DNA of 64,000 nucleotides from Centroscyllium fabricii (lineage: Eukaryota), in NCBI GenBank assembly GCA_051313645.2, contig JBNRSN020000002.1, positions 516,832,001 through 516,896,000 on the forward strand. Direction: 5' to 3'. A program made the translations under genes and the position numbers. The notes below the pieces were generated by a model, which searched no databases, was not told the origin of the DNA, and worked only from the letters and a program-made list of their open reading frames with translations. The stretch's first letter is position 1, and the number at the start of each line of letters is the position of its first letter. Positions 1-64,000 of the stretch are shown piece by piece.

Positions 1-157
1 TAACTCCTCCCCTCAGGTGAGTGCCTTATAGGTGTGATCTGACCTGCCCCCATTCATTCTGCACTCGATGTTCGACCGGAGCGTAGCTCCGTTGTAAAGC
101 GAATAAAAGCCTATAGTTAAGGTAACTACTCGTCTTTGATTCATTGACGATACGTCA
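1..157 (+). mobile_element. 3' part of the 5' LTR of a Ty3/Gypsy retrotransposon (LTR start lies outside the window)
   Basis: TATA-like TTATA at 26-30, AATAAA at 102-107, plausible LTR end ...TACGTCA at 157, gag ATG at 181. The end is inferred because no second LTR is available for comparison. Confidence 0.65.
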
Positions 158-180
158 ATTTTATTCGCTTTAAAATTAAA

Positions 181-3100
181 ATGGAGAGCGGCGCTGTGAA
201 ACCCGAAAAGTTGGACATCAGTCCACAGGACCCAGCCGCCGCCAATACATTTGAACATTGGTTCAGCCTCGTCGAGGCCTACATGGAGGCCGCCAAGGCG
301 ACAACCGACGGGAACAAACTCCACGTTCTCACATCTAGGATCTCCAGCCGGGTATACTCCTTCATCCGCGACGCTAAAATGTATGGAGAAGCCGTGGAGA
401 AACTGAAGGCATGCTACGTGCACCCGGTCCACTCGGTCTACGCCAGACACATGCTGGCGACCAGACAACAACAAATTGGTGAATCCAATGAACAGTACCT
501 GCTGGCGCTCCAAGCCCTCGCCCGGGCCTGTGACTGCAAGGCACGGACGGCGCAGGAGGAGGCGAATCTCCTCGTCCGGGACGCCTACTTGACGGGGATC
601 AGGTCCGCCCAGGCCCGCCAGCGGCTGCTGGAGAAAGAGACACTGTCGATGGATGAGGCGATCTCCATCTCCAACGCGGTGGATAGAGCACGCCGCAGAC
701 TAGAGGCATATGGCGGCCAAGGCCCACAAGCCACCTTCAACCCCTGGGCGGCCCCACGACAGGGCAAGACCCCCACAACGGCAGCGGCAGCTGTGAAGAC
801 GTCGGAGGATAAAAAATGTTATTTCTGCGGCCAGGGACTACACCCGCGAGCGAAATGCCCCGCGAGGACCACGACCTGCGAGAAATGTAGAAAAACGGGA
901 CATTACGCCAGGGCCTGCAAATCGGCCCCAGCGCCTAACTCCAGACACAACAGCACGGCCTGCGAGAGCTCCAAAGCCGGCCCTTGGCCTCAGGTAAGCT
1001 GCAGTTGCAGCGCGACCCAGCAACGGTCTGGGGGTAGAGTACAAGCGCCCCCGTCTCCCACCCTGATACGGCAGAGGCCGGCCGCACACACGGCACGCCA
1101 AACTCGGCCACGGCTGGCCATGTGCGACCCCCCAATGCCGGCATCTCGCCCAGCGCAGCCCGCTGCGTGCGAATCATGGGCGCCACCGCGGCCCGCTGCG
1201 TGCGAACCACGGGCACCGCCACCGCATCCACAGCGGCCCGCTGCGTGCGAATCACGGGTGCTGCCATCTTGTCCTCAGCGGCCAGCCATGTGCGACCCCC
1301 CGGCGCCGCCATCTTGTCTTCAGCGGCCAGCCATGTGCGACGCCCCGGCGTCGCCATCTTGTCCACCGCGGTCGGCCATGTACGAATCACGGGCGCCGCC
1401 ATCTTGTGCACGGCCCCGGCTAGCGGAGGGCTCCCACACACACACACACACTTCGGCCTCAGCCACGGTCGACCAGGCTAGGCCGCACACCCTATCAAAT
1501 TCCATGATGAGGATTAAAGTCAACGGCCATACCACCAACTGCCTGTTCGACACCGGAAGCACAGAGAGCTTCATTCATCCCGACACAGTGCGGCGCTACG
1601 GACTGCAGACCCTGCCCACGCACTACCAAATCTCCCTTGCTTCAAAGTCCCACACGGCGGACGTCACCGGCTACTGCTCCGTCACGCTCACAGTCAGGGA
1701 CTGCGTGTACCGTAATTTTAAATTGTACATACTCCAGCAGTTGTGCGCCCCAGTCTTACTGGGACTGGATTTCCAGTGCCACCTGAAGAGCGTGACAATG
1801 GAGTTCGGCGGGACCCTGGCCCCCCTCACCGTCAGTAGCCGGGACAATCCCTTCCTAAAGCAGAGCCCGACTTGCGGCCTTTCCACCCTGAAAGTCGACC
1901 CCCCCTCGCTGTTCGCCAACCTCGACCCAAACTGCAAACCCATTGCTACTAAGAGTCGGCGTTACAGTGAAGGGGATCGGACATTTATCAGGTCGGAAGT
2001 CGGGCGTATGCTGCAGGAGGGGATAATTGAAGCCAGCACCAGCCCCTGGCGGGCCCAGGTCGTACTGGTTAAGACTGGCGAGAAACTGCGGATGGTGATC
2101 GACTGCAGCCAGACCATTAACCGCTACAGCGGGCTCGACGCCTACCCCCTTCCCCGCATCTCGGAAATGGTTAACCAGATCGCCCAGTGCAAGGTGTTCT
2201 CCACAATCGACCTTAAGTCGGCGTATCACCAACTCCCGATCCGGAAAGCCGACCGCCCGTACACCGCGTTCGAGGCGAACGGTCGGCTTTACCACTTCCT
2301 CCGGGTCCCCTTCGGCGTGACCAACGGAGTGTCGTTATTCCAGAGGGAGATGGACTGTATGGTTGACCACAACAGGTTGCAGGCCACTTTCCCCTACCTG
2401 GACAATGTGACCATCTGCGGCCATGATCAGCAGGACCACGATGCCAACCTGGCCAAATTTCTCCACACGGCGAAAAGGCTCGACCTCACGTACAATAAAG
2501 ACAAGTGCGTCTTTAGTACAGATCGGCTCGCCATCCTCGGATATGTAGCGGAAAACGGGGTCCTTGGCCCCGACCCACAGCGTATGCGTCCCTTACAGGA
2601 ACTGCCCCTACCTCACAACCCCAAGGCCCTGAAGAGATGTCTGGGATTTTTCTCTTATTACGCGCAATGGGTTCCCCAGTTCGCGGATAAGGCCAGACCG
2701 CTCCTCAGGGCTGCAGTCTTCCCCCTCTCGGTAGAAGCCCAAACAGCGTTCGCCCTGATTAAGGAAGACATTATCAAGGCGACCATGCACGCCGTTGATG
2801 AGTCCATCCCTTTCCAGGAGGAGAGCGACGCTTCGGACTTTGCCCTAGCCGCCACCCTGAATCAGGCAGGCAGGCCCGTAGCATTTTTCTCCCGCACCCT
2901 ACAGGGACCCAAAACTCGCCACTCTGCAGTGGAAAAGGAGGCCCAGGCCATCGTGGAGGCCATGCGCTACTGGCGTCATTACCTGGCCGGTAAGCGTTTT
3001 ACCCTGCTCACTGACCAACGGTCGGTCGCGTTTATGTTCAACAATAAACAAAAGGGTAAAATCAAGAATGATAAGATCCTGCGGTGGCGGATCGAACTCT

Positions 3101-3214
3101 TGACTTACGAGTACGACATTCTTTACCGACCAGTCAAACTCAATGAACCCCCGGACGCACTGTCCAGGGGAACGTGCGCCAGTGCCCAGCTAGACCGGCT
3201 GAAGGAACTCCACG
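181..3214 (+). CDS. gag-pol: Ty3/Gypsy gag-pol polyprotein (Gag, protease, RT, RNase H), truncated by the assembly gap before integrase
   Basis: Uninterrupted ORF. Two CCHC knuckles (CYFCGQGLHPRAKC, CEKCRKTGHYARAC), protease LFDTGS, RT motifs SPW, IDLKSAYHQ, PFGVTNG, YLDN, RNase H SDAS..EKEA..TDQ. Confidence 0.95.
1108..1410 (+). repeat. In-frame 45-bp tandem repeat (about 7 degenerate units, 15-aa Pro/Cys-rich) between Gag knuckles and protease
   Basis: Units start at 1186, 1231, 1276, 1321, 1366 (e.g. QRPAMCDPPAPPSCL, QRPAMCDAPASPSCP), with looser units from 1108. Confidence 0.9.
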
Positions 3215-3414
3215 NNNNNNNNNNNNNNNNNNNNNNNNNNNNNNNNNNNNNNNNNNNNNNNNNNNNNNNNNNNNNNNNNNNNNNNNNNNNNNNNNNNNNN
3301 NNNNNNNNNNNNNNNNNNNNNNNNNNNNNNNNNNNNNNNNNNNNNNNNNNNNNNNNNNNNNNNNNNNNNNNNNNNNNNNNNNNNNNNNNNNNNNNNNNNN
3401 NNNNNNNNNNNNNN
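3215..3414. other. Assembly gap (200 N)
   Basis: Run of exactly 200 N; round size suggests a scaffolding gap of unknown true length. Confidence 0.99.
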
Positions 3415-4275
3415 GGGGGGTGGCTGAGGAGCCTGGGGTTGGGGGGAGGTGAATTCCTTGCTGTAGACTTGGTTCAGTTCCTTGTGCTGCGTCTGTTTTC
3501 TGTCCCCAGCGCCACAGCAGAGTTGGTGCTGGGTCGAGGTGTCTGTCACCAGTGTAACTCTCACTCCGCAACTTGTGTCAGTTTAGTGTTTGGATTGAAT
3601 AGTTTTTCATTAGTTCTCCGGTGTTCAGCAGTTCCATGGTGTAGGTTCGCGTCGTGTTTGTCAGAGCGCGTCGGGACTGAGCAATATTATCTTAAAATGA
3701 GATTAGATCTGGTTTCAATCCGATGATGTAACTTTATGGTATGCACTCGAAACCCAGCAAAGGGAGAAAGGTTGCGATGAACAATTCTGCTGTGCAAGGC
3801 TATCTATTGCGCCATGAAAGTTGTAATCAGATCCGATCCTAGAGCTTTCATCGACGCACAGCTGGGAAAGCGAAAACCCGAGCGGGATTTTGGGGTTGTC
3901 TGCGTTTATTACCGTACGTATTATCCAGCCTTGAATTCCTTGAGTTTAGCTCATTGATCGAGTAAGCGACAGGACCGAATTTATTTTCTTGTACTTTACT
4001 TTTGTTATCTTGAACCACTGATCTTTAATTCAAGATATTAAATCCTCAGACTTTACATGGAAAGCACATTTTAGTAATGTGCTAGTGTGTTTTGCAATGA
4101 AAACTTGTCATCTACCCAGGAAAGTGGCCAAACCTTGTTTAGCCAAGGAGCGAGTTGAAGGCTTAATTTGAACTCGGGTTTCCAGAGGTCAAGGCGATGA
4201 CTGGGTCTCTTTTACCCGTGTGCAGGATTTCTGTATTTACATAAATCTTGGGTTTGGAAATTGTTCGTTCTGTAA

Positions 4276-4996
4276 TGCCCTAGTTTCACTGGAGGCTACG
4301 AATTCCCGAATCGTGCCGATTGTGAAATTTGGCCGATTCGTGGGTCATTCTTGCAATTCGTAGTGGATTCGTAGTAGATTCGTAGTGGATTCGTAGCGGA
4401 ATCGTAGAGTTCGCGGGAGTTCGGCGGGAGTTCTTTTAGTTTTAAAGAAAGTTTTTGTTTGTCAAAAAATTTCGTAGGAGGGTTCCCGATTTTCCAATTC
4501 GTGATAGATTCGTAAACAATTCGTGACCCATTCTTACCGTTCGTGACCCTTTCTTACCGTTCGTAACTGATTCGTAGTGGATTCGTGGTGCATTCTTGAC
4601 TATTCTTGGGCATTCTTGATTTTTTCAAAATCAGGAATGCACCACGAATGCACCACGAATGCACCACGATTGTCCACGAATGCACTACGAATGCAATTCG
4701 TAGATAATTCGTAGCTAATTCGTAGAATTCGTAACTAATTCGTGGAGTTCGTAGTGGATTCTTAATTAATTCTTGCAATTCGTGGTGGATTCGTGAGTGA
4801 TTCGTACCTCATTCGTAAAATAATTCGTGATAGATTCGTAACCTTGTCCAGAATCGCCAAGAATTCACCAAGAATCGCCAAGAATCCACCAAGATTTTTC
4901 GCATTTCTTGCAGAATCCCCAAGAATCGCCAAGATTTTCGATTCTTGACGATTCTTGGGATACTTGGCATTCTTAGCCTCCAGTGAAACTAGGGCA
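4276..4996. mobile_element. PIF/Harbinger non-autonomous element (MITE)
   Basis: 23-bp perfect TIR TGCCCTAGTTTCACTGGAGGCTA (4276-4298 / 4974-4996), TAA TSD (4273-4275, 4997-4999), no coding capacity. Confidence 0.92.
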
Positions 4997-5099
4997 TAAG
5001 CAAGACAGATTGGCGAATATGTTAGATTTTCTGGAAGCTTAACACACCCAAGCTGTGTCTTTGTTATTATACAACAACTGACACTTGTGTAGCGTCTCT

Positions 5100-5320
5100 C
5101 AGAGAGAGAGGTCTTGAAGAGATGTTTGAAATGGGGAGAGAGATAGCAAGATTGAAGAGTTTAGGAAGAGAAGTGTGAAACATGGTGGTGGGGAGCACAA
5201 CAGCAGAGTTGTAAGAGCAGAGGGTGCAAGCTGGGACATGGAGCTGAAAAAGGTTGCATCAGGGCAATGGTGGGATTTGTCGGTGAGGATTTTGAAGCCC
5301 ATGCACTGAAGGAAGGGTGT
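5100..5320 (-). mobile_element. Degenerate L2-type LINE fragment
   Basis: Weak similarity to the other L2-like 3' fragments in the window (7400-7685, 14790-14990). Confidence 0.45.
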
Positions 5321-5321
5321 A

Positions 5322-5572
5322 AACATAGAAGATAGGAGCAGGAGTAGGCCATTCGGCCCTTCGAGCCTGCTCCGCCATTCAATGAGATCATGGCTGATCA
5401 TCCAAACCCAGTACCCTGACCCTGCCTTGTCCCCATATCCCTCGATCCCTATCGAACCTGCACCGACACATATCCCACCCAATCCCCGTAACCCCACATA
5501 GTTAATCCCCCGAACACTAAGGTCAATTTATCATGGCCAATCAACCTAACCTGCACATCTTTGGACTGTGGG
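5322..5572 (-). mobile_element. HE1-type SINE, 3' half
   Basis: CR1-shared tail (ACATAGAAGATAGGAGCAGGAGTAGGCCATTCGGCC) and body to TTGGACTGTGGG, as in full copies elsewhere. Confidence 0.85.
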
Positions 5573-5626
5573 CGAAGGATATTGGGTCCCTTGCTGTTTG
5601 CAGTCTATATTAATGATTTAGATAGA

Positions 5627-5989
5627 AACATAGAAGATAGGAGCAGGAGTAGGCCATTCGGCCCTTCGAGCCTGCTCCGCCATTCAATGAGATCATGGCT
5701 GATCATCCAAACTCAGTACCCTGTCCCTGCACCCCCCCCCGATCCCTCCCGAGCCTGTACCGACACACATCCCACCCCATCCCTGCAACCCCACACATTC
5801 AATCGCCCTAACACTAAGGGTTAATTTATTATGGCCAATCAAACTAACCCGCACATTTTTGGACTGTGGGAGGAAACCGGAGCACCCGGAGGAAACCCAC
5901 GCAGACACGGGGAGAATGTGCAAACTCCACACAGATAGTACCCGGGTCTCTAGTGCTGTAAGGCAACAGTGCTAACCACTGTGCTGCCC
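5627..5989 (-). mobile_element. HE1-type V-SINE
   Basis: tRNA-derived head, V-domain (TGTGTGGAGTTTGCACATTCTCCCCGTGTCTGCGTGGGTTTCCTCC on - strand), CR1-derived tail. Confidence 0.88.
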
Positions 5990-7399
5990 TTGTATAGAAT
6001 TGTGCTAGATCATTGTGCAACAGGATTTGAAACTAATGTAAATATATTATTCGGGGTCTTTCAGAATTCTAATTTAAGATTTGTTTTACAGTCAATTTCA
6101 AGTCTAACATTACCATAATGTAAGGCTCATTCAATAGGGTCTCATCAAGTCAGGGGTACCTTGTTTGATGCAGAGTCAGGTTGCCTCAGCTCGGCCCCTG
6201 CGGTAATCTTCTGGTTGCACTGTTTCCTACTCGAAGTGTTCTATCTACTGGCAATTTTACAATTTTGAACCAGAAACTAGGTTGAAGACTGTCTAAATTA
6301 ATTTCAGGTAAAATCTGTGGTGATGAGAGAGGAGAGACTTTGATTCAGTAAGTTTGGGCAAGATACGAGCTGAAGTGTTGATGATGCAACAGTGGAGTAC
6401 TAAACTGACTGCATCTCCCAAATGCCTGCTAAGTTTGTTCTTGATTTATATATTATATCCGAAGTATATATTAAATATGCATGAACAAATTTGAAATCAG
6501 ATCATCAGTGGTCTCGTTGATGTGCTTCTGAATCCATTGCACAGTGATGAATGCCATTGTGCTGCTTTGTAGAAATTCAAATGAAATATTTTAGTGGAAC
6601 TGGTCCCAGCCTCGAGCAGTATGGTTGGAAGAATGGGAATGAGTCTAGCTGTTTCAGTAGTTTAATGCATAAAGTGCAATGTGGTGTGTTACTGAGCTGA
6701 GTTTGTGTGTGTCTGCCCAGTCTTGCTTCATAGTGTGATGTCTGGTTTCTTTTTTTGGCACTCATCTTCGGATTAGCTTCTTGATTTCAAACAACCAGGT
6801 ATTGAACAGCCTTAATTTACCAACAGATGCAACAATAAATCATTGTCTTCTCCAGTGATAAACTGAATGACTAGCTGTTACAGAAGTAAAGTAGTGTTGA
6901 CATTGCAAAACAGTAATGTAGCCCAATAAGTTGCTGTGCTTTGTTCCTGTGCCCTTGTTGACCCGAAGTGAGTGAGCCTGATTCAACAAAGCAGTTTGCC
7001 TTTAGTGACCTGAGTGGCTGCAGAACATATTTCATGATTTTGAGCTTCCTGTCTGGTGGAGGTGACGGTGAGCGTCTCAATTAACACAATATCCTGAACA
7101 CTCTGGAATTCTGAGAAGTCAGTAATACAGATTGTGGAAATTGGTGTTGCAACTGATGCACTTCAGTACTTGTCCCCATTATACTCCGAATGCGCTTACG
7201 TTTGGGACTGAGTGCATTCAGCAAGTGTAATGGTGAGAACTTTCTGTAAAACTGCATGGGCCAGAAATTCCTTTGTGCAAAGAGTTGAGCATTAAGCAGT
7301 GACTAAGCTGTGAGATTGTTGCAGTTTCAGGGTGGTTTCCTGTAATTGTTACATTGCTGTTTTAAACAGCAGATTTATATGGTGCCTTCAATGGAGAAA

Positions 7400-7685
7400 A
7401 GGTTTTAAGGAATTCCAGAAGGTGGGGCCTGGACAGCTGAAGGAATCGTGCCAATGGTGGGGTGAAGAGAAGGGGATACACAAAAGGTCAGAATCAAAGG
7501 AATGGAGTGTTTGGTGGTTGGGTGTGGCGGTGGTAGGTTGTCGGGCTGGAGGAGGTTGCAGAGATAGGAAGAGGTGAGAGCATGAAGTGATTTAAACTTC
7601 AAGGACTAGAATTTTAACTTTGAGGTGTTGGGATCCGGGAGCCAATGTAGGTCAGTGAGGACAGGGGTAATGGGTGAGTGGGAGT
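7400..7685 (-). mobile_element. L2-type LINE 3' fragment
   Basis: Reverse strand translates to degenerate L2 C-terminal-like peptide (KFKSLHAL..SYLCNLLQP); matches 14790-14990. Confidence 0.6.
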
Positions 7686-7689
7686 TAAA

Positions 7690-7905
7690 AAAAAATTTGT
7701 TCATGGGATGTGGGCATCGCTGACATGGTCAGCATTTATTGCCCATGAGAAGTTAGTGATGAACTGCCGCCTTGAACTGCTACATTCCGTGTGGTGCAGG
7801 TGCCCCCACAGTGCTGTTCGGGAGGGAGTTCCACGATTTTGACCCAGTGACGGTGAAGGATCGGCGATGTACTTCTAAGTCAGGATGGTATGTCACTTGG
7901 AGGTG
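7690..7905 (-). mobile_element. 3' fragment of the LINE family seen at 24700-28580
   Basis: Shares GGGATGTGGGCATCGCTG and GGGAGGGAGTTCCACGATTTTGACCCAG with the reverse complement of that LINE's 3' end. Confidence 0.75.
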
Positions 7906-9207
7906 GTGCAGGGGCAGGAAGACAAGCTATTGCTGGAGATGCTGTGGCTATGATCGGTCAGGTAAGGGTAGAACTAACTGAGGGCAGTCGCACTGAGCAG
8001 TATAATGGAAGCAAGGTGTTGAAGGAGAATGGTTTAAGTGACCAAGTTAAAGGCTGCAGAGAGGTCATTGTTGTGGCAGGAAAGGAAACCTGATTGGGAG
8101 ATTCAAACATGGAGTTGTGGGAAAGATTACATGGAATACACAACACAGAAACAGGCCATTCGACCCAACCAGTCCATGCCGACATTTATGCTCCACACGG
8201 GCCTCCTCCCATCTTTCCTCCTCTAAATCTATCAGCATTACCCTCTATTCCCTTTTCCCTTAAAATCATCCATACTATTCACTTCAACTACTCCCTGTGG
8301 TAGCGAGTTCCACATTCTCACCACTCTTTGGGTAAAGAAGTTCCTTCTGAATTCCCTATTCGATTTCTTGGTGACTATCTTATATTGATGGCCTGGAGTT
8401 ATGCTCTTCCCCACAAGTGGAAACATTCTCTCTCTATCCACTCTATCAAAACCTTTCATAATTTTAAAGACCTCTATTAGGTCACCCTTCAGCCTTTTTT
8501 AAGAGAAAAAGAGACCCAGCCTGTTCATCCTTTCCTGATATGTATACAGTCAAACCTGTGTTAGTGGCCACCTGTTCATAGTGGCCACATCGGTTTCCCC
8601 CGCAGAGAAATACTGTATTATAAGCCCTGTACACAACGGCCACCTGTTCAACGCGACCAGCGGCCACCTGTTTTGTATCCCTCACAATTTCCGTCAGTAC
8701 ACAGTGGTCAGTTTTAATCAAAACTACGGGAGTTTTCTGAAATCGGTGAAAAATAAAAAAACTTTCTTGGTTCCTGCCCGGGGTGCCATTCCTCTCAGCA
8801 AGCGAAGGCGAGTCTAATGGTGTCAAAAGTGCTTTGCTCTGACGCGTGAGTGCGGAGATATGGGCATTCAAAGTGGTGCCAGGGTTTGGAGCCAACCGGG
8901 CCGGGAAGATGTAGGACCCGGTTGGCAGGGCGGCAGTCTAACGCCTTTCGTTCCTGACTCCCGTGTCCGAGGACGGCTCGTTGGAAAGCCCCGGCGCTGT
9001 CGCAGATTATGTTGCCGCACAGGCCGCAGGCGAGTGAGGCAAAGTGTCACAATCCCTTACCGGCTGCCGGGCCGTAGGTCACAGAGCCGCTTGTCGGGCA
9101 TAACTTCGGGAGGGAATGTCAGTTCCGGCCCGGGTCAACGGCAGCTGAACGGGGTGGCGGGGCTGCAGAGATCAGTGCCCAGCTTGTGTAGCTGTGCCTT
9201 TTGCTAA

Positions 9208-9769
9208 AGGCCCTGTCACACCTAGACGTTTTAGCCAGCCTATGCAAATGAGGCTAAAACGCTGAACTTTCGACACTTTTTTCAATTTTTGGAGTATTGG
9301 ACGTATGCATAACGTATGCGTAACGTATTAGTAACGTACACAGAGCGTATCAATAACGAATGCTTAGCGTTCACAACTTATGCCCAACGATAGTCTAACG
9401 TATGCATAGCGCGGCAGCGTATCGCCGACGTTTTAGATAAATTTAGAAAAAATTGGAAAACGCTAGCTTTAAATCGTCAAGGTGTGACAGGGCATGACAG
9501 GGGCAAGGTAATGTGTGTTTAACGATCGCCTAACGTGCCTACAACGTATGTCCAGCGTATGCGGAACGTATAAATCGTAACATTTATACGTCGTGATTTT
9601 TTGTGCATGCACAAAAAATCACGACTTCTACGACTTATACAACTTATGGCCAGCGTATGCCAGCGTGCTCTTAACGTATGCATAACGTACCCATAACTTG
9701 TCCAACGTATACCAGCGTATCGGCCAAATTTGCATACGCAAGCTAAAACGTCAAGGTGTGACAGGGCCT
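9208..9769. mobile_element. PIF/Harbinger MITE nested in the pogo-like element
   Basis: TIR AGGCCCTGTCACACCT(A/T)GACGTTTTAGC, TAA TSD (9205-9207, 9770-9772). Confidence 0.92.
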
Positions 9770-9988
9770 TAACTCTTCCAAGTAGAGCTTTCTACTCTAA
9801 TATCATTTCCCTCTATTGTTTAATATTCTTCCTTTACAAATGCTTATCCAATTCCCTTTTTAAATGATATTCTCTGCCTCAATAGACACTTATGTTAAGG
9901 CATTCCATGTTCTCATATCTGAACAAAATCTTCTAACTTTCTTCTTAGTTATTCTAATGACCTGGAATCTTTGTCTAATTGTTAACTA

Positions 9989-10075
9989 CAGTCACACCTG
10001 TACAGAAAGGCCACCTGTCTATAAAGGCCACTTTTTGCCTTTCCCTTGAGTGGCCTTTCTGTACAGGTTTGACTG
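9989..10075. mobile_element. 87-bp pogo-like mini-MITE forming the right end of the composite
   Basis: TA at 9987-9988, then CAGTCACACCTGTACAGAAAGGCCAC, inverted as GTGGCCTTTCTGTACAGGTTTGACTG at 10050-10075. Confidence 0.8.
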
Positions 10076-10680
10076 CACCCTCACATTTCTGCTATCATCC
10101 TTGTAAATCTTCTCTGCACCCTCTCCAGTGCCTCGATATCCTCTTTGTAATATGGCGACCAGAACTGCACGCAATACTCCAAGTGTGGTCTAACCAAGGT
10201 TTGATACTGGTTTAGCATAACTTCCCTACTTTTCGATTCTATCCCTCTAGAAATATACACTAGTGCTTGGTTTGCTTTTTTATGGCCTTGCTAACCTGTG
10301 TCGATACTTTGTGATTTGTGTATTTGTACTCAGAGATCCCTTTGTTCCTCTACCCCCCCCCCAGACTCGCACCCTCCAAGTAATAAGTGACCTCCCTGTT
10401 CTTCCTACTAAAATGTGATATCTCACATTTCTCAGTGTTGAACTTCATTTGCCAATTATATGCCTATTCTGCAAGTTTATTAATGTCCTCCTGCAATTTG
10501 TTGCAGTCCTCCTCAGTATTGACTATCTGCCCCAATTTGGTGTCATCTGCAAATTTAGAAAATGTGTTTTTGATTCCAAAGTCTGAATTGTTAATGTAAA
10601 TTGTGAACAGCAGTGGTCCCAGCACTGATCCTTGTGGAACACCACTACCCACCTTCTACCAATGTGAATAGCTACCCTTT

Positions 10681-11046
10681 ACGGTGGCGCAGTGGTTAGC
10701 ACTGCTGCCTCGCAATAAGGAGCTCCTGGGTTCGAATCCTGCTTGGCCCGGGACACCTCTGCATGGAATTTGCATGTTCTCCCCGTGTTCGTGTGGGTTT
10801 CCTCCGGGTACTCCGGTTTCCTCCTACCACCCAAAGACATGCAGGTTAGGTGAACTGGAGATACTAAAAAAAAAAAATGCCCATGAGTATGTGTGTGAGA
10901 TATAGTTCTTCGAGTTGGGGGTGTCGGGGGATATGGGGAGAGGGTAGGAGGTGGGTGCTGGGTTTGGATGATCAGCCATGATCTCATCAAAATGGCGGAG
11001 CAGGCTCAAAGGGCTGAATGGCCTACTCCTGCTCCTATCTTCTGTT
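10681..11046 (+). mobile_element. HE1-type V-SINE (divergent subfamily)
   Basis: A box TGGCGCAGTGG, B box GGTTCGAATCC, V-domain, CR1 tail. Confidence 0.88.
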
Positions 11047-11989
11047 TGCTTTCTGTCCTGAAGCCAGCTAGCTATCCATTCTGCTACTTGTCCCCTGACT
11101 CCACATTCTCTGACCTTATCCATCAGTCTATTATTGTGTACCTTATCGAAGGCCTTTTGACAATCCAGATAAATTACATCATCTGCATTGCCATTGTCTA
11201 CTCTCTCTGTTACCTCTTCAAAAAATTCACTAAGTTTGGTCAAGCAAGACTCTCCCTTTTGAAATCCATGCTGAGTATTCATTACTATGTTTCTAGATGC
11301 TCCTCTATTTCCTCCTTTAATAGAGATTCCATTATTTTTCTGACCACTGATGTTAAGCTGACTGGTCTATAATTCCCTGGACATGTTCTATCCCCCTTCT
11401 TAAATATCGGTGTTGACGTTAGCTATCCGCCAGTCCTCCGGTGCCTTTTCTCATCAATTATTAAATATGTGTAATAATGCCTCCGCTATCTCTTCCCTCG
11501 ATTCTTTTAAAATGCGTGGATGCAATCCATCCGGACCAGGGGTCTTATCCTCTTTGCGTTTGATTAGTTTATTTAATATATCCCCTTTTTTAATGCAATT
11601 ATCTCATTACTAATCTCATCATCCAATGTCATGTCCATCTGCTCTATCTCCCTGGTAAATATGGAAGCAAAATAATTATTTCTGCCATCTCTATCGTTAC
11701 CAGTGGTATTATCCTGTCTATCCCTTAATGGCCCTATTCCCATCGCAACCTTTTTTTTATTGATGTGTCTATAAAATATTTCTCTGGTTCGAGGTGATGA
11801 AACATTGAAGGACTTTAGAGAGGAAAGGGAGGTTGGAGATGGGCTGTCGTTTGCAATGGCAGAGTGGGGTGATGATGCGATGTTCAAGTAAATATACACG
11901 TGAATATACCTGCACTGTGTACTAAAATCAGTGCATGTGGCTGAAGCAATAGCGCTGTGGTCACACCTGTGGCTAGTTAACAATTTATA

Positions 11990-12420
11990 TTCAATTCAAT
12001 TCAAGTTTTATTGTCATTGCAGAGTACTAGTACAATACAACGAGACGAAGACTCGACTCTCCCGAGAGTAGTGCAAATAAATTACATGCAAATTTCATAC
12101 AGTAAAGTACATTATCAGGCGTGCAGGTACAGGAGTTTCTTTTTAGAGTTCAGGAGGCTGACAGCCCTGGGGAAGAAGCTGTTCTGAAATCTAGTCGTGC
12201 GGGTGCAAATTGCTCTGTAGCATCTCCCGGAGGGCAGGGGGGCGAACAGACTGTGGCTGGGGTGTGTGGGGTCTTTAATAATGTTCAGAGACATCCGTAA
12301 GCAGCGTTTGAGGTAGATGCTTTCCATTGACGGTAGCTGTGTACCGGTAATTCGTTGGGCAGTTTTGACTACCCGCTGCAGGGTTTTCCGGTCCGAGATA
12401 GTGCAATTCCCATACTGGAC
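11990..12420 (-). mobile_element. Rex1/Babar LINE 3' fragment
   Basis: Peptide IIKDPTHPSHSLFAPLPSGR..TTRFQNSFFPRAVSLLN and (TTGAA)n tail; sister copy at 50135-50765. Confidence 0.85.
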
Positions 12421-12474
12421 AACATTGTTTGATTATGAACAGCTAGGATCAAGTGATAGGCTGGAATGCAGATC

Positions 12475-12880
12475 TAGAAACATAGAAAATAGGAGCAGGA
12501 GTCGGCCCTTCGAGCCTGCTCCGCCATTCAATATGATCGTGGCTGATCCTCTCTCTCAATATCATATTCCCGCTCTCTCCCCAGACCCCTTGATGCCTTT
12601 TGTGTCTAGAAATCTATCGATCTCCTTCTTAAATATATTCAGTGACTTGGCCTCCACAGCCTTCCGTGGTGGAGAATTCCACAGGTTCACCAGCCTCTGA
12701 GTGAAGAAATTTCACCTCCTCTCAGTCCTAAATGTCCTACCCTGTATCCTGAGACTGTGACCCCTCGTTCTAGACACCCCCAGCCAGGGGAAACATCCTC
12801 CCTGCATCCAGTCTGTCTAGCCCTGTCAGAATGTTTTATGTTTCAATGAGATCCCCTCATTCTTCTAAACTCTAGTGAAT
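12475..12880 (-). mobile_element. CR1 LINE 3' fragment
   Basis: CR1 tail plus ORF2 C-terminal coding sequence matching other copies. Confidence 0.88.
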
Positions 12881-12884
12881 CTCT

Positions 12885-13235
12885 CTCCTTTTTTTGCTTG
12901 TCAATTTTCTCTCCTCCTGAAGATGCTAACTTCTTGCTGGGATATCGTTCTGCAGACTGGCTGCCATCTGGTACCTCATCTGTCAGCCGAGACCATAAGT
13001 GTTGTCAAGCTATGCAGGGGTGTCACTGCCGAGCTTGATTCTGCACTCAGTTGTCCAGTGAGACACTTTTGGGTCGAGGGTCATTGTCTAATCATTGGGA
13101 TCAGGAAGCCTTTAATAGGGAAAATTGTAGAGCGTCTACTACTGCTCTGGTTGTAATGAGCAAATTCAGCACAGGCTGAGGATTGAAATTGGGCCTTTGG
13201 TGGTCTCTAGCTCAGCTGCGAATTGCCTTAGCCAT
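12885..13235 (-). mobile_element. Ancient degenerate SINE-like repeat (related copies near 18150-18330, 19120-19350, 19740-20110, 43740-44100)
   Basis: Recurring degenerate motifs (..GTGCTGAGTT/AATTTGCT.., ..AGGATCAGGCTT/ACAGGATTGGGTTTG.., GTCAGCTTCAGGAG..) among these loci; family not named. Confidence 0.45.
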
Positions 13236-14246
13236 GCAGTGATGATCCTAAATTTTAAAAGAATTCGAGAGTGTATGTAACTGTAGCAAGTGCTCGAAAT
13301 ATTGTAAGAATTCTAAAGTTTCTGCTGTGTAACTAGAAAAAATAGCTGAAATCTGGGTGCTAAGAGAATGATTTAATTGTAAACTAAATGTCCATTATTG
13401 GAGTACTCGGGGCATATTCCTTTTATAGCAAGCTTGGTGGTATTTTGTTCACATTATATGTTGAATAATGGAATTGTAAAGTGCTGACAAACTCTGTTCC
13501 AGTGTGAGCTTGCAAAAAGTACCATGAATGTAATCTGGAATTACTGCTTGCTTGGGGCTTTGCTTTTAAAACTCAGCAGTCTACAGAACAAGTAACGGAT
13601 CTGCAAATTGACATGGGCCATTGTAGGAAGTACAGCAAATTTTCAGTTGTGAATTTGCAACCTATTTTGTATTAATTGAGCATTTTATTCATTCGAATCA
13701 GATTTCAAAGTAGAAATGACTATATTCATTCATTTTCTGGAATTCCAAACTGGAAGATTTACATCAGGTTGATCAATTAACTTCAGCATAAATTCTGCAG
13801 GAATGTGCAAGCTAAACCTCGATTTTTAATTGATTGTCTGGTCTGCATTCAAATTCAATCTCATTATTAGGTTTATAAAAACTAGTTGTTGTGAAATCTG
13901 ACTTGTCCTGGGTGTAAAGGCGTGAGTCATCTATGCACTGACAGCTTTATGTCTGGTACGCAACCTGGAAGCATAAAATCAGACAACTAGAAGAAATTTT
14001 GTAAAGCTACGAGATGGTTAGACAGACTACATGTAAGTGCAAAGCCATTTTCTGAAGCAATATGTAGAGAACTTCAAAGTGCAGTACTGTATAATTCTTA
14101 GTTGTGTTGTAGATGTTATTGGATTTTTTCAATTTGAAAATTAAACTTGAGAAGCAGTTTGAGTAGCGATGGTGTCAAATCTTCTTAGTCTGAAATGCGA
14201 GGACTTTGTACCTGCAGCATTCCCTTTGGTGTTTATTGCACCTGTT

Positions 14247-14527
14247 AAGGATTGCACACTTCACACGTGGCGGCTGCTATTTATCGTGAGGTGAGCCGTC
14301 CATTGTGCCAAGACTTTGCTCTGTCAAACCCGTGTGGTGGCTGGTGTGCAGCGGCCACCCCACGTTAAAAGAATTCCCACACCGGCATCTTCCACCCTTT
14401 AAAATGAAGTCTGGGACCTGGAACGTCAGGACCCTCATGGCTCGCATTGGACTCATCAGTCACCTGAGAACTCATTTTAAATGTGGAAGCAAGTCATCCT
14501 CGGTTCCCAGGGACTGCCTAAGAAGAA
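14247..14527 (+). mobile_element. Internally deleted RTE-clade non-autonomous element
   Basis: 5' UTR, ORF start MKSGTWNVRTLM fused to C-terminal RIGLISHLRTHF, (AAG)n tail, CTGTT TSD (14242-14246, 14528-14532). Confidence 0.82.
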
Positions 14528-14789
14528 CTGTTGTCTGTTCTGTCACTATTCCAGCAGCCCAGCTGCAAAGATTGTATCAATGGCAGCACTACCTGAGCCT
14601 CAGTACCTCTGCTGACTGTCACCTCTGTTTGCTTTGATATGTACCTGTAGAATACTGTTTTCTTGGATATGGAGCAGGAATGATATTGCCAAAATTCTTG
14701 AGGAAAGATTAAACCTCTGTTGGTATCATACTTGATATTTTGCACTCTCTGAATTAAGTGGACATAAAAGATCTTGTGGCATATTCGAA

Positions 14790-14990
14790 GAGCCGGGAAT
14801 TCTTCCAGTTCACCCATCACCCCGTGTTCGTTGACCTACATTGGCTCCCATTCCAGCAACACCTCGATTTTTAAAATTCTGATCCTTGTGTTGAAATTCC
14901 TCCATGGCCTCGCCCCCCCCCTCCCTCCTCGTAACCTGCTCCAGGCCTGCAACCCTCCAAAAACTCTACATTTTTCCAATTCTGCCCTCT
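14790..14990 (+). mobile_element. L2-type LINE 3' fragment (continues at 16380-16690 after the CR1 insertion)
   Basis: SPITP..LHWLP-like and FKILILVLKFLHGLAPP peptide; downstream GCCTTCAGCTG..CTCTGGAATTC. Confidence 0.75.
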
Positions 14991-14991
14991 T

Positions 14992-16380
14992 AGAGTCATA
15001 GAGTTTTACAGCACAGAAAGAGGCCCTTCGGCCCATCGCGTCCGTGCCGCCCATCAATCCCAGTCTATTCTAATCCCATTTTCCCACATTTGGTCCATAG
15101 CCTTGTATGCTATGGCATTTCAAGTGCTCATCCAAATGCTTTTTGAATGTTGTGAGGGTTCCTGCCTCTACCACCCTCTCAGGCAGTGAGTTCCAGATTC
15201 CAAACACCCTCTGGGTGAAAAAGTTCTTCCTCACATCCCCACGATACCTCCTGCCCCTTACCCTAAAATTATGCCCTCTTGTTATTGACCCCTCTACCAA
15301 GGGGAAAAGTTCCACTCCATCCACCTTATCTATTCCCCTCATAATTTTGTACACCTCAATCAGGTACCCCCTCAGCCTCCTCTGCTCCAAGGAAAGCAAC
15401 CCCAGCCTGTCCAGTCTCTCTTCAAAGCTGAGGCTCCCCAGCCCAGGCAGCATCCTGGTGAATCTCCTCTGCACCCTCTCCAAAGCTATTCCATCCTTCC
15501 TATAGTGTGGCGACCAGAACTGCACACAGTATTCCAGCTGTGGTCTTACCAGCGTTTTGTACAGCTCCATCATAACCTCCCTGCTCTTATATTCTATTCC
15601 TCGGCTAATGAAGGCAAGTATCCCATATGCCTTCTTAACCACCTTATCCACCTGTCCTGCTGCCTTCAGGGATCTGTGTACCTGCACACCAAAGTCCCTC
15701 TGATCCTCTGTCTTCCCTAGCGTCCTACCATTCATGGTGTATTCCCTTGCCATGTTAGACCTACCGAAATGCATCACCTCACACTTTTCAGGATTAAATT
15801 CCATTTGCCACTGTTCCGCCCATCTTACCAACTCATCTATGTCGTCCTGCATGTTGCGGATTTCCTCATCAGTATTTACCAACCCCCCAACTTTTGTGTC
15901 ATCTGCAAACTTACTGATCATGCCTTTTACATTAATATCTGGGCGGCATGGTGGCACAGTGGTTAGCACTGTTGCCTTACAGCACTAGAGACCCGGGTTC
16001 AAATCCAGCCTCGGGTACTATCTGTGTGGAGTTTGCACATTCTCCCCGTGTCTGCGTGGGTTTCCTCCGGGTGCTCCGGTTTCCTCCCACAGTCCAAAAA
16101 TGTGCGGGTTAGGTTGATTGGCCATAATAAATTAACCCTTAGTGTTAGGGCGATTGAATGTGTGGGGTTGCAGGGATGGGGTGGAATGTGTGTCGGTACA
16201 TGCTCGGGAGGGATCGAGGGAGGGGGGGGGGTGGGGGGCAGGGTCAGCCATGGATGATCAGCCATGATCTCATTGAATGGCGGAGCAGGCTCGAAGGGCC
16301 GAATGACCTACTCCTGCTCCTATCTTCTATGTTTCTATCTAAATCATTAATATAGACTGCAAACAGCAAGGGACCTAATA
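14992..16380 (-). mobile_element. CR1 LINE 3' portion with open ORF2 C-terminus (15070-15940), split by a SINE
   Basis: [41 protein letters not shown]; LGPLLFAVYINDLD resumes beyond the SINE. Confidence 0.93.
15941..16336 (+). mobile_element. HE1-type V-SINE, full length
   Basis: GGGCGGCATGGTGGCACAGTGG head, B box GGTTCAAATCC, V-domain, CR1 tail ending TTCTATGTTTCT. Confidence 0.92.
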
Positions 16381-16745
16381 TCCTTCGCCCACTTCAATGG
16401 CGGTTGTGCCTTCAGCTGGCTCGGCCCTTAACTCTGGAATTCTTTCCCCAAACCTCTCTGCCCTTCTACCCCTCTCTTTATTTACTTAATTGGCTATAAA
16501 GCACTTTGGGATGTTCTGAGGTTGTGAAAGGCACTACACAGATGCAAGTCTTTTTTTTAAAGACGCTCTTTATGACCTACCTCTGACCAAGCTTTTAGTC
16601 ACCTGTCTTAATATCTTATGTGGCTCAGTGTCAAATTCTGGCTGTGAAGTGCCTTGGGATGGTTTTCTACGTTGAAGGTGTTATATAAATACAAATGCAA
16701 GAAGTCACACAACACCAGGTTATAGTCCAACAGTTTTATTTTAAA

Positions 16746-16783
16746 TCACAAGCTTTCGGAGCGTCTGCCCCTTCGTCAGGTGA
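16746..16783 (-). ncRNA. Minimal type I hammerhead ribozyme motif (Penelope type)
   Basis: - strand UCAC-CUGACGA-A-GGGGC-AGAC-GCUCC-GAAA-GC-UU-GUGA: conserved core, stem II, stem I UCAC/GUGA. Confidence 0.8.
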
Positions 16784-16893
16784 AAGAGAGAGACTGACTT
16801 GAAGAACGCACATATGGAACGAAGGGAGAAATGTGGGAGAGATCGGATTTCTCCCATCGTCCTATATGTGCGTTCTTCAAGTCAGTCTCTCTT

Positions 16894-16931
16894 TCACCTG
16901 ACGAAGGGGCAAAAGCTCCGAAAGCTTGTGA
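16894..16931 (+). ncRNA. Minimal type I hammerhead ribozyme motif (Penelope type)
   Basis: UCAC-CUGACGA-A-GGGGC-AAAA-GCUCC-GAAA-GC-UU-GUGA. Confidence 0.8.
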
Positions 16932-17626
16932 TTTAAAATAAAACTGTTGGACTATAACCTGGTGTTGTGTGACTTCTTGCATTTGTCCACCCCAGTCCAA
17001 CACCGGCACCTCCACATCATATAAATACAAGTTGTTGTGTCTTGTAATACATTCCTTGCTCAACCAACACCGCTACCAAAAAACAGATGATCCCGGTTGT
17101 TCATTTGTTTGCTGTTTGGGGCCTTGCTGTTGCGTTTGGCTGCATAACAGTGATTGCACTTAAAAGGTAATGAATTGATTGTCATGCTCTGGAACATCCT
17201 GAGTGCGATGAGGTGCTCAATCAATGCTTTTTCTCCTTTCCCTCCATTCATCCATATGAGGTTTGCAATACGAAGGCTACCTGATCTGGCACTGCTGTCG
17301 TCCATCTTTAGATTGACTGTTGTTGAATAGGGTTCCAGTCAGGTTCCCAGCAATCTCAATTTATCCACTTGATTCTTTTTCTTTGGGTTTTCCTCACTAC
17401 AGATATGCTATCACTGTGACCTTGAAGAAGAAGAATTAGCTTGGCAATCTCATGATCTCACCCATTCTGAAGATTTGGCTTTGATATCTTTTTAATACAG
17501 ATTTTTAAATTTCCATGTTGTTTGATTTTCTTTTCAACCTACACACATCAAGATGCCAGCGAAATCAAGTACGCTTGAGTACCCTTGGATACATAATTCA
17601 ATGAGTTATTGGATTAAAAATATATG

Positions 17627-18113
17627 TCAAGTGGATAAATTGAGGTTTAGCTTGCACATTCTTGCAGAATTTATGCTGAAATTAATTGATCAACCTGATG
17701 TAAATCTTCCAGTTTGTAATTCCAGAAAATGAATGAATAATTTCTATTTTGAAATCTGATTCGAATGAATAAAATGCTCAATTAATACAAAATAGGTTGC
17801 AAATTCACAACTGAAAATTTGCTGTACTTCCTATAATTGCCTTTCACAACCTCAGAACATCCCAAAGATGAACGACAGCAGTGCCAGATCAGGTAGCCTT
17901 CGTATTGCAAACCTCATGGATGAATGGAGGGAAAGGAGAAAAAGCATTGATTGAGCACCTCATCACACTCCGGACGTTCCAGAGCATGATAATCAATTCA
18001 TTACCTTTTAAGTGCAATCACTGTTATGCAGCCAAACGCAACAGCAAGGCCCCAAACAGCAAACAAATGAACAACTGGGATCATCTGTTTTTTGGTAGCG
18101 GTGTTGGTTCAGC
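17627..18113 (-). repeat. Patchwork of four inverted copies of nearby sequence
   Basis: Reverse complements of 17355-17372, 13616-13825, 16504-16533 and 17058-17309, in that order. Confidence 0.88.
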
Positions 18114-18714
18114 TTATATATATAATATTACATACAGCTTGTTTATCCGGTAAGAGTAGAATCACATGGAAGGGCTCGGGGGTCGAACTGTGGTCTGTGC
18201 TGAGGTGGCTGATCTCGTCCAGAAATCAGCCATGGTTCAGCTGATGGTTATCCAATGGCCCCTGCTGTAAGTGCTTTGTGTGTGGAGAGAGTTTGACTTG
18301 GCTGTGATGGTTCCCATTGACTCTCCTTACTTTCATTACCAGGGAGAACGTATTGAAATCCTGAATACTTGGCTTGTGCTGTCTGAAGCTAAAGTTAGGA
18401 AAGCTCAGATTGTCTTAAAACACATTGGAAAGATTTCAGAAATAGGGCCCAAAAAAGGAATGTGTATGCCAAAGTTTCAACTTTCACCTCTCTCTGGGTG
18501 AACTATTACCGGTATCTGTTTTGGGTGTGGAGAAAATGAGATAATTGGGTCAATTGTGTATTATTGGCATGGCCTAAATGCATTTTACACACAGAGCTCA
18601 CATGTCATTCAGTTTCACCTGCCCATTATTTGTTCTAATGCAAGTGTTGGTCACAACATGCTGAACAGCCTGTTGGAATAATGTACCTTAAGTGCTCTCT
18701 GTTCAGGTTTCCCT

Positions 18715-19025
18715 GCCTTGTGCTTCTCTAATTCTGCTCTCTTGAGTATCCCTGATTATAATCACTCCCGTACCATTGGTGGCCGTGTCTTCTGTTGCCT
18801 GGGCCCTAAGCTCTGGAATTCCCTGCTTGAACCTCTCCGCCTCGCTACTTCTCTTTCCTCCTTTAAGACGCTCCTTAAAGCCTACCTATTTGACCAAGCT
18901 TTTGGTCACCTGCCCTAAATTATTCTTATGTGGCTCTGTGTCAAATTTTTTATTTTTTAAGACTCTTATGAAGCACCTTGGGATGTTTTACGATGTTAAA
19001 GGCGCTATATAAATACAAGTTGTCG
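18715..19025 (+). mobile_element. L2-type LINE 3' end
   Basis: TIGGRVF..LGPKLWNSL..FKTLLKAYLFDQAF peptide; tail AAAGGCGCTATATAAATACAAGTTG. Confidence 0.82.
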
Positions 19026-20682
19026 TCGTATGCAAAGTGAAGAGTAAAATGAATACCTTTTTAGGTAGTTACAAAATCTCTGCTGAACCTGCTGAGGGCT
19101 AAAGTAGAATAATTTCCTAATAGCTCCCCAATGGCTCAGCGTGTTTATCCAGTGACTCCGACCTATGCTGAGTTGAGTTATCAGTGCGACTCAACCGAGG
19201 CGGAAATAGGGGAACTAAAAATAGTCTCGGCATTCTCTGTTGCACAGGAAAAACTGGGCAGTGTTTCTGCATTCTCCATCACTTTATTAGAAGTGTAAGT
19301 GTGTGACCATTGTGTGGGGACAGGATTGGGTTTGACGATGCCCCCCCCCCCCCCCCCAATTACAAACTTTGGCCTTTGTACCAAGACGAGCTGGATGATG
19401 GGGTGGTGGTGTCTGGGGTGTATGTGAAATGTGTACCCTGGTGAAGCCTCACAGAGGGACTGGTATGTTCAGATTTTTGGCTGTGCTGCAGGTAGCGGTT
19501 CCTATTTGACCGGTGGGATTGTGTTTTATGCTGGTGTGCAGATGACTATGGTTAGAGAATGGTATCTTGCTGGAGGCCTTCTCAGATTCGCACAACTTTG
19601 AGCAAATTTAGAGCTGGAACAAGAAGGACATCATAAAGATAGGTTGAACTTTTGACTTTTCAGAAATTAGTTGAGAATCTAACTCTCTTAAATTGAACAC
19701 TACTTGCTGAATCTCTAATCTCTAATGCAGCCTGACTCCCTTAGAGCCTTGCCTCTATTACCTGAAGCCACAGCATGTCTAGCAGATGCCCCCATACTCG
19801 ACTGCATCACCTTCCTCCTGAGCATGGACAGTTAATGCTGGTGGGCTGATCAGGTCATGTGGAGAATGATAACCAAGCCTGATCCTGGCCTTGCACAGTA
19901 TCCACACAAATGGACTTTTAGTGATGATGGCTGGCGAGCTGATCAGGAGCTGGAAACCTTGCCAGGGTTGGTGTTTATTATTTCCTGTATCCCTGTGCCC
20001 TGGCATGCTGAAGCTTTGAAGTGAGAGCTGAGATGGGCAATTCTGGGCAGCTGAACTGGGACATTCTGATCTGCATGAACCAGTAACACATGGTGCTTCA
20101 TCCACTGAGCCAAAGGAGAAACTTAGTTAAATTACTGCACAAAATCACTTTAAAGGAGGTAAAGCACTGAGAAATGTTTATTATAGACTATGAAAAGCAA
20201 TTGAGAAATTTAGTATTGAGCCCATTAACACTCGTCTCTTTGATTTTACACTGTAATTGAGGACATGACTGGAAGAATGCTATTTTTTTACTTCTATAGT
20301 GTTAGGTACACGTCAGAGTAAATAAACTACCACAACAATCTCTGTGCAGAGTACATCCTTTTGTTTTCACTCCAGTTTTAATTTGATTTATATCAAGGGC
20401 AATCTGAAACTTTCTGACATGCTGACATTTTGTTTGTATGTAGTACAGTTTGAGAAACACAATGTATCCAAGATAAACTTTTTCTTTCTATAAAGATTGT
20501 CTTATTGGTTTAATCCCATTAATTGGTGCAACTTTAGAATTTTGAACATAATACTGATTTGTTGACCAATTTGTTTCTGCCAGTCCTTCAGTTATTTTGT
20601 CAGTGCAGTCTGCAGGGTGCTCAATGAATTATACATGAAAGATGCATTTTAGTTCAAATTAAGTTGTAATTTATTAAATTGT

Positions 20683-20846
20683 AACAAAAACAGAAAATGC
20701 AGGAAACGCACCGGTTAATCGGCATCGACGGAGAAGCCAAGTTACCGTGTGTTCTGAGAAGGGGTTACGCTCAGTGCATTCGCTTGTCGATTCTTTCTAC
20801 AGGTGCTGACTGACCTGTGCGTTTCCAACATTTTCTGTTTTTGTTT
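20683..20846. mobile_element. Short degenerate Penelope-derived foldback
   Basis: AACAAAAACAGAAAATG / CATTTTCTGTTTTTGTT inverted termini resembling the 56051-56500 element. Confidence 0.6.
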
Positions 20847-22611
20847 AACGTTTATAGTATTTCATAGTTTTTTGGGGGATAAAATTTGCAGATTTAACAA
20901 ATAAAAAAGAAAGTGTGTTCTTTGTGGTGAGCTTTTGCAGAACCTTGACATGCAAATGATCAGGTTAATGCACGTTGGGTGCAGTTTGACTGAATACTTG
21001 TGATATTTCTATATTGGAGTTGGCAGTCCTGAGTGAGTGAGACTGAAACCTGTGCTGCTCTCCTGTTTTCAGTTTTGTAGCCGCAGCCAATAGGTTTACA
21101 CTATCAGTCGTTGGTAAAAGGCAGCACAAGCTTGAATCTGCACACCTAGATTTGGGCAGAGCGAACAATACCTGTACTTTTAAGATGCATAAAAATGTCG
21201 GCATGTGCACCGGCCCTGCTTTGTCAGTGAGTGCCAGAGATGGTGGGAGTATTGTGCTCTTGCTGGCAATGGCACTCTTGCAGTGTAAAAGCTCTTTAAT
21301 GATGTTGCCAAAAGGACAGCACTGCAAAAGGTTTTCTCCCTGAGTCTGCATGTGGCCAAGTTGACGAGGAACCTGCATGTAGGCTTTTGCTAGTGCTGTT
21401 CTGTGCCATCTGGTAGTACGTGACCGAGAGAGAGTGCTGACTCTCTCACAACATCCTGGCTGGAAATCAGGGACTTGGAGCAAGAACACAACTCTCAGTA
21501 TCTCCTGTCACACAGTTACCAATTGCATCTCCTCACTTTTTAAAATATATTTTCACTACTCCTTTCTGCACAGATTTAAAATGCAATTGTCTAGCGGTGA
21601 TGCTTATAACAGAGTTCATGTTTAAATGACTTGTTCTGTAAGAACCAGTCTTAAGTATTGCAGGGATATGTATCCTGTAAAATGGGGAGGGGGAAGGGGA
21701 AATTACTGGCAGTTTTTATTTAATTGCTGGCTGCTGGTGACATGGGCAAAGCTATATTTATTGCCTATTCCCATTTGCACTGAGAAGGTGGTGATGGACC
21801 TTCTTCATAAGTACTTAATTGGCTGTAAAGTGCTTTTGGACATACTGGGTCATGAAAACTACTATATAAATGCAAGTTCTTTTTCTTTCTTGGATTGGCT
21901 GCTTCCATCAGAAAGTTGGGATGGGAAGATTACTACCCGAGTGATATCCTTTCTTTATTGGGATCTATTAATCTTGTAAAATTGATTATAGTTGTAAGAT
22001 GTTTGTGATTTATATGATGTTTACTCCTGATAATGGCTGGGAACTATTTTGTGACTTTGTACGCTCCTAATGTTGGTGCTGGGACATTGAATATTTGTAT
22101 TCCAGGCGCCTAACGTCCACATCAAGCCGTCCTTTCAGACTGTGGTTAGATGCACACTAAAGCCTCTTCTCTGCTCTAACAATGTATCCCAGGTTCCCAC
22201 AATGTATCCCAGGTTCCCACAGCAGGCAATTTCTACCCTCTGATTCAGATTGCCAATTTAGTGTCACTTTGTGTTGAATTAGGGGCAGTTTGGTGCCATC
22301 GGCTGCTCCCTCGTGAGAGCTTGACTAAGTTTGCCCAAATTCACTGGCCCTCTACAGCCAACAAAGGAAACTTTTATCCTGGAATACAATAGGAAATGCA
22401 CAGCAGGCCAGTTAGTATTTTAAAAGAGAAATGTCCGGTTGTAACCTTTTGTATGTGTAACCCTTGATCAGAATGGTCAGAAGGCTGGTATCTAAGCCAT
22501 TGTGCTACCCAGTCCCCTAATAAATTTGATATGTGCTTTGAAATGGCATCTGCTGTAAGATTATGGTTTGTGGGTCAGTGTCAAAGTGCCCATCAAAGGT
22601 AATACGACCAA

Positions 22612-24270
22612 GAAATTTTTGAGGTTGCAACTAGCAGAATAGATAAGGGGGAACCAGTGGATGTGATATATTTGGATTTTCAGAAGGTGCCACACAAGAG
22701 GTCATTAAACAAAATGAGGGCTCATGGGATTGTGGGTAATACACTAGCATGGACTGAGGATTGGTTAACTGACAAAAAACAGAGTAGGAATAAACGGGTA
22801 ATTTTCGGGTTGGCCGGCTGTAACTAGTGGGGTACCGCAAGGATCAGTGCTTGGGCCTCGGCTATTCACAATCTACATCAATGATTTGGATGAGGGGACC
22901 AAATGTAATATAGCCACAAAACGCTGGAAAAACTCAGCAGGCCAGGCAGCATTCGTGGAGAGAGAAACCGAGTTAACGTTACAGCTCAAAGACCCGTTGT
23001 CAGAACTGCAAACAAGCAGGAAATGGAAAGTAGGTTTGGGGGCTGGGGAAAGCGGGAGGGGATGAAAGAACGAGAGGGAAGGTCAGTGATCGGAGAGAAA
23101 GCAGGAGAGATGAAGCGACATTGAGAGATATTCAAGGCAAGAGGAGGTGGTAATGGGGCAGGTTAAGGAACAAAGGACGGCTCCAGATGGGCTGTGAATT
23201 GCGCTGGCAGAATGAAGGACAGCTGGAGGGAGGGGAGAAAAAACAGCGCCAAAGAGTGTGGATAAAAAAAAGAAAATCTATTTCTGTGATAGGGGCCGAG
23301 GTCATGATCTGAAATTGTTGAACTCTATGTTTAGTCCAGAGGGCTGTTGAGTGCCTAATCGAAAGATGAGATGCTGTTCCTCGAGTTTACGCTGAGCTTC
23401 CGTGGAACAATGCAAGAGGCCGAGGACGGTGAGGTCTGAGTGGGAATGGAGCGGCGAATTGAAGTGACAGGCCACCGGGAGCTCGGGGTCCCCCTTACAG
23501 ATTGAACAGAGGTGTTCTGCGAAGCGGTCACCCAATCTGCGTTTGCTCTCCCCAGTGTAGAGGAGACCGCATCTCGCTGCTCACGTGTCCTTGTACACGA
23601 ATCACTGAACATTAACATGCAGGTACAGCAAGTAATTAGGAAAGCAAATAGTATGTTGGCCTTTATTACAAGAGGATTTGAGTATAAGAGTAAAGATGTC
23701 TTACTGCAATTGCACACCTGGAGTATTGTGAACAGTTTTGCTCTCCTTACCTAAAAAAGGATATACTTGCCATAGAGGGAGTGCAATGAAGTTTCACCAG
23801 ATGGATTCCTGGGATGGGGAGATTGTCCTATGAGGAGAGATTGAGTAGACTCGGCCTATATTCTCTGGAGTTTAGAAGAATGAGAGGTGATCTCATTGAA
23901 ACATGCAAAATTCTTGCAGAGCTTGACAGGGTAGATGCAGGGAGGATGTTTCCCCCGGCTGGGGAGTCTAGAACCAGGGGTCACAGTCTCAGAATAAGGG
24001 GTTGATCATTTAGGACTGAGATGAGAAATTTCTTCACACAGAAGGTGGTGAATCTTTGGAATTCTCTGCCCCAGAGGGCTGTGGAGCTCAGTCATCAAGC
24101 ATGTGCAAGACAGAGATCGATAGATTTTTGGATATTATGGGAATCGAGGGATATGGGGATAGTGCAGGAAGGTGGAGATGAGGTAGAAGATCAGCCATGA
24201 TCTTATTGAATGGCGGAGCAGGCTCGAGGGGCCAAGAGGCAGACTCCTACTCCTGTTACTTATGTTTTTA
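22612..24270 (+). mobile_element. CR1 LINE 3' portion interrupted by a Penelope fragment
   Basis: [48 protein letters not shown] and CR1 tail. Confidence 0.9.
22913..23580 (-). mobile_element. Penelope-like element 3' fragment (GIY-YIG endonuclease C-terminus and decayed hammerhead)
   Basis: ORF 23302-23535 RFAEH..PVACHFNSP.H..RKLEEQHLIFRLGTQQPSGLNIEF; hammerhead core at 22971-23007 mutated (CUGACAA / GUAA). Confidence 0.88.
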
Positions 24271-24846
24271 AGAAAGCTGGCTCCTCCTTGAAGAAAATGT
24301 AGACATCTTCTTTGTGAAGATTTGTCTTTTCTGAATTGCAGATTGACTTTACCCTAATGGCAGTGGGGTTTGACAGTTATTTCAGCAACATACTGATGAG
24401 AAACAATTGACACTGTTTGAATTTAGATTCACTTGATCCAGATTTAATGCTATCAGGTTGATGTGAATTGGAAGTAACCTGCAACATTCCCACTCGGTCT
24501 GAACTAGGTTGTGGATAGGATGTTATGAAATTACCAGCTCAGACAATGTTTTCCATAGCAGAACAAATGATCAGTGATTGGGATCTGAAAGTTTACACTT
24601 ATCGATTCAAATCATATTTCTGCATAGTTAGCTTTGAACTCGGGTTTTTATTTCTGGCCTATGGTTGATCTGCACTGCTTACACTTACAATTGTAATGTG
24701 GGAATGGTAGCATAGTGGTAATGTCACTGGGCGAGTAATCCAGAGGCCTGGACTAATGATCCAGAGACGCGAGTTGAAATCCCACCACAGCAGCTGGGGA
24801 ATTTAAATTCAATTAATTAAATAAATCTGGAATTAAAAAGCTAGTT

Positions 24847-25224
24847 CAGGTTGAGCACCGTTGATCCGGCACGGGCGGGACCAGGCCCGTGCCGGGAAAG
24901 TGAAAATCCCGAATGATTGAAGCTTCGGCGAGCGCATGCGCAGACCATTCAAAATGGCCGCCGTGAAAGGCTGGCAGCCATTTTGAGTGGTCTGCACATG
25001 CGTTTATCATTCGGGGAGTCCTGCCACAGCCCGCTATCGGCTCGGAGAGACCATTGTGAATGATCTGCGCATGCACTCGCCGTTCGGCGGCGCATGCGCA
25101 GATCATTTGCCAAAGCATGAATTGCGGTGGCCATTTTGCACATGCGCAGGGCAGTCGGAGAAATTATTACCGGACGTTCGAAGTTGCCAATTTTTCGGGT
25201 AACGGATTAACGGTGCTCAACCTG
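24847..25224. mobile_element. Tc1/pogo-type MITE
   Basis: TIR CAGGTTGAGCACCGTT(G/A)ATCCG; TA at right flank (left reads TT); same family as 37384-37743; contains GCGCATGCGC motifs. Confidence 0.88.
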
Positions 25225-25288
25225 TATTAGTAATGATAACCATGAAACTATCGGATTGTCGTAAAAACCCATCAGGTTCACTAATGTC

Positions 25289-25749
25289 AGGATAAAGCAG
25301 GCCGCTTGATTGGCACTCCATCCACCACCTTCAACATTCACTCCCTCCACCACCGGCGCACTGTGGCTGCAGTGTGTACCATCTACAAGATGCACTGCAG
25401 CAACTCGCCAAAGCTCCTTCAACAGCACCTTCCAAACCCGCGACCTCTACCACTTAGAAGGACAAGGGCAGCAGACGCATGGGAACAGCACCACCTACAA
25501 GTTCCCCTCCAAGCCACACACCATCCTGACTTGGACCTGTATCGCCGCTCCTTCACTGTCGCTGGGCCAAAATCCTGGAACTCCCTTCCTAACAACATTG
25601 TGGATGTACCTACACCATATGGACTGCAGCGTTTCAAGAAGGCGGCTCACCACCATCTTCTCAAAGGGCAATTAGGGATGGACACGAAATGGAGGCCTAG
25701 CCAGCCAGCGACGCCCACATCCCATCAATGAATAAAAACAATTAAAAAA
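25289..25749 (+). mobile_element. 5'-truncated copy of the same LINE family inserted in the element's own 5' region
   Basis: Matches about 28165-28575; AATGTC TSD (25283-25288, 25750-25755); A-rich tail. Confidence 0.85.
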
Positions 25750-25881
25750 AATGTCCTTTTAGGGAAGGAAATCTGCCGTTCTTACCTGATCTGGCCTGTA
25801 TGACTCCAGACCCACAGCAATGTGGTTGACTCTTAACTGCTCTCTGAAATGGCCAAGCAAGCCCCTCAGTTGCAACAAACC

Positions 25882-26130
25882 TGATGTGCCTTCAATAACT
25901 ACAAAACGAGAAGTTATAGACTTAAACAGAGGCTTTTAATCACTATGAATTGGAGCTCACATCTCGTCGGGCCGGCTGCCTCGCAGGAATGAGTCATACA
26001 AAACTTGGGTTCTTTATGTAAGCGGAGCCAAAGCCAATTCCTGGAATCTCCCAGGTTTAGTCAGGAAATAGGAAGTGAAACTATACACAGTGGGGGAGGA
26101 CAATATGTACAGCCAACAGATTTCATTACA
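25882..26130 (-). mobile_element. Solo LTR
   Basis: TG...CA termini, AAACC TSD (25877-25881, 26131-26135), ATTAAA on - strand near 25935. Confidence 0.8.
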
Positions 26131-29009
26131 AAACCGCTACGAAACACAATAATAAGAATGAAACCGGACAGACCACTCGGCATCGACCGGCAACGGCACA
26201 CCCAGCCCAGTTGACCCTGCAAAGTCCTCCTCAGCAACATCTGGGGACTTGTGCCAAAATTGGGAGAGCTGTCCCACAGACTAGTCAAGCAGCAGTCTGA
26301 CATAGTCATACCTTTCAGCCAAAGTCCCAAACTCCTCCATCATCACCCCTGGGTATGTCCTGTCCCACCGGTAGGATAGACCCACCAGGGGTGGTGGCAC
26401 AGTGGTATATAGTCAGGAAGGAGTGGCCCTGGGAGTCCTCAACATTGACTTTGGACCCCATGAAGTCTCATGGCTTCAGGTCAAGCATGGACAAGGAAAC
26501 CTCCTGCTGATCACTACCTACCGCCCTCCCTCAGCTGATAAATCATTACTCCTCCATGTTGAACACCACTTGGAAGGAGCACTGAGGGTAGCAAGGGCAC
26601 AGAATGTACTCTGGGTGGGGGACTTCAATGTCCATCACCAAGAGTGGCTCGGTAGCACCACTACTGACAGAGCTGGCCGAGTCTTGAAGGACATAGCTGC
26701 CAGACTGGGCCTGCAGCAGGTGATGAGAGAACCAACACGAGGGGAAAAACCTACTTGACCTCGTCCTCACCAATCTACCTGTCGCAGATGCATCTGTCCA
26801 TGACAGTTTTGATAGTAATGACCACCGCACAGTCATTGTGGAGACGAAGTTTTGTCTTCATGCTGAGGACACCCTCCATCGTGTTGTGTGGCACTACCAC
26901 TGTGCTAAATGGAATAGATTCAGGACAGATCTAGCAGCTCAAAACTGGGCATCCATGAGGCGCCGTGAGCCATCAGCAGCAGCAGAATTGTATTCCACTA
27001 CAATCATGGCTCGGCATATCCCTCACTCTACCATTACCATCAAGCTAGGGGACCAACCCTGGTTCAATAAGGAGTGTAGAATAGCATGCCAGGAGCAGCA
27101 CCAGGCATACCTAAAAATGAGGTGCCAACCTGGGGAAGCTGCAACACAGGACTACTTGCATGCTAAAAAGCGGAAGCAACATGCTATAGACCGGGCTAAG
27201 TGATCCCACAATCAATGGATCAGATCAAAGCTCTGCAGTCCTGCCACATCCAGTCGTGAATGTTGGTGGACCATTAAACAACTAATGGGAGGAAGGGGTT
27301 CCATGAATATCCCCATCCTCAGTGATGGTGGAGCCCAGCACGTGAGTGCAAAAGACAAGGCTGAAGCAACCATCTTCAGCCAGAAGTGCCGAGTGGATGG
27401 TCCATATCGGCCTCCTCCTGAGGTCCCCACCACCACAGAAGCCAGTCTTCAGCCAGTTCGATTCACTCTACGTAATATCAAGAAACAGCTGAGCGCACTG
27501 GATACAGCAAAGTTGGGGGGGGTTAATTTAATTCTCCACTGGCTGGAGTCTTACTGAGCACAAAGGAAGATGGTTGTGGTGGTTGAAGGTCAATCATCAC
27601 AGCCCCAAGACATCACTGCAGGAGTTCCTCAGGGCAATGTCCTGGACACAACCATCTTCAACTGCTTCATCAATGACCTTCCCTCCAACATAAGGGCAGA
27701 AATGAGGATGTTCGCTGATGACTGCAGTGTTCAGCGCCATTCGCAACTCTGCAGATAATGAAGCAGTCCATGCCCGCATGCAACAAGACCTGGACAACGT
27801 TCAGGCTTGGGCTGATAAGTGGCAGGTAATATTCGTGCCACAGAAGTGCCAGGCAATGACTATCCCCAACAAGCGAAAGTCTAAACACTGCCCCTTGACC
27901 TTCAACAGTATTACCATCACTGAATCCCCCATCAGCAACATCCTGGGGGTCACCATTGACCAGAAACTTAACTGGACCAGCCACATAAATACTGTGGCAA
28001 CAAGAGCAGGTCAGAGGCTGGTTATTCTGCGGCAAGTGTCTCACGTCCTGACTCGCCAAAGCCTTTCCACCATCTGCAAGGCAGAAGTAAGGAGTGTGGT
28101 GGAATGCTCTCCACTTGCCTGGATGAGTGCAGCTGCAACAACACTCAAGAAGCTCGACACCATCCAGGACAAAGCAGCCCGCTTGATTAGCACCCCGTCC
28201 ACCACCTTCAACATTCACTCCCTCCGCCACCGGCATATCATGGCTGCAGTGTGTACCATCTACAAGATGCACTGCAGCAACTCGCCACAGCTTCGGCAGC
28301 ACCTCCCAAACCTGCGACCTCTACCACCTAGAAGGACAAGGGCAGCAGACGCATGGGAACACCACCACCTCCAAGTCGCACACCATCCCAACTTGGAAAT
28401 ATATCGCCGATCTGACATAGTCGCTTGGTCAAAATCCTGGAACTCCCTCCCTAACAGTACCTTCACCACACAGACTGCAGCGGTTCAAGAAGGCGGCTCA
28501 CCACCATCTTCTTGAGCAATTGGGGATGGGCAATAAAATCTGCCAGCGACGCCCACATCCCATAAACAAATAAAATTAAAATTGATAAATATGTCAACTT
28601 GCAATGATTGAGTGTATGTTTACAGTTGCAGTGCACTCAGCCCTATAATGGCACCAACGTTTGGGTATTAATGGTCAAGAGCAGTTCAGGTAATTCTGGT
28701 TGTGTTGCTTTTCAATGAGCAGCTTACAAGTGCAGCCATCTAGTTAAAAATGAGCCGCAGTCCTTCATGAGTTCTAACTCCATTCATGGTGAAACTGATT
28801 CCACTTTAGCCTTCCTCTTTTTGTAAATATTAACTTAAGTAAGTTTTGCCCAGCTTCTGTTTGATGGGACAGGGACTACTGCGTTACAGGTCTTGATTCT
28901 TTCTGTATGTGCACATCATGGTTTATTGATGATGTGGCATTTTGGTCACCTGAATTCCTAACTGAATATTTTGATTACATGAGATTACATTATTGTATAA
29001 AGTAAGTAC

Positions 29010-29239
29010 TGTAGCGCCGGCAGGCCTAGGAACCACACGTGAGCCAGAGCTTTATTACACTAAGTCAAAACAAGAAAGAGAGTGAACCACTCGAGACAGG
29101 CATATTTAAACGGTCCCGCGGTTGGTGACGTCATCGCGTCGGCCGACGTGGTGACGTCGTCGCGTCACCCGGATGAGCGGGGCTTTGCTCCGCGGAGTCC
29201 CCGTGGCGGATTCGATGTCCCAGTGGGCGTGCCGCCACA
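29010..29239 (-). repeat. 3' LTR (230 bp)
   Basis: TG...CA; direct repeat of 33196-33438; contains TGACGTCA, - strand TATA-like TTTAAATA and AATAAA. Confidence 0.95.
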
Positions 29240-29281
29240 CAGCTCCCCCCAGAATCCGTCCGGGAGGAATAGTGACAGTGT

Positions 29282-29925
29282 CTATGTATGCCGTTGGGGT
29301 GGCCGGATAATGCGGCCGGACCGTGTTGCTTGTAGCCTCTGGTTCTGCGGTGGAGTGTGGGCGGGTTTTGTTGCGGGAGGGCGACCGCGTTGTGGTGGTT
29401 GTGCGGGGACCGTAGTCTCGCCCGCTATCACGTGTGCCGGCTTGAGCCGGTCTATTGTCACAGTGTCAGTCCTGCTGCCCATTTGTAACTCGAAAGCTTT
29501 AGCTCCCGCCCGAAGCACTCTGTAGGGGCCATCGTAAGGTGGCTGTAGTGGAGATCGGTGTCCGTCGCGCCGGACGAACACGAATTTCGCATTTTTAATG
29601 TTGTCAGGTACCCGAGCTGCCGGCTCTCCATGCCGGGCCACTGGTAGTGGCTGGAAAGCTCGTGCCGGGTTGGCGAAATCTTTTAAATACTGCTCGGCTG
29701 ACCAGGGAGCGTTGGGCTCAGCCAGGAACTCGCCCGGCACCGTTAAAGTTTGGCCGTAGATGAGCTCCGCTGCCGAGGTGTTGAGGTCTTCTTTGACTGC
29801 CGAGCGCAGCCCAAGGAGGACCCATGGAAGGCGGTCGGTCCACGATGCGTCTTTCAGTGTGGCCCGTAGTGATGCCTTCATCGAGCGGTGGAACCGTTCG
29901 CATAGGCTGTTCGCCTGTGGGTGGT
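29282..29925 (-). pseudogene. pol: Integrase C-terminal half, frameshifted relative to the main ORF
   Basis: [16 protein letters not shown] (E of DDE), W...LPWVLLGLRS, GPY/F module PYDGPYRV, VTIDRLKPA. Confidence 0.9.
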
Positions 29926-32900
29926 TCGGTGTAGTGTCACCCCGAGGTCGCGGGTGATGGCCGCCCATAATGCCGACGTAAATTGGGGTCCTCTGTCGGA
30001 GGTGATGTCTGTGGGCACGCCGAAGCGGGCGACCCAGGTGGCGATGAACGCCCTGGCCAAGTCCGTGGTGCCGGTGGCGGTGAGGGAGACTGCTTCTGGC
30101 CAGCGAGTGTTGCGGTCGACCATGGTCATTAGGTGCGTGTGGCCCCGGGATGGCGGTAGTGGCCCGACGAGATCGATGTGGACATGGTCAAAACGCCTGG
30201 CCGGTACTTTAAAATTTTCCAGCGGTGCCCTGATGTGCTTATGCACTTTGGAGCGCTGGCAGGCTATGCAGGAGCTGGCCCAGGCGCGGACGTCCTTGCG
30301 CAGGCCGCGCCATACGAATCGGGCCGATATTAACTTAATGGACGCGCGGGTGCCGGGGTGGGACAGGTCATGGAGGGTCCTAAATATATGTTGCCTCCAA
30401 GCGTGGGGCACGACTGGCCTGGGTTGCGGTAAGGATACGTCGCAGCAGACGACGGTGGCAGCGGGGCCGTGCGCGATATTGGCCAAGTGGAGGCCGGGGA
30501 GATTAGTTGCTGCGTTGAGTGGGTCGGCCAGCTGGTCAGCGGCCAGCTGGGCGTAATCGACCGCCATTTGGGCGGCGTTAATGGTGGGGCGTGAGAGGCA
30601 GTCAGCGACCACGTTGTCGCGGCCGGAAATGTGCTGGATGTCGGTTGTAAATTCCGACACGGCCGCGAGTTGGCGCTGCTGCCTGGCCGACCAGGGTTCA
30701 GCGACCTTAGCCATCGCAAACGTGTGTGGCTTGTGGTCGCTGAAGGCTGTAAAGTGGCGGCCCTCCAAGAGGAAACGAAAATGTCGCACCGCCAGATGGA
30801 GAGCGAGTAGCTCCCTATCAAAGGCGCTGTATTTAACCTCTGGGGGTCGGAGTTGCCGGCTGAAAAAGGCCAGGGGCTGCCACGAGTTGCCGGTCCACTG
30901 CTCAAATACGGCCCCGACCGCATGGTCGGAGGCGTCGGTGGTGAGGGCTACTCTGGCGTTGGGCCTAGGGTGGGCTAGGAGGGTGGCGTTTGCCAGGGCG
31001 GTTTTAGTTGCGGTGAAGGCGGTGTCGGCGTCGGCCGTCCACTCAACCGCAGCCTTATTGGACTGCCCGCGGGTGGCCTGGTATAAGGGGGCCATGAGAG
31101 CGGCTGCTCCCGGGATAAAGCGGTTATAAAAATTAACCATGCCTAAGAATTCCTGCAGCCCTTTAATGGAGTGCGGGCGGGGGAATTCTTGTACCGCCTG
31201 CACCTTAGAGGGCAGGGGTATGGCCCCTGTTTGGGAAATGCGGTGGCCGAGGAAGTCAATGGTCTCGAGGCCGAATTTACATTTAGTGGGGCTTAAGATA
31301 AGGCCGTGTTCGGTAAGGCGTTGGAACAGGGTCCTGAGGTGCAGGAGGTGTTCCTGGGGGGAGGTGCTGGCCACGAGGATGTCGTCTAAATAGACGAAGA
31401 TGAACTTCAAGTCCCGTAGGACCGAGTACATGAGGCGCTGGAAGGCCTGGGCCGCGTTTTTAAGGCCGAAGGGCATCCTAAGGAACTCGAAGAGTCCGAA
31501 GGGGGTAATGACGGCCGTTTTAGGAATGTCCGCCGGGTGCACCGGAACCTGGTGGTAGCCACGCACCAGGTCGATCTTAGAAAAGATCGTACAACCCGCT
31601 AATCTGGCGGAAAAATCCTGGATGTGGGGTACGGGGTACCTATCCGGGGTGGTGGCGTTGTTAAGGCGGCGGTAGTCGCCGCAGGGGCGCCAGCCTCCGT
31701 CGGGCTTGGGGGCTATGTGGAGCGGAGAGGACCAGGGGCTGCTGGAGCGGCGGATAATGCCGAGTTGTTCCATAGTGCGGAACTCGGTGCGCGCGATCTC
31801 CTGCTTGGCCGGGTCGAGCCTACGGGCGTGGGCATGGACTGGCGGGCCTGTGGTAGTTATAAAATGTTCCACCCCGTGTTTGGCCTTGCGGGCGGTGAAC
31901 GTGGGGTTGGTTAGGGCGGGGAACTCTGCCAGGAGCGTGCCGTAGGCATCGGAGTCCCTGGAGCGGCATTGGGCTGCCGCGTGAGCCAGGAGTGCGGGCC
32001 CTGTGGAGCATGGGATGGTCGTCATGGTATTTATATTTACCAAGCGGCGCCGAGTTACATCGACCAGTAGGCCGTAGGCGCAGAGGAAGTCTGCCCCGAG
32101 GAGGGGGGAAGTGACCTGGGCCGTTACAAAATCCCAGGTGTACGCGTGGCTTGCAAGGGTTATAGTTAGCTTGCAGGTGCCGTACGTTTTTATGTTGGAG
32201 CCGTTGGCTGCCGCTAGTGGCGGGCCCTGGGTACCTCGTTTGGTTTCTGCAGGGGAGGCTGGCACGATGCTGTGCGGCACGATGCTGTGCTGCGCGCCTG
32301 TGTCGCAGAGGAACCTGAGGCCTGTGCCGCTGTCTGTGGCGAAGAGCAGTGCTCCTGTGTGGCCTACAGACATGGTGGGAGCTGAGTTGGGCCGTGGCTT
32401 GAACGCGCATGGCTGGACGCAGCGGTGCGCTTTGTGTTCGAACCGCGTGTGGTAGTAGCACCAGCTGGTGCTAGAGGGACGCGGTTGTCTAGGCGGGCGC
32501 GGGGCCCTAGGTTCAGGCGTAAAGTTAGGCCTGGGGGGTGATTGGCTGCGCTCTACCGATGCGGAGTTGGGGTCGCACGTGGTTGAGTGGGTACGCTGCG
32601 CCTCCATGAGCCTGTCGGCCTCCTCTCCGAGCTCGTCATCGCTCCGGTGGCCAAGGGCCGCCAAGGCCGGTCTGATGGCGCGGGGCAGTTTAAGGAGGAA
32701 GACGGTGCGGAAGAGGGAGGCCAAGTTGGGTGTGAGCGCTTGCATCTGACCTAAGAGGTCCGATGGGTCTGTGTCCCCGAGTTCGGGGAGGTCGAGGAGC
32801 TGGCAGTCGCGCTCGAATTGGGAGGGGGTAAATTTTTTGATAAGCGCGGCCTTAAGCGTTTCATACCTGCCTGCGACGGGCACGCGCTGTATTTTTGACC

Positions 32901-33108
32901 ACATCCGATCAATCGTCGTCTGTGGTAGGGCTGAGAACACCAGGTCGTAGCGGTCGTCCCCTTGGATGCCATGTGTGCGGCAGCTGGCCTCAATGCAGAC
33001 GAACCAGGCCGCTGGCCGTTGCTCCCAGAACTCGGGTAGAGTTAGTCCACGTCCGGCGTTCTGTCCAGCTCCTTGCGTTCGTGGAGCTTGGTTTCTTGGG
33101 TTTACCAT
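29878..33108 (-). CDS. gag-pol: Gag-Pol polyprotein (Gag, PR, RT, RNase H, integrase N-half)
   Basis: LPEFW..PAAWF Gag N-terminus, CHCC motif CYYH-x9-C-x3-C, LCDTGA, YLDD, TDAS, HHCC, HIDLVGP, SDRG; first ATG downstream of the PBS at 33108. Confidence 0.93.
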
Positions 33109-33195
33109 GTTTTCTGATAAAAGTCTTTGGCTGGTGGTCCCAGATCCTGCGGCAGCTTTTCTTCTCTGGAAGTCGTTCCAGTTTGGGGTCACCAC

Positions 33196-33438
33196 TGTAG
33201 CGCCGGCAGGCCTAGGAACCACACGTGAGCCAGAGCTAGAGAAAACACAGCTTTATTACACTGTCAAAACAAGAAAGAGAGTGAACCACTCGAGACAGGC
33301 ATATTTAAACGGTCCCGCGGTTGGTGACGTCATCGCGTCGGCCGACGTGGTGACGTCGTCGCGTCACCCGGATGAGCGGGGCTTTGCTCCGTGGAGTCCC
33401 CATGGCGGATTCGATGCCCCAGTGGGCGTGCCGCCACA
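33196..33438 (-). repeat. 5' LTR (243 bp)
   Basis: TG...CA; adjacent to the PBS. Confidence 0.95.
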
Positions 33439-34297
33439 GTACCATACTTACTCCATGTTGCACTTTATACCCGCCACCTCACTACCAGCAACTTCTGGAG
33501 AATCTGCTAATATCTAAATATAAATAATTTTAAATTGCAAAAAGTGCCAAAAGGCCCAGTTTAATTTTCCTTCATATATTACAGGAATATACTTGAATCT
33601 TGCTACAGAATAAGGTTTGTTTCCCCCCACCCCCCCAGATTATTCAGATTGAAAGGTTAATGGTTAAGATGACACCAATATCAACATTTGTTTAAATAAT
33701 TGTGTAGAATCTGCATCATTGAAAGACTAACGTACAATAATGGGCATTAAGAAGTAAATTACAAGGGTGTAATCTAATCATGGAGTTCACATGATTTCAT
33801 AAGCTTGCAGTTCAAGGGGTTTAGAAATGCTCTCTCAATCCTGAGATTAGATTAGTTTTAAAATACTCTTTGCTATGTTTTTCACAAAGTACTGTATTAG
33901 ACAGGCCGTCTTTCATGTAAATGAAGGTGCTGTTGTGGTTTTTATATATTTCCATATGCGAAGGATATCTATTAACTTAAATTTAGTCAATACTTGTTGA
34001 TTTCAGGGTAACTTGCCTCCCAAACCTTGAGGGAATGGGTTCTACATGGTGGAAATTTGTCTACTTGTGCGGTCGACCAGATTGTTATAACCTACTTTAA
34101 CCTTCCTGAACCCTATTTATGGATTTCAACTATTTAAATGGAATTTTGGACTTCAGCAAGCTCCTCTGAATTGCACACTGTATATTTGATTGCTGAGAAC
34201 AGATTATTGGACCAATCTCTCAAAAATATGCAGCAGGAGATAGAGCAAGATACAGTAATGTGGTTCAGTCTTGACCCAGTTCCCAATGGTTATTCCA

Positions 34298-35200
34298 TAT
34301 TTTTTATTCATTCAAGGGATGAGTGTTGCTGGCATAGCCAACATTTATTGCCCTTCAGAAGGTGGTGGTGAGCCGCCGCCTTGAACCGCTGCAGTCCCTG
34401 TGGTGAAGGTACTCCCACAGCGCTGTTAGGTCGGCAGTTGCAGGAATTTGACCCAGCGACGATGAAGAATCAGTGATATAGTTCCAAGTCCTGATGGTGT
34501 GTGAATTGGAGGGGGATTTGGAGGTGGTGATGTTCCCATGTGCCTGCTGCCCTTGTCCTTCTAGGTGGTAGAGGTGGGGGGTTTGGGAGGTGCTGTCGAA
34601 GAAGCCTTGGCGAGTTGCTGCAGTGCATCTTGTAGATGGTACACACTGCAGCCGTGTTGCGCCGGTGGTGGAGGGAGTGAATGTTTAAGGCTGTGGATGG
34701 GGTGCCAATCAAGTGGGCTGATTTGTCCTAGATGGTATTGAGCATTTTATGTGTTGTTGGAGCTGCACTCATCCAGGAAAATAGAGAATATTGCATCACA
34801 CTCCTGACTTGTGCCTTTAGGGAGTCAGGAAGTGAGACACTTGCTGCAGAATACCCAGCCTCTGACCTGCTCTTGTAGTGACAGTATTTTTATGGTTGGT
34901 CCGTTGAATGTCAAGGGGCGGTGGTTAGCCGCTTGCTTGTTGGAGATGGTCATGGCCTGGCACTTATGTGGCATGAATGTTACCTGCCACTTATCAGCCC
35001 AAGCCTGAATGTCATTCAGGTCTTGCTGCATGCGAGCATGGAATGTTTCATTATCTGCAGAATTGCGAATGGCACTGAACACTGTGCAGTTAATAGCGAA
35101 CATCCCCACTGATGAGCTCATAATGGAGGGAAGGTCATTGAAGCAGCTGAAGATGGTTGGGCCTAGGACACTGGCCTGAGAAACTCCTGCAGCGATGTCA
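34298..35200 (-). mobile_element. 3' portion of the second CR1-group LINE family
   Basis: Peptides MQQDLNDIQAWADKWQVTF and NIHSLHHRR..AVCTIYKMHC match 27718-28515. Confidence 0.88.
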
Positions 35201-35362
35201 GTTTGTCAGCCTCAAGACATAAAGTTAGCTTATGGGAAATGAGAAACTTTACACTGAGGTAACGGTGTTTGTAAGGTTTGAGTTAAGATGGTTGTTGGCA
35301 GAAGTTGAGAGAGATTTGCCCTGCCTTGTGCATTTCGAGTGCTTGATACTTACACTGGGTAT

Positions 35363-35630
35363 TGTAATGATATCAGCAAACAGTGATCATGTTTGCCTGT
35401 TTGACTATCTATGCCTTACCAGCAGAGGGATCATAGTTACCTGTTTGATTATCTATGCCTGACCAGCAGAGGGCATGTGACAAGAAGCCAGTGCTGTATA
35501 AGAGGATCTCTAAGATGCAGTCTCTCTGAAAGCCTCATGTAAATAAGTAAGTTGCTTGTACATACTTTAGATTAAACAACATTCTCCTTCATCAATGTGT
35601 CGTGTTGGAACCCACATACAAAACAATACA
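35363..35630 (+). mobile_element. Solo LTR with internal ~43-bp tandem duplication
   Basis: TGTAATG...CAATACA termini, GGTAT TSD (35358-35362, 35631-35635), TATAA near 35497, ATTAAA at 35571. Confidence 0.82.
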
Positions 35631-36194
35631 GGTATCCAATATTGAAAAATGTTCCACTTTCTAATAATCAATTTTTTTGAGTTGAGATGTTCCAGACTGA
35701 ATATTTTCATGCAATAGCAGCTGTTAACCGGTTTGGAGAAACCATTAATAACATTTGTTACCAGATGTCTCATGGCCATGAAATTTAGGACTCGAGGGGG
35801 CGGGGGGAAAAAGGGCCGCTTAACTTGGGAGATGTTGTGCTTTTGGTTTATTAAAGGCTGATGCTAGTGCTGTCTCCTCTGAATCTTCTCTACTATAAGG
35901 AGAACAACCCCAGCTTCTCTCATGTAACTGAAGTCCCTCACAAGTCTCACCTGTTTGGTTGACAGTACCATCAAAAATAGATTTACCAAGATGAAGTTTG
36001 ACCACCGCAGAGAGCAGTTGTTACTGTGCTGGGTTTCACTAACCCCTGTTGGTTCTCTGAGCTCCTGAGGCTGGCCACTATAGTTGGATTTGGTACATTA
36101 CATTTTGTGCATTTAATAGGAATTGTATAATGGAGTATGAAATTGTTTAGAGCCTGATGATTACTTCTATTTTCTCATTTGCCCTGTGGTCAAG

Positions 36195-36250
36195 ATTCTG
36201 ACCTGAAAAACGGCCAATTCTGGAGCCTTGACTATGTCAAGATGGATGTG
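36195..36250 (+). other. Candidate 56-nt host exon
   Basis: Pyrimidine tract then AAG acceptor, donor GTG|GTACGT, one open frame (SDLKNGQFWSLDYVKMDV) with AAGATGG Kozak context. Confidence 0.3.
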
Positions 36251-36496
36251 GTACGTAAACTTTTCTTTCTTGTGGTGCAGGGCAGGGTCTCCCCTGCCCG
36301 TATTCTTCCCAGAATCCACCAGACACCGAACAGAGAATCATTACACCACCAATCATTTTGTTTAGCACCAAATTCCCACTTTGCTGTGTTATTGATGTTT
36401 AATTTAAATCATTGAATAAGCAAAGATTAACGACCATTGGTAAAATTATGTTCTAACACACAGAACAAAGGTTACATATAATATGGAGTTTGCAAT

Positions 36497-37322
36497 AACA
36501 TAGAAACATAGAAGATAGGAGCAGGAGTAGGCCATTCAGCCCCTCAAGCCTGCTCCACCATTCAGTGAGATCATGGCTGATCATCCAAATTCAGTACCCT
36601 GTCCCTGCCTTCTCCCCATATCCCTTGATCCCTTTAGCCTTAAGAAATATATCCAACTCCTTCTTGAATATATTTAATACATAGATGATAGGAGCAGGAG
36701 TAGGCCATTCGGCCCTTCGAGCCTGCTCCGCCATTCAATGAGATCATGGCTGATCCTTCAGTTCAGTATCCCGTCCCTGCCTTCTCTCCGTAACCTTTAA
36801 CCCCTTTTGCCTGCAGAAATATATCTAATTCCCTCTTAAATATATTCAATGAGCTGGCGTCCACTGCCCTCTGTGGTAGTGAGTTCCACAGGTTCACCAC
36901 TCTCTGGGTGAAGAAATTCCTCCTCATCTCTGTCCTAAATGGTTTAGCCCTTATCCTTAAACTGTGTCCCCTAGTTCTGTACTCTCCTGCCATCGGAAAC
37001 ATTCCTTCTGCATCTAGTCTGTCCAGGCCTGTCAGAATTTTATATGTTTCTATGAGATCCCCTCTCAATCTTCTAAACTCCAGTGTGTACATCCCCAAAC
37101 TACATAGTCTCTCCTCATAGGTCATTCCTGCCATTCCTGGTATCAGCCTGGTGAATCGCCGCTGCACTCCTTCCATGGCAAGAACATCCTTCCTCAGATG
37201 AGGCCTCCACTGCCTTCTGTGGTAGAGAATTCCACAGGTTCACCACTCTCTGGGTGAAGAAATTCCTCCTCATCTCTGTCCTAAATGGCTTACCCCTTAT
37301 CCTTAGACTGTGACCCCTGGCT
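36497..37322 (-). mobile_element. Stack of three CR1 3' fragments
   Basis: Two CR1 tails (36497, 36680), ORF 36763-37176, and a repeated C-terminal segment at 37200-37322. Confidence 0.88.
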
Positions 37323-37383
37323 CTGCGCTTGCTTTGCTGCAAATATTGTACCCTCCGTAATTAAAGGGTTAGCCAGTATAGTA

Positions 37384-37743
37384 CAGGTTGTGCACCGTTA
37401 ATCCGGTACCCGATAATTTGGCACTTTTAGTGGTCCGGCACGAATCCCACTGGCCGGCCCACGTGATCCCAGGGACGCTCGCGATCCGCGGGCCTCTCCC
37501 CGACTGGTCTGCGCATGCGCAGTGGCCATTTTGACTGGTCTGCGCATGCGCAGTGGCCATTTTGACTGGTCTGCGCATGCGCAGTGGCCATTTTGACTGG
37601 TCTGCGCATGCGCAGTGGCCATTTTGACTGGTCTGCGCATGCGCAGTGGCCATTTTGAATGGTCTGCGCATACGCTCCCCGAACCTTCAGTGGTCCGGCA
37701 CTGGCCTGGTCCCGAGGGTGCCGGATTAACGGTGTACAACCCA
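37384..37743. mobile_element. Tc1/pogo-type MITE
   Basis: TIR CAGGTTGTGCACCGTTAATCCGG / CCGGATTAACGGTGTACAACCCA, TA on both flanks. Confidence 0.88.
37502..37676. repeat. 31-bp minisatellite, five identical units plus a partial one
   Basis: Unit GACTGGTCTGCGCATGCGCAGTGGCCATTTT at 37502, 37533, 37564, 37595, 37626. Confidence 0.97.
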
Positions 37744-38589
37744 TACTAGGATTTAAAGAGTCCAGTGAACAGATTTTCAATGTTAATGCTGTCCAAAGAA
37801 TGCACTAACAAATAAAATTGCACTTAAATAAAATCTTTTATGTAATAAAACTAGGTTGACTTCAAGGCAGTTATCTGATCTGTGGTCTGTTTGTGGGTAC
37901 GATAGGGGTGGGGTGGGGTGTTGTGGGGGGGAGTGTGATCAGATGATATGGCTGTGATAAAGCTCGATCATTGCCAAATCTCTTGGGTCAACAGTCCCGA
38001 GCATCCATTTTAACTTTTAATAAACAGAAAATCAAAATTCTGTATTGAGTTATGTTGGGAGTGGTGACTGAATCAACATCTTTGTTTGATTTTCTGAGAT
38101 CCCATTCCAATGTGTACACAGGCCTTTCATGCTCCTGGCTTTCTTGAGTACTTTAATTGATTATTACAAGCTGTGATCTGTGAAGTGACCGGTCACAACA
38201 TGCAGTCCTTCCATTTTTTAAAGTAGACACATTGTTAGAAACGCCCTTTAAAATCCCAGAGCATCTTGACATCAGAACTGTTTTAATTAGTATCCTGGTA
38301 TATGCCCACAGACATGGGAGTAGGAATCTGCTGAGGTTGGTATGTTTTGTTGAAATTGCTAATGAGCAGGTCAAGAAGAGTGTATTAGTGTGCTGCTGGA
38401 TTCCATTTAAAACTGTGACTTTATTTCCAAGATTCAGTATCCTCATGTATGGTGTAGATATCTGGATAGAATAAAAAGTTATCCATGTGATGCATTGTTG
38501 GGTTAATTTCATAAACCATAGTAACCATTCAACTTGGTGTTGGCATTTCAATCTTTATGGGAAAAGTTTATTGTGCACTCTTCATGTTC

Positions 38590-40702
38590 GCGTGCAATAA
38601 GGGCGTAAGGGCGCAGCAGTTATCATAGGTGACTTTAATCTACATATCGATTGGTCTAACCAAATTAGTAACAATACTGTGGAGGAGGAATTCCTGGAGT
38701 GTATATGGGATGGTTTCCTGGAACAAGATGTTGAGGAACCAACTAGAGATCAGGCCATCTTAGACTGGGTATTATGTAATGAGCGAGGATTAATAAGCAA
38801 TCTTGTTGTGTGAGGGCCCTTGGGGTGGAGCAATCATAATATGATTGAATTCTTCATTAAGATGGAGAGTGAAGTATTTGACTCAGAGACTAGGGTCCTG
38901 AATTTAAATAAAGGAAACGACGATGGTATGAGGCGCGAGTTGCTAGGATGGATTGGGGAATGTTACTCAAAGGGTTGATGGTGGATACGCAATGGCAAAC
39001 ATTTAAAGATTGCATGGATGAACTACAGAATTTGTTAATCACTATGGCATAAAAATAAAACCGTGGCTAACAAGGGCAATTACGGATAGCATAAGATCCA
39101 AGGAGAGGACATATAAATTGGCCAGAAAAAGCAGCAAACCTGAGGATTGGGAGCTGTTTAGGATTCAGCAAAGGAGGACAAAGGGATTAATTAAGAGGGG
39201 GAAAATAGAGTATAAGAGTAAGCTTACAGGGAACATAAAAACTGACTGTAAAAGCTTCTATAGATATGTGAAGAGAAAAAGATTGGTGAAATCAAGCGTA
39301 GGTCCCTTGCAGTCAGAATCGGGGGAATTTATAATGGGAACAAAGAAATAGCAGACCAATTAAATCCATACTTTGGTTCTGTCTTCACAAAGGAGGACAC
39401 TAATAACCTCCCAGAGATGTTCTGGAACATAGGGTCTAATGAGAGAGAGGAACTGAATGAAATCAGTATTTGTACTGAAATGGTGTTAGGGAAATTGACG
39501 GGATTGAAGGCCGATAAATCCCCAGGGCCTGATAATCTATATTCTAGGGTACTTAAGGAAGTGGTCCTAGAAATAGTAGATGCATTGCTGGTCATCTTCC
39601 AAAATTCTATAGACTCTGGAACAGTTCCCATGGATTGGAGGGTAGCTAATGTTACCCCACTATTGGGAAAAAAAGGTGGTAGAGAGAAAACGGGGAGTTA
39701 TAGGTCTGACATCGGGGGAAAATGCTAGAGTCCATTATAAAAGATGTAATAGCAGAGCACTTGGAAAACTGTGACCGGATCGGAGAAACTCAACATGGAT
39801 TTACAAAAGGTAAATCGTGCTTGACTAATCTACTGGAATTTTTTGAGGATGTAACTGATAGAATAGATAAGGGAGAACCAGTGGATGTGGTGTGTTTGGA
39901 CTTTCAGAAGGCTTTCGATAAGGTCCCGCATAAGAGATTAGCATGCAAAAGTAAGGCACATGGGATTGGGGGCAAGATATTGACTTGGATAGAGAACTGG
40001 TTGGCAGACAGGAAGCAAAGAGTTGGAATAAATGGGTCTTTTTCCGAGTGGCAGGCAGTGACTAGTGGGGTATTGCAGGGATCTGTGCTAAGACCCCAGC
40101 TATTCATGATATATATTAATGATCTAGACGAGGGAACTAGATGTAATATCTCCAAGTTTGCAGATGACACAAAGCTGGGTGGGTGTGTGTGCTGTGAGGA
40201 GGATGCCGAGAAACTCCATTATGATTTGGACAGGTTGGGTGATTGGGCAGATGCAGTATAATGTGGATAAATGCGAGGTTATCCACTTTGGTGTCAAAAA
40301 CAGGAAGGCAGATTATTATCTGAACGGCAATAGATTGGGAGAAGGGGAAGTGCAATGAGACCTGGGTGTCCTTGTGCACCAGTCGCTGAAGGTAAGCATG
40401 CAGGTGCAGCAGGCAGTGAAAAAGGCAAATGGTATGTTGGCCTTTGTAGCGAGAGGGTTTGAGTACAGGAACAAGGATGTCTTGCTGCAGTTGTACAGGG
40501 CCTAGGTGAGACCACACCTTGCGTATTGTGTGCAGTTCTGGTCGCCTTATCTGAGGAAGGATGCTCTGACCATGGAGGGAGTTCAGCGAAGGTTCACCAG
40601 ACTGATACCTGGGATGACAGGAATGATGTATGAGGAGAGATTGGGTCGATTGGGCTTATACTCGCTGGAGTTTAGAAGAATGAGAGGAGATCTCATTGAA
40701 AA
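38590..40702 (+). mobile_element. CR1 LINE ORF2 remnant (APE C-half to RT), many stops and frameshifts
   Basis: IGDFN, KSPGPDN, QHGFTKGKSCLTNL, LDFQKAFDKVPH, KFADDTK. Confidence 0.92.
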
Positions 40703-41070
40703 ATATTTCAGTGTAGTAATTGACAAATGGCAAAATACTACAGAATGGTGCTGTCATTTTGCTGTGTGCAATCTGGTTGTTTTAAAATGACCAATTGCTT
40801 GCTGTGCACTTGCAACAGAATTTACCAATGCAGCAAAAGATCTATGGCCTGGCTTGAAACCATCAGTCATTTGGTCAATGTGTAGGTTCCCATTAGGACT
40901 TGGATAATCCAAGGGAAACGGTTGATATTCTGCAGAGCTGTAACAAAGCTCTTGTGCTTCATTTTACAGGCATTGATACTTCTGTGGTAGGTTTTGAAGT
41001 TGCCCATCCAAGTAGATAGTTGATGGGTGTAATTGTCATCTATTTAAATTTCTGGTCATTCTTAAAATTA

Positions 41071-41840
41071 TATTGGGCCAGAAATTCAGGTTGGAGGCTT
41101 CCCGCGAGTGCAAGCCTCCAACCCACACTTACGAAGCGTGCCGGCCATTCTTGATTCCACCATCCAGAAATCCCGATCCAGGGCCTTGCTGAGAGGGCCC
41201 CACGCCGTGCTGAACCATCTCGGCGTCTGAGATAGTGCGAAGCTTCCCGCGGGATCACGTCCGCGGGGAGCCAATCGGAGCGAAGAATGCTCCATTCATA
41301 AGTTTGACAGGAAGAGCTGACAAACTTATGAATACGACAAGCCCCAAAACCACACTAAACCTTAAAATATTATTTTTTTTAAATCTCATTTTTTAAAATA
41401 ACTAACAATGACACAAATTAGCAATTTTAAACAAAAATTAAAAATTTTGAAACTTTTTTTTGAAGTATTTTACGGGACTACAAATCAACTTGCCTTTCCT
41501 TAAAGTTTAAAAAAATGAAAAACCTGTGGGGGAAAAAATGCTTAATATGAATAAAATAAAGACTTGCCTGATGACATCCACTCCTTGCGCTTAAAATATC
41601 AGCCGTAAATATTTCAAATACTTGCCCTGATACAAAACGGTGAAAAAATCGGAAGTGCATTGCGCACCTCCTGCTGCGCAGGCGAACACGTTCTGGCTCC
41701 TGACCCCTTCAGTCAGGGGATCGGAATTGCCGGTTTCGAGAGCATGCGCAGTGCATGCCGGAAACCGGCGATTCCGAGGGGCCCACGCGTGAGTACACCG
41801 TCCGTACTCGCGTGTTGGGCCCCTAATTTCTGGGCCAATA
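41071..41840. mobile_element. Non-autonomous TIR DNA element, superfamily uncertain
   Basis: TATTGGGCCAGAAATT / AATTTCTGGGCCAATA inverted termini (one mismatch), CpG-rich ends, AT-rich core. Confidence 0.7.
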
Positions 41841-42121
41841 ACCTCTGTAGAATAAACGCTACATTTTCAATAACGCTCGCCCCATGGAAACACCTGGGCA
41901 TTGATTGAAAAGATTCTCTAGTTCTGATTTCAAGCTATCATGAGGTGAGGTATAGGTTTGCTTTCTGGCTCCAGTTAATTCTGGGAATGTTCTCCAATCC
42001 AGGATAACCATTCACTATTCTTTATATTTGTCATGATGTGGAGGTGCTGGTGTTGGACTGGGGTGGACAAATGTAAGAAGTCACACAACACCAGGTTATA
42101 GTCCAACAGTTTTATTTGAAA

Positions 42122-42156
42122 TCACAAGCTTTCGGAGCGCTGCTCCTTCGTCAGGT
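42122..42156 (-). ncRNA. Hammerhead ribozyme motif (core intact, stem I shortened by the tandem junction)
   Basis: - strand AC-CUGACGA-A-GGAGC-AGC-GCUCC-GAAA-GC-UU-GUGA. Confidence 0.7.
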
Positions 42157-43148
42157 TGTGGAGGTGCCGGTGTTGGACTGGGGTGGACAAATGCAAGAAG
42201 TCACACAACACCAGGTTATCGTCCAACAGTTTTATTTTAAATCATAAGCGTTCGGAGCGTCTGCTCCTTCCTCAGGTGAAAGAGAAGCTGACTTAAAGAA
42301 CGCACCTATGGAAGGGAGAGAGAAATCTGATCTCCCACATCTCACCTTAGCAAAGAGATAGACAGAGCACACAAAGGCGTATTAACATTTTAACAATGAG
42401 GCACAGTCTCAAGGGGTCAAATGCTGCAAAACACACTGATTTTTTAAAAAGGAATTTCCTTACAAGACAAAGATGTCTCTGATCTGGATGACTCTAGGTC
42501 AGGCAGGGTCACATGTAGCGTGACATGAAGCCGATATCACGGTTGAGACCGTCCTCATGGGTGTGGAATTTGGCTATCAGCTTCTGCTCGACGATTTTGC
42601 GTTGTCGTGTGTCTCGAAGGCCGCCTTGGAGAATGCTTACCCGAAGATCGGAGGCTGAATGTCCTTCACTGCAGATCTTCGGGTAAGCATTTTCCAAGGC
42701 GGCCTTCGAGAGACACGACAACGCAAAATCGGCGAGCAGAAACTGACAGCCAAGTTCTGCACCCATGAGGACGGTCTCAACCGTGATATCGGCTTTATGT
42801 CACGCTACATGTAACCCCACCTGACGTAGAGTCATCCAGACTCGAGTCGTCTTTGGCTTATCCTCACTACACAGATGTGGCTGTACCGGCTGCGATTTCC
42901 AGCAAGAAAAATCTTTTTTTTTTATTGTTCTGTGTTGGTTCTCACACAGACCCCAGACTGTGCAACATTTGACCCTTTGTGACTCCACTTCATTGTTCTT
43001 TGGATGGTGCCTGCATGACTGATCTGTTTAAACACCATTCACACCTTTGATTGCTATGAATGTCTCTCTGCCGAGGTGTGATGAAGGGCAGTTGGAAGGA
43101 TTACCTTGTTCGCCGACTATATATGCTGTGTCTTTATGCATCTCTATT

Positions 43149-43185
43149 ACACCTGACGAAGGAGCAGCGCTCCGAAAGCTTGTGA
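43149..43185 (+). ncRNA. Minimal type I hammerhead ribozyme motif
   Basis: CAC-CUGACGA-A-GGAGC-AGC-GCUCC-GAAA-GC-UU-GUG. Confidence 0.8.
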
Positions 43186-44249
43186 TTTCAAATAAAACTG
43201 TTGGACTGTAACCTGGTGTTGTGACTTTATATTTGTGGCTTAATTGATTAAACCAAAGTGGTAACTGAATTTTGTTCATCAGGTTTTATGTGTGGCAACA
43301 TTTTGTGTAATTTCGCGATTTTTTTTTTTAACCTTAAGAATTAGCGGGTAGTTGGAGTTCATGGCAAGCAACAAATCGGTTTGTGCTGCTCATGTTCTGG
43401 TTCTGTCCTTCTGAGAAAGTGGGTGGTATGTAGAAGGACATATAATATCCTCTTAATGGAATGAGCTTTGTCAGCAAAAACTAAGACTGCTGCTTCCAGG
43501 TGCCTGAACCAGCCTGCAGTGTGTTGTATTCCAGGAGCTGCAACAGCTGCATATTGTTGCCTTTTTGTCCATAGGAGTTATGGTTATTTCTCTCCCGCCT
43601 TTCAAAATGTGCATTATATGCCTTCGATGTGTCCATTGGCCAGCTCATCAAACCAAAATTTGTATATTGGAGAGATGACAAACCTTTACGATTGATTAAC
43701 ATTTGAAGCTTGAATATAACAACAGTACACTAAGCCCGACCCAGTGGTTCGTGGTGTGGCACTGAACCTCAGAAGATCTGAAGTGTCTCTTGTTTGACTC
43801 TGAGTTTGTGTGAAACTAGTTGGGTGTGATGAAATTTAACTGTCTCCCTTTGGGGTTGTGGGGATATGGGAAAGTGAGAAATCCAGCAGGATTCTTTCAC
43901 TTCTTTGCATTCTGGTGACCCTTTCTGCAAAGTTTGATGAGACCAGGATCAGACTTTGATGTGAAGCTTTCCTTGTTGAAGTAGCTTCTGAGTTTTGCTA
44001 ATTTGGCCTATTACGAATGGCAACTTGGGTAAAGTACCTGGGATTTCTGATGCCAGTGGAACCAAGCTTCAAAATGAGTGACTGACTTCAGGAGAGATGA
44101 TGAATTGCAGAAATTAATTTTATTCAAAGGATGTCAACAGGATACTAATGTGGATACAGGCACGTCAAGTAAAGTGGAACACCATTGAATAAATGGAAGC
44201 CTTTTACGTTTTGCAGACCAGAATACTGAATAAATTCGTCGCCTTTCCC

Positions 44250-44547
44250 TGTCTCTCTAACGTTCTTCAGCCATATAACCTCTGAGAAATCTGTGTTATG
44301 CCAATTCTGGCCATTTGTGCATCCCCCATTCCCGTCTCCCACCACAGGTGGCTGTGCCTTCAGCCATCAAGGTCCCAGGTTCTTGAAACCCTCCCTAAAC
44401 ATCTCTGCCTCTCATTTTAAAACCCTCATTAAAATATATCTCTTTGATCAAGCTTTTAGCCACCCCTTGATATTTGTCTGATTTATGCTTCTGTGAATTA
44501 CCTTGGATGTTTTCTATGTTAAAGGTGCAATATAAATGCAAGTTGTT
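44250..44547 (+). mobile_element. L2-type LINE 3' end
   Basis: GGCAFSHQGP..FKTLIKIYLFDQAF peptide; same tail as 18715-19025. Confidence 0.75.
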
Positions 44548-44747
44548 TGTCGTAAAACATAACTTTAGAAATAACTTGGGAATAGTTACTGGTTGGCCAG
44601 ATGAGGGCGGCGTCCGGGGAGTATAAATACTCGGGCATGGGCCCACCTTGGCCAGAGACTATCTGAAACCAGGAAGTGACTGCTAACTAGCTCTCTTTGT
44701 GTTGTGTTATAAGTCAACCAAGAGTGTAGTAAGTCTTTATTACGTCA
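44548..44747 (+). mobile_element. Solo LTR (200 bp)
   Basis: TGTCGTAA...TTACGTCA termini, TTGTT TSD (44543-44547, 44748-44752), TATAAAT at 44622. Confidence 0.82.
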
Positions 44748-46529
44748 TTGTTGTTGAATAGTACACTACAAAGACTGAACTAATGCAAGAAGTGCGACTT
44801 AAACAAAATGCTTGACAAAGTTTCTTTGTATTGGGCAAAATATTATTGGAAGTTTTCCAGTGGTTTTCCCGGGGTATAGTCCTGTAGAAAAGTTTGAAGG
44901 TAAGGCATTGGCTGTCTGACTTAATGAGTGCATATAATTCCAAGAAAAGACATTGAAATGATTGGTCTTGCATTATCTTTCTGATTTCCCCCCCCCCCAC
45001 CCCTGTAAGGAATCTGATGTGTTGCAAAAACCACTTAGCTTTTACAGTCCTCTTTCATGCCAATTTCTATTCTCTTAAATAGCAAGCTGATCTCTTTGTG
45101 TCACACTTCATTTAAGAACATAAGAAATAGGAGCAGGAGTCGGCCAGTCGGCCCCTCGAGCCTGCTTCGCCATTCAACAAGATCATGGCTGATCTGATCC
45201 TAACCTCAATTTTATTTTTAATCTCCATCCCGCCCAAACCCATGTGATCACCCGGGAGAGGCGAAAAACCAGATAAAAACCCAGTGGCCAATTTGGGAGA
45301 AAAAATCTGGGAAATTCCTCTCCGACCCATCTGGGCGATCGAAAACTGGTCCAGGAGATCACATGGCCGATCTGAACCTAGCCTCACGTCCACTTACCTG
45401 CCCGTTCACCATAACCCCTAATTCCCTTTACTTCCAGGAAACTGTCTATCTCTGTTTTAAATTTATTCAATGTATTAGCTTCCACAGCTCTCTGGGGCAG
45501 CAAATTTCACAGCCCCACCACCCTCTGAGTGAAGAAGTTTCTCCTCATCTCAGTTTTGAAATGGCAGCCCCTTATTTTAAGATTATGCCCCCTAGTCCTA
45601 GTTTCACCCACTATTGGGAACATCCTCACCGCATCCACCCAATCAGGCCCTCTCACAATCTTATATGTTTCAATAAGATCGCCTCTCATTCTTCTGAACT
45701 CCAATGAGTAGAGGCCCAATCTACTCAACCTCTCGTCATATGTCAGCCCCCTCATCCCCGGAATTAACCTAGTGAACCTTCTTTGCACTGCCTCGAGAGC
45801 AAGTATGTCCTTTCTTAAATATGGATACCAGAACTGCACGCAGTACTCTAGGTGTGGTCTCACCAATACCCTGTACAACTGCAGCATGACCTCCCTGCTT
45901 TTATACTCCATCCCCTTAGCAATAAAAGCCAACATTCCGTTGGCCTTCCTGACCACCTGCTGCACCTGCATACTAACATTTTGTGTTTCCTGCACCAGGA
46001 CCCCCAGATCCCTTTGCACTGAAGTACTTTCCAGTTTCTTGCCATTTAGACAATTAGCTCTGTTATTTTTCCTGCCAAAGTGCATAACTTCACACTTTCC
46101 AGTATTATATTCCATCTGCCAAATGTCTGCCCACTCACTTAGCCTATCTATGTCCTTTTGCAGGTTTTTAATGTCCTCCTCACTCATCACACTCCCTCCC
46201 ATCTTTGTGTCATCTGCAAACTTTGATACCTTGCACTTGGTCCCTTCCTCCAAATCATTAATATAGATTGTAAAGAGTTACGGTCCCAGCACCGACCCTT
46301 GCGGAACACCACTGGTCACTGATTGCCAGTCTGAGAACAAAACATTTATCCCAATTCTCTGTTTTCTGTTAGAAAGCCAATCCTCCACCCATGCCAGAAT
46401 ATTACCCCCAATCCTGTGATTTTTTTATCTTGAGTAATAATCTTTTGTGTGGCATCTTGTCAAATGCCTTTTGGAAGTCTAAATACACTACATCCACTGG
46501 TTCCCCTTTATCCACCTTACATAGAGAGA

Positions 46530-46921
46530 GAAACATAGAAGATAGGAGCAGGCCATTCGGCCCTTCGAGCCTGCTCCGCCATTCAATGAGATCATGGCTG
46601 ATCATCCAAACCCAGTACCCTGTCCCTGCCTTGTCCCCACATCCCTCGATCCCTATCGAACCTGCACCGACACATATCCCACCCTATCCCCGTAACCCCA
46701 CATATTTAATCCCCCTAACACTAAGGGTCAATTTATCATGGCCAATCTACCTAACCCGCACATCTTTGGACTGTGGGAGGAAACCGGAGCACCCGGAGGA
46801 AACCCACGCAGACACGGGGAGAATGTGCAAACTCCACACAGATAGTACCCGAGGCTGGATTTGAACCCGGGTCTCTAGTGCTGTAAGGCAGCAGTGCTAA
46901 CCGCTATGCCACCGTGCCGCC
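46530..46921 (-). mobile_element. HE1-type V-SINE
   Basis: Head, V-domain and CR1 tail. Confidence 0.92.
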
Positions 46922-48809
46922 ATTTGAGGACATGACATAACATACAAGGTGGTGTATGTTCTCAAAGAACTCTAGCAAATTTGTCAAACATGACTTCCCC
47001 TTTGTAAAACCATGCTGACTTTGTCCTATTAAATGATGTTTATCCAAATGTCCTGTTACTGTTTCCTTAATAATGGATTCTAACATTTTGCCAACCACAG
47101 ATGTTAGGCTAACTGGTCTATAATTTCCAGCCTTCTGTCTACTACCCTTTTTAAATAAAGGCGTTACATTAGCAGTTTTCCAATCTGCCGGGACCTTTGC
47201 CGAGTCGAGAGAGTTAAAATTTTTTATTACCAATGCATTCACACTCCCTACCGCCACTTCCCTCAAGACCCTAGGATGTAAGCCATCAGGTCCAGGGGAT
47301 TTATCCGTCTTAAGTCCCATTATTTTACCGAGTACCACTTCTTTAGTGACTTTAATTGTAATTAGCTCCTCCCCCCCCCCCCCCCCCCCCCCCAGCCCCC
47401 TGCTTATCCAGTGTTGGGATATTTTGAGTGTCTTCTACTGTAAAGACTGATACAAAATATTTGTTCAGCGTTTTTGCCATCTCCATGTTCCCTACCATTA
47501 ATTTCCCGGTCTCCTCTAAGGGACCAACATTTATTTTAGCCACGCTTTTTCTTTTTATGTAACTATAGAAACTCTTGCTATCTGTTTTTATATTTTTTGC
47601 TAATTTACTTTCATAATCTATCTTCCCTTTCTTAATCAATCTTTTTGTTGTTTTTTGCTGTCTTTTGAAAGCTTCCCGATCTTCTATCTTCCCACTAGAT
47701 TTGGCTATGTTATATAACCTTGTTTTTAGTCGGATACTCCTCTATTACTTTATTTAGCCACGGATGGCTGTTTTTTTCTTTTACAAGCTTTTTTCCCCAG
47801 TGGAATATATTTTTCTTGAAAGTTGTAAAATAACTCCTTGAATACACGCCACTGATCATGTACCGTATTACCTTTTAATCTGTTTTCCCAGTCCACCTTA
47901 ATCAATTCCGCTCTCATACCATCATAGTCTCCTTTATTTAAGCTCAGTACGCTTGTTTGAGATCCAACCCTCTCTCCCTCTAATTGTATTTGCAATTCGA
48001 CCATGTTCTAGTCACTCATTCCAAGGGGAGCCTTTACTAGGACATTTTTAATTAATCCTGTCTCATTACACAGGACCAGATCTAAGGTTGCTTGCCCCCT
48101 GGTCGGCTCAGTTACGTACTGTTCAAGGAACCCATCCCTAATACACTCAATGAACTCTTCCTCAAGGCTGCCCTGTCCAACTTGATTAGTCCAGTCAATA
48201 TGAAAGTTAAAATCCCCCATAATTATAGCTGTTCCCTTATTACAAGCCCCAACTATTTCCTGATTTATACTGCGACCAACTGAGTTACAACTGTTTGGAG
48301 GCCTATAGACTACGCCCACTAGTGGTTTTTTCCCTTTATTATTTCTTATTTCCACCCAAACTGTTTCACTATCCTGATCCTTTGAGCCAATATCATTTCG
48401 CTGTATTGTCGTGATTCCTTGCCTTATTAACATAGCTACCTCACCTCCCTTTCCTTCCTGCCTGTCCCTCCTAATTGTTAAATACCCTTGTATGTTTAAT
48501 TCCCAGTCCTGGTCACCTTGCAGCCATGTTTCTGTAATTGCCACAAGATCATACCCATATGTAATTATTTTTGCCTTAAACTCGTCTATTTTGTTACGAA
48601 TACTATGTGCATTCAAATAAAGGACTTTCAAATATGTTTGACACTTAATTCCTGCTTTTTCCCTTTTTACAACTTTGCCTTTATCTGCATACATTCTTTC
48701 CCTTCCTGACACACTCTGTCTTTTAATTCCTCCATTGTTACCTATGTCCATTACCTTCTCAATTGTCATTTTATTTATTTGCTCTCTAGAAACCTCACCC
48801 CCACTAGTT

Positions 48810-49764
48810 AGTTTAAAGCCCTCTCTACAGCTCTAGTTATATGATTCGCCAGGACACTGGTCCCAGCCCGGTTCAGGTGAAGCCGGTCCCACCGGAACAA
48901 TTCTCTCCTGTCCCAGTACTGGTGTCAGTGTCCCAAGAAGCAAAACCCACTTCTCCCGCACCAGTCTTTGAGCCGAGCATTTAACTCCCTAATTTTATTT
49001 ACCCTAGCCAAATTCACTCATGGCTCAGGAAATAATCCAGAGATTATTACCCTTGAGGTTCTGTTTTTTAGTTTGACCCCTAGCTGCTGATATTCCTGTA
49101 ACAGAACCTTCTTCCTTGTCTTATCTATGTCGTTGGTACCAACATGCACCAGGACAACTGAATTCTCCCCCTCCTACTGCACGTTTCTCTCCAGCCCAGA
49201 AGAGATGTCCTTAACCCTGGCACCGGGCAGGCAACACAGCCTTCGGGACCCCCGCTCTCTGTTGCAGAGAACCCTATCTAACCCCCTGATGATACTGTCC
49301 CCGAGCACTACAACATTTCTATTAACTCCCCCCTCTTGAGTGGCCCCCCGTTCCACGGTGCTGTGGCCAGGTTGCTCATCCTCCCCACAGTCCCCGCTCC
49401 CGCCCTCACAGGGAGTAAGAGCCTCAAACCTGTTGGACAAGAGCAAGGTCTGCGGCTCCTCCAACACTACCTCCTGGATTCCCGTACCTGCCTCACTCAT
49501 AGTCACACCATCCTGTCCCTGACCACGATCTACATTTAAATTAATTAATCTATTTGGTGTGGCTATGACCTGTAACACACAGTCCAGGTAATTCTCCCCC
49601 TCCCTGATGTGTCGCAGTGTCTGAAGCTCGGACTGCAGCTCATCAACACGAATCCGGAGTTCCTCGAGCAACAAACACTTGCCGCAAATGTAGTCACCGC
49701 GAGCATCAATGGTGTCCACGAGCTCCCACATCTCGCAGCAGTAACACATCACCTGCTCACCCAT
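48810..49764 (-). pseudogene. CR1 ORF1: zinc finger/leucine zipper plus SGNH esterase, with internal stop
   Basis: CYCCEMW..YICGKC, coiled coil, LSNRFEAL, VVVLGDSIIRG, CLPGARVKD. Confidence 0.88.
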
Positions 49765-50134
49765 TCTATATCATTAATTAAAGTTATTATTATTAGTTAC
49801 GCAAAAACCCTTTGCCCCGATTTAGCTGAATATCACGCTATTTAATAGCACTTTCCACTTATAAGGTATAAAGTGTAAAAGGGAAGCAAGAGTACTTACC
49901 AACCAGCTGATTACCAACCTCCTTCGGATTGCCCCGCTGCTCCTCCTTGGTAGTGTTGGCTAAACCTAAGATTGGGGACAGAAACAAAACAGAGGAGCAC
50001 CCCCTCACCTCCCACTTGCCCGAACTCTCCCACTTACCAAACTCTCGCTAGCACTCTATGCCTGCCGCACTCCGTGCACGCCGCACTAAGTCCCGCCTCT
50101 TTTTTAAAGCTGGATTCAACTTCCGGTTTTCTTC

Positions 50135-50765
50135 AATTTCAATTCAATTCAATTTTATTGTCATTGCAGTGTGCCAGTACAATACAACGAAACGTAGACT
50201 CGCCGCTCCTGAGAGTAGTGCAAATAAGTTACATGGGTTGCATACAATAAAGTACATTTCAGGTGTGCAGATAATGGAATTTTTTGTTAGAGTTCAGGAG
50301 ACTGACAGCCCTGGGGAAGAAGCTGTTCTTGAATCTGGTCGTGCGGGTGCGACTTGATCTGTTGCGTCTCCCGGAGGGCAGGGGGGCGAACAGACTATGG
50401 CTGGGGTGTGTGGGGTCTTTAATAATGTTCAGAGACCTCCGTAGGCAGCGTTTGAGGTAGGTGCATTCAATGAATGGTAGCTGGGTGCCGGTGATTCGTT
50501 GGGCAGTTTTGACTACCCGCTGCAGGGCCTTCCAGTCCGAGATGGTGCAGTTTCCATACCAGACTGTGATGCAGCTTGTCAGTATGCTTTCAATTGTGCA
50601 GCGGTAGAAGTTGGTGAGGATGCCGGATGTCAGCTTGGCCTTTTTCAGCTTCCTTAGGAAGAACAGGCGCTGTTGGGCCTTCTTTATCAGAGAGGAGGTG
50701 GGTCTTCCGAGATGTGGACCCCGAGGAACTTGAAGCTGGACACCCTTTCCACCTCAGCCCCTTTG
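50135..50765 (-). mobile_element. Rex1/Babar LINE 3' fragment
   Basis: Close match to 11990-12420, (TTGAA)n tail. Confidence 0.85.
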
Positions 50766-51009
50766 ACTACTTTCAAATTAATAAATTTAATTTATTTTTA
50801 ACTTATCTCTCTTAAATAAATAAATAAAATAAAATATACTTCTCCAACCTTTTACAGATTCACCACTTTCTGAACTCATTCCCAGCTCACAGCACTTTTC
50901 ACATAAGTCCCCTATTCTAATCTTAGTGGTGAACCTTCCTCCATTGCTCAGGTTACAAACCTTAGACTTAAGTCCTCTTGTAGTACAATGGCTGAATTAC
51001 TGTATACTC

Positions 51010-51409
51010 ATAGAAACACAGAAGATAGGAGCAGGAGTTGGCCATTCGGCCCTTCGAGCCTGCTCCGCCATTCAATGAGATCATGGCTGATCATCCAAAC
51101 CCAGCACCCTGTCACTGCCTTGTCCCCATATCCCTCGATCCCTATCGAGCCTGCACCGACACATATCCCACCCTATCCCTGTAACCCCACATATTCAATC
51201 CCCCTAACACTAAGGGTCAATTTATCACAGCCCATCAACCTAACCCGCACATCTTTGGACTGTGGGAGGAAACCGGAGCACCCGGAGGAAACCCACGCAG
51301 ACACGGGGAGAATGTGCAAACTCCACACAGATAGTACCCGAGGCCGGATTTGAACCCGGGTCTCTAGTGCTGTAAGGCAACAGTGCTAACCACTATGCCA
51401 CCATGCCGC
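51010..51409 (-). mobile_element. HE1-type V-SINE
   Basis: Complete head, V-domain and tail. Confidence 0.92.
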
Positions 51410-51827
51410 ATGCTCTTCATTGGTGTAATAGAAATCTTGTTTCACTCAATTCTTAAAAGAAAAGGTCCTTCATCCCTCGGGTTACCACCTCTTTAGCCTT
51501 TGGCTCCTTAGTCCTCCCTCATTTGCTGTCAGTCATAGCATTGATATCTCCTGACTTCAAATGGAACTCGCCTGTCTATTGTTAGTCACCATATGGAAGC
51601 TTTTTTCTTTCATGACAAACACTTCTTTCCTCTCGACTTTATAAAATGAGGTCACCCGCAAGCTTCAATACTGATTCCATATATCCAAGAATGTTCTTTG
51701 AAAGCCACTCACTCGAGCAACTTAAAAAAAAAAAGTATGTCAACTCACTTGGCTGCCAGCGCTACTTGGCTTTTTCTAATTCATTGCTACAACTATGGTA
51801 GGTACTCATAGAAACATAGAAGATAGG

Positions 51828-54265
51828 AGCAGGAGTAGGCCATTCGGCCCCTCGAGCCTGCTCCGCCATTCAATGAGATCATGGCTGATCTTTGGTTGAG
51901 ATCATGGCTGATCTTTCAAGTTCAGTACCCTGTCCCCGCCTTCTCTCCGTAACCCTTGATCCCTTTAGCCTGAAGAAATATATCCAATTCCCTCTTAAGT
52001 ATATTTAATGAACTGGCCTCCACTGCCCTCTGTGGCAAGGAATTCCACAGGCTCCCCACTTTCGGTGAAAAAATTCTTCCTCATATCTGTCCTAAATGGT
52101 TTACCCCTTATCCTTAGACTATGGCCCCTGGTTCTGGACTCCCCCGCCATTGGAAACATTCTTTCTGAATCTAACCTGTCCAGGCCCGTCAGAATTTTAT
52201 ATGTTTCGATGAGATCCCCTCTCAATCTTCTAAACTCCAGCGAGTACAAGCCCAAACTACACAATCTCTCCTCGTAGGTCATTTCTGCCATTCCAGGTAT
52301 CATCCTGGTGAATCGCCGCTGCACTCCTTCCATGGCAAGAACATCCTTCCTCAGATGAGGTGACCAAAACTGTACACAATACTCAAGGTGTGGTCTCACC
52401 AGTGCCTTGTACAGCTGTAGTAAGGTATCCTTATTCCTATACTCTAACCCTCTTGATATGAAGGCCAACATACCATTTGCCTTCTTTAACCGCCTGTTGC
52501 AGCTGCATGCTCGCCCTCCGTGACTGGTGCACAAGAACACCCAGGTCTCTCTGCACTTCCCCATCTCCCAATCTATTGCCATTTAAATAATAATCTGCCC
52601 TCCTGTTTTTGCCCCCAAAGTGGATAACCTCACATTTATCCACAGTATAGTGCATTTGCCATGTATCTGCCCATTCCCCCAACTTGTCCAAATCGCACTG
52701 GAGCTTCCTGACATCCTCTTCAGAGCCGACCCCCTCTCCTAGTTTAGTGTCGTCTGCAAATTTGGCGATGTTGCATCCAATTCCCTGGTCCAGATCATTA
52801 ATATATATTGTGAACAGCTGGGGTCCCAGGACAGATCCCTGCGGCACCCCACTAGTCACCGCCTGCCACTCAGAAAACGAGCTGTTTATTCCAACTCTCT
52901 GTTTTCTATCTGCCAGCCAGTTCTCTATCCACGTCAATACTTTGCCCCCAATCCCATGAGCCTTAATTTTGCATGCTAATCTTTTATGTGCGACCTTATC
53001 AAAGGCTTTCTGGAAGTCAAGGTACACCACATCTACTGGCTCTCCCCCATCTATTTTACCAGTTACTTCCTCAAAGAATTCCAATAGATTAGTCAAGCAC
53101 GATTTACCTTTTGTAAATCCATGTTGACTCTGTCCGATCCCGTCCCTATTTGTCAAGTACTCCGCTATTACATCCTTAATAATGGACTCTAGCATTTTGC
53201 CCACTACTGATGTAAGGCTTACTGGTCTGTAATTCCCTGCTTTTTCTCTACCCCCCTTTTTAAATAGTGGGGTAACATTAGCTACCCTGCAATCCATGGG
53301 TACTGTTCCTGAGTCTATCGAGTTCCTGAAAATGATCCTTAAAGCATCTACTATCTCCAGGGCCACCTCCTTAAGTAGCCTAGGATGTAGATTATCAGGC
53401 CCTGGGGATTTGTCGGCCTTCAATCCCTTCAACTTCCCCAACACCATATCCTTAGAAATACTGATTTCTGTCAGCTCCTCCCTTGCATTAGTCCCTATGT
53501 TTCCCAATATCCCAGGGAGGTTATTTGTGTCCTCCTTTGTGAAGACAGAACCAAAATATGAATTTAATTGGTCTGCCATTTCCTTATTCCCCATTATCGG
53601 GATCGAGGGATATGGAGAGAGGGCAGGGGCGGGATACTGGGTTTGGATGATCAGCCATGATGTCATTGGAATGGCGGAGCAGGCTCGAAGGGCCGAATGG
53701 CCTACTCCTGCTCCGAGTTTCTATGTTTCTATATATTCCCCTGAATCGGACTGCAAGGGACCGACTTGGGATTTTACCAATCTTTTCCTCCTGATATACC
53801 TATAAAAGCTTTTGCAGTCGGTTTTTATGTTTGCCGCAAGCTTACTTTCGTAATCTATTTTCCCCCTCCTGATTAATCCCTTTGCTGTTTCCTGAACTGC
53901 TCCCAATCTTACGGTCTGGTGCTTTTTTTGGCCAATTGATATGTCCTTTTTTTGGATTTTATGTTGTCCCTAATTTCCCTTGTTATCCACGGTTGAGTCA
54001 CCTTTTTAGGTTTATTTTTATGCTAAACCGGTATAAACAAGTTCTGTAATTCTTCAATTCTATCTTTGAATGCTTGCCATTGTCTATCCACCGTCAATCC
54101 CCCCAGAAACACCGCCCAATCAATCTTACTTAATTCCCTTCGCATACCATCATAATTCCCTTTATTTAAATTCAGGACCTTAGTCTCTGAGTCAATTTCT
54201 TCACTCTCCATCTCAAGTGAGAATTCGATCATATTATGATCGCTCTGACCCAAGGGGTCCTTTAA
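51828..54265 (-). mobile_element. CR1 LINE, 5'-truncated ORF2 with long open RT
   Basis: ORF 52437-53600 with [39 protein letters not shown]; C-terminus 51995-52582; SINE half inserted at 53598-53730. Confidence 0.94.
53598..53730 (+). mobile_element. 5'-truncated HE1-type SINE tail
   Basis: Matches SINE 3' end, opposite orientation to host CR1. Confidence 0.8.
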
Positions 54266-56050
54266 TGCTTCTGTTAATGCTTGAGATACACACCATTGCT
54301 CTCTCCACATTCCTATTGTAAAATCATGAGTCATCAGTGTCCCACTTTTCCTCTCCTGGGATCTCAAAACTTCTAGCGCTTTCCCTCCTCGATCTTTCCT
54401 TCCTTCCTCCTATAATCAGGTTTGTTGAAACCCAAGTTTGACATCACCTAATTACTGTTTCCTCATTTACCTCCTCTTTTATTCTTCAGTGCTGGTGCCC
54501 TGCTTTGTGACCTTTGCCCATTCACTGTCATTTTTAGAAAAGGCTAACAAATTCTGGAGAGCTGCAGTTGAAAAGCAGCTTGTATGGAAGTTATTTCCCC
54601 CCATTGTTCGTCGTTGTTGCTTTCCTTTTTTAATTAAAAGCAGCCCAGAGTGAAACTGTAGTGTGATGGACAGGAATGAACCGGGACCTTCTGCAAATTG
54701 CTCCAGACTCATTCGGAGACTGTTTACCGTTGTAACCTGCTTTGATACTTGTATCTTGATGTTGAAGTTTGCTTTGGTTTTATTAGCGGAGAGCTGCTGC
54801 AAGTTGCTGAATCACAAAAATATTACTGCAGCTTGTGGCTGACCTAGTTTTCTTTTCAACTAACTATGTTTTGTGGAAGGTTCATTTTGGCAAAAGTGCA
54901 TTGATAAAAATTGCACAGTCAGCGGATTTTGAATTATTTTGTTGGCCTAATCCTCCCTGTCTTACTGCGTTGCATTCCTGTGGTACATGCTGGTCAGTGA
55001 ACATCATACATAATGAAATGCTTGTTTAAGTAATTAGTTTCATCAGCATCTGATTATCAGTGAGGATTGCTTTCTCTTAAAACATAAAAGGAGCAGTGAA
55101 TAAGCCTTGATTCAGTCTCTGAGCACTGGTTCATGCTGTGTGGGATGTGCATGCCAATCTTGTGACTAATGGGTATGGTGTGAACCTAATCAAGAATCAC
55201 CTCCTTCCTCCTCCACTGGACCATTGGAGATTGGCAGCTTAGTCACAACCAATGACTTAAAAGGACACACAGCCAAATTTTCAAAGTAGCAATTTCATCC
55301 AATTCAGTGTCCTCAGGTTTAATTTTCCAGTATTAAGCAGAGTGTAGAACTGGTGAGCCATATTTGTTCACCAGTGCTAGGTTTTGTGTTCAATGCTTTT
55401 CAGGCAGTGTTGGACTAGATTTTTGGATATGCTGAGCATTGGCAATGCTTCAGTTTATAGCTAAAGCTCTCTCAACCCAGCCCACTTCCCATGTGTTAGA
55501 CTTGCAGGATCTGCTTTCTTCAATCTGCACTTCTGCAATGATTGTGGCATCAGGTTGAACTTTAATTCTGCCTTTTTGCCATCTCATTTTGTTTGCCCAT
55601 GTCTTGTGTTTTTGACCTTTCAGACTCTTCCCCTTCAAATTTCCCTTTAACAATTTCTACTTCAGCCTGGATCCAAACTAAGTGCATTTATTTAGATTTG
55701 TCCTAATGGCCCTGCTATTTGCTTTGGATACTTTGAATTATCGACCTTCAATCTCCTGTGCCTAAAAATAACCTCCCTCTATTCAGTAAATTTATCTGCT
55801 GTCTCCATCTCTTGCCCAACTTAAATAAATCTTCAGAATTTTACAACTTTTTGTCAAGCAAAATTCACTGCTTCAATAACATTTTGTTGCAGAGAATTCT
55901 ACATTCTAACTCCCTCTATCTATCTAACTTATTTTTAAAACGTTCATATACTTTTGACGACCTCTACCTGGTTATCCCATAGCATTCGAGGCTTTAGTAG
56001 AAAATAAACCCCCTACGGAACGAGCTCTAAGTAATAACTAACCCTTCATG

Positions 56051-56500
56051 TAACAACAGAAAATGCTGGAGAAACTCAGCAGGCCAGGCAGCATCGGTGA
56101 AAAGAGAAACAGAGTTAACGTTTCCGGTCGATGACCTTTCGTCAGAACTGGAGAAAAGCAGGAAATGGAAAGCAAGTTAGGGGGCGGGGAAAAGGGGGCG
56201 GGGATGAAAGAACAAAAGGGAAGGTCAGTGATTGGATAGAAAGTCATCTCTCAGGATAGAAAGCAGAGAGATGACTTTCTATCCAATCACTGACCTTCCC
56301 TTTTGTTCTTTCATCCCCTCCCCCTTTTCCCAGCCCCCTAACTTTCTTTCCATTTCCTGCTTTTCTCCAGTTCTGAAGGTCACCGACCTGAAACGTTAAC
56401 TCTGTTTCTCTCCACCGATGCTGCCTGGCCTGCTGAGTTTCTCAAGCGTTTTCTGTTGTTAATTCGGATTTCCAGCATCCGCAGTATTTTGCTATCGAAT
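56051..56500. mobile_element. Penelope-derived foldback element (second family)
   Basis: Arms 56051-56252 / 56266-56461; same terminal sequence as the GIY-YIG fragment at 22913-23580; possible TSD TAACCC(T/C)TCA (56039-56048, 56501-56510). Confidence 0.88.
56113..56149 (-). ncRNA. Minimal type I hammerhead ribozyme motif
   Basis: - strand AGUU-CUGACGA-AA-GGUC-AUC-GACC-G-GAAA-CG-UU-AACU; stem I AGUU/AACU. Confidence 0.75.
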
Positions 56501-56899
56501 TAACCCCTCAACCCTGGTAACGCCCTCACGATTCTGTGCTTAGTCCTTTCCATTTCTTTTATATCCGGTAATGGCATGCCCAAAAATGTACACAGTCCAT
56601 TGGTAACCTGGCTAAGGTTCTGTACAAGTCATTTATGGTGGCAGCACAAGTAGGTAAGGCCATAAAAAGGCAAACACAATCCTTTGTATCTGGAGGCACA
56701 GTATAAAAGCAAGGAGATAATGGTGACTTTATACAAGATCTGTTCATCTCATGGCTGTTTGTGCAACCTTGCAGGCACTGATAGGCTTCCACATGTGCCT
56801 ACAAAAGCCACTACACTTCACAAAGTAATTAATTGTGTAAAGCGCTTTGAAAGGTTTTGTCATCAGAGTGGCTGTATAAATGCAACTTTAATTGCATAA

Positions 56900-58720
56900 G
56901 CAAGCTTCCGAGGAGGAGCGGACCCAACCGGGAACCGGAGCAGAGAAAGAAAAAATCCAGGAGTGACATCACAGACAGCTGGCAACTGGTTGGTAAAGCT
57001 CATCGGTTTTTTTGCCCTTTGCGTTAGGAGCCAGGGTTAAATAGCTGGTTAGGGAATGAAGCAGGAGCTTGGCGATTAGTAACTGTCAATACTAAATTAA
57101 ATTCGTAACTTAATATATTATATCAATAACTTGAATTAGGTACATCTTAGTCTTAAGTTTCTGTAAAGTTGGTTAATAGTCGAATAAATAAAGACATGGT
57201 GGGGCAGCTCAGTCCCGCGGAATGCGCATGCTGTGCCATGTGGAAAATGTAGGACGCTTCCCGTGTCCTGGACAACCACGTGTGCAAGAAATGTCGTCAG
57301 CTGGAGGAGCTCAAGCTCCGGGTTTCGGAGCTTGACCAGCAGCTGGTGTCACAGCGGTGCATCGGTGAGGCTGAGAGCTACTTGGATAGCATGTTTCAGG
57401 AAGTGGTCACCCCGCAGCTGAGGAGTACGCAGGCAGAGAGGGAATGGGTGACCACCAGACAGACGAGGAGGACCAGGCAGCTAGTGCAGGAGTCCCCTGA
57501 GTGCATCTCGCTCTCCAACCAGTGTTCTGTTCTGTTCTTAGTACTGGTGACGCCGATTGTTCCTCTGGAGAGGACAGCCAGAGCCAAGCCCATGGCACCA
57601 CGGCTAGCTCAGCTGTACAGTGGGGGGAGGGGGTGGAGAGGAAGGAGGGGTGGGGGGGGGGCGAGGAAGATCGGGAAAGCAATAATGGTAGGGGATTCGA
57701 TAGGAGAGCAGGCGGGCATTTCTGAGGCTGCAGATGTGACTTCAGGATGTTATGTTTCCTTCCTGGTGCCAGGGTTAAGAATGTTACCGAGCAGCTGCAG
57801 AACATTCTGAGGCGGGGCGGGGGGAGGGTGAACAGTCAGAGATTGTGGTCCATATCCGTACCAACGACATAGGTAGAAAGAGGAAATGAGGTCCTGCAGG
57901 CAGATTTTAGGGAGCTAGGAAAGAGATTAAAAAGACAGTAATCTCTAGATTACTCCCGGTGCCACTCGCGAGTGAGTATACAAATAGGAGGATAGAGCAG
58001 ATGAATGCGTGGCTGGAGAGATGGTACAGGAGGGAGGGCTTCAGATTCCTGGGGCATTGGGGCCAGTTCTGGGGGACGTGGGACCTGTACGGGTTGGACC
58101 TCAACAGAGCTGGTACCAATATCCTCGTGGGAGGTTTGCTAGTGCTGTTGGGGAGGGTTTAAACTAAGGTGACAGAGGGATGGGCACCAGGATGTAGCAT
58201 TAGAAAAGAGAAACAAAGCTTACAAAGGATTGGGAGAGACCGATAGCACTAAAGTAAGAAATAGTAATATATTAGGTGGGAAGAGCGAACACAGGATGGT
58301 CTAAGATAGGTTTACAGTGTATGTATGTGAATGCACAAAGCATAGTAAACAAGGTTGGTGAGTTGCAGGCACAAATAGCCACATGGGAATATGATCTCAT
58401 GGCAATAATGGGGACCTGGCTCAAAAAAGGGCAGGATTGGGTGTTAAATATTCTGGGATGTAAGGTGTTCAGGAAAGATGGGAGGTGGTGTGGCAGTATT
58501 GGTTAAGAAGAATGTTACAGTACTGGAGAGAGAGGATGTCCTGGAGGGGACAAGGACAGAATCTATATAGTTCGAGTTAAGAAATAATAAAGGTGCCATT
58601 ACACTTCTAAGTAACCAAGAGAGATGCAAGAACTATAGAGTAGTGATAATGGGCGACTTCAATTGTCCTAATATAGACTGGGATAGTAACATAAAGGGCA
58701 GAGAGGGGGGAAGAATTTCT
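56900..58720 (+). mobile_element. CR1 LINE 5' half (5' UTR, ORF1 esterase remnant, APE remnant)
   Basis: HVCKKCRQLEELKLRV, IMVGDS, FLPGARV, NAWLERW..EGFRFL, YVNAQSIVNK, MGDFN. Confidence 0.88.
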
Positions 58721-58724
58721 GAAG

Positions 58725-59900
58725 GATGGAGTATAAAAGCAGGGAGGTCTTGCTGCAGTTGTACAGGGTATTGGTGAGACCACACCTGGAGTACTGCGTG
58801 CAGTTCTGGTATCCATAATTAAGAAAGGACATACTTGCTCTCGAGGCAGTGCAAAGAAGGTTCACTAGGTTAATTCCGGGGATGAGGGGGCTGACATAGG
58901 ACGAGAGGTTGAGTAGAGGGCGGCACAGTGGCATAGTGGTTAGCACTGTTGCCTTACAGCACTGGAGACCCGGGTTCAAATCCAACCTCGGGTGCTATCT
59001 GTATGGAGTTTGCACATTCTCCCCGTGTCTGCGTGGGTTTCCTCCGGGTGCTCCGGTTTCCTCCCACAGTCCAAAGATGTGCAGGTTAGGTTGATTGGCC
59101 AGGATAAATTGACCCTTCGTGTTAGGGGGATTAAATATGTGAGGTTACGGAGATAGGGTGGGATATGTGTCGGTGCAGGTTAGATAGGGATCGAAGGATG
59201 CAGGGACGGTGTACTGGGTTTGGATGATCAGCCATGATCTAATTGAATGGCGGAGCAGGCTCGAAGGGCCGAATAGCCTACTCCTGCTCCTATCTTCTAT
59301 GTTTCTATAGATTGGGTCTCTACTCATTGGAGTTCAGAAGAATGAGAGGCGATCTTATTGAAACATATAAGATTGTGAGAGGGCTTGATCGGGTGGATGC
59401 GGTGAGGATGTTCCCAATGGTGGGTGAAACTAGGGCTAGGGGGCATAATCTTAAAATAGGGGGCTGCCATTTCAAAACTGAGATGAGAAACTTCTTCACC
59501 CAGAGGGTGGTGGGGCTGTGGAATTTGCTGCCCCAGAGAGCTGTGGAAGCTACTACACTGAATACATTTAAAACCGAGATAGACAGTTTCCTGGAAGTAA
59601 AGGGAATTAGGGGTTATGGTGAGAGGGCAGATAAGTGGACGTGAGGCGAGGTTCAGATTGGCCATGTGATCTCCTGGACCAGTTTTTGATCGCCTAGATG
59701 GGTCGGAGAGGAATTTCCCAGATTTTTTCTCCCAAATTGGCCCCTGGTTTTTCGCCTCTCCCAGGTGATCACATGAGTTTGGGCGGGATGGAGAGTAAAA
59801 ATAAAATTGAGGTTCGGATCAGATCAGCCATGATCTTATTGAATGGCGGAGCAGGCTCGAGGGGCCGATTGGCCTACTCCTGCTCCTATTTCTTATGTTC
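58725..59900 (+). mobile_element. CR1 LINE 3' fragment, same subfamily as 45113-46000, with nested SINE
   Basis: Near identity to the reverse complement of 45113-45915 including the 3' UTR insert. Confidence 0.9.
58918..59306 (+). mobile_element. HE1-type V-SINE
   Basis: Head GGGCGGCACAGTGGCATAGTGG, B box, V-domain, tail; TAGA on both flanks. Confidence 0.92.
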
Positions 59901-60090
59901 TGGAGAACTTACTTGATCAGTATGTTTCTGGCCCAATGAGGAAGGAGGCATTGCTGGATCTGGTTCTGGTGAATGAGGTTGGTCAAGTGGAGCAAGTGGC
60001 TGTAGGTGAACATTTAGGGAACAGTGATCATCATATCATAACATTTAGTTTAGCTATGGAAAAGGACAGGGAGCAATCTGGAGTAAAAAT

Positions 60091-60505
60091 CTTCTCTTAG
60101 GCCGTCCCTCGGAACCGAGGATGACTTGCTTCCACACTAAAAATGAGTTCTCAGGTGACTGAGTCCAATGCGGGACCTACTGTCTCTGTCACAGGTGAGG
60201 CAGACTGTGGTTGAAGGGGCGGGTGGGTGGGGTGTTTGGGTTGTCGTGCGCTCCTTCCGCTGTTTGCGCTTGGCTTCCGCTTGCTCCCGGTGAAGAGACT
60301 CTAGGTGTTCAGCGCCTTCCTGGATGCTTTTCCTCCACCTTGTGTGGTCCTGGACTAGGGATTCCCAGATGTCGGGGATATTGCACTTTTCCCAAGGAGG
60401 CTTTGAGGGTATCCTTGAAGCGTTTCCTCTGCCCACCTGGGGCTCTCTTGACGTGTCTGAGCTCCGAGTAGAGCACTAAACAAGTGCTCTACTCTCAGCT
60501 ACTCA
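60091..60505 (-). mobile_element. RTE-clade LINE 3' fragment
   Basis: WESLVQDHTRWR..CLTCDRDSRSRIGLSHLRTHF; GAGTAAAAAT TSD (60081-60090, 60506-60515). Confidence 0.88.
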
Positions 60506-62090
60506 GAGTAAAAATACTGAATTGGAGGAAGGCCAATTTCAGTGGGATGAGAACAGATCTGGTCCGGGTAAATTGAATCAAAGATTGGCAGCAAAACTGT
60601 AAACGAACAATGGGCTGCCTTTAAAGAGGAAATAGTTCGGGTACAGTGGAGGTACATTCCCACTAGAGGGGAAGGTAGGGCAACTAAAGTCCGAGCTCCC
60701 TCGATGATGGAGATAGAGAGTAAGATGAAGCAGAAAAAGAGCGCGTATGACAGACGTCGGGTCGAGAAGACATCTGAGAATCAGGCTGAATATAGAAAGT
60801 TCAGAGGAGAAATGAAAAAGAAAATAAGAGGGGCAAAGGGAGGGCATGAGAAAAGAATGGCAGCTAACATAAAAGGCACTCCAAAAGTCTTCTAGCGGCA
60901 TATAAATAGTAAATGGGTTGTAAGAGGAGGGGTGGGGCCGATTTAGGATCAACAAGGAGACCTATGCCTGGAGACAGAGGGTATGGCTGAGATGCTAAAA
61001 TAAATAGTTCTTTGCATCTGTCTTCACCAAGGATGAAGATGCTCCCATAGACATAGTGAAGGAGGAGGTAGAGGAGATACTGGATGGGATAAGAATTGAA
61101 AAAGAGGAGGTACTAGAAAGGCTGGCTGTACTTAAAGGTAGATCACTCACCAGGACCGGATGGGATGCATCCAAGGACACTGAGGGAAGTGAAGGAGGAA
61201 ATCACGGAGATACTGGCCATAATCTTCCAATCCTCCTTAGAAATGGGGGTGGTGCCAGAGGACTGGAGAATTGCAAATGTTGCATCTTTGTTCAAAAAAG
61301 GGTGTAAAGATAAACCCAGCAACCACAGACCAGTCAATTTAACCTTGGCAGTGGGGAAACTTTTGGAAACAATAATCAGGGAAAACAATTAACAGTCACT
61401 TTGACAAGTGTGGATTAATTAAGGAAAACCAGCACGGATTTGTTAAAGGCAAACCGTGTCTAACCAGTTTGATGAGGAACCAGAGAGGATTAATGAGGGC
61501 AGTGGGGTTGACGTGGTGCACATGGATTTCCAGAAGACTTTCGACAAAGTGCCACATAATAGGTTTGCCAGCAAAGATGAAACTCATGGAATAAAAGGGA
61601 CAGTGGCAGCACGGATATGAAATTGGCTAAGTGACAGGAAACAGAGAGTAGTGGTGAACGGTTGTTTTTCGAACTGGGGGAAGGTACACCGTGGTGTTCC
61701 CCAGAGGTCGGGTCTCGGACCACTGCTTTTCTTGATATATATTAATGACTTGGATATGGATGTAGAGGGCACAATTTAAAAATTTGCAGATGAGACAAAA
61801 CTTGGAAATATAGTAAACCGTGAGGAGGAAAGTGATAGACTTCAAGAGGACATAGACAGGCTGGTGGAATGGGCGGACACGTGGCAGATGAAATTTAACG
61901 CAGGAAAGAGCGAAATGATACATTTTGGTAGAAAGAATGAGGAGAGCAAATATAAACTAAAGAGGATAATCCTAAAGTGGGTGCATGAACAGAAAGATCT
62001 AGGGGTATATGTGCACAAATCGTTGAAGGTGATAGGGCAGGTTGAGAAAGCGGTTTAAAAAGTTTGTGGGATCCTGGGCTTCATGAATAG

Positions 62091-62461
62091 AAACATAGAA
62101 ACATAGAAACTAGGAGCAGGAGTAGGCCATTCGGCCCTTCGAGCCTGCTCCGCCATTCAATGAGATCATGGCTGATCATCCAAACCCAGTACCCCGCCCC
62201 TGCCCTCTCCCTGTATCCCTATCGAGCCTGCATCAACACATATCCCACCCTATCCCCGTAACCCCACATATCTGATCCCCCTAACACTAAGGGTCAATTT
62301 ATCATGGCCAATCAACCTAACCCGCACATCTTTGGACTGTGGGAGGAAACCCACGCAGACACGGGGAGAATGTGCAAACTCCACACAGATAGTACCCGAG
62401 GCTGGATTTGAACCCGGGTCTCTAGTGCTGTAAGGCAACAGTGCTAACCACTGTGCCACCT
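62091..62461 (-). mobile_element. HE1-type V-SINE
   Basis: (AACATAGA)n tail, V-domain with a short deletion, head. Confidence 0.9.
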
Positions 62462-64000
62462 CGCAGGGAGCACTGACCCCCCCCCCCCCCCCGCTGGGCG
62501 GCACAGGAAGTCCTGAAGCGTACGCACTGGGAGATATAGAGTACAAAAGTGTGGAAATTATAATGAGCCTGCATAAAACACTGGTTCGGCCTCAACTGGA
62601 GTATTGTATTCAATTTTAGGCACCGCACTTTAGGAAGGAATGTGAAGGCCTTAGAGAGGGTGCAGAAAAGATTTACGAGAATGATTCCAGGGATGAGGGA
62701 CTTCAGTTACGTGGATAGACTGGAGAAGCTGGGGTTGTTCTCTTTCGAGCAGAGAAGGTTGAGAGGAAATTTGATTGAGTTGTTCAAAATCATGAGCGGT
62801 CTGGACAGAGTAGAGAGAAACTGTTGGCGGGAGGATCGAGAACCAGAGGACACAGATTTAAGGTGATTAGCAGAAGAATCAAAGGCGACATGAGGAAAAA
62901 CTTCTTTACTCAGCGAGTGGTTAGGATCTAGAATGCACTGCCTAAAAGGGTGGTGGAGGCAGACTCGATCATTGCTTTCAAAAGGGAACTGGATAAGTAC
63001 CTGAAGGAAAAAGATTTGCAGGGCTACAGGGAAAGGGCGGGAGCGTGGGACTAGCTGGAGTGCTCTTGCAGAGAGCCGGCATGAGCATGACCGGCCGAAT
63101 GGTCTTTCTCCGTGCTGTAACCATTCTATGATTTATAGTGTCCTGCACAATGGTCCATGGCTCATCAGCTTGGTTACTAAGAAGAATATTAGAACTCATC
63201 TGTGTTTGGGTGACTTTTTCATTGTATTTTCATTTCAGAACATTTTGGCTACTGTCGTATTAATCCTTGGATTTTTGAACCTGCTGAGATAGTACTAATG
63301 AAAACTGATGGGCAGACTGCGAATCAAATTAAAGGAGTCTCTGGCGAGTAGCCCATCCAGCTGTTTCCTATTAAAATCTTCATAAACCACTGTTGATAAA
63401 GGAATGCAATACTGGAGAAAAATGTGCTATCTGCTTGCTTCTGATAGCATACTGGAAATGAAGTTACTACGCTGTCAGACCAATTCCATGGAAATGGGAC
63501 TGTGATAGATATACACGTCCTGCGGGGATCTGATTTTTGTAGTACATGACATAGAATGTCTGCTGAGTGGATAACATGCACTGGTGCTGTAATGTGACTG
63601 AGGCCAGCGAGGGAAGATTTGATACAGACCTGCACACTTGCAATAAATAGATAAAGAAAGCACTTTAGTGACTCAGCAGGCAAGCAGAACAGTGTACCCC
63701 GATATTGACACTATCCCTCAATTCAGCTGCAAGGGTCTCCTGCAAGTCAAGACATTAAGGCTCACTTCCTATTGATCTGTGTCATGTACTCTGCATTATA
63801 TAATGCTACTAACGTAATTTAAAACATCTTGTAGCATTAAAAAGCTTCATTTCCACATTTGAGTTTTATTGCCATTTCTATAACTTGCTCTGCGTTGTAG
63901 CAACCAGGGCCTGAATACTGCTCTGAAATGGACTAACACAGTAGGATTGACCAGCCATTGCATTGTGTAGTAATCAAGACATTCCATATTAAAGTGGCTT

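Follow-up and report, generated by a model that had tools for sequence, protein, structure and literature searches.

The element and its leader

How does a Gypsy retrotransposon begin reverse transcription if the DNA next to its 5′ long terminal repeat (LTR) offers no tRNA-type primer-binding site (PBS)? The question is raised by an element at the left edge of the window, by which is meant the whole 64,000-nucleotide stretch of Centroscyllium fabricii DNA that was analysed. The LTR of this element ends in CA at 156-157 and the ATG of its open reading frame is at 181. The 23 nt that separate them contain no TGG, as the preliminary description of the sequence had stated. The PBS position is occupied by the complement of a segment of the LTR itself. 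The relevant features are as follows.

1..157, forward strand: 3′ portion of the 5′ LTR, which starts upstream of the window and ends in CA (placed from a solo LTR, family contigs and two-LTR relatives)
78..90, forward strand: inverted repeat GGAGC/GCTCC, which lies upstream of the arm and is probably at the transcript's edge or not part of it
95..108, forward strand: LTR arm, the predicted self-primer, with AATAAA inside it at 102-107 (primer role suggested by conservation and covariation)
between 108 and 109, forward strand: predicted cleavage point
109..123, forward strand: GCCT/AGGT hairpin that begins at the first base past the arm (predicted fold and relatives)
143..159, forward strand: inverted repeat at the U5 end, predicted to form part of the time
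158, forward strand: spacer, one unpaired base between the LTR end and the PBS, A in 23 of 27 families
159..172, forward strand: PBS position, exact complement of 95-108, without TGG (sequence and relatives)
181..3213, forward strand: gag-protease-reverse transcriptase (RT)-RNase H in one frame, open until an assembly gap (Pfam)
817..918, forward strand: two CCHC zinc knuckles of Gag (sequence)
2395..2406, forward strand: RT catalytic box YLDN, which aligns with YLDD of the Ty3 RT
25882..26130, reverse strand: solo LTR of a related family, 249 bp, TG...CA, with a GGTTT target duplication; the arm motif is present and no complement follows its CA

The element is interrupted by a gap of N residues at 3215-3414. 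Its 3′ half is missing, and a search of the window beyond the gap found neither an integrase nor a 3′ LTR that belongs to it. The Pfam order gag-PR-RT-RH-IN (from the window and relatives, the window copy being cut before IN), the TG...CA LTRs and target duplications of 5 bp are those of Ty3/Gypsy elements, and the Ty3 RT is the best solved match to the RT of the element. Over RT-RNase H, proteins of Scyliorhinus, Hypanus, Narcine and Mobula are the closest, at 72-81% identity. Five degenerate 45-bp repeats are found at 1105-1407 in the C-terminal region of Gag, where they encode a Pro/Cys-rich repeat ahead of the protease.

The preliminary description reported that 159-172 is the exact complement of the AATAAA-bearing segment 95-108, and this is confirmed. 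The two are exact reverse complements over 14 bp, and extension is blocked both inward (G109/A158) and outward (G94/A173). A perfect 14-bp inverted repeat was not obtained in any of 3000 dinucleotide shuffles of positions 1-180; the best was 13 bp, seen once. The stem dominates the predicted fold, which has a z score of -3.41.

Three minor hairpins had also been proposed, at 78-90, 114-128 and 143-159. All three inverted repeats are present, but two of the three are not the favoured fold. The TAGTTA/TAACTA pairing at 114-128 has a predicted probability of about 0.18, against 0.6-0.7 for the pairing of GCCT (109-112) with AGGT (120-123). The latter is also kept in relatives, and 114-128 was rejected as a conserved inner hairpin. 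The 78-90 hairpin is predicted at about 0.3 or less. The 143-159 repeat, a candidate for a U5-IR-like stem next to the PBS, is predicted at about 0.25-0.46, and stems on the U5 side are variable among relatives.

The LTR boundary

The reading of 159-172 as a PBS depends on the end of the LTR, and three lines of evidence agree that it ends at CA157. The solo LTR at 26130-25882 (reverse strand) aligns its terminal CA with CA157 and is then followed by flanking DNA, not by a complement. The alignment score is 58, compared with a best of 32 among 860 other tiles; one of 300 random windows tied, and it is with that locus excluded that none of the 860 tiles exceeds 32. Family contigs come from four organisms, and in one run three of them depart from the reference at 157; their sequences past this point do not agree with one another (agreement 0.52).

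Two LTRs with a 5-bp target duplication are present in 13 related loci, which represent 12 insertions and four families, and the LTRs of these relatives are 152-220 bp long. In all 13, the 5′ LTR ends in CA and is followed by one spacer base and then the complement, with one mismatch at pair 2 in L008 and L009. This evidence is drawn from loci other than L011, L021, L056, L083, L085, L055, L070 and L077, in which the LTR end was misplaced or missed. An alternative boundary that would expose a TGG site is rejected by the solo LTR, the family contigs and the relatives with target duplications. The boundary first proposed is upheld by the family copies, and a normal tRNA PBS does not come to light.

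Conservation of the stem in related families

Relatives were collected with an alignment of 30 proteins as query. The loci surveyed are the best 80 of 497 metagenome loci together with five from genome bins, the latter evidently eukaryotic contaminants; viral contigs that were searched contain no relatives. Among these 85 loci, 32 are without a gag start and three have too little upstream DNA. The remaining 50 and the window copy were analysed, and clustering of gag DNA at 80% identity sorts them into 29 families, with representatives chosen by id and not by pairing. The bins that hold L083-L085 and L082 (G002-G004) are nominally bacterial, each with over 100 RT matches that include many eukaryotic LTR retrotransposons, which is a sign of heavy contamination with animal DNA.

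Counted from CA+1, 27 of the 29 families form 11 or more of 12 Watson-Crick pairs, and 21 families form all 12. Two families fail, L033 with 8/12 and L039 with 9/12. The identical search reached the 11-pair level at none of 218 internal sites and in none of 284 shuffled leaders. TGG does not follow the LTR in any of the 29 families. As a control, other Gypsy elements with a clean pair of LTRs at least 90% identical were taken (14 from 23 rows examined, the second Gypsy element of the window included). TGG is present within 10 nt in 13 of these 14, and none has more than 10/12 self-pairs. One control element, L118 (1282-1510), has LTRs that are 99.5% identical and neither TGG nor a self-complement past the called LTR end, which may reflect a wrongly placed boundary or an unusual mode of priming.

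The geometry of the stem is also conserved. On its inner side the duplex has a fixed edge one base past CA; on its outer side the edge is ragged, and the pairing is mostly 12-18 bp. The 3′ end of the arm faces the LTR end at a distance of 20-86 nt, depending on the family. Directly past the arm, a G or A followed by CC is found in 22 of 27 families, and a stem of at least 4 bp begins at this hairpin position in 16 of 27. In L021 (150-253) the LTR end and PBS are tandemly doubled, which gives the arm two possible partners.

The 27 stem-bearing families have 27 different arm 12-mers. An arm forms on average 11.8 pairs per 12 with its own PBS and 7.7 with that of another family, and none of 702 cross-family comparisons is perfect. 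These numbers bear on a rival explanation, in which a fragment of a host tRNA or another small RNA primes at 158-175 and the complementarity to the LTR is incidental. Anticodon-loop priming exists in other LTR elements (available text of PMC10886601). Such a primer is nevertheless most improbable here, since all 27 PBS sequences are different, and each matches the LTR of its own element and varies together with it, even among members of a family. An Rfam search of positions 1-260 also gave no match near threshold, only one chance match with an E value of 4.6. ARAGORN found no tRNA within the 64-kb window.

Covariation of the two arms

The preliminary description had proposed looking in relatives for covariation of the 95-108/159-172 stem, and it is found in the families that keep the complementarity. 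Both partners vary in 12 of 13 pairs (82 cells), a value that is equalled in none of 500 shuffles and exceeds all slid registers; as the alignment consists of the 27 stem-positive rows only, the percentage of paired positions is inflated. G-U pairs are nearly absent from the main stem (1 of 324 cells) but account for 10 of the 16 pairs that close the neighbouring hairpin.

Matched changes are also seen between close copies. L010, whose identity to its family is 99.2%, carries a single arm change in each of its LTRs, and its PBS has changed to match. L032 and L054, which are 93% identical, differ by a matched pair. In L008, an arm change is present in both LTRs and the PBS is still the old one, which is the predicted intermediate. 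In the family contigs of the four organisms, the change G101>T and the change C166>A of its partner are found at 47%/60%, 61%/71%, 66%/51% and 100%/48% of depth. By depth arithmetic, one family contig carries both of these changes and in addition a one-base loss at 96 with T171>A, which amounts to the loss of one A-T pair. Unmatched single changes are found in L009, L018, L061, L083 and L084, as is expected from decay after insertion.

Copying of the primer into the PBS would be expected to produce both the near absence of G-U pairs and the matched changes between 99%-identical copies. The stem thus looks copied from the primer rather than co-adapted, although the events are few. A strict requirement for a duplex could also account for the low number of G-U pairs.

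The poly(A) signal

The preliminary description suggested that the pairing masks the 5′ poly(A) signal and leaves the 3′ signal free. For the window copy this is plausible. The hexamer is 0-11% unpaired in the predicted fold with the leader present, compared with 53-93% in the LTR alone, and the complement lies outside the LTR, so the signal of the 3′ LTR would stay free. Arms end in AATAAA in 10 of 27 families and in ATTAAA in 8, and these 18 families would suit a more radical reading in which the stem does nothing but mask the 5′ signal, as in an HIV-like hairpin, and the true primer is elsewhere. That reading is unlikely. Nine of the 27 arms have no canonical hexamer; L020 and L044 have nothing hexamer-like and yet form 15 and 12 perfect pairs, respectively. 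Masking requires neither a register fixed one base past CA nor a near-zero content of G-U pairs, and it would leave an element whose relatives are all without TGG with no primer site.

As nine stem-bearing families have neither AATAAA nor ATTAAA in the arm, masking cannot be the reason why the stem exists. It is likely a side benefit or by-product of the pairing, at most a secondary function and not the core one.

A model for self-priming

The sequence at 159-172 is likely the partner of a Tf1-like self-primer that replaces the host tRNA, and the comparative data extend this reading to the whole lineage. That the stem serves in priming and is not a mere hairpin is indicated by its fixed register and polarity, the lack of any other PBS candidate and its copied look. 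The original suggestion that the element primes itself from its own R region has gained strong comparative support: the complement is lineage-wide, in fixed register and covarying, and TGG sites are lacking throughout.

The following course of events is proposed. Transcription would start at the arm or slightly upstream of it, at about 95-98, and the arm would fold back onto 159-172. The RNA would then be cut after base 108, at the junction with the GCCT/AGGT hairpin, probably by the RNase H of the element as in Tf1. From the 3′ end released by the cut, RT would copy through A158 and into the end of the LTR, and the resulting strong-stop DNA would measure about 50 nt, or as little as 21-24 nt in L062 and L031. 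With a cut at this point, the 5′ hexamer would leave with the primer, and the strong-stop DNA would have, for its jump to the 3′ LTR, nothing but the short segment that runs from the hexamer to the poly(A) site. That segment corresponds to the conserved hairpin, and 109-123 is thus likely the effective R for the first strand transfer. Plus-strand synthesis would copy the primer and rewrite the PBS, so that the PBS follows changes in the arm. Both new LTRs would inherit the arm, and the copying of the primer into the PBS is what replication of the Tf1 type predicts.

The start of transcription may be approached from the sequence upstream of the predicted cut. Conservation begins about 14 bases before it, with G at -10 in 25 of 27 families. 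Position counts in the 27 families gave no TATA box at a fixed distance upstream of the arm, and a conserved TATA box was rejected as a candidate. The upstream pattern resembles the initiator TCAKTY that is quoted in the accessible portion of PMC3601003. An initiator of this kind would place +1 about 11 bases before the cut and give an 11-nt primer like that of Tf1. Pairing is longer than 11 bases (13-18) in most families, and the start may therefore be further upstream or variable.

In a variant of this model the primer is the other copy of the arm, which lies in the 3′ LTR of either the same RNA or one packaged with it and would be cut just past the hexamer. The two copies of the arm are identical and equally complementary to the PBS, the arm is located at the poly(A) signal, where 3′-end processing occurs, and covariation and copy-through would look alike in both cases. 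The variant is nonetheless very unlikely: no more than 20-86 nt separate the 5′ copy from the PBS, this copy would fold first, and use of the 3′ copy would remove the acceptor for strand transfer. We know of no precedent for priming by a 3′ LTR arm.

Phylogenetic position and reverse transcriptase

The stem-bearing elements form one clade (support 100/100). Its SH-aLRT value is 100 with 16 outgroups and it is on a branch of 1.9 substitutions per site, in trees that did not contain a Tf1/sushi reference and in which long branches meet around the sister position of the lineage. The clade also takes in named proteins of a nematode, a coral, an anemone and a psyllid, which are placed there by their protein sequences. 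The outgroups are taken by us to be Mag-like, CsRN1-like and Gmr1-like on the basis of PBS and domain order. Mag elements have two knuckles, and Mag-lineage and other compact animal Gypsy clades (MolGy/PolGy included) resemble the present lineage in short LTRs, a single frame and marine invertebrate or fish hosts. The Mag-like, CsRN1-like and Gmr1-like elements differ in that they have TGG sites, and their identity to the query over RT-RNase H is 27-33%. The stem lineage, separate from them in the RT tree and without a tRNA PBS, does not belong to any of the three.

A chromodomain or SH3_Tf2-1 domain was detected in none of 30 lineage proteins at E ≤ 0.01, and the integrase core was detected in 29. 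In the three closest long relatives, the protein ends in a Pro-rich tail. A search for the chromodomain in three contaminated assemblies gave no match, and the control there gave none either. Two CCHC knuckles are present in 70 of 82 long lineage proteins. The characterization of the element as a Gypsy with two knuckles that is not a chromovirus holds for domain content; its placement in the tree is relative to references other than Tf1/sushi. The ESM Atlas has only generic RT names for the lineage, and motif searches in the supplements of papers matched no clade name. The best reading of the sequence data is that this is a deeply separate animal Gypsy lineage without a chromodomain.

The RT of the lineage has an unusual catalytic box. 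Of 121 lineage proteins, 93 have YxDN and 25 YxDD, with three unread, and the YxDN group includes young elements, many of them with near-identical LTRs (98-100%). In Ty1, the equivalent substitution, D211N, leaves polymerase activity but lowers kpol 223-fold and abolishes transposition, which is partly suppressed by mutations in RNase H (PMC2148107, as excerpted). The stem does not depend on YxDN, as L032, L035 and L038 combine YxDD with a perfect stem.

Comparison with known elements

The closest parallels are Tf1/Tf2 of Schizosaccharomyces pombe, Tj1 and the Tf1/sushi and Tcn1 chromoviruses, in which, as in the present lineage, the PBS position can pair with part of the 5′ LTR and there is no tRNA site. 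Self-priming by Tf1 is the precedent (PMC7175516, PMC4600332, PMC5341516, from the text available), and Tf1 cDNA carries the PBS as a 3′ single strand (accessible text of PMC11042837). The lineage differs from Tf1/sushi and Tcn1 in having no chromodomain or SH3_Tf2-1 domain (30 of 30 proteins), two CCHC knuckles and an RT that is mostly YxDN; in Tcn1 the chromodomain is reported in 100% of elements (excerpt of PMC6317226). It also differs from the Tf1 group in its pairing of mostly 12-18 bp and in an arm that usually holds the poly(A) hexamer and is 20-86 nt from the LTR end.

Self-priming has also been predicted for TAR (Houba/Osr-1) elements of Ty1/copia, from a complement of at least 10 bp located 0-5 bp past the 5′ LTR, which 89% of TAR elements have (PMC6317226, same excerpt). 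This rule, used for plant Tcn1 and TAR, describes the present lineage as well; the window copy has 14 bp at +1. TAR elements, in contrast, are of another superfamily, with the copia domain order, and are found in plants. The dictyostelid Skipper has neither TGG nor an LTR complement (available part of PMC5006619), and the lineage differs from it in having the complement.

HIV-1 likewise has AATAAA in a stem close to the start of its RNA, but there the hairpin is within R and the primer is a tRNA. Here, the partner strand is the PBS and lies outside the LTR.

The priming of this lineage is not described in the accessible portions of PMC6238403, PMC8556966, PMC6934838, PMC10886601, PMC7472051, PMC5443660 and PMC9873768. 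A literature search found no paper on self-priming in the lineage or on YLDN RTs; most subscription journals and the Repbase notes were outside its reach and may record it.

Significance

The mechanism as such is known. What is new is that it occurs in this lineage and draws its primer from the poly(A) segment, together with a genomic sign of primer copy-through and the YxDN RT. To our knowledge, self-priming is proven only in the fission-yeast Tf1 and is predicted for chromovirus relatives and for one plant copia lineage.

A wider proposal, plausible but somewhat doubtful as a whole, is that a large, deep-branching animal lineage, whose named relatives come from sharks and rays, corals, anemones, a nematode and an insect, evolved tRNA-free self-priming independently of Tf1/sushi. 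The poly(A) segment would be its primer, so that a single duplex both primes and removes the 5′ poly(A) signal; its RT would be a natural YxDN enzyme; and its PBS would be rewritten in each cycle, in a manner readable in the genome copies. If a whole animal Gypsy lineage without a chromodomain primes itself, independence from tRNA either arose again or is ancestral and more widely kept. Lineage-wide self-priming would then bear on the question, described as open in the accessible part of PMC3601003, of whether hairpin priming preceded tRNA priming.

Such elements would also offer no tRNA-complementary site to silencing by tRNA fragments. The lineage supplies natural variants of the stem by the dozen, strong-stop DNAs of very small size and a polymerase that is YxDN by nature, and with these the rules of cleavage and the role of the third catalytic aspartate become directly testable.

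Other repeats in the window

The second Gypsy element of the window, at 29010-33438 on the reverse strand, is unrelated to the first and is the one that served as a control. It has two LTRs that are about 92% alike and an ordinary TGG PBS, and its frame ends inside the integrase. By its features it is presumably CsRN1-like. At 4324-4830 there is a degenerate array of 11-bp repeats that is followed by a tract of 10-11-bp repeats, and a similar stretch pairs as inverted repeats.
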